From positions 1 to 33,609 of the IMG/VR virus record IMGVR_UViG_3300040801_002597: 33,609 bases of DNA. One strand, given 5' to 3'. How positions within the stretch are numbered: position 1 is the stretch's first letter; each line of letters opens with the position of its first letter. The translations under genes were made by a program, and so were the position numbers. Shown here in pieces: positions 1 to 33,609 of the stretch. Origin of the DNA: a virus. The notes beneath the pieces are model-generated. The model had not been told where the DNA came from. It saw only the letters and a program-made list of their open reading frames with translations, and made no database searches.

Positions 1-117
1 CCAGTTTGTTTTTTTGGTTAATGGTTCAGAGTTTAAAGTAAACCGTGCGCCTTTGTTGTGGATCTTTGAGGACGGTACAGACATAAAATATCGCCCTCAT
101 ATTGATATGAAGTATCA
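1..117. repeat. Terminal overlap, copy A (identical to 33493..33609)
   Basis: Read base by base: ccagtttgttttttt...gatatgaagtatca occurs at both ends of the window. This implies a closed circular or permuted genome of 33,492 bp. Confidence 0.95.
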
Positions 118-193
118 AGACGGCTCTATAGGTGTGTGGCTTGCCTCGATGGGCGACCTGATGGCCGAAGATTGGGTGGTAATAAATGAATGA
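2..193 (+). CDS. 3' part of the DUF2829 (Tad2-family) gene; the 5' part is at 33419..33609 and the gene wraps the junction
   Basis: The frame is continuous with the ORF starting at ATG 33419. The C-terminus is ...GVWLASMGDLMAEDWVVINE with stop TGA at 191-193. 2..117 duplicates 33494..33609. Confidence 0.7.
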   Translation, partial: QFVFLVNGSEFKVNRAPLLWIFEDGTDIKYRPHIDMKYQDGSIGVWLASMGDLMAEDWVVINE

Positions 194-380
194 CTTTACA
201 AAAGACGAACTGGAGTACATATTGCACAATCTTATGATGAATGATGTTAAAGGATGCAATGTATTGCTAGTTAATAAAGTTAAAACCTTAATCGACAACT
301 ATTGCGAGCATAATAAACCATATACAAAATTAGGTATAACAGTGTGCTTGGACTGTAGGGAGGTTTTAGATTATGAATAA
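186..380 (+). CDS. Hypothetical small early protein, possible Zn-binding (64 aa)
   Basis: ORF track entry. The ATG overlaps the upstream stop (ATGAATGA). Cys/His pairs are present (YCEH ... CLDC). No family recognised. Confidence 0.6.
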   Translation: MNDFTKDELEYILHNLMMNDVKGCNVLLVNKVKTLIDNYCEHNKPYTKLGITVCLDCREVLDYE

Positions 381-723
381 ATACGTACTAGCAATACTAG
401 CATTATGCTTGATAGCCAATAGTTCCTATTCTGCCACTAGTTTTGTAACTGGCTATGTGGTTGGCTCTGCAGCTTCAAGGTATGGATCAAATATGGATAG
501 TACTATGATGCCATATTTTGACGGGGTTTTAACGTGCTCAGCAAGTTATAAATCAGCCAGTTATGGTTATTTAATAGATGGTTGCCAAGCAAATTTTTTA
601 AACAAAGGTTCTATATCAGTAACTGATTATTTTAGGCGTTACGTGCCCCGTGGCAAAATAGTATCTATGAATTTTATTTATAGTTCTAATCGAATTGAAA
701 TCTACTTTATAAGGAATCAATAA
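373..723 (+). CDS. Exported protein with Sec-type signal peptide (116 aa)
   Basis: GGGAGG lies upstream. The N-terminus MNKYVLAILALCLIANSSYS/A has a basic n-region, a hydrophobic core and a small-residue cleavage motif. The start overlaps the upstream stop. Confidence 0.7.
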   Translation: MNKYVLAILALCLIANSSYSATSFVTGYVVGSAASRYGSNMDSTMMPYFDGVLTCSASYKSASYGYLIDGCQANFLNKGSISVTDYFRRYVPRGKIVSMNFIYSSNRIEIYFIRNQ

Positions 724-725
724 AA

Positions 726-875
726 ATGAAAATGATATCTATACCAATGACTGAATATTTGGAGATGTGTGATCGCCTTGTCTGGCTTGATTGCTTAGAA
801 GGTGCTGGCGTTGATAATTGGCAAGGAATTGACGTGGCACACGAGCTTTATAAGGAGGCGACAGAAAATGATTGA
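726..875 (+). CDS. Hypothetical small protein (49 aa; below ORF-track cutoff)
   Basis: Hand-translated: MKMISIPMTEYLEMCDRLVWLDCLEGAGVDNWQGIDVAHELYKEATEND. It starts 3 nt after the upstream stop and its stop overlaps the next ATG. It contains a GVDNW motif that I recall from other small phage proteins. Confidence 0.5.
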   Translation: MKMISIPMTEYLEMCDRLVWLDCLEGAGVDNWQGIDVAHELYKEATEND

Positions 876-1056
876 AACAGCATTAACATTAATGGATGTA
901 TCCGTTTTTTTAATTGGCCTAATAGCTTATTGCAAAATATGTGATGTTATTGCAATGATATTTTTTTACGACAATTATGATTTTGCGCTGATAATTTTAA
1001 TGGCTTTAGGGCCATTTTTTATAGGTGGAATTATGTTTTTATGTCTTATTTTTTAA
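868..1056 (+). CDS. Small membrane protein, two predicted TM helices (62 aa)
   Basis: ATG 868 is preceded by TAAGGAGG (851-858). The sequence is MIETALTLMDVSVFLIGLIAYCKICDVIAMIFFYDNYDFALIILMALGPFFIGGIMFLCLIF. The ORF-track start at 802 is rejected in favour of this RBS-backed ATG. Confidence 0.65.
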   Translation: MIETALTLMDVSVFLIGLIAYCKICDVIAMIFFYDNYDFALIILMALGPFFIGGIMFLCLIF

Positions 1057-1057
1057 T

Positions 1058-1083
1058 AAAAAAAAGCCCGCTAAAAACGGGCT
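1058..1083 (-). terminator. Intrinsic terminator oriented for minus-strand transcription (also a hairpin at the end of the plus-strand early operon)
   Basis: Stem AGCCCG (1065-1070) pairs with CGGGCT (1078-1083) across a 7-nt loop. The 8-nt A run at 1058-1065 becomes a U8 tract only on the minus strand. There is no U tract on the plus strand. Confidence 0.6.
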
Positions 1084-1122
1084 GACATGGATTGCAAATA
1101 ATACAGCAACAAGTGTGGAGTT
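1058..1122 (-). ncRNA. Candidate ~65-nt small RNA (promoter to intrinsic terminator, no ORF)
   Basis: A minus-strand TTGATC(1156-1151)-16 nt-TATACT(1134-1129) promoter is followed by GGACAUAACUCCACACUUGUUGCUGUAUUAUUUGCAAUCCAUGUC, then a GC hairpin and U8. No start codon with RBS is present. Confidence 0.35.
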
Positions 1123-1128
1123 ATGTCC

Positions 1129-1156
1129 AGTATAGCAATTTTTTCAGATTGATCAA
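1129..1156 (-). promoter_or_regulatory. Sigma70-like promoter for the small-RNA candidate
   Basis: On the minus strand: -35 TTGATC, 16-nt spacer, -10 TATACT. The -35 is half of the palindrome TTGATCAA (1149-1156). Confidence 0.4.
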
Positions 1157-1177
1157 ACACTTAATATTAGATAATAT
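1149..1177 (+). promoter_or_regulatory. Possible rightward promoter sharing the palindromic -35
   Basis: TTGATC (1149-1154), 17-nt spacer, TAATAT (1172-1177). It points toward the replication operon. Confidence 0.3.
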
Positions 1178-1180
1178 GAA

Positions 1181-1215
1181 AGACCGGGGTAGTGTTAGAG
1201 CCACCACCCCGGTTT
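1181..1215 (+). other. Stable hairpin (10-bp stem including a G-U pair)
   Basis: AGACCGGGGT (1181-1190) pairs with ACCCCGGTTT (1206-1215) across a 15-nt loop. It is followed by the GCGC-GTTA-GCGC mini-hairpin and the TTGGAGAG x2 direct repeat (1243-1258). Confidence 0.5.
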
Positions 1216-1286
1216 GCGCGTTAGCGCTGTGATTTATTGACCTTGGAGAGTTGGAGAGTAGGCCAATTATTGGGCGTATATATGCA

Positions 1287-1316
1287 TTGAATCAAAAAAA
1301 AATCAATGCTTACAAT
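1287..1316 (+). promoter_or_regulatory. Putative promoter of the replication operon
   Basis: TTGAAT (1287-1292), 18-nt spacer, TACAAT (1311-1316). The inverted repeat GCATTGA (1284-1290) / TCAATGC (1303-1309) overlaps it. Confidence 0.4.
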
Positions 1317-1353
1317 TTTAACGAATTTTAACGAATTTTAACGAATTTTAACG
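1314..1353 (+). repeat. Four perfect tandem 10-bp iterons AATTTTAACG
   Basis: Read directly: copies at 1314-1323, 1324-1333, 1334-1343 and 1344-1353. A fifth AATTTTAAC sits at 1373-1381. Confidence 0.95.
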
Positions 1354-1359
1354 TAACGC

Positions 1360-1397
1360 ACCCAATGCCCACAATTTTAACACTGTAGGCATTGGGT
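1360..1397 (+). other. Hairpin presenting the fifth iteron copy in its loop
   Basis: ACCCAATGCC (1360-1369) pairs with GGCATTGGGT (1388-1397). The 18-nt loop contains AATTTTAAC. Confidence 0.6.
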
Positions 1398-1418
1398 TGC
1401 AATAAAGGAGGCAACAAA

Positions 1419-1553
1419 ATGCTTAACAATGATGTTATTAAAATATTTTTACAATCTATTCAATCCCTACCTAAAGAATTGCGCGATAATTACAAACGTT
1501 CATTGATGAATATTATAATTAAATCTAAAAAAGGAATTTTTGATCATGACTAA
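1419..1553 (+). CDS. Hypothetical small protein (44 aa; below ORF-track cutoff)
   Basis: A strong RBS AAAGGAGG (1405-1412) lies 6 nt before the ATG. The sequence is MLNNDVIKIFLQSIQSLPKELRDNYKRSLMNIIIKSKKGIFDHD. The stop overlaps the next gene's start. Confidence 0.55.
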   Translation: MLNNDVIKIFLQSIQSLPKELRDNYKRSLMNIIIKSKKGIFDHD

Positions 1554-2349
1554 ACAATATATAAACCCATGTAACTACGAAATAGCTGCCATCATTCCGA
1601 ACTGGTTAATGCAAATACCAATGAGCCACCTTAGCGCGAATTCAAAAATTTTATATAGTCGCTTATGTGCATGGGCATATAAAAATGGCACTTGTTATCG
1701 TTCGGTGCCAAAACTTGCAAAAGAAATTGGTTGCAGCCCACGAAGTTGCGATAGATATATCAAAGAACTAAAAGACTTCGGTCTTATCGAAACATACCTA
1801 AACCAAGAAGGCGGTCAAAACAATTATAGATTTTTAAAGCACGAGCTAATGGATACCGAGATTATCCCAGAATTGACGCGTGACCAAAAAAAATCACCCC
1901 ACGACAAATCTGACGCCCCCCCCACGTCAGACCTGCCGCCCCCCCACGACAAATCTGACGTGCATAATATAAAAGAATATAAAAATATAAATATCATGAT
2001 CACTGAATCTGGCCAAAAAATGGCCAGTGAGGATGAACTGTTTTTTTTGTGTTGTTTTTTGGAATCTTATAATCTATATTGCCCTACGCACGACATTAAG
2101 AGCCTAACGTCAAAGCATATTAAAGCGATACGAATATTTCTTGATTGGCTTAAATCAAAAGGTATTGAATATAAGCCGGAAGTATTAAAGGAGTTAATGG
2201 AAAGTTATGAAGATAAAGCACATTATTGGTTAAGAGCTGGCGACTATAATAGCGAAAGAAGTAACCCTAAACTTTGCGCACTATTGAAGCCAGCAAATAT
2301 CAAAAAAATGTTGAATGACAATTTTGATAGTTTTTACAAACAGGAGTAA
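1546..2349 (+). CDS. Replication initiator, lambda-O-like architecture (N-terminal winged-helix HTH, repeat linker, C-terminal domain)
   Basis: LSANSKILYSRLCAWAYKNGTCYRSVPKLAKEIGCSPRSCDRYIKELKDFGLIE matches the phage/plasmid replication wHTH pattern. The duplicated PHDKSD linker is encoded by iterons. It sits immediately upstream of the DnaB-like helicase. ATG 1546 is preferred over TTG 1540. Confidence 0.7.
   Translation: MTKQYINPCNYEIAAIIPNWLMQIPMSHLSANSKILYSRLCAWAYKNGTCYRSVPKLAKEIGCSPRSCDRYIKELKDFGLIETYLNQEGGQNNYRFLKHELMDTEIIPELTRDQKKSPHDKSDAPPTSDLPPPHDKSDVHNIKEYKNINIMITESGQKMASEDELFFLCCFLESYNLYCPTHDIKSLTSKHIKAIRIFLDWLKSKGIEYKPEVLKELMESYEDKAHYWLRAGDYNSERSNPKLCALLKPANIKKMLNDNFDSFYKQE
1897..2003 (+). 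promoter_or_regulatory. Putative origin of replication (ori1) inside the initiator gene
   Basis: CCCCACGACAAATCTGACG occurs at 1897-1915 and 1942-1960. An inverted half-site CGTCAGA lies at 1925-1931. An AT-rich tract follows at 1961-2003 (tgcataatataaaagaatataaaaatataaatatcatgatcac). Confidence 0.55.
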
Positions 2350-2355
2350 TTATAT

Positions 2356-3663
2356 ATGAAAAATGTACAACCGCAACCTTTAAACATTTATCAATCTTGT
2401 TTAAGTTTTTTAAGTACTTGTTTAAGTCCATCTTGTTTTAACGATCACAACGTTATTTTAGCCAAACAACAAGTAAAACCTTACATGCTGCCACACAGGG
2501 AAATGCAGATTTATTATAACGAAATTTTGAAAAATAATGTTGTAGGGTATGAAAATATGTGGGACTGGTCAGAAAACAATGATTGCTTGGCATTACACGC
2601 CAGCTTGTCTCAAGTTTATCACAATAAATACGAAATATTAAAAGATGTGGAGGAAATAGTTAAGAATTATTTTACTTATAAATCGGCCTGTGAGCTTCAT
2701 AGCGCGCTTTTAAGATTTAATACATTAAAAGGTGTTGTTGATAGAGAAAAATTGATTGTAGATGCTTTAAATTCAGTTTTAGACTATAAGCAAAACAACT
2801 TTTTGAGAATAACGTCCCAAGAAGAGCGTTATGATAATTATATTTCTAATCTTGAAAATGGTACTGACACCGTTGTTTTAAATGATACAGTTTTCAATTC
2901 TATTGCTGATAATTCTATTAGAAAGCAAGGATTAATAACAGTTGCAGCCAGATCGGGAGGCGGTAAAAGTTATTTTTCAACTTACCTGGCCCTAGAATTT
3001 GCAAAAGTTCTCGATAAAAAAAATATTTTAGTTCTTGATTATGAAATGTATGAAGACGTCCAGACACAAAGAGAATTACAGTTACAAGGCTATACTGACG
3101 ACCTAGAAGGTGCAATAAAAGCACGCAAAGACTTAGAACAAAAACAAGGCCGTATATTGTATATAGAGGGCGCTGCTACAGACAAAAAAATTGATACAGT
3201 TTGTCAAATGGCTAAAATTTACAATTGCCAATACCCTTTAGGCGTCATTGTAGTTGATTACATTGCGTGCTTACATACTGATAACAATTCTCAAAAGTAT
3301 TTATCAATTACTGAGCAAGCCGATAAACTATCAAATCTTGCTCAAGAATTAAATTGTATCATTATTGCGCCGACACAAATTAATCGTGATTATAAAAATC
3401 GCGATAAAAACAATATACAAGAAATGTTACCAAAAACAACAGACGCCTCTTATAGTAGCGGTTTAGAGCAAAAATCTAATTTATGGCTTGGTATTGGAAC
3501 GCCTGAAAACGATCCGACAGCGTTATATGTTGTTTGCCGTAAAAATAGATACGGCGCTAAAGATAACATAGGCATGTATCGTTTTAGAAATGGCCAACTT
3601 AATCCGGCGCCATACCAGCCACAACCAAGCGAATTTAAATCACAATTGGAGAAATTAAAATGA
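2356..3663 (+). CDS. DnaB-family replicative DNA helicase
   Basis: Walker A AARSGGGKS, Walker B VIVVDYIA, APTQINRD, and an arginine-finger-like CRKNRYG. Length is 435 aa and an AGGAG RBS is present. Confidence 0.8.
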   Translation: MKNVQPQPLNIYQSCLSFLSTCLSPSCFNDHNVILAKQQVKPYMLPHREMQIYYNEILKNNVVGYENMWDWSENNDCLALHASLSQVYHNKYEILKDVEEIVKNYFTYKSACELHSALLRFNTLKGVVDREKLIVDALNSVLDYKQNNFLRITSQEERYDNYISNLENGTDTVVLNDTVFNSIADNSIRKQGLITVAARSGGGKSYFSTYLALEFAKVLDKKNILVLDYEMYEDVQTQRELQLQGYTDDLEGAIKARKDLEQKQGRILYIEGAATDKKIDTVCQMAKIYNCQYPLGVIVVDYIACLHTDNNSQKYLSITEQADKLSNLAQELNCIIIAPTQINRDYKNRDKNNIQEMLPKTTDASYSSGLEQKSNLWLGIGTPENDPTALYVVCRKNRYGAKDNIGMYRFRNGQLNPAPYQPQPSEFKSQLEKLK

Positions 3664-3705
3664 AAGAAATTTTAATCAAGACAGAATTTAATTTTAAGGT
3701 GAGTT

Positions 3706-3933
3706 ATGGAAGATATTAAGTTTTTAAATTGGCTTTATAGACAAGCTGTTTCAAAACCCGCAACACCAGAACAAGATTTATGCAGTGATTTAAAAAGATA
3801 TTTTGATTATCATCGGAGATTGCCATTTCATCAAAACACTAGTAAAAATTATAAGGAAAATTTTGAATTTCCAGACTTTGATCACATACAAGAACCGCTT
3901 AATAATTTACGCAAGCAATTCTTAAACAAATAA
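3706..3933 (+). CDS. Hypothetical protein (75 aa)
   Basis: ORF track entry with AAGGTGA RBS. It is the last gene of the replication operon. Confidence 0.6.
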   Translation: MEDIKFLNWLYRQAVSKPATPEQDLCSDLKRYFDYHRRLPFHQNTSKNYKENFEFPDFDHIQEPLNNLRKQFLNK

Positions 3934-3946
3934 AAGTTATAAACAG

Positions 3947-3973
3947 AGTTATCCCCAAGAACTGGGGATAACT
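3947..3973. terminator. Bidirectional hairpin terminator between convergent operons
   Basis: The 11-bp stem AGTTATCCCCA pairs with TGGGGATAACT across a 5-nt loop. TTT follows on the plus strand. Confidence 0.65.
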
Positions 3974-3980
3974 TTTAAGA

Positions 3981-4328
3981 TTAGAGGCTTTCTAAATATT
4001 CTTTGACTTGGTTAAAATCAATTTCAGACGCTTTATAATGCGACACGCCCTTAATAGTCTTTTTAGGGATATTTAAACCCGTTAACCAGCGCCCAAAACC
4101 CCGACGGTCGATTTTTTTATCAGCACAGCCTAAGTTATTTAATATTTGCTGAATGCTTATAAAATCCTCTTCATTTTTAATTTCTTCAAACTCAGATTGC
4201 ATCACTTTTAAAAGCTTAAGACTTAAATTGTACAAGCGCTCATCATAAGCGCTTAAAGGCTCCACTTGTTTTTTATCCATACAGTAACGGACATTTGTTT
4301 GTAAATAATTTGCAAATTCATTAAACAT
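3981..4328 (-). CDS. Hypothetical protein (115 aa), last gene of the left early operon
   Basis: ORF track entry with AGGAAA RBS. No family recognised. Confidence 0.65.
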   Translation of the reverse strand: MFNEFANYLQTNVRYCMDKKQVEPLSAYDERLYNLSLKLLKVMQSEFEEIKNEEDFISIQQILNNLGCADKKIDRRGFGRWLTGLNIPKKTIKGVSHYKASEIDFNQVKEYLESL

Positions 4329-4337
4329 ATAATTTTC

Positions 4338-4520
4338 CTATTCAATTTCTATTTCAGGTTTTGATAACTCAATGTCACCGCTTTTTATCAAATCATGAAC
4401 ATAATCTGATAAAATCTCGCGAGCGTGCTCATAATCACACGCGTCGATATCAATATCCGGCATATTGTCAATTGTATAAGTAATTGTGATAACCGGGTTA
4501 AATCTGTAATTTTTAGTCAT
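4338..4520 (-). CDS. Small highly acidic protein (60 aa)
   Basis: By my count, 14 D/E versus 5 K/R (net about -9). The start overlaps the upstream stop (ATGA). Confidence 0.6.
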   Translation of the reverse strand: MTKNYRFNPVITITYTIDNMPDIDIDACDYEHAREILSDYVHDLIKSGDIELSKPEIEIE

Positions 4521-4642
4521 TGTTCTGCCTTAATAGTTGTTGTGCGCCATTCAAATCTGATTTTATCAAACCATCTTATACATACATGTTTTACGCCATT
4601 TATGTATAATATTTCTTCCGTAGTTTTGTCATAATTAATCAT
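4517..4642 (-). CDS. Hypothetical small protein (41 aa; below ORF-track cutoff)
   Basis: Hand-translated: MINYDKTTEEILYINGVKHVCIRWFDKIRFEWRTTTIKAEQ. It overlaps both neighbours (8 nt upstream, ATGA downstream). Confidence 0.45.
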   Translation of the reverse strand: MINYDKTTEEILYINGVKHVCIRWFDKIRFEWRTTTIKAEQ

Positions 4643-4922
4643 AATTTACCCCGTCGTGAATATAAGCTATTGCATATTTAAACAAGTCTTTGTTAAGTTC
4701 ACTGTTACGCGCTAAACACTTAGAAACTAAGTCGATAGCGTTGCTCAGTGATGCATAGTGGTCATTAGCTTTTAACGCTTCAACCATAGGCGTCATATAT
4801 GCGTCGTGTAAATCGCGCTCATGTAGGGCGTAATGATAAAAGTTTTCAAGTTCTATTATAACTTCCTCGATTGTCAGGCCGCTTACTTGCGCGGCCTCTT
4901 TTATGATTGCTTGATTTAGCAT
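4635..4922 (-). CDS. Hypothetical protein (95 aa)
   Basis: ORF track entry. The start overlaps the stop of the upstream small ORF. Confidence 0.65.
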   Translation of the reverse strand: MLNQAIIKEAAQVSGLTIEEVIIELENFYHYALHERDLHDAYMTPMVEALKANDHYASLSNAIDLVSKCLARNSELNKDLFKYAIAYIHDGVNYD

Positions 4923-5056
4923 TTTTTTAACTCCACCAAATCACGGATAACTTTTGTTAAAACCTCATACTCAGGACATAAAGTTGTAGGCAATTCCAGC
5001 TTACGTTTTTTAATGGCTATAATGGCATGATTTAAGGCTCTATTGTATTCAACCAT
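4916..5056 (-). CDS. Hypothetical small protein (46 aa; below ORF-track cutoff)
   Basis: Hand-translated: MVEYNRALNHAIIAIKKRKLELPTTLCPEYEVLTKVIRDLVELKKC. The ATG lies 1 nt after the upstream stop and the stop overlaps the next ATG. Confidence 0.5.
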   Translation of the reverse strand: MVEYNRALNHAIIAIKKRKLELPTTLCPEYEVLTKVIRDLVELKKC

Positions 5057-5057
5057 G

Positions 5058-5408
5058 TTAAACTCTCCCTTCTAAATATTGAAAAAATGCATTGCTTAGG
5101 CAGGGGATAAAATCATCTAAGATAATATCGCGCTGAGTTGAATTTAAACCAATGTCACCAGAATAACTTTCGAAGTAAGCCAAAATATCATCTGAGTAAA
5201 TGGGCAAAACTAAGGCTTTATTACTATGATTTATCAGCCAGTCCTTGCAAGAACTTTCTGTTATATAGCGCTCATCCCACACGCTATCTAATTGAACGTA
5301 AGATTTTAATATCTCACGTTTGCGCCAAGGCGACATTGGCAAAGATGGGCTACTATAGATTGCGTTGTGTAAAACGTCCCGGGCAACTCTCGCTATTTCA
5401 TTTCTCAT
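5058..5408 (-). CDS. Hypothetical protein (116 aa), first gene of the left early operon
   Basis: ORF track entry with AAGAGGA RBS, about 28 nt downstream of the consensus promoter. Confidence 0.7.
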   Translation of the reverse strand: MRNEIARVARDVLHNAIYSSPSLPMSPWRKREILKSYVQLDSVWDERYITESSCKDWLINHSNKALVLPIYSDDILAYFESYSGDIGLNSTQRDIILDDFIPCLSNAFFQYLEGRV

Positions 5409-5442
5409 TTTTACATATCCTCTTTTTATTTAACTTAAGTTT

Positions 5443-5471
5443 ATTATATGACAACTATTGTTATATGTCAA
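5443..5471 (-). promoter_or_regulatory. Leftward promoter with perfect sigma70 consensus
   Basis: The minus strand reads TTGACA-tataacaatagttgtca(17)-TATAAT. Confidence 0.75.
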
Positions 5472-5474
5472 CAC

Positions 5475-5502
5475 TTGTCATAATCTTTTTTTATGCTATA
5501 CT
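5475..5502 (+). promoter_or_regulatory. Rightward promoter of the late/structural operon
   Basis: TTGTCA (5475-5480), 16-nt spacer, TATACT (5497-5502). It sits back to back with the leftward promoter. Confidence 0.55.
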
Positions 5503-5531
5503 GTATTTAATTAATATTTAGGGATATTTTT

Positions 5532-5636
5532 ATGATAAAATTTGACTATGGTGTGAGTGATCTATTAAGATTAAATCAAGACTTACACAAAGTATTTATT
5601 TTCATTATTGAAACAGGGAAACGTATCAATGGATAA
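5532..5636 (+). CDS. Possible small ORF (34 aa)
   Basis: A weak AGGGA RBS is present and the stop overlaps the next start (ATGGATAA). It is short and unsupported otherwise. Confidence 0.3.
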   Translation: MIKFDYGVSDLLRLNQDLHKVFIFIIETGKRING

Positions 5637-5802
5637 GAAAGAACAAATGTACTATGATGCCGGAATGGCTAGAGGGCATAAGCAGGCCGATAAAATGGCT
5701 TATGAACTTAAATCAATGCATAGCAAGAATATCGCCGAGCAAAACAAGTATCATGAGAAAGAGTGTAAAGGTCGTGGCTATGCTGATAAGCGGGGTAAAT
5801 AA
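5629..5802 (+). CDS. Hypothetical basic protein (57 aa)
   Basis: ATG 5629 has an AGGGA RBS. The sequence begins MDKKEQMYYDAGMARGHKQADKMAYELK... The ORF-track TTG 5608 start is trimmed. Confidence 0.5.
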   Translation: MDKKEQMYYDAGMARGHKQADKMAYELKSMHSKNIAEQNKYHEKECKGRGYADKRGK

Positions 5803-5804
5803 TT

Positions 5805-6245
5805 ATGCCGGGCGGTCATCCAACTACTTATACTGAGGAAGTGGCGCAAAAGATAATAGATGCCATGGAGGGTTCTAGCGATCCGTTATCAACGATGTTG
5901 AAGTCGCGTGATGACTTGCCGTGTCCGTCAACTGTTTACAAGTGGCGGTCTGAAAACGAAGATTTCTCGGATAGATTACAAGCCGCTCAGCTTAAAAATT
6001 GTGCAAATGCCATTATGGATGATGACTCTTATTTGGACAAAAGGCTCAATTATTACATAGACAAAGAGGGCAACAAAAGAATCGATGCGCCTAGCGTTCA
6101 ATTGCTCGCTATGAAACAGGGCGGTAAACGCTGGTTACTTCAAAAATTGATGCCGCAAGTATATGGAGATAAACCAGAAGACACAAACGCTGGTCAAAAC
6201 TTGATTAGCGAATATCACAAAGACAACGATGACGCTAAAAAGTGA
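5805..6245 (+). CDS. terS: Terminase small subunit
   Basis: The N-terminus MPGGHPTTYTEEVAQKIIDAMEGS...STVYKWRSENEDFSDRL matches the common TerS HTH pattern. It lies directly upstream of, and overlaps, terL. Confidence 0.75.
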   Translation: MPGGHPTTYTEEVAQKIIDAMEGSSDPLSTMLKSRDDLPCPSTVYKWRSENEDFSDRLQAAQLKNCANAIMDDDSYLDKRLNYYIDKEGNKRIDAPSVQLLAMKQGGKRWLLQKLMPQVYGDKPEDTNAGQNLISEYHKDNDDAKK

Positions 6246-7752
6246 CATTGAAGATTTTCCCACTTTCTGCAAGCGCTTTTTAAAAATAAAAGACAAGCAG
6301 GGCCGTATCATACCTTTTCAGCTCAACCGAGCACAGCTACACGTCTATAGGCTTATAGAGGAACAAAAGCAAACCCTTGGCTTTATTCGTATGCTTATCA
6401 TCAAAGGCCGCCAGCAGGGCATTTCTACGATGATACAGGCTTATTTTTTCCATAGGATATTGCTCACAAAAGGCACAAGCGCTTTTATCTTAACAAACAT
6501 GGCAGAGGCCACCAGTAACTTATTTGATATGACTAAGCGCTATCATGATAACTTGCCAGAAGGATTTGCACCTAAGCCGCGTCAGAAAAGCCATAACCGG
6601 CTTGTCTATGGCCCACCTATTAACTCAGGTTATCGTGTCGGTACTGCCGGGAGTCCTGACGTTGGACGCTCTCAAACTGTCCAGTTTTTGCATTGCTCAG
6701 AGTATGCATTTTTTAAGAACATTCAAGAAATCAAGTCGGGCTTAATGCAAACGATTGTAGACGCGCCCGGTACTGCAATATTTAAAGAGTCTACGGCTAA
6801 CGGTGAAGAAAACTTTTTTTACCATGAAATAATGCAGTCAATGAACAATGACTCTTATTATAAAACTGTCTTTGTGCCGTGGTACTGGCAACATGAATAC
6901 ACGGCACCTGAGCCAGAAGGCTTTGAACTGACGGCCGAGGAAAAAGATTTAATAGCTTTGTATGGGCATGATGGGCTTACAGTTAATCATCTTGTCTGGC
7001 GGCGTCAGAAGTTAAAGAGCACGAGTAGCGATCCCCTACAAGCTATCAAGATATTTAATCAAGAATTTCCGTTTACGCTGGATGAAGCTTTTGTTAGCAG
7101 TAAAGAGGATATTTTTATCGATACTGATGTTGTTAAGCGTGCGCGTGAGACGGTTGTTGAGACCGAGGCGCCGCTGGTTATCGGTTTAGATCCGGCGCGA
7201 TATGGTGATGATAGAACGGCTATTTGTTACAGATACGGACGAAAGGTTGAAAAGGTGGACTATTTTTATCATTTAGATACAATGGAAATTGTCGGTAAAA
7301 TAGTTGATATCTTTAAAACAAAGCGGCCTATAAAAGTATTTATTGACGTAATAGGCATTGGCGCGGGAATTGTTGACAGGCTTAACGAGCTTGGTTATCA
7401 AGATAGCGTTGTTGCTGTTAACGTTGCGAGGCGCTCTAAGAATCCAGAGCGGTTTATAAACTTGCGTGCTGAATTATGGCAGGAACTTAAAGAGTTTCTA
7501 TTACAAGACTTGCCAGTTCAATTACCTGATTGTGCCGAGCTTCAAAAAGATATATGCTCAGTTAAATATCAGATAGTTGACTCTAACGGTAAGATGAAAA
7601 TTGAATCAAAGGACGACATTAAAAAACGATTGATTAAAAGTCCTGATGGTGCTGACGCTGTTTGCTTAACTTTTTATTATGGTCATAATCAGTCAAATAA
7701 TGATACACTGTACAAAAAGCCACCTAATAACTATAATTCGACGCTTTGCTAA
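6229..7752 (+). CDS. terL: Terminase large subunit
   Basis: ATPase motif IKGRQQGIST and RNase-H-like nuclease motif IGLDPARYGDDRTAI. Length is 507 aa and it lies upstream of the portal gene. Confidence 0.85.
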   Translation: MTLKSDIEDFPTFCKRFLKIKDKQGRIIPFQLNRAQLHVYRLIEEQKQTLGFIRMLIIKGRQQGISTMIQAYFFHRILLTKGTSAFILTNMAEATSNLFDMTKRYHDNLPEGFAPKPRQKSHNRLVYGPPINSGYRVGTAGSPDVGRSQTVQFLHCSEYAFFKNIQEIKSGLMQTIVDAPGTAIFKESTANGEENFFYHEIMQSMNNDSYYKTVFVPWYWQHEYTAPEPEGFELTAEEKDLIALYGHDGLTVNHLVWRRQKLKSTSSDPLQAIKIFNQEFPFTLDEAFVSSKEDIFIDTDVVKRARETVVETEAPLVIGLDPARYGDDRTAICYRYGRKVEKVDYFYHLDTMEIVGKIVDIFKTKRPIKVFIDVIGIGAGIVDRLNELGYQDSVVAVNVARRSKNPERFINLRAELWQELKEFLLQDLPVQLPDCAELQKDICSVKYQIVDSNGKMKIESKDDIKKRLIKSPDGADAVCLTFYYGHNQSNNDTLYKKPPNNYNSTLC

Positions 7753-7761
7753 GGGGAAGGC

Positions 7762-9771
7762 ATGAAACCACGTATCGACAAGAATTTAACTCAAAAGCTA
7801 AAAGAGCACGCGGAGTCGTGGCGCAATTATTTTAATACAAACATAACGCAGTACCATGACTTTTATGAGTTTGTGAAGGGCCGACAATGGTCTGACAAAG
7901 AGGAAGGATTGTTAAAAGAATATAACAAGGTGCCGCTTTGTGTGAATAAGCTTAATACTTTGGTTCGAACGTTAGTTGGCGAGCAGCGACAGAACACGCC
8001 TAACCTTCAAGTTATCCCGGATAAGCAGGCAAGCGAGCAAACGGCCGCGGTTAGAGAGGCATTAATCAAAACAATTGCTTTTCGCTCGACCAGCAAAGTG
8101 CATTATCAAACGGCATTCGCTCAGGCTCAAATTGGCGGCTTTTCTGCTTTGCGTTGTTATCATGACTATGAGAATAATCGTACATTTAACCAGCAAATAT
8201 TGATAGATAGTTTTAGAGATCCCACAAAATGTTATTGGGATTTATCGGCGACAGATCACAATAAAACAGATGGCTCTTTTTGCGGCTTTACGAACTTTAT
8301 GTCACGAAATGCGTTCCGGGCAAAGTATGGCGCTAAGATTGAAAAAAAAATAGGTGAGCAGGCAAGTGATGATTTAAGCTTCACATGGGCCAATGATAAG
8401 GGAATTGTCGTTAATAACGCTTTTGAAAAAGAGTACAAGACGACTACGCTTTATTTGCTAGAAAATGATATTGTCGCCGAAAAAGACGAAATAGAGATTA
8501 TAGACGGCGTTGCAATATATGACGGTATCCCGCTCGGTATTTTAGACGAGCGCGAGGCGCCTAAGTATATTATTCGCTGGTATAAGACAGCGGGCGATTA
8601 TGTCCTAGAGGAAAGTATTTTCCCATCCGAAATATTGCCGATTCCTTTTGTTGATTGCGATAGCTGGTATGACAGGCATGGCAAGCAAGTTTGCGTACCG
8701 TTTGTGGCTGACGTTAGGGATACGCAAAAGTATTTAAACTATCTAGCGACACAATCCGCTTACCTTTTAAAGACGTCGAGATATGACCAATTCTTAGTTT
8801 CAAAAGAGAATATACGCGGTGAAGATACGAAAGCGATTTGGACTAATCCGTCAGCGCAACAAGGTGGTTTATTTTTTGACAAAGACCGTGACGGTTTTAT
8901 ACCGCAACCGCTAAGGCCACCAGAATTACCAGCTAGTTTAACGCAGCAATATGACCGGGCTATGAGTGATTTATATACCGGCACTGGCATGTATGCATCT
9001 AGGCTTGGCGACCAAGGTAATGAGGTGTCAGGAAAAGCAATTGATAGCCGGACGCGTCAAGGCAGTTATTCAACCTATATTAATTTTGATAATTTAAACA
9101 GGGCTATTAATACAATAGGCGTTTTAGTGAATCAAATGATACCAAGTATTTATGACACCAATCGCAGCATAACACTAGACATGCCGGATACTGGCGAAAA
9201 GCTTGTTAATTTAAACGAGCCTATGGACGAGTATGGCGGCTTTATTGAAAACGATATGACCAAGGGCACCTATGAGGTTAAGCTTAAAGCAGGCCCAAGT
9301 TTTGAAGGTCAGCGTGAGATTATGTTTCAGAGCTTAAATCAAGTATTACAAGCTAACCCGGAAGTGTTTCAATTAATTGCTGATTTGTATGTTGAAAATT
9401 TACCGGCTGAAAATGCGATTGAACTTAGAAACAGATTAAGAACGATTGTGCCGCCTGATATTATAGAAGCGGGTAAAACTGGTCAACCTTTACCGAAAAA
9501 ACAGGAAGGACCAGATCCACAGCAAATAATGGCACAATTAAAGGCCCAAGAACTTGAGCTTAAAAAACAAGAATTAGAATTAAAAGCGCAAAAACAAAAC
9601 GCTGATATTCAAATGGAATTAGAGCAATTAGAAAAAGACCGCCTAGAGATAGCGGCTAAACTTGAAGAGCAAGAAATGAGATATACAGCAGAGACAGGAC
9701 GCACACAGGCTGATATAAGAATAGCCCACGCCGATAATCTAGCTAAAATTTTAACACATAAAATACAATAA
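7762..9771 (+). CDS. Portal protein (P22-like, C-terminal coiled-coil barrel)
   Basis: It is 669 aa and lies immediately after terL. The long C-terminal heptad-rich tail is QELELKKQELELKAQKQNADIQMELEQLEKDRLEIAAKLEEQ. Confidence 0.8.
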   Translation: MKPRIDKNLTQKLKEHAESWRNYFNTNITQYHDFYEFVKGRQWSDKEEGLLKEYNKVPLCVNKLNTLVRTLVGEQRQNTPNLQVIPDKQASEQTAAVREALIKTIAFRSTSKVHYQTAFAQAQIGGFSALRCYHDYENNRTFNQQILIDSFRDPTKCYWDLSATDHNKTDGSFCGFTNFMSRNAFRAKYGAKIEKKIGEQASDDLSFTWANDKGIVVNNAFEKEYKTTTLYLLENDIVAEKDEIEIIDGVAIYDGIPLGILDEREAPKYIIRWYKTAGDYVLEESIFPSEILPIPFVDCDSWYDRHGKQVCVPFVADVRDTQKYLNYLATQSAYLLKTSRYDQFLVSKENIRGEDTKAIWTNPSAQQGGLFFDKDRDGFIPQPLRPPELPASLTQQYDRAMSDLYTGTGMYASRLGDQGNEVSGKAIDSRTRQGSYSTYINFDNLNRAINTIGVLVNQMIPSIYDTNRSITLDMPDTGEKLVNLNEPMDEYGGFIENDMTKGTYEVKLKAGPSFEGQREIMFQSLNQVLQANPEVFQLIADLYVENLPAENAIELRNRLRTIVPPDIIEAGKTGQPLPKKQEGPDPQQIMAQLKAQELELKKQELELKAQKQNADIQMELEQLEKDRLEIAAKLEEQEMRYTAETGRTQADIRIAHADNLAKILTHKIQ

Positions 9772-9783
9772 AAAGGTGATTAT

Positions 9784-10641
9784 ATGAGTGAGCAAAATGT
9801 TGATAATTTATTGAAGGGTTATGATGCGCCAGCGCCAGAAGTTAAGGCACCGGAGCCGGAGGCACAACAGCCAGAGCCAGAACAGCAACCAGAGACGCAC
9901 CCAGAACCAGAGACAAAGCCAGAGGCACCGGAGACAGATGATAGCGACGCTGATTATGGCCTTGATTTAGATGGTGAAAGCGACAGCGAAAAAAAATACA
10001 CTGAAAGCGAGTTAAATGACCGCATTAACAAGGCTGTCAGGGAGCGTTTAGAGCGCGCTAATCGTAATAAAGCACCTAGTGAGCAAATAAGCGAACAGCA
10101 GGCAATGCAGGCTCACCAAGACGGTTTTGAGTTTGATAACAACTCAAGTGAGTCATGGGAAAAACAATTAGAGAATTTTGTTTGGAATACGGTAGAAAAG
10201 CGCTTTAGTGAAAAGCAGCAAGAACAGCAGCGCAATCAAGAGCAGGCCAGACAACAAGAATATGAGCAAAAGTTTTTAGACGGAATGTCTAAGATTAATT
10301 CTAAATACAATGATTTTGAGCAAGTTGTTGGCAATCAAAATATTACCGATCCGATGGTTTTAGGAACGCGGCATATGAGAGATCCGGCGGCTTTTTTGTA
10401 TGCTGCCAGTAAAAATCATAGTGATGAGTTAAAGCGTATTTCGAGCATTGACGATCCCTATCAGCAAATTGCAGCTATCGGCAATCTTGAGGCTAAAATG
10501 CGTTCACAGTCTAAAAAGTCAAAAGCACCACAACCATTGAGTCAAACACCGGAATCAGGCGCAAGTGTTGGCGATAGGTCCATTGACGCCATGATTAACG
10601 ACTATAGTAGACAAAAAGCCAAACGCCGTGGCATAATGTAG
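9784..10641 (+). CDS. Scaffolding protein
   Basis: It lies between the portal and coat genes. It has a PE-rich low-complexity N-terminus and is charged and Q/E-rich, consistent with a helical protein. Confidence 0.6.
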   Translation: MSEQNVDNLLKGYDAPAPEVKAPEPEAQQPEPEQQPETHPEPETKPEAPETDDSDADYGLDLDGESDSEKKYTESELNDRINKAVRERLERANRNKAPSEQISEQQAMQAHQDGFEFDNNSSESWEKQLENFVWNTVEKRFSEKQQEQQRNQEQARQQEYEQKFLDGMSKINSKYNDFEQVVGNQNITDPMVLGTRHMRDPAAFLYAASKNHSDELKRISSIDDPYQQIAAIGNLEAKMRSQSKKSKAPQPLSQTPESGASVGDRSIDAMINDYSRQKAKRRGIM

Positions 10642-10672
10642 GCGCATATCCAAATAACAATACCCACAGCAT

Positions 10673-10700
10673 AAGCCAGTTTCTAATACTGGCTTTTTTT
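10673..10700 (+). terminator. Intrinsic terminator after the scaffold gene
   Basis: AAGCCAGT pairs with ACTGGCTT across a 7-nt loop, followed by a T7 run. Confidence 0.7.
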
Positions 10701-10705
10701 ATAGT

Positions 10706-10733
10706 TTGCAATTTTGTTACAATATACTATAAT
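10706..10733 (+). promoter_or_regulatory. Strong sigma70-like promoter upstream of the coat gene
   Basis: TTGCAA (10706-10711), 16-nt spacer, TATAAT (10728-10733). It leaves a leader of about 150 nt before ATG 10887. Confidence 0.6.
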
Positions 10734-10886
10734 CAAATTATACAACTGGAGTAAAAGCGCTCCCCAGTGCGCAAAATTATACAATGACGAGTAAGGGAAC
10801 ACCGTCACCCGCCTAAAAAATCGCGTGTAATTCTTGTCTACCGCGTGACAAATTGGTTCAGGATTAACTAATTTGGAGACAGAAAA

Positions 10887-12128
10887 ATGTCTAATACTTT
10901 TCGTACTACCGCTTACGTCCTTGATGACGTATTGGTTCGCTTTGTTAACTATTTAAACTTTGCTAAAACAGCTAATCGTAACTTTGAAAGTGATTTCAAA
11001 AATCTAAAATATGCCACTGGTCAAACTATGGATTATCGCTTAGAAGAACGTTATCTTGGTGGTCGTGGTGCTACAGCGACAGCAGAGGCCAGAACTCAGA
11101 TAGTCAGACCGCTTACTATTGATACTCAGTTTCATACTATGGTTGAGTTTTCAGGATTTGAGCTAACTTTTGATAGAGCTATGGACCAACCTTATCTTGA
11201 TATGATGGTTGACCCACGAGTCAAAACGCTTGCCAACGATGTTGAAAAGTACATTGCTACTGAGAATTTTTATCTTAAAACATATCAAGCAACTGGTACT
11301 CCGGGTGCGGCACTTGATTTTGATACTATTTCAGACACAAGAGCTTACGCGGGCGAGCTTGCAATCCCTGACGATGGTCGTCGTTATTTAGCGCTGCCTT
11401 ATCGTGTCAGTTCACAGGTAACCCGTGACTTGCAAAATAGTTTCAACAACAAAGTTAACACCGGCGCTTTACTCGATGGCTTTATCGGCCATTTAGCTGG
11501 TTTTGACATGTTTGAAACTAACTTTTTACCACGCCATATTGCGGGCGCTGGTGAATCTGGTGGTGCGCCACCAACTGGTTTTAAACTTGGTGGTATTGTA
11601 ACTGGTGGCCCTGTTTCAAGTGGCTCAAGTTTGTCATTAACTAATCTGGTTGCGTCGTCTATTGTGTTTAGAAAAGGTGATATCATCGAGGTTGACGATG
11701 GCGACGGTGTGTTTATGGTTAACCCATTGACACAAGAGTCATTGCAGCAACGCGCACAGTTTGTTGTTACGGCTGACGTTCTTTCAGATGGTGCTGGTGC
11801 GGCAACTGTGCCAATTTCACCTGAAATCATTGTAAGCGGTGCACGTCAGAATGTATCAGCGCCTATCCCTAATGGTGCACAGATGCTTTTAAGAGACGAT
11901 CACAACGTTTCAATCATGTACCATTCAAACGCGCTAGTGTTTGCAGCACCACAGCTTAAAGAGCTAAAAGGCGGTGTTGAAGCTGTTACTCGATACAGTG
12001 ACCAATACAAAATGTCTATGACTATGAGCTTAGGTGCTGATATCAGAAATTATCAACAACTTGACAGAATTGACATGATTGGCGGGGTTGCGATTAACCC
12101 TGAGTTTGCTATCCGTGTTTGTTCTTAA
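10887..12128 (+). CDS. Major capsid (coat) protein, P22 gp5-like
   Basis: It is 413 aa and follows the scaffold gene. By-eye collinearity with the P22 coat protein, from memory: LANDVEKYIA vs LANNVELKVA, FRKGDIIEV vs MKRGDKISF, and C-terminal IGGVAINPEFAIRV vs LWYGVNATRPEAIGV. It is flanked by a promoter and a terminator. Confidence 0.8.
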   Translation: MSNTFRTTAYVLDDVLVRFVNYLNFAKTANRNFESDFKNLKYATGQTMDYRLEERYLGGRGATATAEARTQIVRPLTIDTQFHTMVEFSGFELTFDRAMDQPYLDMMVDPRVKTLANDVEKYIATENFYLKTYQATGTPGAALDFDTISDTRAYAGELAIPDDGRRYLALPYRVSSQVTRDLQNSFNNKVNTGALLDGFIGHLAGFDMFETNFLPRHIAGAGESGGAPPTGFKLGGIVTGGPVSSGSSLSLTNLVASSIVFRKGDIIEVDDGDGVFMVNPLTQESLQQRAQFVVTADVLSDGAGAATVPISPEIIVSGARQNVSAPIPNGAQMLLRDDHNVSIMYHSNALVFAAPQLKELKGGVEAVTRYSDQYKMSMTMSLGADIRNYQQLDRIDMIGGVAINPEFAIRVCS

Positions 12129-12132
12129 TATT

Positions 12133-12153
12133 AAGGGGCTTAGGCCCCTTTTT
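12133..12153 (+). terminator. Intrinsic terminator after the coat gene
   Basis: AAGGGGC pairs with GCCCCTT across a 4-nt loop, followed by a T run. Confidence 0.7.
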
Positions 12154-12161
12154 GTGAGGTT

Positions 12162-12329
12162 ATGATGATTGAATATCAAGGAAAAATGATTAAGCCCGAA
12201 CACTTTCGAGTTAATGTTTACGATAAAAAGGGCAATAAAAAGCTTTGCAATAGTTATAAAGAGTATAGTGAAGCGTTAGAAAATGGCTGGTTAGAAGTTA
12301 AGCCAAAGCCTAAAGAAAAAAAGGAATAA
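12162..12329 (+). CDS. Hypothetical small basic protein (55 aa; below ORF-track cutoff)
   Basis: Hand-translated: MMIEYQGKMIKPEHFRVNVYDKKGNKKLCNSYKEYSEALENGWLEVKPKPKEKKE. A TGAGG RBS is present. Confidence 0.5.
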   Translation: MMIEYQGKMIKPEHFRVNVYDKKGNKKLCNSYKEYSEALENGWLEVKPKPKEKKE

Positions 12330-12332
12330 GGC

Positions 12333-13061
12333 ATGGTACAGACTGTTCGTGAATTTGTAAAAGACGTTTATAAGTTGATAAGTGCGGATAACCCGACGGT
12401 GCCGTTACATGGAACTGATAATAATAACGAAAATCAGAACGTTGCAATAAGGATTTTGAATCAGCTTTTAAGTTATTACAATGCGAATGGTACTATGCTC
12501 ACCATAAACAAGGATGTTTCTTATTCTATTATTGCTGGCACTGAGCGCGTCAGTTTTGGCGCGCCATTGTCAGGTTTTGATGTTGAGGAAGGAATATTAT
12601 CTTATGTCAATAATGCGTGGCTTGAGCTTTCTGGTACGGCTTATCCTTTGACTGAGTTTCCACGTAATAAATTTAAACAGACTTATCGTTACGATCCGTT
12701 ATTAGGATTACCGCTTTATTATTTTTTAGAGCGTAGAACGGATAATACATCAATGCGATTGTATCCGGGAGCGTCTCAAGAATATACATTAAATGTTCAG
12801 GGTAAGTTTTCTGTTACTGAGCTTACGTCTAATGATGATATGTCTCAATTTCCATTGTATTATTCAGAATTTTTAAAATTAGCAACTGCAAAAAGGTTGA
12901 GTGTTTATAAGGCGCGTTCTGAGGCTTGGACGCCAATGTTAGAGAATATGTTAAAAGATGCTCACAGTGAAATGTTGGCGGCAACGCCTATGGATTTAAG
13001 CATTAACAGTAATTCAAATACGATGTTATGGGGCGCGTCACGCGTCAGGGCTGGTGTGTAA
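12333..13061 (+). CDS. Head-to-tail adaptor candidate (P22 gp4 position)
   Basis: Synteny is coat, then this gene, then the gp10-like gene. The N-terminal pattern VAIRILNQLLSYYNANG resembles gp4 DAVDDLEAMMAEWYQDG (from memory). The stop overlaps the next ATG (TAATG). Confidence 0.45.
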   Translation: MVQTVREFVKDVYKLISADNPTVPLHGTDNNNENQNVAIRILNQLLSYYNANGTMLTINKDVSYSIIAGTERVSFGAPLSGFDVEEGILSYVNNAWLELSGTAYPLTEFPRNKFKQTYRYDPLLGLPLYYFLERRTDNTSMRLYPGASQEYTLNVQGKFSVTELTSNDDMSQFPLYYSEFLKLATAKRLSVYKARSEAWTPMLENMLKDAHSEMLAATPMDLSINSNSNTMLWGASRVRAGV

Positions 13062-14860
13062 TGCCTATTAAAGAATTGCCAATTATCGTACATTATGGCA
13101 AGCAACGCTTTAATCAATTTAACTCGATGGATTCGGCTAATTTTAGTTTGGTTCAGGATAGCATGGGCAAAAAAAAAGTTGCTATGTATCCGACGATGGG
13201 CCGTCGGAATGTTGAAGTTGACAACAAAAAGTTATTAAATTTTGAAGCAGAGCCAAGGGCTATTTTTCGGTCAATTAATTTTGGTTATGCCGTTGTTCGG
13301 GATAAGATTTATAAATTTGGTGATAGTTTTACGCCGATTGACATATCCAATAGTGACTTTACTGGTTTTAACAAAACGGTTTGGTTTACTTATTTGCCAA
13401 CGCCTACGAAAGTTTATGCCATTTTTACTGATGGCAACAATATGTATATTTATGATGAAACGTCAGCGGGATTAATGGCAACGGTAACGGATTCTAGGGC
13501 GCCGTCTAATCCGACGTTTGTAGCGGCTTTTGGCAATCGTATTGTTTGCAGCAATGCCGATTCAACACAGTTTAATGTGACACGCTTAAACTTAGATAAT
13601 GCAGCGGCGGCGACTGCGGCGACTAATTGTTTTTCTTTTGGTACGCCCGCGGCGGCTATATTTGCTCAGGAGTCTGGAAAAATTCGACAAATGGCGGTGT
13701 TGCATAATCAGCTATATATATTTACTGATTTTGATGTTGGTATATGGTCTAACAGTCCGACGTCTTTAAGTTCTAGTAATACGGTGATTCCGTTTCCGTT
13801 TCGCAAAAATACAAGTTATAACTTTGATTTTGGTATTGCCGATCCAAACAGTTTAGATGTTGATTTTGGCATGATGGTATGGTTGGGCCAAAGTCGTAAT
13901 GGTTTAGTTGAATTTGTTATGAGCACAGGCGGGCGCCCTGAGTCTATACAGGATAAATCGATTGACGTGTTGCTTGAAAATAAGACTGCCGAGGGAAATC
14001 CGAGTCCATTTTTAACTGAACAGGTTAATGGATTTTTGTATCAATATGAAAACAGTGTTTTTTATCGTGCGAGTGCTGGTCGTTATAGTGGCACGGGTTA
14101 CGTTGATTGTGATACTGAAGCGGCAAGTATTGAGCATAATTTTGATACTAAGACGTGGACGCGTTGTATTGAGTTAAATGGCGAGCGGTGCCGGGTTGAA
14201 AAGCATATTTATTTAAACAATAAGCATTTAGTGACTGTGCAAAATGACACGAGTATTTATGAGTTTGATGGCCGGACGTATGTTAATTATAGGCGTAATA
14301 GTGATAATTCTGTTCCAATAACGTCGAATGATTTTTATGTTATCGATCCGATGCGTTATATAGCTATTACACCTTTGATTTTTGAGCCAGATTATAGTGA
14401 ATTTATAACAGACTGGGTTCAAATTGATTTTGTCTGGGGTCGAAGCGGTGTTGTTGAGGCCGATTTATTGTATGCCAATACAACATTTATTATTACAGAA
14501 GATGCTGATGGTGATGGCGAGCCTATATATGTTATTGCTGAGGATTCTGATAGTGATGGTAACCCGATTTATTTAATTACTGAGGATAGTGATACGCCGT
14601 CGGCTGGTGGTGACATACATTACCGCAATTATTTTAGGCCCCATGTTGAGCTTTATTATAGTGATGATGGTGGCGAGACATATTTACAGGCTGATGTCAG
14701 GCATTTTAGTGATATTGGTTTTTATAGGTGGCGTATGCGGTGGTATGAGTTAGGTAGTTCTCGCAATAGAGTTTATAAGCTTGTTTGTGTAAGTGTTGGC
14801 CCGATGGTTGTATTGGGTGGTATTATGTCGACCCGTCCGGCGTCCGGGGGTGCTAGGTGA
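13061..14860 (+). CDS. Tail hub / packaged-DNA stabilisation protein (P22 gp10-like)
   Basis: The N-terminus MPIKELPIIVHYGKQRF resembles P22 gp10 MPIQQLPMMKGMGKDF (from memory). Size and synteny fit. ATG 13061 is preferred over 13028. Confidence 0.55.
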   Translation: MPIKELPIIVHYGKQRFNQFNSMDSANFSLVQDSMGKKKVAMYPTMGRRNVEVDNKKLLNFEAEPRAIFRSINFGYAVVRDKIYKFGDSFTPIDISNSDFTGFNKTVWFTYLPTPTKVYAIFTDGNNMYIYDETSAGLMATVTDSRAPSNPTFVAAFGNRIVCSNADSTQFNVTRLNLDNAAAATAATNCFSFGTPAAAIFAQESGKIRQMAVLHNQLYIFTDFDVGIWSNSPTSLSSSNTVIPFPFRKNTSYNFDFGIADPNSLDVDFGMMVWLGQSRNGLVEFVMSTGGRPESIQDKSIDVLLENKTAEGNPSPFLTEQVNGFLYQYENSVFYRASAGRYSGTGYVDCDTEAASIEHNFDTKTWTRCIELNGERCRVEKHIYLNNKHLVTVQNDTSIYEFDGRTYVNYRRNSDNSVPITSNDFYVIDPMRYIAITPLIFEPDYSEFITDWVQIDFVWGRSGVVEADLLYANTTFIITEDADGDGEPIYVIAEDSDSDGNPIYLITEDSDTPSAGGDIHYRNYFRPHVELYYSDDGGETYLQADVRHFSDIGFYRWRMRWYELGSSRNRVYKLVCVSVGPMVVLGGIMSTRPASGGAR

Positions 14861-15201
14861 CTTTAAGAAATTTTCCGGCTATTGATACGCCGCCGTTAGA
14901 GGATATTGAGTTAAGTGCGCCTTTTGAGAATTGGCTTGGTGTATTGGCTGACACTATTAATGCTTTGCTTTATACTGGTAAATATGAATTTGCTGGTGGC
15001 AGTGCGGCTAGTATACCGGTAGAGGGTTTGACTAGTCAGATGATTTGTTTTGCACAAATTGAGAGTTCTGCAAATGCGGTATCGGTCCAGAAGGTGACGC
15101 CGGTTATTAATACGGCGCCGACGTTGAATACATTGGATGTTTTATTTAGTGGCGATCCGGGCGAGTCAGTTATAAATTATTTAATACTAAGGACGGTATA
15201 A
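14857..15201 (+). CDS. Virion-associated hypothetical protein (114 aa)
   Basis: The GTG start overlaps the upstream stop (GTGA) and a GGGGGTG RBS is present. It lies in the neck/tail module. Confidence 0.5.
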   Translation: MTLRNFPAIDTPPLEDIELSAPFENWLGVLADTINALLYTGKYEFAGGSAASIPVEGLTSQMICFAQIESSANAVSVQKVTPVINTAPTLNTLDVLFSGDPGESVINYLILRTV

Positions 15202-15203
15202 TT

Positions 15204-15791
15204 ATGAGTTGGTTGAGCGAATTATTACATGGCAATAAAGGTGCTTATAATCAGGCTATTGGCCAGTTAGAGGGTAGTCGCGGACGTGCTCAGGGTTATA
15301 TGCAACCATTTCTGGATAACTTATCTAATCCTAAAAAATTTATGGGTGAGTTAACTGAGGGTTATTCTGAGTCACCTTATGCTCAGCAATTGACCGATGT
15401 TGCCACAGAAGCAGGCAAGAGTGCTGCAAGTTCTATGGGGTTATCTGGTAGTAGTAATGCGGTTCAAAGCATTGAGCAGCAAGCCGGTTCGATTGCACAG
15501 CAGGACCGTCAACAGTATTTACAGAATTTAATGAACATGTATAACACGGGTGCGGGTGTCGCTGGTAATATGGCGGGCATTGAGGGGCAGTATAGTGGTC
15601 CATTGGCTGAGCTTTACGGTGGTAAAGCGTCTTCTGGTCCGAACATGTTAGCAACTTTGCTTGGTGGTGGCGCTGGTGCACTTGGCAGTTATTTTGGCGG
15701 TCAGGGCGGTCAGGGTGGTCAAGGCGGTCAAGGTGGTCAAGGCGGTGGTTTCATGTCAGCGATTACTAAAGTATTGCCGTTTCTTTTATAA
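15204..15791 (+). CDS. Internal virion / ejection-type protein with C-terminal (GGQ)5 repeat
   Basis: It occupies a position equivalent to P22 gp7/gp14. It is Gly/Ala/Ser/Gln-rich and ends ...GGQGGQGGQGGQGGQGGGFMSAITKVLPFLL. Confidence 0.4.
   Translation: MSWLSELLHGNKGAYNQAIGQLEGSRGRAQGYMQPFLDNLSNPKKFMGELTEGYSESPYAQQLTDVATEAGKSAASSMGLSGSSNAVQSIEQQAGSIAQQDRQQYLQNLMNMYNTGAGVAGNMAGIEGQYSGPLAELYGGKASSGPNMLATLLGGGAGALGSYFGGQGGQGGQGGQGGQGGGFMSAITKVLPFLL
15696..15749 (+). repeat. Tandem 9-bp repeat GGYGGTCAR x6
   Basis: Read directly. It encodes the GGQ repeats. Confidence 0.9.
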
Positions 15792-15804
15792 TTAGGGGGT
15801 TTTA

Positions 15805-16965
15805 ATGGCTTTTAATTTTAGTCCGACGCCTTCTTTATTGCAGGGCTTTCAAACTGGCAGTAATTTTATCGATCAGATTATGCGCCGGCGTATGGCTCAG
15901 CGTCAGCAGGATATGACAGAGCAACAACAACAGCGTCAAAAGCAGTTCGATCCGTTAAAAAAACAGTTAATGGAAGCGCAGATACAAGAAGCAACCATTA
16001 AAACGCAAAAAAACAAACAGAACATGGAGTTGTTACAAAAAGCATTGCAGCAAATGTCTGGTGGTGCTATAGGTGGCGATCCTAATATGACAGAGGGCCA
16101 ATATGATTCCCAAAAATCAGTTTTGCAGCCTGTAAACCAACAGCAAATGCCCGGCGTACAAGCTGGCGAATCAAATGCTAGTATTCCTAATAGTGATGAT
16201 GAGTGGGAGCAGTTAAGCAAAAAATCTGGTTATGGCGCTTTGTCTGAGCCAATATCACAAAAAACACAATTGCAAAATATGATTGCTTCGCAGTTAGGTC
16301 ATAAAGTGGAGCGCAAAATTGAGGATGGTGTTGAGTACAATTACAATCCTTTATTCGGAACCAGTCAGCGCCGTGTTGGCATGAACCCATTACAAAAACA
16401 ATTAGCAGGCAAAGATGCTGGTATTATTTCAGATTTAGAAAAAGATGCTTTAGCGATACAGCCAACTATAAATACACTAGGCGAGCTAAAGAATGTTGTT
16501 AATTCTGATACTTATAAAAATTTAACTAATATACCATTTTACCGTGGCAAACAATTAAGTGTTTTGGCAAAAACGGGAACGCCAGAACAGCAGGACGTTA
16601 TTGGTAGATTTAATTCATTATCTGGTGAAATTGTGAAAAATTTATCTAGGGAGTTTAAAGGTCCGTTTAGGGTTGGTGAGCAAGCGCTTGCTGAAAGAAT
16701 GAAGCCTAGTGAGAATGATACGCCACAAACTGCAATGGCTAAAATTGATATGTTAATGAAATTAACTGATTTAAATCAAAAAATGATGTCTATGGTGCCA
16801 CAATTAATGAGAGAACATTCTATAAGTTCTACACATGCTCATGAAATTGCTAAAAAACAACTTGGTGTCAAAGATTTTATTAACAATGTCAATAATCAAT
16901 TAAAGACTATAAATAAACCACAAAAGCAATCATTCAATTTTGATAAATTTAAGGTGGTAGAATAA
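15805..16965 (+). CDS. Internal virion / ejection-type protein (Q-rich, 386 aa)
   Basis: Synteny places it at the P22 gp20 position. It has a Q/K-rich, coiled-coil-like N-terminus. Confidence 0.4.
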   Translation: MAFNFSPTPSLLQGFQTGSNFIDQIMRRRMAQRQQDMTEQQQQRQKQFDPLKKQLMEAQIQEATIKTQKNKQNMELLQKALQQMSGGAIGGDPNMTEGQYDSQKSVLQPVNQQQMPGVQAGESNASIPNSDDEWEQLSKKSGYGALSEPISQKTQLQNMIASQLGHKVERKIEDGVEYNYNPLFGTSQRRVGMNPLQKQLAGKDAGIISDLEKDALAIQPTINTLGELKNVVNSDTYKNLTNIPFYRGKQLSVLAKTGTPEQQDVIGRFNSLSGEIVKNLSREFKGPFRVGEQALAERMKPSENDTPQTAMAKIDMLMKLTDLNQKMMSMVPQLMREHSISSTHAHEIAKKQLGVKDFINNVNNQLKTINKPQKQSFNFDKFKVVE

Positions 16966-18284
16966 TGGCTGATATTAAAATAAAGGCCCCTGATGGCACT
17001 GTAAGGCTTATCCCTGATAAATTTGTAAATGATGCTTTACAAGCAGGTGGCGAGTTTACCAGTCCAGAGGATATGGCTTCTTATCAAGTTAAACAGCAAT
17101 ATCCTAATATGCCTGATTCTTTACGAAATGCTTTATTAAAAATGAGCGGTACAGGATTTGGTGATTTAGCTCAAAAAGCTGAACCAGTTACAGGCGCAAT
17201 TCAAGAGGGCGTTGAAACAGCAAGATTACCTGAAATGGCCGGTGGTTTTTTACAATCCGCTGGTGACATGGTAGCGTCGGTTGCTAACATTCCCGCTTAT
17301 GCGCAAGAAAAAATGGGAAGAGAGGCTAGTTTTAGGGTACCGCATCCTGACTTTGGTCAATATTTACCGCAAGATATGGCAAGTAAAATTGCTTTTGGTG
17401 GTGGTGAACTTGCTGGTGCTTTATTGCCTATTGGTGGTGGTGTGGCAGCCACGTCAAAATTGGGCATTCCGGCTCAAATGGCCATGGGTGCTGGAACTGG
17501 TGCAATACTTGGTGAAGATAAAGAAGGCGGCAGAGGTTTAAGTTCGGCTATTGGTGCTGGTACAGCCGGTTTGCTTGGTGCGGGTCAAAAAGCTTATAGA
17601 GCAATGTCTAATAAAAGTATTGCTAAAGAATTGCAGCAAACTAAAAAAAGTGCTGAAAATGCTTATAAGGGTATGTATAAGAATTTTTTTGATAAAGTTG
17701 ATAATCGAAAAATACCAGAAATGATAGATAAGCGCCCTACGATTGATGTTAGAACGCTAACACAAGAGGGTGATAATCAATATTTGAAAAGCTTAAAGCG
17801 ATTTTATTCTAATCCCACATTAAAAAATGCTCATGATGCGCAATCTGATTTATTTAAATATATGAAAAATCTTGATGTGACTGATAAGACAAAAGGTTTA
17901 GCATATAAAGAGGCTCAGCGAATTAGAAATGAGTTAAATGGCAACATATTAAATCATTTGCATGAGCATAATTCTTTGGATTTAGCTTTGGAGTTAAATA
18001 ATATTGGTCAGGGTTATAAAGAAAATGTTGTACCTTATCTAAAATCAGATGCTTTGCATAAGTATAGCAAAGGAAAAATTAGTCCTTCTGATTTAATTAG
18101 TGATTTATTAGGAAATAGAGGCGAGCGTGAATTTTTGCAAGAAGTTGGCGAACATCATCCTGATTTAATGCGTCGTAAGCATATAGATGATTTGGTATCT
18201 AATAAGTATTTAAAGGCATTATTGGGAAGTGGTTTAGGTGGTGGTGCTCTTTATGGTGCTTATGAATTTGGCAAACGGAGTTAA
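16965..18284 (+). CDS. Internal virion / ejection-type protein with Gly-rich hydrophobic segments (439 aa)
   Basis: Synteny places it at the P22 gp16 position. It has the segments GGGELAGALLPIGGGVAATS and, at the C-terminus, LLGSGLGGGALYGAY. The start overlaps the upstream stop (TAATG). Confidence 0.4.
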   Translation: MADIKIKAPDGTVRLIPDKFVNDALQAGGEFTSPEDMASYQVKQQYPNMPDSLRNALLKMSGTGFGDLAQKAEPVTGAIQEGVETARLPEMAGGFLQSAGDMVASVANIPAYAQEKMGREASFRVPHPDFGQYLPQDMASKIAFGGGELAGALLPIGGGVAATSKLGIPAQMAMGAGTGAILGEDKEGGRGLSSAIGAGTAGLLGAGQKAYRAMSNKSIAKELQQTKKSAENAYKGMYKNFFDKVDNRKIPEMIDKRPTIDVRTLTQEGDNQYLKSLKRFYSNPTLKNAHDAQSDLFKYMKNLDVTDKTKGLAYKEAQRIRNELNGNILNHLHEHNSLDLALELNNIGQGYKENVVPYLKSDALHKYSKGKISPSDLISDLLGNRGEREFLQEVGEHHPDLMRRKHIDDLVSNKYLKALLGSGLGGGALYGAYEFGKRS

Positions 18285-18288
18285 ATAG

Positions 18289-20427
18289 ATGGCAACAATA
18301 CAATATTACAGAGCGGCCAATCCGATATGGTTTTTTCGTGATTTAACGGGAAATCCGTTAGACGATACTTATTATGCTCATTTTTTGACAAACACTTTGC
18401 CTTATATACCGCAGCCGCCGTTTAACAGTCCTTATAGTACGGCTGGTGTATGGACTGGTGGTGTTGTTCAGTTTCAAGCTAATGGTGGTTTGCCTGATAA
18501 TTTATATTTCGATCCTGATTTGGTTTATCGAATTGAGATTAGGCAGGGTTCGACTCAGGCCGATCCGTTAATTTATGAAATTAACAATTTTGATTCGACA
18601 TGTGGTGTTAATACGTCTAATGATGGCGAGGATAGTGCTTTTACTATGGGTAATTTAGTGACTAACCCGCAGTTTGATTTAATTAGTTTTAGTGCGCAAA
18701 CGGGTCAATTTTTAACGTTATCTGTTACGGGCAGTACAACCACCAGTTTTGAAATTGCGCCGGGTTGGTTTTTAGACGTTGAGCATACTGGCAATGGTAG
18801 TGTAGGTGTCAGGCGTATTTTTGCAAGTGGTACGGATAATATACCGGGTCAGGGTTCGGCTTATTTAACGGTTGATACGACTAATCAGTCAAATATAACG
18901 TCAGTTAAGCTTAGGCAGCGTTTTAATGGTAATACTGGTTTATTTTATTCAACAGCACTAGCTAATAGATTTGTCAGTATTTTTTGTACTATTCAATCGA
19001 GTGTTAGTGGTGGTACATTTGATGCGCGTTTGATAAGTAATACTGGTGGCAGCAATTCAACTGAGCAATTGTTGTTAAATGATGTCACATCGACTAGTTT
19101 TGATTCTTATTCGTTTACAACAGAAGCTTTGCCGTTATCAGGTAATTCACAAAATAATCCTAATGCAACGGTTGATTTGGTATTTAATGTTGGTTTAGGC
19201 CAGCAATTTTCGATTACCAGTGTTCAATTAGTGAGTCAGTCAAATTCTGATACGCCGGGTTTTGCTCAGATGTCTAATGAGCGCAAGCTTGATTTTACGT
19301 GGCATTATTACCGTGAGAGTTGCATTATTCAGCCAAAGACTGATTTATTATCGGGTTGGAATTTTGCTCATAATCCGTGGCAGGCGCTTTATGGCAGTGG
19401 TGGTGGTATTGCGACTACTGCGGTAACGACTTTTGATTTGGCGGCGGGTTATACTGCCGATCAGACTATTATTTATCAGCGTGGTGGTGCCAGTAATGTT
19501 GCTACTGGTCAAGCGAGTGTTGGCAATAATTATGCTTTTACGGTTAGAGCTGTTACGGCTGACAATAAATTTGCTATGATTCAGTATATCGATCCGGAAA
19601 CGTGTCGTGGTTACTGGAATTATAAAGTAAGTGCTTTAATTCGATCTAAACTTGTTACAACCAATAGTACAAATTTAAGATTTAAAGTTAGGCTTATGCG
19701 TCGAGATTCTTTGCCTTCGACTATTGGAGCGGCTGAGCCTTTTTCAAGTTGGGCTAATACTGATGGTGCTTTGCCGGTGCTTGCGTCTGGTTGGAGTTGG
19801 ATAATACCGGAAAACGATCCGGTATATAATTTTCCAACGACTGCCGATCCGAATCAAGGCGCCAATTCGTTTCAGTATATAGCGGTTGATAATATACAGT
19901 TACCGGCAGCGACTACGGCTAATGAGACGCTGGCTATTGTGATATTTACGCTTAATAATATGAATGAAACGGGCACAGCTGATGAAGTTTTATTTGAAAA
20001 AGTGTCGTTAACGCCTAATGAGTTTGCAATTGATGTGGAGTCGAGGACATTTGAGGAAGATTTAAAACGTTGCGAGCGTTATTATTGCAAATCTTTTGCT
20101 CAAGGTACGTTTCCGGCTGGTAGTGTGACGCCTAATCATATTGAATTTTTGCAGGCTAAAAATGCCACTGGAAATCCAACAGGAACGTCGGGATCAATTT
20201 ATTATCCTACAACAATGTTTCAGGTACCAACCATTACAACTTACAATCCGGTAGCGGCTGGTGCTCAAGTATATAGTTTTACAGCTAGTGGCAGTTTTAC
20301 TAATACAACTGCCATTGCAGCGGCAACAGGAACACAGGCGTTTGCCTTACAATACACAACCGGAGGTGGTTCTATAGGCGATAGGCTTGGAATACATTTT
20401 ACAGCTAACAGCAGGCTCGGAAGATAA
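18289..20427 (+). CDS. Tail fibre / tailspike-like receptor-binding protein (712 aa)
   Basis: The N-terminal pattern YYRAANPIWFFRDLTGNPLDD...VYRIEIRQG is typical of fibre N-termini. The C-terminal domain begins at LKRCERYYCKS, a motif I recall from phage fibre C-terminal domains. Confidence 0.6.
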   Translation: MATIQYYRAANPIWFFRDLTGNPLDDTYYAHFLTNTLPYIPQPPFNSPYSTAGVWTGGVVQFQANGGLPDNLYFDPDLVYRIEIRQGSTQADPLIYEINNFDSTCGVNTSNDGEDSAFTMGNLVTNPQFDLISFSAQTGQFLTLSVTGSTTTSFEIAPGWFLDVEHTGNGSVGVRRIFASGTDNIPGQGSAYLTVDTTNQSNITSVKLRQRFNGNTGLFYSTALANRFVSIFCTIQSSVSGGTFDARLISNTGGSNSTEQLLLNDVTSTSFDSYSFTTEALPLSGNSQNNPNATVDLVFNVGLGQQFSITSVQLVSQSNSDTPGFAQMSNERKLDFTWHYYRESCIIQPKTDLLSGWNFAHNPWQALYGSGGGIATTAVTTFDLAAGYTADQTIIYQRGGASNVATGQASVGNNYAFTVRAVTADNKFAMIQYIDPETCRGYWNYKVSALIRSKLVTTNSTNLRFKVRLMRRDSLPSTIGAAEPFSSWANTDGALPVLASGWSWIIPENDPVYNFPTTADPNQGANSFQYIAVDNIQLPAATTANETLAIVIFTLNNMNETGTADEVLFEKVSLTPNEFAIDVESRTFEEDLKRCERYYCKSFAQGTFPAGSVTPNHIEFLQAKNATGNPTGTSGSIYYPTTMFQVPTITTYNPVAAGAQVYSFTASGSFTNTTAIAAATGTQAFALQYTTGGGSIGDRLGIHFTANSRLGR

Positions 20428-20436
20428 GGAACTCTC

Positions 20437-20763
20437 ATGACAAGATATAAAAGCAATTATGATTTAACGCATCCACATACTAAAAACAATGCAGCAATAA
20501 CGCTTGCATCGACCACTGAGGATAATTTTACGGTTTCGGGTAGTAATAATGAGAAATATATTGCTATATTTAATTACCCGAGTGACAGCGAAGTTTTTGT
20601 TACTATTAATGATACGGCCGCTATTCCCGGGGCTGGAACCGTTACATATCCATCGACATCGATGTTTAAACCTAAAAAGCTTTATGTTCAAGCGGGTGAT
20701 ACGGTTAGTTTAATTGCATCGGCAGCTATAAGCATGGGTGTATCTTTATATCGATATGAATAA
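20437..20763 (+). CDS. Hypothetical tail-associated protein (108 aa)
   Basis: ORF track entry with AAGGA RBS, located between two fibre genes. Confidence 0.5.
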   Translation: MTRYKSNYDLTHPHTKNNAAITLASTTEDNFTVSGSNNEKYIAIFNYPSDSEVFVTINDTAAIPGAGTVTYPSTSMFKPKKLYVQAGDTVSLIASAAISMGVSLYRYE

Positions 20764-20774
20764 GGATTTTTGTT

Positions 20775-22538
20775 ATGCCTAATTTAAATACAAGGAAGTT
20801 TTCAGAATTTTTTGCTGGCGGCGACATGGTTCAGGGAAATGAGCCGGTCGGCCTTGAAGGTGGTGTTAATACTATATGGAACGCGCGCTTTCAGTTTTTA
20901 AACCCCGGCGATACGGCATCGAGACCTGTGAGTCCTAATACTGGCGACATTCGATTTAACACTGATTTAAATGAGTTTGAGTATTGGGATGGTTCTAACT
21001 GGGTTCAGCTTGCAGCCACTGGCGGCTTTATTCCAGCCAATCCACCAACCACAGACAATGCTATTGTTAGATGGGATGGTGTTAATGGTGATTCCATCCA
21101 GAATTCAGACATTATTATTGATGATAGTAATAATTTGACTAATAATAATACTGCAACTTTTTTGTGGGGCACCGCAACAGCGGTAACTAACAGTAATTTT
21201 CATATATACAATAGTACAAACGGAATAATTTCATCAACCAATGAAAATGGTGATACTACAGCAAAAGACGGTATTTATTGTGTGCCACATTACACTAATG
21301 CCGAAGAGCCATTCGGTGTTATAAGGGGTGCAACAGGTGTATCAAGCAATATTATTACAATTGGTGGTGGTGTTAATGCGGTCAACGCTGCTACTGAAAT
21401 TGATTTTTATACAGCATCCAATCATACAACCATTAACGGTACAAGGCGTGGCAGAATTGACAGTTCTGGAAACTTTCTTTGGAATACGACCACGGCTGCA
21501 ACGAATAGTAATTTTAATATACACAATAGTACAAACGGTATTTTTACAGCCACTAGTAATACCAATGATACAACAGCTAAAAACGGTTATTTTTGCATTA
21601 ACCATTACGATAATAGCGAAGAACCGGCAGCAGCTGTCGGCGCCCGTTCTACTGCAACCGAAAATTTACTTAATTTAGGTGGTGGCACTGTAAATATGAA
21701 TGCAGCTACAGAAATTTTATTTATCACGGCTGCAAACAACACTACAACTTTAGGCACTACAAGAGGTCGCATTAATAATGCCGGACAATTTTTGTGGAAC
21801 AATGATTCACCGGCGGTTAATAGTAATTTTAATATTAATAATGCACCTACTGGCATTATGACTTTAACAAATTCAACAAGTGCCACTAGCACTAAAACTG
21901 GTATATATTCAAGCCCACATTATGATTATACAGAAGAACCAGTAGTAGGTATGGCTGTTATTAGCGATAATTCTAATAACGACATAAGAATAGGTGGTGG
22001 AAACGGCAATGTAAATGCTGCAACAAGAGTTAGAATATATTCTGCAGCAAATGACACTACTACTACTGGCACGGAAGTAATGAGGGTTACCCCGGACGGC
22101 TGGTCAATGAACGGAGGTACCGACTTTTTTGATGTTTATGAAGAAAAAAAATCACATACTCCAACAGCTTCTTTTGCTACACCGGGCACTTCAAGTTTTG
22201 CATATACAACGCACGATTTTGAATATAACATTACGGGCAATAAGCTTGAGTTTTTTGTGGCATTGGATTTTACTCCAACTATAGGAACTGGAAGCGGTCA
22301 ATTAAGAATAAGTTTGCCTAACACATCGAGCTTTAGAGGTGGGGGTTCAATCCTTGTTTTAAATCAGAGATTTACATGGAACTCTAGGACCTCATGTTCT
22401 ATTTATATACCACCAAGCGCGAACTATTTTAATGTATATACACAAGCTTCAGGACAAACAACCTACGCAATAACAGCCAGTGATATGACCACTGGCCAAC
22501 TTCACCAAGTTTGGGCACATGGTGTTATGTTTATTTAG
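20775..22538 (+). CDS. Tail fibre protein with three internal ~105-aa repeats
   Basis: The N-terminal motif GDIRFNTDLNEFEYWDGSNWVQL is common in phage fibre proteins. The protein is N/T/G-rich with repeats. Confidence 0.7.
   Translation: MPNLNTRKFSEFFAGGDMVQGNEPVGLEGGVNTIWNARFQFLNPGDTASRPVSPNTGDIRFNTDLNEFEYWDGSNWVQLAATGGFIPANPPTTDNAIVRWDGVNGDSIQNSDIIIDDSNNLTNNNTATFLWGTATAVTNSNFHIYNSTNGIISSTNENGDTTAKDGIYCVPHYTNAEEPFGVIRGATGVSSNIITIGGGVNAVNAATEIDFYTASNHTTINGTRRGRIDSSGNFLWNTTTAATNSNFNIHNSTNGIFTATSNTNDTTAKNGYFCINHYDNSEEPAAAVGARSTATENLLNLGGGTVNMNAATEILFITAANNTTTLGTTRGRINNAGQFLWNNDSPAVNSNFNINNAPTGIMTLTNSTSATSTKTGIYSSPHYDYTEEPVVGMAVISDNSNNDIRIGGGNGNVNAATRVRIYSAANDTTTTGTEVMRVTPDGWSMNGGTDFFDVYEEKKSHTPTASFATPGTSSFAYTTHDFEYNITGNKLEFFVALDFTPTIGTGSGQLRISLPNTSSFRGGGSILVLNQRFTWNSRTSCSIYIPPSANYFNVYTQASGQTTYAITASDMTTGQLHQVWAHGVMFI
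21159..22094 (+). repeat. Three diverged tandem 315-bp (105-aa) intragenic repeats
   Basis: Repeat starts are FLWGTATAVTNSNFHIYNS (aa 129), FLWNTTTAATNSNFNIHNS (aa 234) and FLWNNDSPAVNSNFNINNA (aa 339). Each continues through ...PHY..EEP...GGG.N.NAAT... Confidence 0.85.
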
Positions 22539-22549
22539 GAGAAAAAACG

Positions 22550-22942
22550 ATGCAAATAGAAACACGCTTAGAAAAACTTGCTATTGATTATAAAAATAAG
22601 TCAATGCAATTAAGAGTACAAGATTATGTTGTTGATGAGCAAACGGGTTCAGCTATGCCATTAATGAATAGAAATAACAACGATACTTTGCTGCCCGGTG
22701 ATGACGCAAGGCTTGATAACTTTGTGGCTAACGTTTCAGACGCTAACAAAGTGGCCCAAGTAAAAGCTCTTAAATCTGAACTTTGGACCAAAGAGGTTGT
22801 TGATGCTAGATACATGCGTGAAGGCTTAGAGGCTGCAGGCGTTGTTGATAAGCCGGAAGCCGAATGGACTAATGAAGAAAAGAGGGCTTTTAATAGTGCG
22901 GTGCCGGAGGCTTATCATAAAGTGGTTGAGGAAAAAGTATAA
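22550..22942 (+). CDS. Hypothetical protein (130 aa)
   Basis: ATG 22550 has an AGGAG RBS (22538-22542). The ORF-track TTG 22511 start is trimmed. Confidence 0.6.
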   Translation: MQIETRLEKLAIDYKNKSMQLRVQDYVVDEQTGSAMPLMNRNNNDTLLPGDDARLDNFVANVSDANKVAQVKALKSELWTKEVVDARYMREGLEAAGVVDKPEAEWTNEEKRAFNSAVPEAYHKVVEEKV

Positions 22943-23067
22943 TGCCTTTTAAATCACAACAACAACGCAAGTATATGTATTCACAAAAACCAAAGCTTGC
23001 AAAAGAGTTTGAGAGTAAAACGCCAAAGGGTAAGAAATTACCTAAGCGCGCACCTAAGAAAAAGTGA
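22942..23067 (+). CDS. Small very basic protein (41 aa; below ORF-track cutoff)
   Basis: Hand-translated: MPFKSQQQRKYMYSQKPKLAKEFESKTPKGKKLPKRAPKKK. The start overlaps the upstream stop (TAATG). Confidence 0.5.
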   Translation: MPFKSQQQRKYMYSQKPKLAKEFESKTPKGKKLPKRAPKKK

Positions 23068-23132
23068 CACTTGCTTGATTATGTGTCAAAATATTTTTGT
23101 TTAATTAATTAAAAGACAAGGAGTCTTAAGCC

Positions 23133-23777
23133 ATGGCTATAACGGAAATTTCAAGAGATTGGGGCAGAAGTCCTTCAATTGTAAGAATCGAGTCTGATGA
23201 TTCTTTAGCGACCGCGTTAGGTAGTACTTACCTTGCTGACGAGGCCGATAACATTAAATCAGTTAACGATGGTCCTTTTGAGTGGCTCGATGAGGATTTA
23301 TGCTTAATCAAAGGCAGTGATGGTTTTGCGTGGTCTGAGGTAACTGTATCTGGTGATGATGTTACTCAAGCACCTTCTAATATGAATTTAAGTTTAGCGC
23401 ATTATACTAAAGAGGCTGATGATGGTAGTGCTGCCGCTGTTACCGCTGAAACCCCGGTGCTGTCAAGCTCTGGTGGCCTTCAAGTTCAAGCGGTACGCTT
23501 TTTACCGAGTGCGGCCCTTACTGCTAATAACACGAATTACGCAACGCTTACAGTTGTTAACCGTGACGCGGCTGGAAGTTCGGTTGGTACAATTGCAGCA
23601 ATTACCACTGAGATAACCGGCTCTGGCGACTGGGTGGCTTTTGTACTAGAAGATTTTGGCACGCTTGCTAATGCTACAATAGCTGCCGGTGGTACGGTGA
23701 CTTTTGAAATTGAAAAAGCCGCCTCTGGTGTTGTTGTACCAGCGGGTTCGCTTGAAATCGAATATGTCGCGCTTTAA
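23133..23777 (+). CDS. Hypothetical protein (214 aa), Ala/Thr/Gly-rich C-terminal half
   Basis: An AAGGAG RBS follows a 65-nt gap. It is visibly more GC-rich than the early genes. No family recognised. Confidence 0.65.
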   Translation: MAITEISRDWGRSPSIVRIESDDSLATALGSTYLADEADNIKSVNDGPFEWLDEDLCLIKGSDGFAWSEVTVSGDDVTQAPSNMNLSLAHYTKEADDGSAAAVTAETPVLSSSGGLQVQAVRFLPSAALTANNTNYATLTVVNRDAAGSSVGTIAAITTEITGSGDWVAFVLEDFGTLANATIAAGGTVTFEIEKAASGVVVPAGSLEIEYVAL

Positions 23778-24210
23778 ATTTTTTGTTGTAGCTCTCCCTT
23801 GCATGGCGCTTTGTAGTTGCGCCATGTTCTTATGTATTGAGTATGATAAAAAGCCTTGCATTATCCCGCAATCTGATTACCATTTTAAGACCTGTGAACC
23901 GTTTCAGTTTAGAGTTAAGCCTAAAGTTTACTATGTACCTAAAGGATTTGATACAGACTTAGCAAGTATACCGCGCTGGTTTTGGGTCCTATTGCCACCA
24001 CAAAAAACAGAATTTATCGCACCGGCTATCATTCATGATTACTTATATCGCTGTCCTAATGGTCTGACCCGTTATCAGGCTGATAATGTTTTTTATAATG
24101 CTTTGAGAAAAGAGGGCGTTGGCATTTATGAGTCATTAATCATGTACAGTGGCGTTCGAATTGGTGGCTCTCAATTTTTTGACAAGAAAAGGCAAAAAGG
24201 ATGTTATTAG
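23764..24210 (+). CDS. DUF1353-like protein with N-terminal signal/lipoprotein-like segment
   Basis: YVPKGFDTDLASIPRWFW...APAIIHDYLY matches the DUF1353 pattern as I remember it. The N-terminus is MSRFKFFVVALPCMALCSC. ATG 23764 is preferred over 23704. Confidence 0.6.
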   Translation: MSRFKFFVVALPCMALCSCAMFLCIEYDKKPCIIPQSDYHFKTCEPFQFRVKPKVYYVPKGFDTDLASIPRWFWVLLPPQKTEFIAPAIIHDYLYRCPNGLTRYQADNVFYNALRKEGVGIYESLIMYSGVRIGGSQFFDKKRQKGCY

Positions 24211-24626
24211 AGCAACGTATTATTGAAGATGAGGGTTATATCCCTCATGTTTATAGTGATTCTTTGGGTTATGACACAATCGGCGTTGGTTTTTGTGTTG
24301 ATAAAGCGGTTCCCGGTGCTGGCCTTCGTAATGAGGAAATTGAATTTATATTATCGAATCGTATTCAGCTTATAAAAAAAGAGTTATTACAACATAGTTT
24401 TTACAATGATTTAGATTCAGTTCGTCAAGAGGCTATTATTAATATGGCTTATAACCTGGGTGTGCCTAAGCTTTTAAAGTTTAAATACATGATTGCGGCT
24501 ATTAAAAAGCAGGACTGGAAGTCAGTTTATAATGAAGCTTTGGATTCAAGATGGGCGGCTCAGGTTAAACAAAGAGCGATAAGGATAGCGCTATGTCTAA
24601 AGAACGGAGTGTGGCCAGACAATTAG
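24201..24626 (+). CDS. Endolysin, T4-type (GH24) lysozyme
   Basis: EDEGYIPHVYSDSLGYDTIGVG aligns with T4 lysozyme [22 protein letters not shown], covering catalytic E, D and T with identical spacing. Confidence 0.85.
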   Translation: MLLEQRIIEDEGYIPHVYSDSLGYDTIGVGFCVDKAVPGAGLRNEEIEFILSNRIQLIKKELLQHSFYNDLDSVRQEAIINMAYNLGVPKLLKFKYMIAAIKKQDWKSVYNEALDSRWAAQVKQRAIRIALCLKNGVWPDN

Positions 24627-24958
24627 AGGCCATCGAGGAAGTTAAGTTTTATAATTGGGTCAGACGAAAACCGGCTATTGCACCTTATATTTTTAAAATA
24701 TGCAATGAGGGTAAGCGCTCGCCGCAATATGGAATGCAGTTGAAAAGACAGGGGATGCGTGCTGGTGTATTAGATAACTTTTGTATGATTGCCCGGGGCG
24801 ATTATCATGGTCTATGGCTAGAATTTAAAATAAAACCTAATCCGCTGACTAAAGCACAAAAAGAATTTGCAGAAAACGCCAAAGAGCAGGGTTATAAAGT
24901 TGTTGTTGTTTATAGTGCTGATGAGGCCATCAAAGAGTTAGAAAGCTATTTATCTTGA
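24593..24958 (+). CDS. VRR-NUC domain nuclease
   Basis: GVLDNFCMIARGDYHGLWLEFKIKPNPLTKAQKEFAENAKEQGYKVVVVYSADEA matches the PD-(D/E)xK core and tail typical of VRR-NUC. Confidence 0.75.
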   Translation: MSKERSVARQLEAIEEVKFYNWVRRKPAIAPYIFKICNEGKRSPQYGMQLKRQGMRAGVLDNFCMIARGDYHGLWLEFKIKPNPLTKAQKEFAENAKEQGYKVVVVYSADEAIKELESYLS

Positions 24959-24994
24959 TCAAAATATTCAAATAAGTATAATCGCAAAAGAAAA

Positions 24995-25027
24995 GGCGCA
25001 CCATGGGGGTACGCCTATCAATTTTTT
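24995..25027. terminator. Hairpin terminator at the end of the late operon (T/A tracts on both sides)
   Basis: GGCGCACC pairs with GGTACGCC with 1 mismatch. TTTTTT lies 6 nt downstream on the plus strand, and TTTTCTTTT is immediately adjacent on the minus strand. Confidence 0.5.
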
Positions 25028-25053
25028 ATAAACATTAACAGGTGCATCATACC

Positions 25054-25338
25054 ATGATAAATTCAGTTTGCAAGTATCAATTTCTTTTTTCCAAAATTGA
25101 CGGCTCAAATCTTTTAGAATCAAGCTTTTTAAGTTGTATATTTGATTCATTATTAAAAAATGGTCAAGTCGCATGCCAAAATCAAATTCCAAGTGAAAAG
25201 CTAAAACATTCCGTTAGAACTATCCAGCGCACAAAACAATCTCTTATAAAGAAAAAATGGATAGAAGTTCAAGGCCGTTCTTTTAAACAAAAAATTATTC
25301 CCGGCCAAAAATTACAAAATTTAATTAATTATATTTAA
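25054..25338 (+). CDS. Small winged-helix HTH protein (94 aa from ATG 25054; GTG 25042 possible)
   Basis: IPSEKLKHSVRTIQRTKQSLIKKKWIEVQGRS matches the wHTH recognition pattern seen in replication and regulatory proteins. Confidence 0.5.
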   Translation: MINSVCKYQFLFSKIDGSNLLESSFLSCIFDSLLKNGQVACQNQIPSEKLKHSVRTIQRTKQSLIKKKWIEVQGRSFKQKIIPGQKLQNLINYI

Positions 25339-25348
25339 GGAGAAAAAT

Positions 25349-26101
25349 ATGTCATCAATTTTTTACAAACATTACACTTGCTTGTATCGCCAATCTGATT
25401 TAGATATTCATGAAATATCAATATTAAATATTGTTATATCTCACACAAATAAAAAAAACATATCTAATCAATCCAATATTGGCCTCTATAATATTCTTAA
25501 AAACATCATGAGTTTTTCTAAAATAAATAAAGCTATGAGCGCTTTACAAAAAAAAGGTTATTTAATCGCATTTGGTAAAACGTATAACAGAAAATTACAG
25601 CTATCTGAAAAGCTACTAAAATTACTTGATCGCACCAAAAATGTCATTGATGAAAAATTGAACGATGTTTCCTGTGAGGAAAGGGATGTTTCCTGTGAGG
25701 AAAGGGATGTGTCACCACAGGACAATATAATAGATAATACTAATAGATCTTTAATAGATAATAACCCTGATGTTGTTGTTTCTGATTCTTTTGTTGAAAA
25801 GAAAGTACTTAGTGCCAGACGTGAGAATCTTGAAAATAACGAGCCCAACGTGCCAAACGATAACTTCTTAGAGGTTATTAAGGCACACATTAAAAGTCGT
25901 CAGGAAAAGGCTGACGTTAGCTTTCATCACGCATTAAACGGCGTTATCAAGATAATTAAGACCACAGGCTTTAAATTGCCAAAAGGTTTTAAAACAAAGC
26001 GCCAGAGAGCTTTAGAGAATGATGAAATTCAGCGACGATTAAAATTACAGGAAGAGTATAGCCGAAACAAAGCACTTAAAGAGTTGGGTCTTCTGGCATG
26101 A
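25349..26101 (+). CDS. Second O-like initiator-architecture protein (wHTH, repeat linker, C-terminal domain)
   Basis: A strong AAGGAG RBS is present. The wHTH-like segment is FSKINKAMSALQKKGYLIAFGKTYNRKLQL. The duplicated DVSCEER linker is encoded by 21-bp repeats. The 3' end overlaps the convergent helicase gene by 26 nt. Confidence 0.55.
   Translation: MSSIFYKHYTCLYRQSDLDIHEISILNIVISHTNKKNISNQSNIGLYNILKNIMSFSKINKAMSALQKKGYLIAFGKTYNRKLQLSEKLLKLLDRTKNVIDEKLNDVSCEERDVSCEERDVSPQDNIIDNTNRSLIDNNPDVVVSDSFVEKKVLSARRENLENNEPNVPNDNFLEVIKAHIKSRQEKADVSFHHALNGVIKIIKTTGFKLPKGFKTKRQRALENDEIQRRLKLQEEYSRNKALKELGLLA
25664..25775 (+). promoter_or_regulatory. Putative second origin-like element (ori2): 21-bp iterons plus AT-rich tract
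   Basis: GATGTTTCCTGTGAGGAAAGG occurs at 25664-25684 and 25685-25705, with a partial third copy at 25706-25721 containing the inverted CACAGG. An AT-rich tract with AATAGATAATA x2 follows. Confidence 0.45.
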
Positions 26102-27755
26102 TATAATCAACAACTTGCAAACCCCATTTGGAGTTTTTACAGACAATTTTTTTAGGTCTGTCTATTCCATGTTGTTTTAAATAAGCAATAACAGCGTTTG
26201 TATTGTGAAGATGCTTGTATAAATATGATGCTTTAGGCACTAACTTTTTAAATAAATTAAAATAAGTGTATTTATAAGATGCGTCTGTGCCGGTAAAATA
26301 ATTTTGGGTAAAAGATATGCCGTCTTCTAGTTGAAATTCAAGCTCATAAATGGGGTAGCCATTATGGTTTTGCGGTGAAATGCGGAAATTAGCTTTGAGA
26401 ACGTTAAAAACTTCATGGTCTTTGGAGCATGATTTTGATAATCCAGTATTGGGATCGATTAACTGATAATCACAGTTTTTACAGTTTTTAGCGGTAATAT
26501 CATTCTCATACCAGCAATCTGGACAATTTTTCCAGTCAAACATATAACTGCAACGCTTATTGTCTGACAAACCAATACAACGGCGAGCGTGCATTGTATT
26601 GTTTGTGTCGCATTCTGGACACGGAATACAAAAATCTGGATCGTTTTTAGCTTTTTCCAAGCGCATTTCATTAACAATTAAATCGTCAATGTCACCATGG
26701 CGCTCTAAGTTACCAGCATAATCTAAAACAAGACAGTTAAGCTTTTCATCATGTAACCTTAAGCCACGACCCAAAGCTTGCAAATATAAAGTAATAGACT
26801 CCGTAGGACGCACAAAAACAACCGTATCAAATAGCGGCACATCGACGCCAGTCGTTAGACAATTTACACTGATTAAATAACAAATTTGGCCTTTTCGAGC
26901 TAATTCTAAAGATTCTTTGCGTTCTTTTGGACATGTCTTACCTGTAATAATGCGTGTTCTTTCTTCTGGTAACTGGCTGGCGCATTCATAACAATGCTTA
27001 ATGCTTGTTGCAAAAATAAAAGCCCCGCGCCTTTGCGAGACTAGACCGTGAACTTCACGCATAATTTCATGAGTAAGCGTTAAATTGTCTTCAACAACAC
27101 GGTTTAAATCTTTTTTATTAAACTGGCCATTGGTTATTTTTACATTTGAAAAATCAATATCAGACTTGTCATGATGACCATAAACCGGCATTACTAAGTA
27201 ATTATTTTTAACAAGCCAGCTTGTCGATATGTTGCAAACTTCACTTTTAAAAAAAGCTTTGTCACCAATTATAGATTCTTTGCCACGAAAAGGGGTGCCC
27301 GTCAGACCAACAACATAACAGCCATAATGATTAAATATGCGCATATACATACTGGTTGGCTTTTTAACGTCAATATTATGACATTCATCTACCACGATTA
27401 AATCAAACTCTTTTCGAGAGATAGTTCTTTCTTTCTGGATAGCTTTAACAATGCTGCCCGGGCTTGCAAATATGACTGGATAGTCATACTCTTTCTTTTT
27501 TAACGTGGCGCAATAGATACCGCAACGACCGCCTTGGCCTTCATAAGTTGCAGCATTTTGCGATATTAAGTCGCTATTCATCGTTAAACATAAAACATTT
27601 TTATTTCTGTTTTGTAAGTATAATAACAGTTCTGCAATAATAAGAGATTTTCCAGCGCCGACGCTGGCATTAACAATACAAGGATCTGTGCTATTTTCAA
27701 CTTGATAAATTAGTTTATCAAGGGCGTCTTTTTGATAAGGTCTAAGTGTCTTCAT
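26076..27755 (-). CDS. SF2 (DEAD/ResIII-type) helicase with C-terminal Cys-rich zinc-ribbon region
   Basis: Motifs LRPYQ, NASVGAGKS, VVDECH, GLTGTP and QALGRGLR. The C-terminus has CIPCPEC...C, CPDC and CKNC clusters. ATG 27755 (MKTLRPYQ) is preferred over 27779. Confidence 0.8.
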   Translation of the reverse strand: MKTLRPYQKDALDKLIYQVENSTDPCIVNASVGAGKSLIIAELLLYLQNRNKNVLCLTMNSDLISQNAATYEGQGGRCGIYCATLKKKEYDYPVIFASPGSIVKAIQKERTISRKEFDLIVVDECHNIDVKKPTSMYMRIFNHYGCYVVGLTGTPFRGKESIIGDKAFFKSEVCNISTSWLVKNNYLVMPVYGHHDKSDIDFSNVKITNGQFNKKDLNRVVEDNLTLTHEIMREVHGLVSQRRGAFIFATSIKHCYECASQLPEERTRIITGKTCPKERKESLELARKGQICYLISVNCLTTGVDVPLFDTVVFVRPTESITLYLQALGRGLRLHDEKLNCLVLDYAGNLERHGDIDDLIVNEMRLEKAKNDPDFCIPCPECDTNNTMHARRCIGLSDNKRCSYMFDWKNCPDCWYENDITAKNCKNCDYQLIDPNTGLSKSCSKDHEVFNVLKANFRISPQNHNGYPIYELEFQLEDGISFTQNYFTGTDASYKYTYFNLFKKLVPKASYLYKHLHNTNAVIAYLKQHGIDRPKKIVCKNSKWGLQVVDYIMPEDPTL

Positions 27756-28389
27756 AATGACAAAACTCATGATAAGCACACATTTTACATTGATACCATG
27801 TTGGTTTATTTGATATTTTTGGCGGCTTTATTTTAGCATTTATAATTTGCTCTGCTTTAAACAAAAGCTGTTCGTAAAGTTCTGGATTAAACGCTATGGC
27901 TTCAACTTGAATTTCTGCAGTATCTTTATCGACAGCAATAAATACACATGATTTTAAACCAGACATACCCATATAGCATTGAACTTGGCAATAATAAGAC
28001 CAACGCCATTTTTTTAAACCTTCGCGACAAAAAGCTAAAAATTCACTGTGTTTGCAGGATTTTATTTCTAAAACGTGTTCTATATCATCGATTACAATAA
28101 TGCCGTCAATATGACCGCCAAAATTTTGAACGGGTGATTTTAATTTAGGGATATCATTAGATAATAATTCAGCTTCACGCAATAAATCTTTTACAAGTGT
28201 TTCTATTCTATGGCCAAGTCTGAATATTATTTTTTGTTTTGCTGTAAAACGTTTTTTTTCTGGATTGTGATAATCATTATATATAGAGCGCGGACAATGA
28301 TTACCAATAGATGACGCACCTAGATAATTTCTAAGTGCGTCTTGTTGGTTGTTTAAGGTTTCATGTATTTTTTTTATTACAAAATCCAT
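27742..28389 (-). CDS. Cas4-like PD-(D/E)xK nuclease with 4-Cys (Fe-S type) signature
   Basis: The nuclease core is GHIDGIIV...HVLEIKSCK. The Cys pattern is C32 ... C-x2-C-x5-C (CKMCAYHEFC), as in Cas4/AddB-type nucleases. Confidence 0.7.
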   Translation of the reverse strand: MDFVIKKIHETLNNQQDALRNYLGASSIGNHCPRSIYNDYHNPEKKRFTAKQKIIFRLGHRIETLVKDLLREAELLSNDIPKLKSPVQNFGGHIDGIIVIDDIEHVLEIKSCKHSEFLAFCREGLKKWRWSYYCQVQCYMGMSGLKSCVFIAVDKDTAEIQVEAIAFNPELYEQLLFKAEQIINAKIKPPKISNKPTWYQCKMCAYHEFCHYEDT

Positions 28390-28402
28390 TTCATTTCCTT
28401 AT

Positions 28403-28945
28403 TTAAAAAGGGATGTCGTCTTGCGGTTGCAATTGGGGATCGGGTTGATAAGCAGGTGGTACACTGTCAAGCGGGTGCGGCTGTTCTTTAAAAACGCCTG
28501 TTTTACATTCAAACCCTTGAGCGGTATGCGTTTCCCGGATAAAGTTACCGCCTTTTTCACCTTGCCACCATTGACCAATAACCAAGCCAACGTATTTTTT
28601 AACTAAGGGTTGTAAATCGTCAGTAGTAGGTGCAAGGCTATGGCTAGGCTTGTAATCACATAACTTAAATATTCTAACAATTTGATTAACGCCTCTATCA
28701 CGTTTACGGGGATCGGCATCAAACGCTTTGATATTTTGTCTGACATTAAAGCCCGTAAACTCACCACCAGTTAGCTCATATTCAATTTGGTAATACTTAG
28801 CGCCATCCTCTTTTTCAATTAGCTCAGCTTTTGTTATTTTAGCAGTGGCCTTTGTACCTTCTGGTATTTTTTCAAAGTTTTTGACGTTACTGTTTTCATC
28901 ACTGCCGTCAATTGTCATGTCACTTTTTGGGGTATAAAAACTCAT
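28403..28945 (-). CDS. SSB-like protein (DUF669-type) ending in an SSB acidic tip
   Basis: It lies downstream of the Sak4-like ATPase, the usual DUF669 context. The C-terminus ...PQLQPQDDIPF mimics the bacterial SSB DDDIPF tip. Confidence 0.65.
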   Translation of the reverse strand: MSFYTPKSDMTIDGSDENSNVKNFEKIPEGTKATAKITKAELIEKEDGAKYYQIEYELTGGEFTGFNVRQNIKAFDADPRKRDRGVNQIVRIFKLCDYKPSHSLAPTTDDLQPLVKKYVGLVIGQWWQGEKGGNFIRETHTAQGFECKTGVFKEQPHPLDSVPPAYQPDPQLQPQDDIPF

Positions 28946-28948
28946 TTG

Positions 28949-29605
28949 TTATTCTCCGTTATAATATTTAATCATTTCTTTTTGTACAAAATTTAAATCG
29001 TTATCAATGTATTCATCGTTAAATAAATCCATTGGGCTTTTAGCGATACTGAAACCGTTGTTTTGTGTTAGAAACTTGTACTCACCATCAATTATTGTGC
29101 TATGTAGCACGCAAGTTACTACACCCTCTAATGTTATTTTTTCAGATAACATTTTACCGATTGTTTTAATGCGTGATATGCCTTGCGCATCGACTTCTGT
29201 ATGTGTCAAAACAAAACAGTATAAATCAGATCGACAACCTAAAAGCGCATTAAATATCGCCCATATGTGACCAGCCATTTCGGTATACTTATTATAGCCT
29301 TTTTCTTGAGCGCGGTTCATGTATTCAATACTCATTATATATTGTAAGTCATCAATAATAATGGTTTTAATATGTGGCATCTTTTCGTTAATCATGTGAA
29401 TACATTTAACAATATGCATCCAGTTAGTAGAACAAAAATAGTTACCTTTGCCGTCTTTTATTGGTATATATTTTTTTTTGTAACCTCTAAATGGCAATGG
29501 CTTATCGAGCACGCTTATAATAAACGTGCTCGCCGGGTCAAAATTGCGGATACTGGTAGATTTACCAGTACCCGACTCGCCCATAACTAGAACTGTATTA
29601 CTCAT
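28949..29605 (-). CDS. Sak4-like (AAA_24) RecA-fold ATPase
   Basis: Walker A GESGTGKS and Walker B TIIIDD, followed by VLTHTE. Size (218 aa) and gene context fit. Confidence 0.7.
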   Translation of the reverse strand: MSNTVLVMGESGTGKSTSIRNFDPASTFIISVLDKPLPFRGYKKKYIPIKDGKGNYFCSTNWMHIVKCIHMINEKMPHIKTIIIDDLQYIMSIEYMNRAQEKGYNKYTEMAGHIWAIFNALLGCRSDLYCFVLTHTEVDAQGISRIKTIGKMLSEKITLEGVVTCVLHSTIIDGEYKFLTQNNGFSIAKSPMDLFNDEYIDNDLNFVQKEMIKYYNGE

Positions 29606-29606
29606 A

Positions 29607-30005
29607 TTATCCTCGAGGCTTGATTGTTACGTTTAATTTAGATGGTTTTGTTGTGATAAATGATTCGATTAGTTTTTTCTCATCTTCACTGGCAAATTTA
29701 TCGATGTCTTCAATAATTTTTGTATCAACTTTATATACTTGTTGAATTTTAACCGGATTAAAGCACGCTGGAATGTGATTAGCGGCCACTTCATATTCAT
29801 CTTTATTGACCGTATAATTTAAGCCAGTTTTAACAACCACATCAAATTTATCAACATGATATGTTTTTTGACCTGTTAAATCATGTTTAAGTTCATGTTG
29901 TATTTTTTGTTCTAACTCATCTTTAATGCGTTTAAGTTCAGCAATTTGATAATTAACTGTGTTTAACGTTTCAATATTCTCTAATAATAAATTTTGCATT
30001 TGCAT
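29607..30005 (-). CDS. Coiled-coil protein of the recombination module (Gp157-like or Gam-like)
   Basis: It is the first gene of the operon, upstream of the Sak4-like gene. It has an N-terminal coiled coil followed by a beta-rich region. The family is not resolved by eye. Confidence 0.4.
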   Translation of the reverse strand: MQMQNLLLENIETLNTVNYQIAELKRIKDELEQKIQHELKHDLTGQKTYHVDKFDVVVKTGLNYTVNKDEYEVAANHIPACFNPVKIQQVYKVDTKIIEDIDKFASEDEKKLIESFITTKPSKLNVTIKPRG

Positions 30006-30033
30006 ATCCTCTTTTTTTTGTTAACTCGGGGAT

Positions 30034-30061
30034 ATATTATCACAACATATTTTTATGTCAA
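30034..30061 (-). promoter_or_regulatory. Leftward promoter of the recombination operon
   Basis: The minus strand reads TTGACA (30061-30056), 16-nt spacer, TAATAT (30039-30034). Confidence 0.55.
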
Positions 30062-30064
30062 TAC

Positions 30065-30093
30065 TTGATATATCAATTTTTTACATATATAAT
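30065..30093 (+). promoter_or_regulatory. Rightward early promoter with a palindromic operator candidate
   Basis: TTGATA (30065-30070), 17-nt spacer, TATAAT (30088-30093). The perfect 12-bp palindrome TTGATATATCAA (30065-30076) covers the -35. Confidence 0.6.
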
Positions 30094-30113
30094 TGTTTTC
30101 GGAGGTTCAGAAA

Positions 30114-30287
30114 ATGAAACTAGATGAACTTAAAAAAAAGTACAAAACTCATTATATGATTGCCAAAAAATTTGGTTTTGCGGTCAACTCGGTAAATTAC
30201 TGGGAGAAAGTCGGTTACATACCGAAGGCTGCGCAATACAGAATTTTTGTCCAGTCAAATGGGGAGTTTAAAATAACAGAGGTTTAA
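30114..30287 (+). CDS. Cro/YdaS-like HTH regulator (57 aa)
   Basis: GGAGG lies 8 nt upstream. IAKKFGFAVNSVNYWEKVGYIPKAAQYRI matches the Cro/YdaS HTH pattern. ATG 30114 is preferred over the ORF-track start at 30093. Confidence 0.65.
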   Translation: MKLDELKKKYKTHYMIAKKFGFAVNSVNYWEKVGYIPKAAQYRIFVQSNGEFKITEV

Positions 30288-30291
30288 TAAT

Positions 30292-30531
30292 ATGTATAAA
30301 TCACCTTTTAAAAGAGTCAAATGCAGTGATGCTGGCAAAAAGAAAATAGCACAGATACAGGATGGTTTTGACGCGCTATATCGTGGGTTGCATCATGCGG
30401 TGGGCCTAAAGCCGACAAAAGAGTTACAGGAGGCTATTAAGTTAATGAAACATGCTTGCATGTTGTATACGCGTGCCTGTGCTGAACAGCACGATTTAGA
30501 TAATCCGTTTAAATGGGTGGATAAAAAATGA
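30292..30531 (+). CDS. Hypothetical small helical protein (79 aa)
   Basis: ORF track entry with AGAGG RBS. The segment KELQEAIKLMKHACMLYTRA resembles a widespread small phage helical family whose name I cannot place. Confidence 0.6.
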   Translation: MYKSPFKRVKCSDAGKKKIAQIQDGFDALYRGLHHAVGLKPTKELQEAIKLMKHACMLYTRACAEQHDLDNPFKWVDKK

Positions 30532-30977
30532 GTAATTGTATTGTTATAGATTTGATGCATAGTGGCGCTATTGAACCAAAAACATGTCAGGCCGAGATTT
30601 TTTTTAAAAAATCATCTTGTTTGGTGCGCGTGGAATGGCTAGAACAGTTAATGCAGTCTTATCAGTGCAGATATAAGGAGGCTGAGTGTTATCGTTTTGT
30701 GTTTCCAGATCAAAGCCAGCTAATCACGACAACCGATATAATGCCTATGAATTGGTCTTATGGAAACTTTAAACACAAATATAATTTTGGGGATACCCCC
30801 CATGGCGAGTTTTTTGTAAATGACAGTATTTTGTATTTAAAAACAATAGGTAACATGGGTGTTGGTTATGACAGCCATGAGGATAAGTTTACCATATTCA
30901 CAAATTTTGAGGATGACGCCCCGGTTACTCCAGTACCACCAATCCATTCTTTAAGAATAAATTTGGAGAGTAAATAA
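30528..30977 (+). CDS. Hypothetical protein (149 aa)
   Basis: ORF track entry. The start overlaps the upstream stop (ATGA). Confidence 0.65.
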   Translation: MSNCIVIDLMHSGAIEPKTCQAEIFFKKSSCLVRVEWLEQLMQSYQCRYKEAECYRFVFPDQSQLITTTDIMPMNWSYGNFKHKYNFGDTPHGEFFVNDSILYLKTIGNMGVGYDSHEDKFTIFTNFEDDAPVTPVPPIHSLRINLESK

Positions 30978-31279
30978 TGAAATGTAATGTTGAAGTAAAT
31001 TTGGGTGAAATCATCATAGCCATTATGAATAATGTCTCGATTAATAACTTAGAAGATAAAAAGATAATTGAGCCTTATGAGCTTTTTCAGATATCTGAAA
31101 AGTTATTTTATGATGTTCTGGAAGAAATTAAGACAGAATTTAATAAACTTGATGGGGAAGTTAAGGCAAAGATTTTTGCGTCTTTTGCTCATAAAGTGGG
31201 GCTTGTTGATTTAGTTAAAATGTCAGATATTGAAAGCGAATTACAAAGAGCTTTAAAAGCGCTTGGGGAGTTACATTAA
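30977..31279 (+). CDS. Hypothetical acidic protein (100 aa)
   Basis: ORF track entry with TAATG overlap. Confidence 0.6.
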   Translation: MKCNVEVNLGEIIIAIMNNVSINNLEDKKIIEPYELFQISEKLFYDVLEEIKTEFNKLDGEVKAKIFASFAHKVGLVDLVKMSDIESELQRALKALGELH

Positions 31280-31815
31280 TGGATATTGAATTAGTAAAAT
31301 CATTAATGCATTCACCGGTAAGAAATTATGCGGTTCCGGGTGTGACTAGTTACTTAGTTAAAGAAACTGATGAATATTTATTTCGGGCGTTTCATATGGA
31401 ACGCCACCAAATAACGACTATTGTCGCGCATAGCCATAGATTTAATTTGTATTCTTATGTGTTGCAAGGTCGCGTTATGAATACAATCTGGCATCCAGTT
31501 GACGAGGTTGCAGATGATTTGGATGCTTTTTATAAAACGGAATTGAACTATAAAAACGCCTTTGGCAAATATGACATGCTAGACGTTGGCCTTAATTATT
31601 ATAAGCCTTCTAATCATCATTATGAGGCTGGTGATGATTATTATATGTCATCTTCGGATATTCATATGATTAGTTTTGAAAAAAACACGTTAGTTTTAAT
31701 ACGCGAGGATAAAAATAGTTATATTGATAAATCTTATATATTAGAGCCTGTTGATAAAAATCTTAAGCGCATACCGACATTTAAAGTTGAGAGCTGGATG
31801 TTTCAGGGGGGTTAA
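31279..31815 (+). CDS. Cupin-like protein candidate (HxH ... H metal-site pattern)
   Basis: AHSHRFNLYSYVLQGRV and YEAGDDYYMSSSDIHMISF resemble cupin motifs 1 and 2. This is a weak, by-eye match. Confidence 0.35.
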   Translation: MDIELVKSLMHSPVRNYAVPGVTSYLVKETDEYLFRAFHMERHQITTIVAHSHRFNLYSYVLQGRVMNTIWHPVDEVADDLDAFYKTELNYKNAFGKYDMLDVGLNYYKPSNHHYEAGDDYYMSSSDIHMISFEKNTLVLIREDKNSYIDKSYILEPVDKNLKRIPTFKVESWMFQGG

Positions 31816-32103
31816 GTGAGATTATATATATCTAAAAGCCGTTCACTGGCTAACTCATTTTGTAGCGCTTATAAAAGTTATCAAACGGTTATTAAAATAG
31901 CTGATGATGGTTGTGTGTTTGAAGCTAAAAGATGGGTTAGGCATGACAATAGCATTGAAGTAGACAGGTGGGTATCTAGTCCTAAAGTTGGCGATCACAA
32001 TTTATTACTGTCTTTTGGTTATACAGAGCTTAAGCCAGTCAATAAATATTTAGAAGACTTAAAAGAGTACGATGCATTAAATAAAAAACAGTGGGGTAAA
32101 TAA
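31816..32103 (+). CDS. Hypothetical protein (95 aa, GTG start)
   Basis: ORF track entry. The GTG lies directly after the upstream stop, with a GGGGGG RBS. Confidence 0.55.
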   Translation: MRLYISKSRSLANSFCSAYKSYQTVIKIADDGCVFEAKRWVRHDNSIEVDRWVSSPKVGDHNLLLSFGYTELKPVNKYLEDLKEYDALNKKQWGK

Positions 32104-32348
32104 TGAACCATTATGAAGTATATAAACAGGTTATGAGTGATACATATAACAAAAATTATACGTATAACTTGCAAAGGTTATTGAGAGACTATAATAACGA
32201 AGACGTTAATTTGGCTATTGAGAGCCTGTCCTTTGCGCTTTCGTTCTTTCAGCAGAAAAAAGAGGAACTGAAAGTACTTGAGGGTAAAGATAGCATGGCC
32301 TCTAAAATGGTCCAGCAGAATATGTTGTTAGAAGATCAGGGGGAGTGA
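32103..32348 (+). CDS. Hypothetical protein (81 aa)
   Basis: ORF track entry with TAATG overlap. Confidence 0.6.
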   Translation: MNHYEVYKQVMSDTYNKNYTYNLQRLLRDYNNEDVNLAIESLSFALSFFQQKKEELKVLEGKDSMASKMVQQNMLLEDQGE

Positions 32349-32497
32349 TGGGTGATGTTGCTGATATGATGCTAGATGGCGCTTTGTGTAATTGTTGCGG
32401 GGTTTATCTTGATGGTGAAGAACCGGGTTACCCTAGATGGTGTGATGATACAGATTGCCAGCAAATGAAGCGCTATATTGAAAGCGAGGAAAAGTGA
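32348..32497 (+). CDS. Small Cys-rich (zinc-ribbon-like) protein (49 aa; below ORF-track cutoff)
   Basis: Hand-translated: MGDVADMMLDGALCNCCGVYLDGEEPGYPRWCDDTDCQQMKRYIESEEK. TGATG overlaps are present at both ends. Confidence 0.5.
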   Translation: MGDVADMMLDGALCNCCGVYLDGEEPGYPRWCDDTDCQQMKRYIESEEK

Positions 32498-32649
32498 TGG
32501 AAATACTATGGTCGCTCTTTTTTATCTTGCTGGTCTGTAAGGTAATTGGTGTTTTGAATATAAGCTGGTGGGGTGTGTTTGCGCCCCTTGGTATATGGTT
32601 TGGGATTATGTTTGTTCTTGGGGTTGTTGCGTATCAGGTGAAGAAATAG
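32497..32649 (+). CDS. Small membrane protein, two TM helices (50 aa; below ORF-track cutoff)
   Basis: Hand-translated: MEILWSLFFILLVCKVIGVLNISWWGVFAPLGIWFGIMFVLGVVAYQVKK. Confidence 0.5.
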   Translation: MEILWSLFFILLVCKVIGVLNISWWGVFAPLGIWFGIMFVLGVVAYQVKK

Positions 32650-32715
32650 AAAGCGGTCATATCGATTTATTAGCGCATATTGATGACTTTGAAATTGAAA
32701 CTTATTAAGGGCTTT

Positions 32716-32934
32716 ATGAAACTAGAACTAACAGAAACCGAATTTTTTTATCTAACGGGTATTTTAGAAGACGTGGTTAATTCAAATAGTGTCGATGATT
32801 GTTACAAAGAACAGGCGCATATAATGTATCGGAAATTAACAAAAAAAGAATGCGCCCACGAATCAGACGGCCAGTGTTATATGTCTTATCCTTCACAATT
32901 AAAATGTAAAAAGTGCGGGGAGTTTTTAAAATGA
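32716..32934 (+). CDS. Small protein with C-terminal zinc-ribbon-like Cys cluster (72 aa; start uncertain, 32680/32683 possible)
   Basis: The C-terminus is CAHESDGQCYMSYPSQLKCKKCGEF. ORF track frame. Confidence 0.5.
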   Translation: MKLELTETEFFYLTGILEDVVNSNSVDDCYKEQAHIMYRKLTKKECAHESDGQCYMSYPSQLKCKKCGEFLK

Positions 32935-33254
32935 CAATGCCAGAAAAACCAACAACAACCGAGATTGCACTACATAGGAAAGGAAAAGATATCAAAGGTA
33001 TTATCCTTGATTATAAGCAAACAGGAAGCGAGAGCGCCGAAACTTTTGCTACTTTCATTTATTCAGACGGCAGCAAAATTACGGGTAAATGGTATACGTG
33101 GAAGCCTTACATTGACTTAACGCCTGATTGGCGCTCAATAGCCCAATTGAAAGATAATACTTATCAGAAGGTTCAGGCATGGCTTGAGTGGGAAAAATCA
33201 AACGAGGCTGAATATAAACAGTATTTAGAGTTAAAAAAGAAATTTGAGGGATGA
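32931..33254 (+). CDS. Hypothetical protein (107 aa)
   Basis: ATG 32931 overlaps the upstream stop (ATGA). The ORF-track start at 32913 is trimmed. Confidence 0.6.
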   Translation: MTMPEKPTTTEIALHRKGKDIKGIILDYKQTGSESAETFATFIYSDGSKITGKWYTWKPYIDLTPDWRSIAQLKDNTYQKVQAWLEWEKSNEAEYKQYLELKKKFEG

Positions 33255-33257
33255 GTG

Positions 33258-33422
33258 ATGGAACATGTAAGCGTAAGGCTAGAATCTTTGATGGAAGATA
33301 AAACCAAGTGGGACGGGATGCCGATCAAAGGGTTAGCTAACTACTTGGAAACTATAATTGAACAAAACAAGCAAATAATATCTTTATTACAGAGAAAAAA
33401 AGCAGATAAGGACGATAGATGA
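33258..33422 (+). CDS. Hypothetical small protein (54 aa; below ORF-track cutoff)
   Basis: Hand-translated: MEHVSVRLESLMEDKTKWDGMPIKGLANYLETIIEQNKQIISLLQRKKADKDDR. The stop overlaps the next ATG (ATGA). Confidence 0.5.
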   Translation: MEHVSVRLESLMEDKTKWDGMPIKGLANYLETIIEQNKQIISLLQRKKADKDDR

Positions 33423-33609
33423 ATTTTAGTGAAGCATTAGAACAGATTAAAAAAGGTAAATTACTTAAACGCTCTGGCTGGAACGGCAAAGACCAGTTTG
33501 TTTTTTTGGTTAATGGTTCAGAGTTTAAAGTAAACCGTGCGCCTTTGTTGTGGATCTTTGAGGACGGTACAGACATAAAATATCGCCCTCATATTGATAT
33601 GAAGTATCA
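33419..33609 (+). CDS. 5' part of the DUF2829 (Tad2-family) gene, truncated by the window end (full gene 88 aa across the junction, ending at position 193)
   Basis: The sequence begins MNFSEALEQIKKGKLLKRSGWNGKDQFVFLVNG... The N-terminal F.EAL..IK.GK...R.GWNGK and C-terminal W.AS..DLMAEDW signatures match DUF2829 as I remember it. Confidence 0.7.
   Translation, partial: MNFSEALEQIKKGKLLKRSGWNGKDQFVFLVNGSEFKVNRAPLLWIFEDGTDIKYRPHIDMKY
33493..33609. repeat. Terminal overlap, copy B (identical to 1..117)
   Basis: Direct reading; see copy A. Confidence 0.95.

Follow-up and report, generated by a model that had tools for sequence, protein, structure and literature searches.

Does the locus at 25054..26101, where a small winged-helix paralog is followed by an initiator gene with intragenic repeats and an AT tract, constitute a second origin of replication, and what would it serve in a phage that already has one? 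The window, by which we mean the whole analysed stretch of 33,609 nt, holds a complete P22-like phage genome of 33.5 kb with an exact terminal overlap of 117 bp. Pfam, PHROG and NCBIfam scans of the ORFs of this complete genome found no integrase, confirming the absence noted in a first-pass annotation; nor could a toxin-antitoxin pair, an immunity repressor or ParA/ParB be recognised in the genome. Rfam and tRNA scans were empty, and neither the region nor the packaging genes matched any of 50,697 phage records by blastn. Because the genome is complete and holds no recognisable integrase, ParA or repressor, we regard a second initiator-origin unit beside the canonical ori1 as well supported, infer that its putative origin, ori2, is active, and treat a role in plasmid maintenance as speculative. 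All six sequence statements of the first-pass annotation hold.

The second initiator gene (25349..26101, plus strand) is an intact ORF with a strong Shine-Dalgarno sequence, AAGGAG, 5 nt 5' of its ATG; homology, an AlphaFold model, hhalign and Foldseek place the 250-aa product among O-type initiators. The AlphaFold model, built on a six-sequence alignment (the single-sequence prediction, at pLDDT 43, was unusable), contains a winged helix at residues ~20-85, a disordered linker at 98-145 and an all-helical domain at 146-245, backing the three-part layout originally read from the translation; the repeat-coded residues 106-126 fall inside the disordered stretch. Foldseek matched this model to MarR-type winged helices in the PDB and to full-length phage 'HTH domain' and 'replication initiator' proteins in BFVD, with E-values from 8e-6. 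Searched by itself, the protein gave zero Pfam hits, its own winged helix lying under every threshold and no Phage_rep_O, HTH_36, Rep_3 or other Rep family being matched; NCBIfam returned nothing usable, and the PHROG scan a sole match to phrog_270 (E = 0.02). A sequence-profile search of the PDB returned only non-significant matches to RepA_N (E ~0.15-0.19) and MarR-type proteins. Its C-terminal domain belongs to an uncharacterised family without a Pfam model. The protein is the shortest and most divergent family member and has the smallest repeat array, and it keeps the invariant C-domain residues H180, A195, K201, F208, P211 and Q234.

An exhaustive HMMER search recovered five remote homologs (E = 2.7e-8 to 6.8e-4) in which both the layout and the C-terminal domain are conserved. 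Homolog P0006 passes the HTH_36 cut-off at 32 bits, P0004 and P0006 touch Phage_rep_O, and matches of homologs to PHROG families for replication initiation and of O-like and DnaD-like type range from 1e-9 to 3e-21. When 5.8 billion proteins were searched by a word-indexed method, the 250-aa protein found itself only, with no close relative, and the family profile found P0005, P0007 and P0008 only; back-translated family scans of IMG/VR and GTDB genomes gave no confirmed hit, and tblastn with P0001 and P0006 had zero matches in plasmids (PLSDB, 72,556 records) or isolate phages. The approximately ten lineages of the clade that were found are all from metagenomes and all uncharacterised; on homology, the clade is one of rare, metagenome-only initiators of the lambda-O/HTH_36 type, and it is strongly supported that 25349..26101 encodes a remote but real member of it.

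Family members fill the canonical early-right initiator slot in five relatives (L007, L009, L004, L033 and L059). Together with the remote homologs of the same layout, the PHROG replication-initiator matches and the repeats in the linker DNA, these canonical slots strongly support the earlier proposal of a second lambda-O-like initiator. The window's copy lies outside the early-right operon, with the terminator of the late operon on one side and the end of the leftward operon on the other, and has no same-strand gene downstream, the next gene being a convergent SF2 helicase. A protein of ~80-90 aa (phrog_852) follows the initiator in six lineages, and a six-frame search of the whole window did not find it; L001, L008 and L143 also show no partner gene beside the initiator, in L001 within a contig that stops ~100 nt past it.

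The putative ori2 iterons (25664..25726) were detected by TRF and a repeat search, at a position that also holds repeats in relatives. They consist of a perfect tandem of two GATGTTTCCTGTGAGGAAAGG units (25664-25684 and 25685-25705; TRF: 2.2 copies, 100% matches) and a degenerate third unit, GATGTGTCACCACAGGACAAT (25706-25726), which matches at 12 of 21 positions and has its core inverted, CACAGG in place of CCTGTG. Each unit contains an internal dyad, TTTCC-N5-GGAAA. With up to three mismatches allowed, GATGTTTCCTGTGAGGAAAGG has two sites in the window and no match across 100 dinucleotide-preserving shuffles, and no further iteron copies occur elsewhere in the genome. At the end of the array lies a candidate DNA-unwinding element (25724..25765, 86% A+T) with two copies of TAATAGATAATA, starting at 25728 and 25752; with up to one mismatch this element has three matches, a count reached by 1 of 100 shuffles. 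By nearest-neighbour energies, the least stable 40-mer duplex of the 33.6-kb window starts at 25724 and the second least stable at 1964, directly 3' of the ori1 repeats. DnaA boxes are at background in the genome, with none at ori2. TRF, the mismatch search and base composition thus reproduce both the 21-bp repeat, twice perfect and once partial with the inverted CACAGG, and the AT-rich tract with its doubled element, as they had first been described.

Looking for such repeats in relatives, a check that the first-pass annotation had named, revealed linker-DNA repeats in every family member examined for them, backing the view that the second initiator gene has intragenic iterons and an AT tract of its own. 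These are direct repeats specific to each lineage, mostly with a 21-25 bp period: 6-8 copies in L001, 4-5 copies at a 22-bp period in L004 and L009, two perfect 22-bp copies in L008, two copies in L007, 2.8 copies of 22 bp in L143, four copies at 24-33 bp spacing in L033, and three 24-bp copies in L059, the third of which has an inverted core like the window's. An A-rich repeat tract lies 3' of the array in L001 and L009. In P0004, where the period is 22 bp, one core, GCGCAGAAAAC, encodes the peptides AENV, RRKR and AQKT in three frames, from which it follows that constraint acts on the DNA and not on the peptide. As observations against reading the locus as a replicon, the window's two perfect units and one degenerate unit are fewer than most relatives have, and a perfect duplication of 21 bp, a length divisible by three, might reflect a recent slip.

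The first initiator gene (1546..2349, plus strand) has clear Pfam (HTH_36) and PHROG (replication initiation) matches and is followed by a DnaB-type helicase gene (2356..3663). TRF places the ori1 repeats, of CCCCACGACAAATCTGACG type and 22-bp period, at 1897-1960, with an AT tract from 1961. The two units are alike in the three-part layout of the initiator, in linker-DNA repeats with an AT tract, and in a homologous N-terminal winged helix; ori1 differs from ori2 in its repeats, C-domain and helicase type, in its canonical operon position and in its clear Pfam and PHROG matches. When the ori2-initiator family was compared with the ori1 initiator by hhalign, only the N-terminal winged helix aligned (probability 80%, E = 1.4e-5), and on this comparison the C-terminal domains are unrelated. 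The CCCCACGACAAATCTGACG-type iterons likewise have no sequence relation to the ori2 repeats, as had been stated. The ori1 initiator and DnaB-type genes are rare in the group, each having a single BLAST homolog in the first 90 loci. A survey of 185 loci, including partial contigs, for genomes with two initiators found only L022 with a second, shorter winged-helix protein, which is without repeats. A further observation against a replicon at the second locus is that the canonical initiator-helicase pair of this phage is already complete.

The small winged-helix gene noted ahead of the initiator exists as an ORF at 25054..25338 (plus strand), with AGGTG 9 nt 5' of its ATG. Its stand-alone 94-aa product matches the initiator-family profile over the initiator N-terminal domain (E = 5.4e-4), gives BLASTP E = 4e-6 against a 116-aa ORF located ahead of the homologous initiator of L004-L006, and has weak HTH_36 and PHROG O-like matches; other homologs were not found. 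It is a paralog of the initiator N-terminal domain and presumably serves the cassette as a regulator or as an accessory DNA-binding protein. We considered whether this ORF had arisen by a recent tandem duplication of 337 bp with a shared 21-mer at its borders, and rejected the idea: outside the 21-mer the DNA shows no similarity (z = 0.04), and the small ORF does not align with the initiator N-terminus in BLASTP.

Copy 1 of this 21-mer, ATCAATTTTTTATAAACATTA, lies 5' of the small ORF (25017..25037, plus strand); copy 2 occupies codons 2-9 of the initiator gene (25354..25374, plus strand) and is identical to copy 1 at 20 of 21 positions. Copy 3, with three mismatches (30072..30092, plus strand), falls in the spacer and -10 region of a promoter-like site for early rightward transcription, TTGATA-17-TATAAT; downstream of it is a short 57-aa ORF (30114..30287) that is unannotated and has no NCBIfam match. 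The core of copy 1 fits the IHF consensus WATCAANNNNTTR, and this copy is a possible operator or host-factor site. We found no convincing private promoter for the cassette, promoter-like matches being at background (13 found against 9.5 expected). This background level, the absent phrog_852 partner, the lack of enrichment of DnaA boxes, the short length of the 250-aa protein with its winged helix under every Pfam threshold, and the want of a close relative in which this particular cassette could be seen conserved are also observations that run against a replicon.

Upstream, a G+C-rich hairpin with T-runs on both sides (24994..25016) starts 36 nt past the VRR-NUC stop and folds at -11.7 kcal/mol (z = -3.1), which upholds the description of the locus as flanked by a hairpin terminator. 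A terminator scan assigns it to the minus strand, and a plus-strand T-run follows it too; it is probably a bidirectional terminator that would shield the cassette against transcripts of the late operon. Leftward (helicase-operon) transcripts would traverse the whole cassette before reaching it as their first terminator-like hairpin.

On the other side, the SF2 helicase gene (26076..27779, minus strand; ResIII/DEAD/Helicase_C and zinc-ribbon by Pfam) encodes a candidate partner helicase. As this minus-strand ORF ends at 26076, it overlaps the initiator gene convergently over 26 nt (26076..26101), the same overlap as previously reported. In L001, the closest homologous initiator lies 20 nt downstream of an orthologous SF2 helicase, 44% identical to that of the window, and the orientation of the window's initiator is the inverse of that arrangement. 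The junction between the VRR-NUC gene, at the end of the late operon, and the SF2 helicase gene is variable, holding ParA-type partition cassettes or methylases in relatives, and the cassette is probably an accessory insertion there. In L014, L015, L020, L021 and L092 the junction contains a ParA-like ATPase gene and a small gene of 66-78 aa, with the ParA identity given by Pfam for L014 and L092 and by a sequence motif only for L015, L020 and L021. L092 is a separate 36.5-kb contig in a gammaproteobacterial genome assembly, and L010, whose initiator is of the same family, encodes ParA as well. Within the partial genomes examined, the ParA-carrying relatives have no second initiator.

We consider it probable, with moderate confidence, that 25054..26101 is a self-contained O-type replicon cassette made up of a small winged-helix protein, an initiator and an intragenic cognate origin, ori2. 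The analysis shows the homology, the anatomy, the occurrence of linker-DNA repeats across the family, the ranking of duplex stability and the genomic surroundings; DNA binding, melting, helicase choice and firing at ori2 are steps that we infer. Dimers of the initiator's N-terminal winged helix would bind the dyad-symmetric 21-bp units (25664-25726), and since the 21-bp spacing amounts to two helical turns, the bound initiators would lie on one face of the DNA. The resulting nucleoprotein complex would melt the adjacent 86% A+T tract (25724-25765), and the helical C-domain would recruit a helicase, most likely the neighbouring SF2 enzyme or host DnaB, and not the phage DnaB-type helicase of ori1. 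Regulation of the cassette probably falls to the small winged-helix paralog and to the 21-mer found at the start of each of the two genes.

Such a unit could also be a maintenance replicon for a plasmid prophage, expressed from a promoter of its own when the early operons are off and sustaining an integrase-less episome, with ori1 and the DnaB-type helicase serving lytic growth in the manner of P1. The complete genome with its 117-bp terminal overlap, the missing integrase, the ParA-like ATPase at the same VRR-NUC/helicase junction in five relatives, the occurrence of L092 as a separate contig, the ParA of L010, and the insulation of the cassette by a terminator-like hairpin and its putative regulator all agree with plasmid-like carriage, which the first-pass annotation had raised. 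Set against this, partition genes, toxin-antitoxin pairs and immunity repressors could not be recognised in the window, tblastn found nothing of the family in PLSDB, and the other family members sit in early lytic-type operons. Moreover, the ParA-bearing relatives manage without a second initiator in the parts examined, so that partition needs no extra replicon in this phage group. We judge this explanation unlikely. A fuller version, in which a P22-like phage, probably of a Legionellales-like gammaproteobacterial host, has two independent O-type replicons with different helicases (DnaB-type for ori1, SF2 for ori2) and the portable ori2 cassette of regulator, initiator and origin, insertable in either orientation at the accessory junction that holds partition genes in relatives, serves as the plasmid-state replicon of this integrase-less phage, is likewise unlikely.

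The cassette might instead be a dispensable, decaying leftover of mosaic exchange, in which an old initiator and SF2 helicase, as in L001, were superseded by ori1 and the DnaB-type helicase. This would fit a family that is the usual canonical initiator in several relatives, the rarity of the window's ori1 initiator and DnaB-type genes, a 250-aa protein that is the most divergent of its family with the smallest array, the missing downstream partner and the orientation inverse to L001. However, the ORF is intact, its Shine-Dalgarno sequence is strong, the invariant residues of the C-domain are retained, the repeats are perfect, the AT tract is the stability extreme of the genome, and the lack of an adjoining partner gene is shared with L001 (within its short contig end), L008 and L143; we hold decay to be unlikely. 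Initiator-derived regulators or an exclusion device, with winged-helix proteins acting as repressors or with repeats and initiator blocking the replication of superinfecting relatives, are highly improbable. Stand-alone winged-helix paralogs of initiators at other sites in L004 (116 aa), L019 (195 aa) and L022 (188 aa), the 21-mer common to both gene starts and an early promoter, and the accessory-gene surroundings would suit such a role, and lactococcal phages are known for origin-derived 'Per' resistance. Yet the full initiator architecture is kept, including a C-domain and an AT tract that would be superfluous for a repressor, and since the iterons differ among all lineages seen, cross-interference would reach near-identical phages only. 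Homology makes the autoregulated repressor locus, offered earlier as the alternative, less likely.

The O-type replicon cassette that we favour would bring two distinct initiator-origin pairs into one small phage, each beside a different helicase type, which is uncommon. The analysis also defines a previously unannotated clade of phage initiators, with a C-domain that has no Pfam model and no member in the isolate-phage and plasmid collections searched. Putative origins of this clade can be read from sequence, and the 22-bp repeats in three frames provide a clean argument for constraint at the DNA level. The phage offers a compact system for studying the choice of helicase by an initiator, and for asking what a spare replicon might be good for, be it carriage, host range or withstanding defences that target replication. 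The junction is the mark of a phage group with partition genes in several members; this group would consist of candidate phage-plasmids of poorly studied hosts.

Among known systems, lambda O and P22 gene 18 are the nearest in design. Both encode an N-terminal winged helix, lambda ori lies inside gene O, and in this type the C-terminal domain is taken to recruit a helicase system whose genes, for lambda P and P22 gp12, lie immediately downstream. The window's cassette shares with lambda O and P22 gp18 the winged helix, the dyad-symmetric linker-DNA repeats followed by an A+T-rich tract, and the 21-22-bp spacing. It differs from them in a protein without significant Phage_rep_O or HTH_36 match and with an uncharacterised C-domain, and in having a convergent SF2 helicase gene instead of a downstream P-like or DnaB-like gene; it has two to three repeats against four in lambda and lies outside the early-right operon.

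Phage P1 carries separate plasmid (RepA/oriR) and lytic (RepL/oriL) replicons, with one origin inside an initiator gene, and is thus similar in having two initiator-origin pairs per genome, one of them intragenic, and in its partition genes, which here occur in relatives only. The proteins are unrelated, the P1 RepA iterons flank the gene, and P1, at three times the size, possesses parAB as well as immunity systems, neither of which was found in the window, where a division of labour is hypothetical. Bacillus phage SPP1 is likewise small and has two origins: oriR, and oriL within gene 38, which encodes the initiator G38P; there a single initiator serves both origins, whereas the window has two initiators and unrelated repeats.

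The extrachromosomal prophage replicons of mycobacteriophages (PMC7157519) are based on a RepA-like protein or on RNA, belong to other protein families and have demonstrated maintenance, which for the window's cassette is only hypothesised. Iteron plasmid initiators of the Rep_3 type (RepA, RepE, Pi; reviewed in PMC4980987) contain two domains of winged-helix fold, and their iterons lie outside the gene, usually accompanied by DnaA boxes; the window's unit differs in its all-helical C-domain, intragenic repeats, unenriched DnaA boxes and lack of plasmid homologs. With that type, the cassette has in common a winged helix, direct repeats of ~20 bp and an adjoining AT-rich unwinding element.

The cassette at 25054..26101 comprises two plus-strand ORFs, each with an upstream Shine-Dalgarno sequence: a small ORF of 94 aa (25054..25338) and an initiator ORF of 250 aa (25349..26101). 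Its left border is a G+C-rich hairpin (24994-25016; -11.7 kcal/mol, z = -3.1), and its right border is the 3' end of the minus-strand gene for a 567-aa SF2 helicase, which overlaps the 250-aa ORF by 26 nt. Within the initiator ORF, 25664-25705 consists of two perfect tandem copies of GATGTTTCCTGTGAGGAAAGG, followed by a third unit (25706-25726) that matches at 12 of 21 positions and has its core inverted; every unit contains the dyad TTTCC-N5-GGAAA. The ensuing tract (25724-25765) is 86% A+T and holds two copies of TAATAGATAATA; we call these repeats and this tract, as a putative origin, ori2. Nearest-neighbour energies give the 40-mer from 25724 the lowest duplex stability in the window, and the next lowest belongs to the 40-mer from 1964, immediately past the repeats in the first initiator gene. 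Shuffled windows gave no match to GATGTTTCCTGTGAGGAAAGG even with up to 3 mismatches. Since the repeats are absent from shuffles and the AT tract is the extreme of low stability, the ORFs, 21-bp repeats, AT tract, hairpin and overlap described in the first-pass annotation are confirmed and are not due to chance.

Alone, the 250-aa protein has no Pfam or NCBIfam match, hits just phrog_270 in PHROG (E = 0.02) and retrieved nothing beyond itself in a word-indexed protein search. Among 1.84 billion representative proteins, exhaustive HMMER searching revealed five homologs (E = 2.7e-8 to 6.8e-4), most aligning to its C-terminal 100 residues. These proteins of 281-326 aa share an N-terminal winged helix, a repetitive linker and a conserved C-terminal domain. 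Among family members, HTH_36 is matched above its cut-off by P0006, which, like P0004, also touches Phage_rep_O; P0006, P0002 and P0007 match replication-initiation, O-like and DnaD-like PHROG families (1e-9 to 3e-21). In a structure model from a six-sequence alignment (pLDDT 64), residues 20-85 have the topology of a winged helix, residues 98-145 are disordered and residues 146-245 form four helices, which supports the three-part layout initially proposed for this protein. Foldseek searches with the model returned MarR-type winged helices from the PDB and, from BFVD, full-length alignments with phage proteins annotated 'HTH domain' or 'replication initiator'. By hhalign, similarity between this family and the window's first initiator is confined to the winged helix, and the two initiators thus have a common DNA-binding fold with different C-terminal domains.

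When relatives were checked for repeats, as the first-pass annotation proposed, every family member examined for them had direct repeats in its linker DNA, each with its own sequence. Among the loci fetched from related phages and genomes, L001 has 6-8 copies of AACCCGGATCATATGATCC, L004 and L009 have 4-5 copies with a 22-bp period, L008 has 2 perfect 22-bp copies, L007 has 2 copies, L033 has 4 copies at 24-33 bp spacing and L143 has 2.8 copies of 22 bp. The 24-bp array of L059 has 3 copies, and its third copy, just like that of the window, has the core inverted; an A-rich repeat tract follows the array in L001 and L009. In P0004, one DNA core, GCGCAGAAAAC, recurs with a 22-bp period and is translated in three frames, giving AENV, RRKR and AQKT; translation through every frame is seen for the 22-bp iterons inside the initiator genes of L004 (3394-3481) and L009 (1609-1750). 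Such arrays cannot be due to selection for a repeated peptide, which is, at the level of sequence, a clean demonstration that the 22-bp iterons are constrained as DNA. A repeat core conserved as DNA across reading frames is a signature of lambda-type origins. The window's 21-bp period, being a multiple of three, cannot alone argue for such constraint; for its repeats, the predicted DNA constraint is carried by the family, not by the window itself.

In L007, L009 and L004-6 the family member takes the early-right position that is canonical for initiators of P22-like genomes, and it does so too in L033 and L059. In L007 and L009 the genes for the small terminase and the P22-type portal follow a few kb downstream of the initiator, and L007, L009 and L004-6 have no DnaB gene nearby and possess the AAA_24...SF2-helicase leftward operon. 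In six lineages an 80-90-aa protein (phrog_852) directly follows the initiator, often overlapping it (L004 3983-4255; L007 8846-9088; L009 2250-2495; L010 5141-5413; L033 2763-3008; L059 2514-2819); this candidate partner, perhaps a loader or an adaptor, is not encoded in the window. In L001, only 20 nt separate the gene for P0002, the closest homolog, from the co-oriented helicase gene upstream of it, whose product is 44% identical to the helicase of the window. Stand-alone 188-195-aa proteins in L019 (8559-9146) and L022 (20379-20945) have an initiator-type winged helix, run in the late-gene direction and have no intragenic repeats.

The initiator profile hits the 94-aa protein with its N-terminal domain (E = 5.4e-4), and the protein also matches a 116-aa ORF of L004-6 (E = 4e-6), which precedes and overlaps the homologous initiator and itself matches the profile (9e-18); a small winged-helix paralog plus initiator is thus a recurring pair. 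We found no other homologs of the 94-aa protein. Copies of a 21-mer, ATCAATTTTTTAYAAACATTA, are located ahead of the small ORF (25017-25037), in initiator codons 2-9 (25354-25374) and, with 3 mismatches, at 30072-30092, where the copy covers spacer and -10 sequence of the promoter-like site of the early rightward operon; the expected count is 0.03. The 21-mer core fits the IHF consensus WATCAANNNNTTR, and a further match to this consensus lies at 26105, 4 nt past the initiator stop; the window holds 8 such matches, with roughly 3-4 expected by our own estimate from base composition. We rejected the 21-mer as the edge of a recent duplication, and regard it as a putative site, common to these loci, for regulation or for a host factor.

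An exact 117-bp terminal overlap (1-117 = 33493-33609) indicates a closed assembly, circular or circularly permuted, of a 33,492-bp genome; a 127-aa ORF crosses this junction. The window encodes a P22-type portal and coat, a small terminase, an endolysin and a late operon ending with a VRR-NUC nuclease, and a leftward operon of AAA_24, DUF669, Cas4/YqaJ-like nuclease and SF2 helicase; it has no nucleotide match among isolate phages. The rightward early operon starts behind a promoter-like TTGATA-17-TATAAT and a 57-aa ORF, and contains the first initiator (1546..2349; HTH_36 at 1e-10, phrog_270 at 2e-16), with the ori1 repeats inside its gene (1897-1960, 22-bp period) and a DnaB-type helicase gene directly after it (2356..3663). 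Upstream of this operon (1284-1400), a hairpin GCATTGA...TCAATGC precedes four perfect tandem copies of AATTTTAACG (1314-1353; period 10 bp, one helical turn) and a second hairpin, CCCAATGCC...GGCATTGGG, with a fifth AATTTTAAC in its loop; this region may serve ori1 as a regulatory element or an accessory part of the origin. Elsewhere, a 42-bp tandem repeat (14490-14594, 2.5 copies) lies within a 610-aa structural gene, GGCGGTCAA x5.7 (15696-15746) encodes a Gly-Gly-Gln repeat ending a 195-aa gene, and the inverted pair TTATCCCCA / TGGGGATAA (3949-3971), between convergent genes 3706..3933 (+) and 3981..4328 (-), is probably a terminator stem.

A helicase-anchored scan, which gave 80 IMG/VR loci and 15 genome loci, showed that in related phages (L011-L040 and L092) the VRR-NUC and helicase genes are convergent, abutting or overlapping in about ten loci and separated in the remainder by 0.2-5.4 kb of variable genes. 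This junction is an accessory-gene hot spot in the phage group; in the window (24959-26075) it is filled by the 1.1-kb cassette, which by this placement is an accessory insertion and not conserved backbone. Junction inserts elsewhere include a ParA-type ATPase with a small 66-78-aa gene (L014, L015, L020, L021, L092) and a C-5 methylase (L012, L015), with Pfam confirming the methylase of L015 and the ParA of both L014 and L092; metallophosphatase and many genes without assigned function also occur. The nearest genome-borne helicase-module relatives (L091-L093) are a MAG labelled Bacteroidota, Gammaproteobacteria bacterium BBSC-SA01 (a stand-alone 36.5-kb contig) and an uncultured Legionella MAG, and together with the 37% G+C they make a Legionellales-like host plausible.

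The best reading, and in our judgement a probable one, is that the cassette is a functional second initiator-origin unit. The initiator would bind the linker repeats, open the AT tract and recruit a helicase distinct from the DnaB-type enzyme linked to ori1. No terminator separates the cassette from the helicase gene, so early transcripts running leftward should cross ori2 antisense, up to the hairpin at 25016-24994, and may have an activating or modulating effect on the origin, like that of transcription at ori-lambda.

Plasmid-like carriage, also raised by the first-pass annotation, is favoured by two findings: the inserts with ParA at the same junction of relatives suggest a phage-plasmid lifestyle for some members of the group, and no integrase was found in any scan of the window. 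The same scans, however, revealed no ParA or recognisable repressor, leaving the window with no partition or immunity gene, and the initiator family is absent from plasmid records, so that we consider a plasmid-state replicon unlikely. That the cassette is a vestige of module exchange seems similarly improbable, and an initiator-derived regulator or exclusion device very improbable indeed.

The second initiator-origin unit, as judged from its sequence, would work like lambda O and ori-lambda, having the winged helix, intragenic repeats and AT tract of that type, but it has no downstream helicase/loader gene and lies outside the canonical operon position. Its initiator is not an iteron-plasmid Rep. 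Among known phages, P1 has two replicons and SPP1 has two origins. Pairs of initiator and origin that are both O-type but different, with distinct helicase types, in one small P22-like genome were found neither among the fetched relatives nor in the literature searched, and it is this arrangement that the window presents, each predicted pair beside a different helicase type.

Follow-up and report, generated by a model that had tools for sequence, protein, structure and literature searches.

A Tad2-family gene split by the ends of a phage contig encodes a candidate signal sponge with a variant ligand pocket

The stretch of DNA analysed here (the window) comprises all 33,609 nucleotides of the IMG/VR virus record IMGVR_UViG_3300040801_002597 and has a G+C content of 37.8%. 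It harbors phage genes for a P22-like portal, TerS, TerL, a scaffold, and a major head protein, the portal being ~27% identical to those of Vibrio, Shewanella, and Thalassomonas podoviruses. A megablast search of positions 1–25000 against 50,697 phage records returned no match, and, judging from its sequence, the phage is without a close cultured relative. A tRNA search of the window found none. At 23704–24626 (+ strand), the gene of a phage lysozyme (37.2 bits) comes after that of a DUF1353 protein (81.3 bits); a DUF1353-then-endolysin pairing occurs likewise in contig L090.

Positions 33493–33609 of the window are identical to positions 1–117. An exact match of 117 bases is beyond chance and hence represents a terminal overlap, leaving a unique circle of 33,492 bp. 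In view of the P22-like portal, TerS/TerL, scaffold, and major head protein, the natural reading of this overlap is that the genome is circular or circularly permuted and the ends of the contig are arbitrary; the portal and TerS/TerL fit headful packaging. Joining 33419–33609 to 118–193 yields an ORF of 267 nt (88 codons and TGA at 191–193), referred to below as tad2. The initial annotation had traced an ORF from the ATG at 33419 through the overlap to the same TGA, and the present reconstruction reproduced it exactly, with an identical 88-aa translation at every residue. The expectation that linear annotation would split or miss the gene was borne out as well: its sole trace in the linear ORF list is a TTG-started 59-aa fragment at 14–193, the 5′ part being omitted, and only the joining of the ends makes the gene whole. 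The features of the region, in the order in which they follow each other on the circle, are as follows.

26076–29605, − strand: leftward early arm with a helicase, a Cas4-domain exonuclease, SSB, and a Sak4-like annealing protein
30061–30034, − strand: promoter-like site in the divergent intergenic region
30065–30093, + strand: candidate rightward early promoter TTGATA-17-TATAAT (11/12), the best score in the region, by consensus match only
33408–33412, + strand: Shine-Dalgarno AAGGA, 6 nt before the tad2 ATG, read directly from the sequence
33419–33609, + strand: 5′ part of the tad2 CDS (codons 1–63 and 2 nt), by ORF, translation, and PF11195
33493–33609, no strand: terminal overlap of 117 bp (= 1–117), by exact sequence identity
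1–193, + strand: 3′ part of the tad2 CDS; 1–117 repeat 33493–33609, 118–193 are unique, TGA at 191–193
373–723, + strand: 116-aa ORF directly after tad2, with an N-terminal signal-peptide-like segment MNKYVLAILALCLIANSSYSA...
726–875, + strand: 49-aa gene of the T7 gp5.9 RecBCD-inhibitor family (PF25708, 51.1 bits against a cutoff of 24.5, E 1.3e-13; assigned by the Pfam profile alone)
1065–1083 and 1183–1213, terminator-like on the − strand: two strong GC-rich hairpins of 8 and 12 pairs, located between the block of small genes and those for replication
1314–1353: tandem repeat of four perfect copies of AATTTTAACG, with a further AATTTTAAC slightly downstream
1540–2349: replication initiator, downstream of the tad2 run
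2356–3663: DnaB-type helicase, downstream of the tad2 run

Since the ORF is present only once the window is circularised, it might be regarded as an artefact created when the contig ends were joined, or as a decaying remnant, instead of a gene. The overlap is exact, however, and unbroken homologues occur on many independent contigs. Thus, in the independent metagenome contigs L001, L006, L087, and L089, the homologous gene runs unbroken and collinear across the window's junction, so the reconstructed tad2 is not a circularising artefact. The gene is also preceded by a good ribosome-binding site, and its start is conserved. In comparisons with four homologues, synonymous sites are saturated (pS 0.79–0.88) and pN is low (0.075–0.28), which indicates strong purifying selection on the encoded protein. 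The exact overlap, the collinear intact homologues, and the purifying selection refute the reading of an artefact or remnant, to which hardly any probability can be assigned.

The gene belongs to a run of small, closely spaced genes on the + strand, which spans the junction (~30093 to 1056). At its start lies a divergent intergenic region with the area's best promoter-like sites; the one at 30065–30093 would be, by its sequence, the early promoter of the tad2 operon. The ATG of tad2 overlaps the stop of the upstream ORF (ATGA, 33419–33422), which suggests translational coupling, and the next ORF, with its ATG at 186, shares 8 nt with the 3′ end of tad2. This layout is that of an early operon, i.e., the place where phage sponges are expected. 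The genes at 26076–29605 (− strand) constitute a full set of recombination genes, arranged divergently to the tad2 operon. On the other side, the two hairpins may terminate leftward transcription or function in both directions; Rfam gave no match in the window, hairpins included. The copies of AATTTTAACG sit in a gene-poor stretch of ~480 bp just upstream of the replication-initiator gene and are probably the iterons of an origin.

Most of the small neighboring ORFs lack a Pfam or PHROG match. The same is true for the 116-aa ORF at 373–723, whose product, by its N-terminal segment, could be a secreted or envelope protein, e.g., a superinfection-exclusion candidate. The gp5.9-like gene belongs to the same operon and lies 530 bp downstream of tad2; a pairwise PDB search with its 49-aa product returned no match. 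As assigned by the profile, it would represent a second anti-defence gene beside tad2, bringing at least two of them together, and a tad2 next to a RecBCD inhibitor fits the picture of early-operon anti-defence islands. In contigs L001–L005 (~32-kb phage contigs with a Tad2 85% identical to that described here), a 69-aa gene abutting tad2 (L001:5795–6004) matches the Acb2/Tad1 hairpin PF24729 (37.1 bits, cutoff 27), so that two sponge-type genes adjoin each other. A search of the window for such a hairpin gene revealed no significant equivalent; the ORF at 32103–32348 was considered and rejected, as its match has an E of 0.22 and only the N-terminal 'MSDT..KNY' is in common.

Tad2 proteins 85–92% identical to the one encoded here are found on contigs with quite different backbones, e.g., with an Sf6-type terminase and a lambda-P replication module (L001), a T7-type head-tail connector (L087), or a RecT module (L089). 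In L092, tad2 is placed between tail and lysis genes, and L090 displays yet another gene arrangement. Comparison of the window with L001, L006, and L087–L089 at the DNA level found 75–83% nucleotide identity confined to ~33403–176, that is, to tad2 and its ribosome-binding site; the flanks have essentially nothing in common beyond short, weak protein-level matches. Since the backbones are unrelated and the similarity stops at the gene borders, tad2 moves and behaves as a mobile single-gene cassette.

The clade profile retrieved 7,568 representatives at 50% identity (E ≤ 1e-3), and a tad2 homologue is present in 331 of the 50,697 phage records. Among the records of cultured or deposited phages, the best match has an identity of 55.8%. 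In bacterial genomes, the best match (83%) comes from a 41-kb contig binned in a 'Desulfosporosinus' MAG, which is probably a phage contig; the others are ~60% identical or less and represent many phyla. In one study, 2,783 non-redundant Tad2 homologues were counted in an IMG/VR-based phage-protein dataset. The protein described here thus adds one Tad2 to a very large, known family, the new elements being the pocket variant and the clear cassette behavior.

The affiliation of the 88-aa protein with Tad2 is firmly supported, as it agrees with the family on each testable feature. It matches Pfam PF11195 (Tad2-like, formerly DUF2829) with 82.7 bits (E 2.8e-23; gathering score 25) over profile positions 1–73 of 73, as well as phrog_872 and phrog_1048 (E ~1e-24). 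When the PDB was searched by sequence, all matches at E ≤ 1 were Tad2 or AcrIIA7-family proteins: ModTad2 (8V3E/9EIB) scored best (68.9 bits, E 3.7e-18), followed by SptTad2 (55.0), HgmTad2 (52.9), AcrIIA7 (46.8 bits; 9kzr, E 2.8e-11), and SPO1 Tad2 (44.8). The AlphaFold2 monomer model, built on 91 homologues (alignment A1), reached a pLDDT of 94.9 and a pTM of 0.78. With this model, Foldseek found 24 PDB matches at E ≤ 1e-3, all of them (24/24) Tad2 structures, the next match being at E 1.3; the TM values were 0.84 for ModTad2 with His-ADPR (the best, rmsd 2.6), 0.82 for HgmTad2, and 0.69–0.80 for SPO1 Tad2. The α1 residues F3, A6, K11, and G13 are invariant in all solved Tad2 members, which agrees with a tetramer but is no test of it. 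Hence, the assignment to Tad2/DUF2829 made in the initial annotation withstood both the profile search and the comparison with solved structures.

At the same time, members of the Tad2 family differ in their ligands, which include 3′cADPR, His-ADPR, N7-cADPR, cyclic dinucleotides, and cUMP/cCMP (PMC12393519). Sponge activity has been shown experimentally for several of them. SPO1 Tad2 binds gcADPR only, with ribose/phosphate contacts by W25, N26, W73, S76, and D79 (bioRxiv 10.1101/2023.05.01.538930). In HgmTad2, the core contacts are W21, N22, G23, W87, S90, and D93; this protein and SptTad2 bind cyclic dinucleotides too, via a long insertion, and this binding was abolished in HgmTad2 by R31A/N85A together or by S47A alone (bioRxiv 10.1101/2023.11.15.567273). 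ModTad2 does not inhibit type I Thoeris; its canonical pocket accommodates His-ADPR and a second one cUMP/cCMP, while Tad2_71 inhibits Thoeris types I, II, and IV. In a test of 84 sponge homologues from three families, 19 inhibited none of seven systems. The protein from the window is about equidistant from the solved members, with an identity of 34–35% to SPO1 Tad2 and 38–40% to HgmTad2, SptTad2, and ModTad2.

The core of the canonical pocket (W21, N22, G23, W71, S74, and D77) aligns with the same residues in SPO1 Tad2, HgmTad2, SptTad2, and ModTad2; in alignment A1 (91 sequences), W21, N22, W71, and D77 show no variation, and hardly any is seen at G23 and S74. The codons of W21-N22-G23 (33479–33487) and Y63 (33605–33607) belong to the 5′ part of the gene, and the motif W71-L-A-S74-M75-G76-D77 is encoded at 137–157. 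The difference lies at the adenine: all three solved gcADPR binders (3/3) combine S-Q-T-D with a small residue at position 63, vs. S-M-G-D and Tyr63 here. The Thr hydrogen-bonding adenine (T78 in SPO1 Tad2, T92 in HgmTad2) is replaced by Gly76, the preceding Gln by Met75, and the small adenine-contact residue on the other protomer (T65 in SPO1 Tad2, A78 in HgmTad2) by Tyr63. Thus, the adenine-contact signature of the gcADPR subtype, i.e., the Thr of S-Q-T-D with a small residue at 63, is absent from this protein.

Among 223 homologues, Y63 is paired with G76 in 71 of 72 cases and Thr63 pairs with Thr or Ser at 76; the sequences being related, a Fisher test of Y63/G76 overstates their independence, and the coupling is a description, not a statistical proof. 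The Y63/M75/G76 combination defines a subclade of 68 out of the 223 sampled clusters, found almost exclusively on uncultured phage contigs, and sister sequences ~60% identical retain T63 and S-Q-T-D. Among the best 80 loci in bacterial genomes, the Y/S-M-G-D form is encountered in one alone (L006), probably a phage contig. The replacement of small by bulky and the reverse at two residues facing the same adenine subsite suggests, at the level of sequence, a subsite that has been remodelled, not broken.

Besides the canonical pocket, the positions lining the second pocket of HgmTad2 (R31, L36, F70, T71, and N85) are occupied here by V31, F36, Y55, R56, and G69, with P57 next. In ModTad2, these positions hold V, Y, Y, R, and A, then P; hence, the pattern is ModTad2-like, not HgmTad2-like. 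The insertion between β2 and β5 comprises ~25 residues vs. 41 in HgmTad2 (32–72), which counts against cyclic-dinucleotide binding of the HgmTad2 style. In the AlphaFold2 model, β strands 34–37 and 52–55 flank the helix α2; flanking extra β strands are said to open the second pocket in ModTad2. Moreover, the clade (91-sequence alignment) shows little or no variation at N39, R40, Y55, R56, and H58. Sequence and model are therefore compatible with a possible ModTad2-like second pocket, the match to ModTad2 being positional only.

By analogy with the characterised members, the gene probably encodes a functional signal sponge of the Tad2 family, its binding and counter-defence activity being what we infer from this kinship. 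The 88-aa protein would be produced at an early stage of infection, from the rightward early operon, and, as its homologues do, would assemble into a homotetramer in which two V-shaped dimers are paired. Pockets at the protomer interfaces would then bind and sequester a nucleotide-derived immune signal of the host, so that the host effector would never be switched on. The likeliest class of target would be an ADP-ribose-derived signal of a Thoeris TIR protein, held in the inter-dimer pocket formed by W21/N22/G23/W71/S74/D77, and an anti-Thoeris sponge is the likely nature of the protein. The earlier proposal of a signal-sponge anti-defence gene is thus upheld by sequence, profile, and predicted fold. 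Its more specific part, that Tad2 acts by sequestering gcADPR, stands only as far as the family consists of signal sponges: the ligands vary by member, and gcADPR is not established here because the Gln-Thr pair is absent and the best match is ModTad2, which is no type I Thoeris inhibitor. As a rough estimate, 3′cADPR is a serious candidate falling short of an even chance, the same can be said of N7-cADPR, a broad specificity, or another signal taken together, and His-ADPR is a candidate to be held with slightly more reserve.

Sequestration of 1″-3′ gcADPR (3′cADPR), resulting in a block of type I Thoeris like that by SPO1 Tad2, is a plausible reading, although only a tentative one. Besides SPO1 Tad2, four out of five homologues selected for assay proved to inhibit type I Thoeris (bioRxiv 10.1101/2023.05.01.538930), high conservation of the gcADPR site throughout the family has been reported, and 8/12 of the gcADPR-pocket residues of HgmTad2 are identical here vs. 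6/12 in ModTad2; the ~60%-identical sisters with their canonical T63 and S-Q-T-D point in the same direction. Against it stand S-M-G-D and Y63 themselves: the missing Thr is the hydrogen-bond donor to adenine in both solved complexes (SPO1 Tad2 and HgmTad2), and ModTad2, likewise devoid of Q-T, fails to inhibit type I Thoeris. The latter protein offers another possible, if not probable, model, in which His-ADPR of type II Thoeris would occupy the canonical pocket and the second one, at the interface of the dimer, might hold cUMP/cCMP (Pycsar). ModTad2 ranks first both by sequence (68.9 bits vs. 44.8 for SPO1 Tad2) and by fold (TM 0.84); it is of equal length and aligns with almost no gaps, and in both proteins Q-T is replaced by a hydrophobic and a small residue (M-G here, V-S in ModTad2). 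V31, F/Y36, Y55, and R56 with the adjacent P57, which match ModTad2 and not HgmTad2, the modelled strands 34–37 and 52–55 around α2, and the (nearly) invariant N39, R40, Y55, R56, and H58 of the clade speak for this model as well. Yet the identity to ModTad2 (39–40%) is no higher than that to HgmTad2 or SptTad2, the group inhibiting via His-ADPR was described as close homologues of ModTad2, and ModTad2 lacks Y63. Furthermore, the match concerns positions and not the contact residues of His-ADPR or cUMP, and trees of such short sponge proteins are unreliable.

The adenine subsite with Y63/M75/G76 might also have been remodelled for a signal bound by none of the characterised Tad2 proteins, e.g., an undescribed TIR product; alternatively, the protein might hold His-ADPR or N7-cADPR in the canonical pocket and a cyclic mononucleotide in a ModTad2-like second one. 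A reading of this kind seems rather unlikely. A dual sponge resembling HgmTad2 and SptTad2, which would capture cyclic dinucleotides (cGG, 3′3′-cGAMP) as well and block CBASS, is quite improbable: the fold match to HgmTad2 is good (TMq 0.82) and the aromatic Y55 falls at the position of the base-stacking F70, but the HgmTad2 pocket is built from its 41-residue insertion (32–72), vs. ~25 residues here, as in SPO1 Tad2 and ModTad2. Of the residues critical for the binding, R31 and N85 correspond to V31 and G69, and S47 is absent. Still less probable is an anti-CRISPR of the AcrIIA7 type capturing type II-A tracrRNA. The DUF2829 body is common to both proteins (9kzr, E 2.8e-11), but AcrIIA7 is 158 aa long and carries an N-terminal head domain (PMC13133391). 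The alignment starts at residue 50 of AcrIIA7 and the 88-aa protein begins at the DUF2829 helix, so the lack of the head domain makes this role unlikely. In addition, the nearest cultured-phage matches of the portal (~27% identity) are phages of Gammaproteobacteria. Type II-A CRISPR systems are uncommon in Gammaproteobacteria.

Returning to the anti-Thoeris sponge as the likely nature of the protein, the coupled Tyr63/Gly76 variant is its only point of wider interest, being either a silent substitution or a new specificity. If the subsite is indeed remodelled for another signal, the protein could be used as a bait to capture and identify this signal, as ModTad2 was for His-ADPR. From the practical viewpoint, gene calling on circular phage assemblies should be preceded by rotation or wrapping, as small anti-defence genes situated at the junction are lost otherwise.

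Among the known systems, Tad1, Acb2, Acb4, and Sequestin have the strategy in common with Tad2: all are short, homo-oligomeric early proteins sequestering immune nucleotide signals, but their folds are unrelated to that of Tad2. No homologues of these four were detectable in the window. With HgmTad2 (a homologue of AcrIIA7; PDB 8KBI–8KBM, 8WJC) and SptTad2 (8WJD), the protein described here shares the fold (TMq 0.79–0.82) and, in the case of HgmTad2, the eight identical gcADPR-pocket residues include M61, W71, L72, S74, and D77. Unlike both, it is devoid of the 41-residue insertion forming the cyclic-dinucleotide pocket and of R31, S47, F70, and N85; unlike HgmTad2, it has G76 in place of T92 and Y63 in place of A78.

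SPO1 Tad2 (gp34.65; PDB 8SME, 8SMF, 8SMG) is similar in family, size, and the predicted tetramer-forming fold, and its W25/N26/W73/S76/D79 are kept. The two proteins differ in overall sequence (34–35% identity) and superposition (TMq 0.69–0.80, rmsd 3.4–6 Å), as well as in the replacements of T65 by Y63, T78 by G76, and H71 by G69. The insertion of SPO1 Tad2 is also different: it is a single helix, and the stacking of F44 closes the second pocket.

The best match by both sequence and fold remains ModTad2 (MoTad2) from a Myroides odoratus prophage (PDB 8V3E, apo; 9EIB, with His-ADPR). Its ligands His-ADPR and cUMP/cCMP have been shown experimentally, whereas those of the protein from the window are predictions. 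The identity is 39–40%, and the signature of the ModTad2/CcaTad2/TmoTad2 clade, S-V/T/I-S-D, is alike in character but not identical to S-M-G-D, which corresponds to S-V-S-D in ModTad2 itself; Tyr63 stands against Thr, and positions 72–73 are L-A against T-P. On the other hand, both proteins are 88 aa long and align nearly without gaps, and they have in common the W-N-G/W-S-D core, the lack of the Q-T pair, V31, Y55-R56-P57, and the short insertion flanked by β strands.
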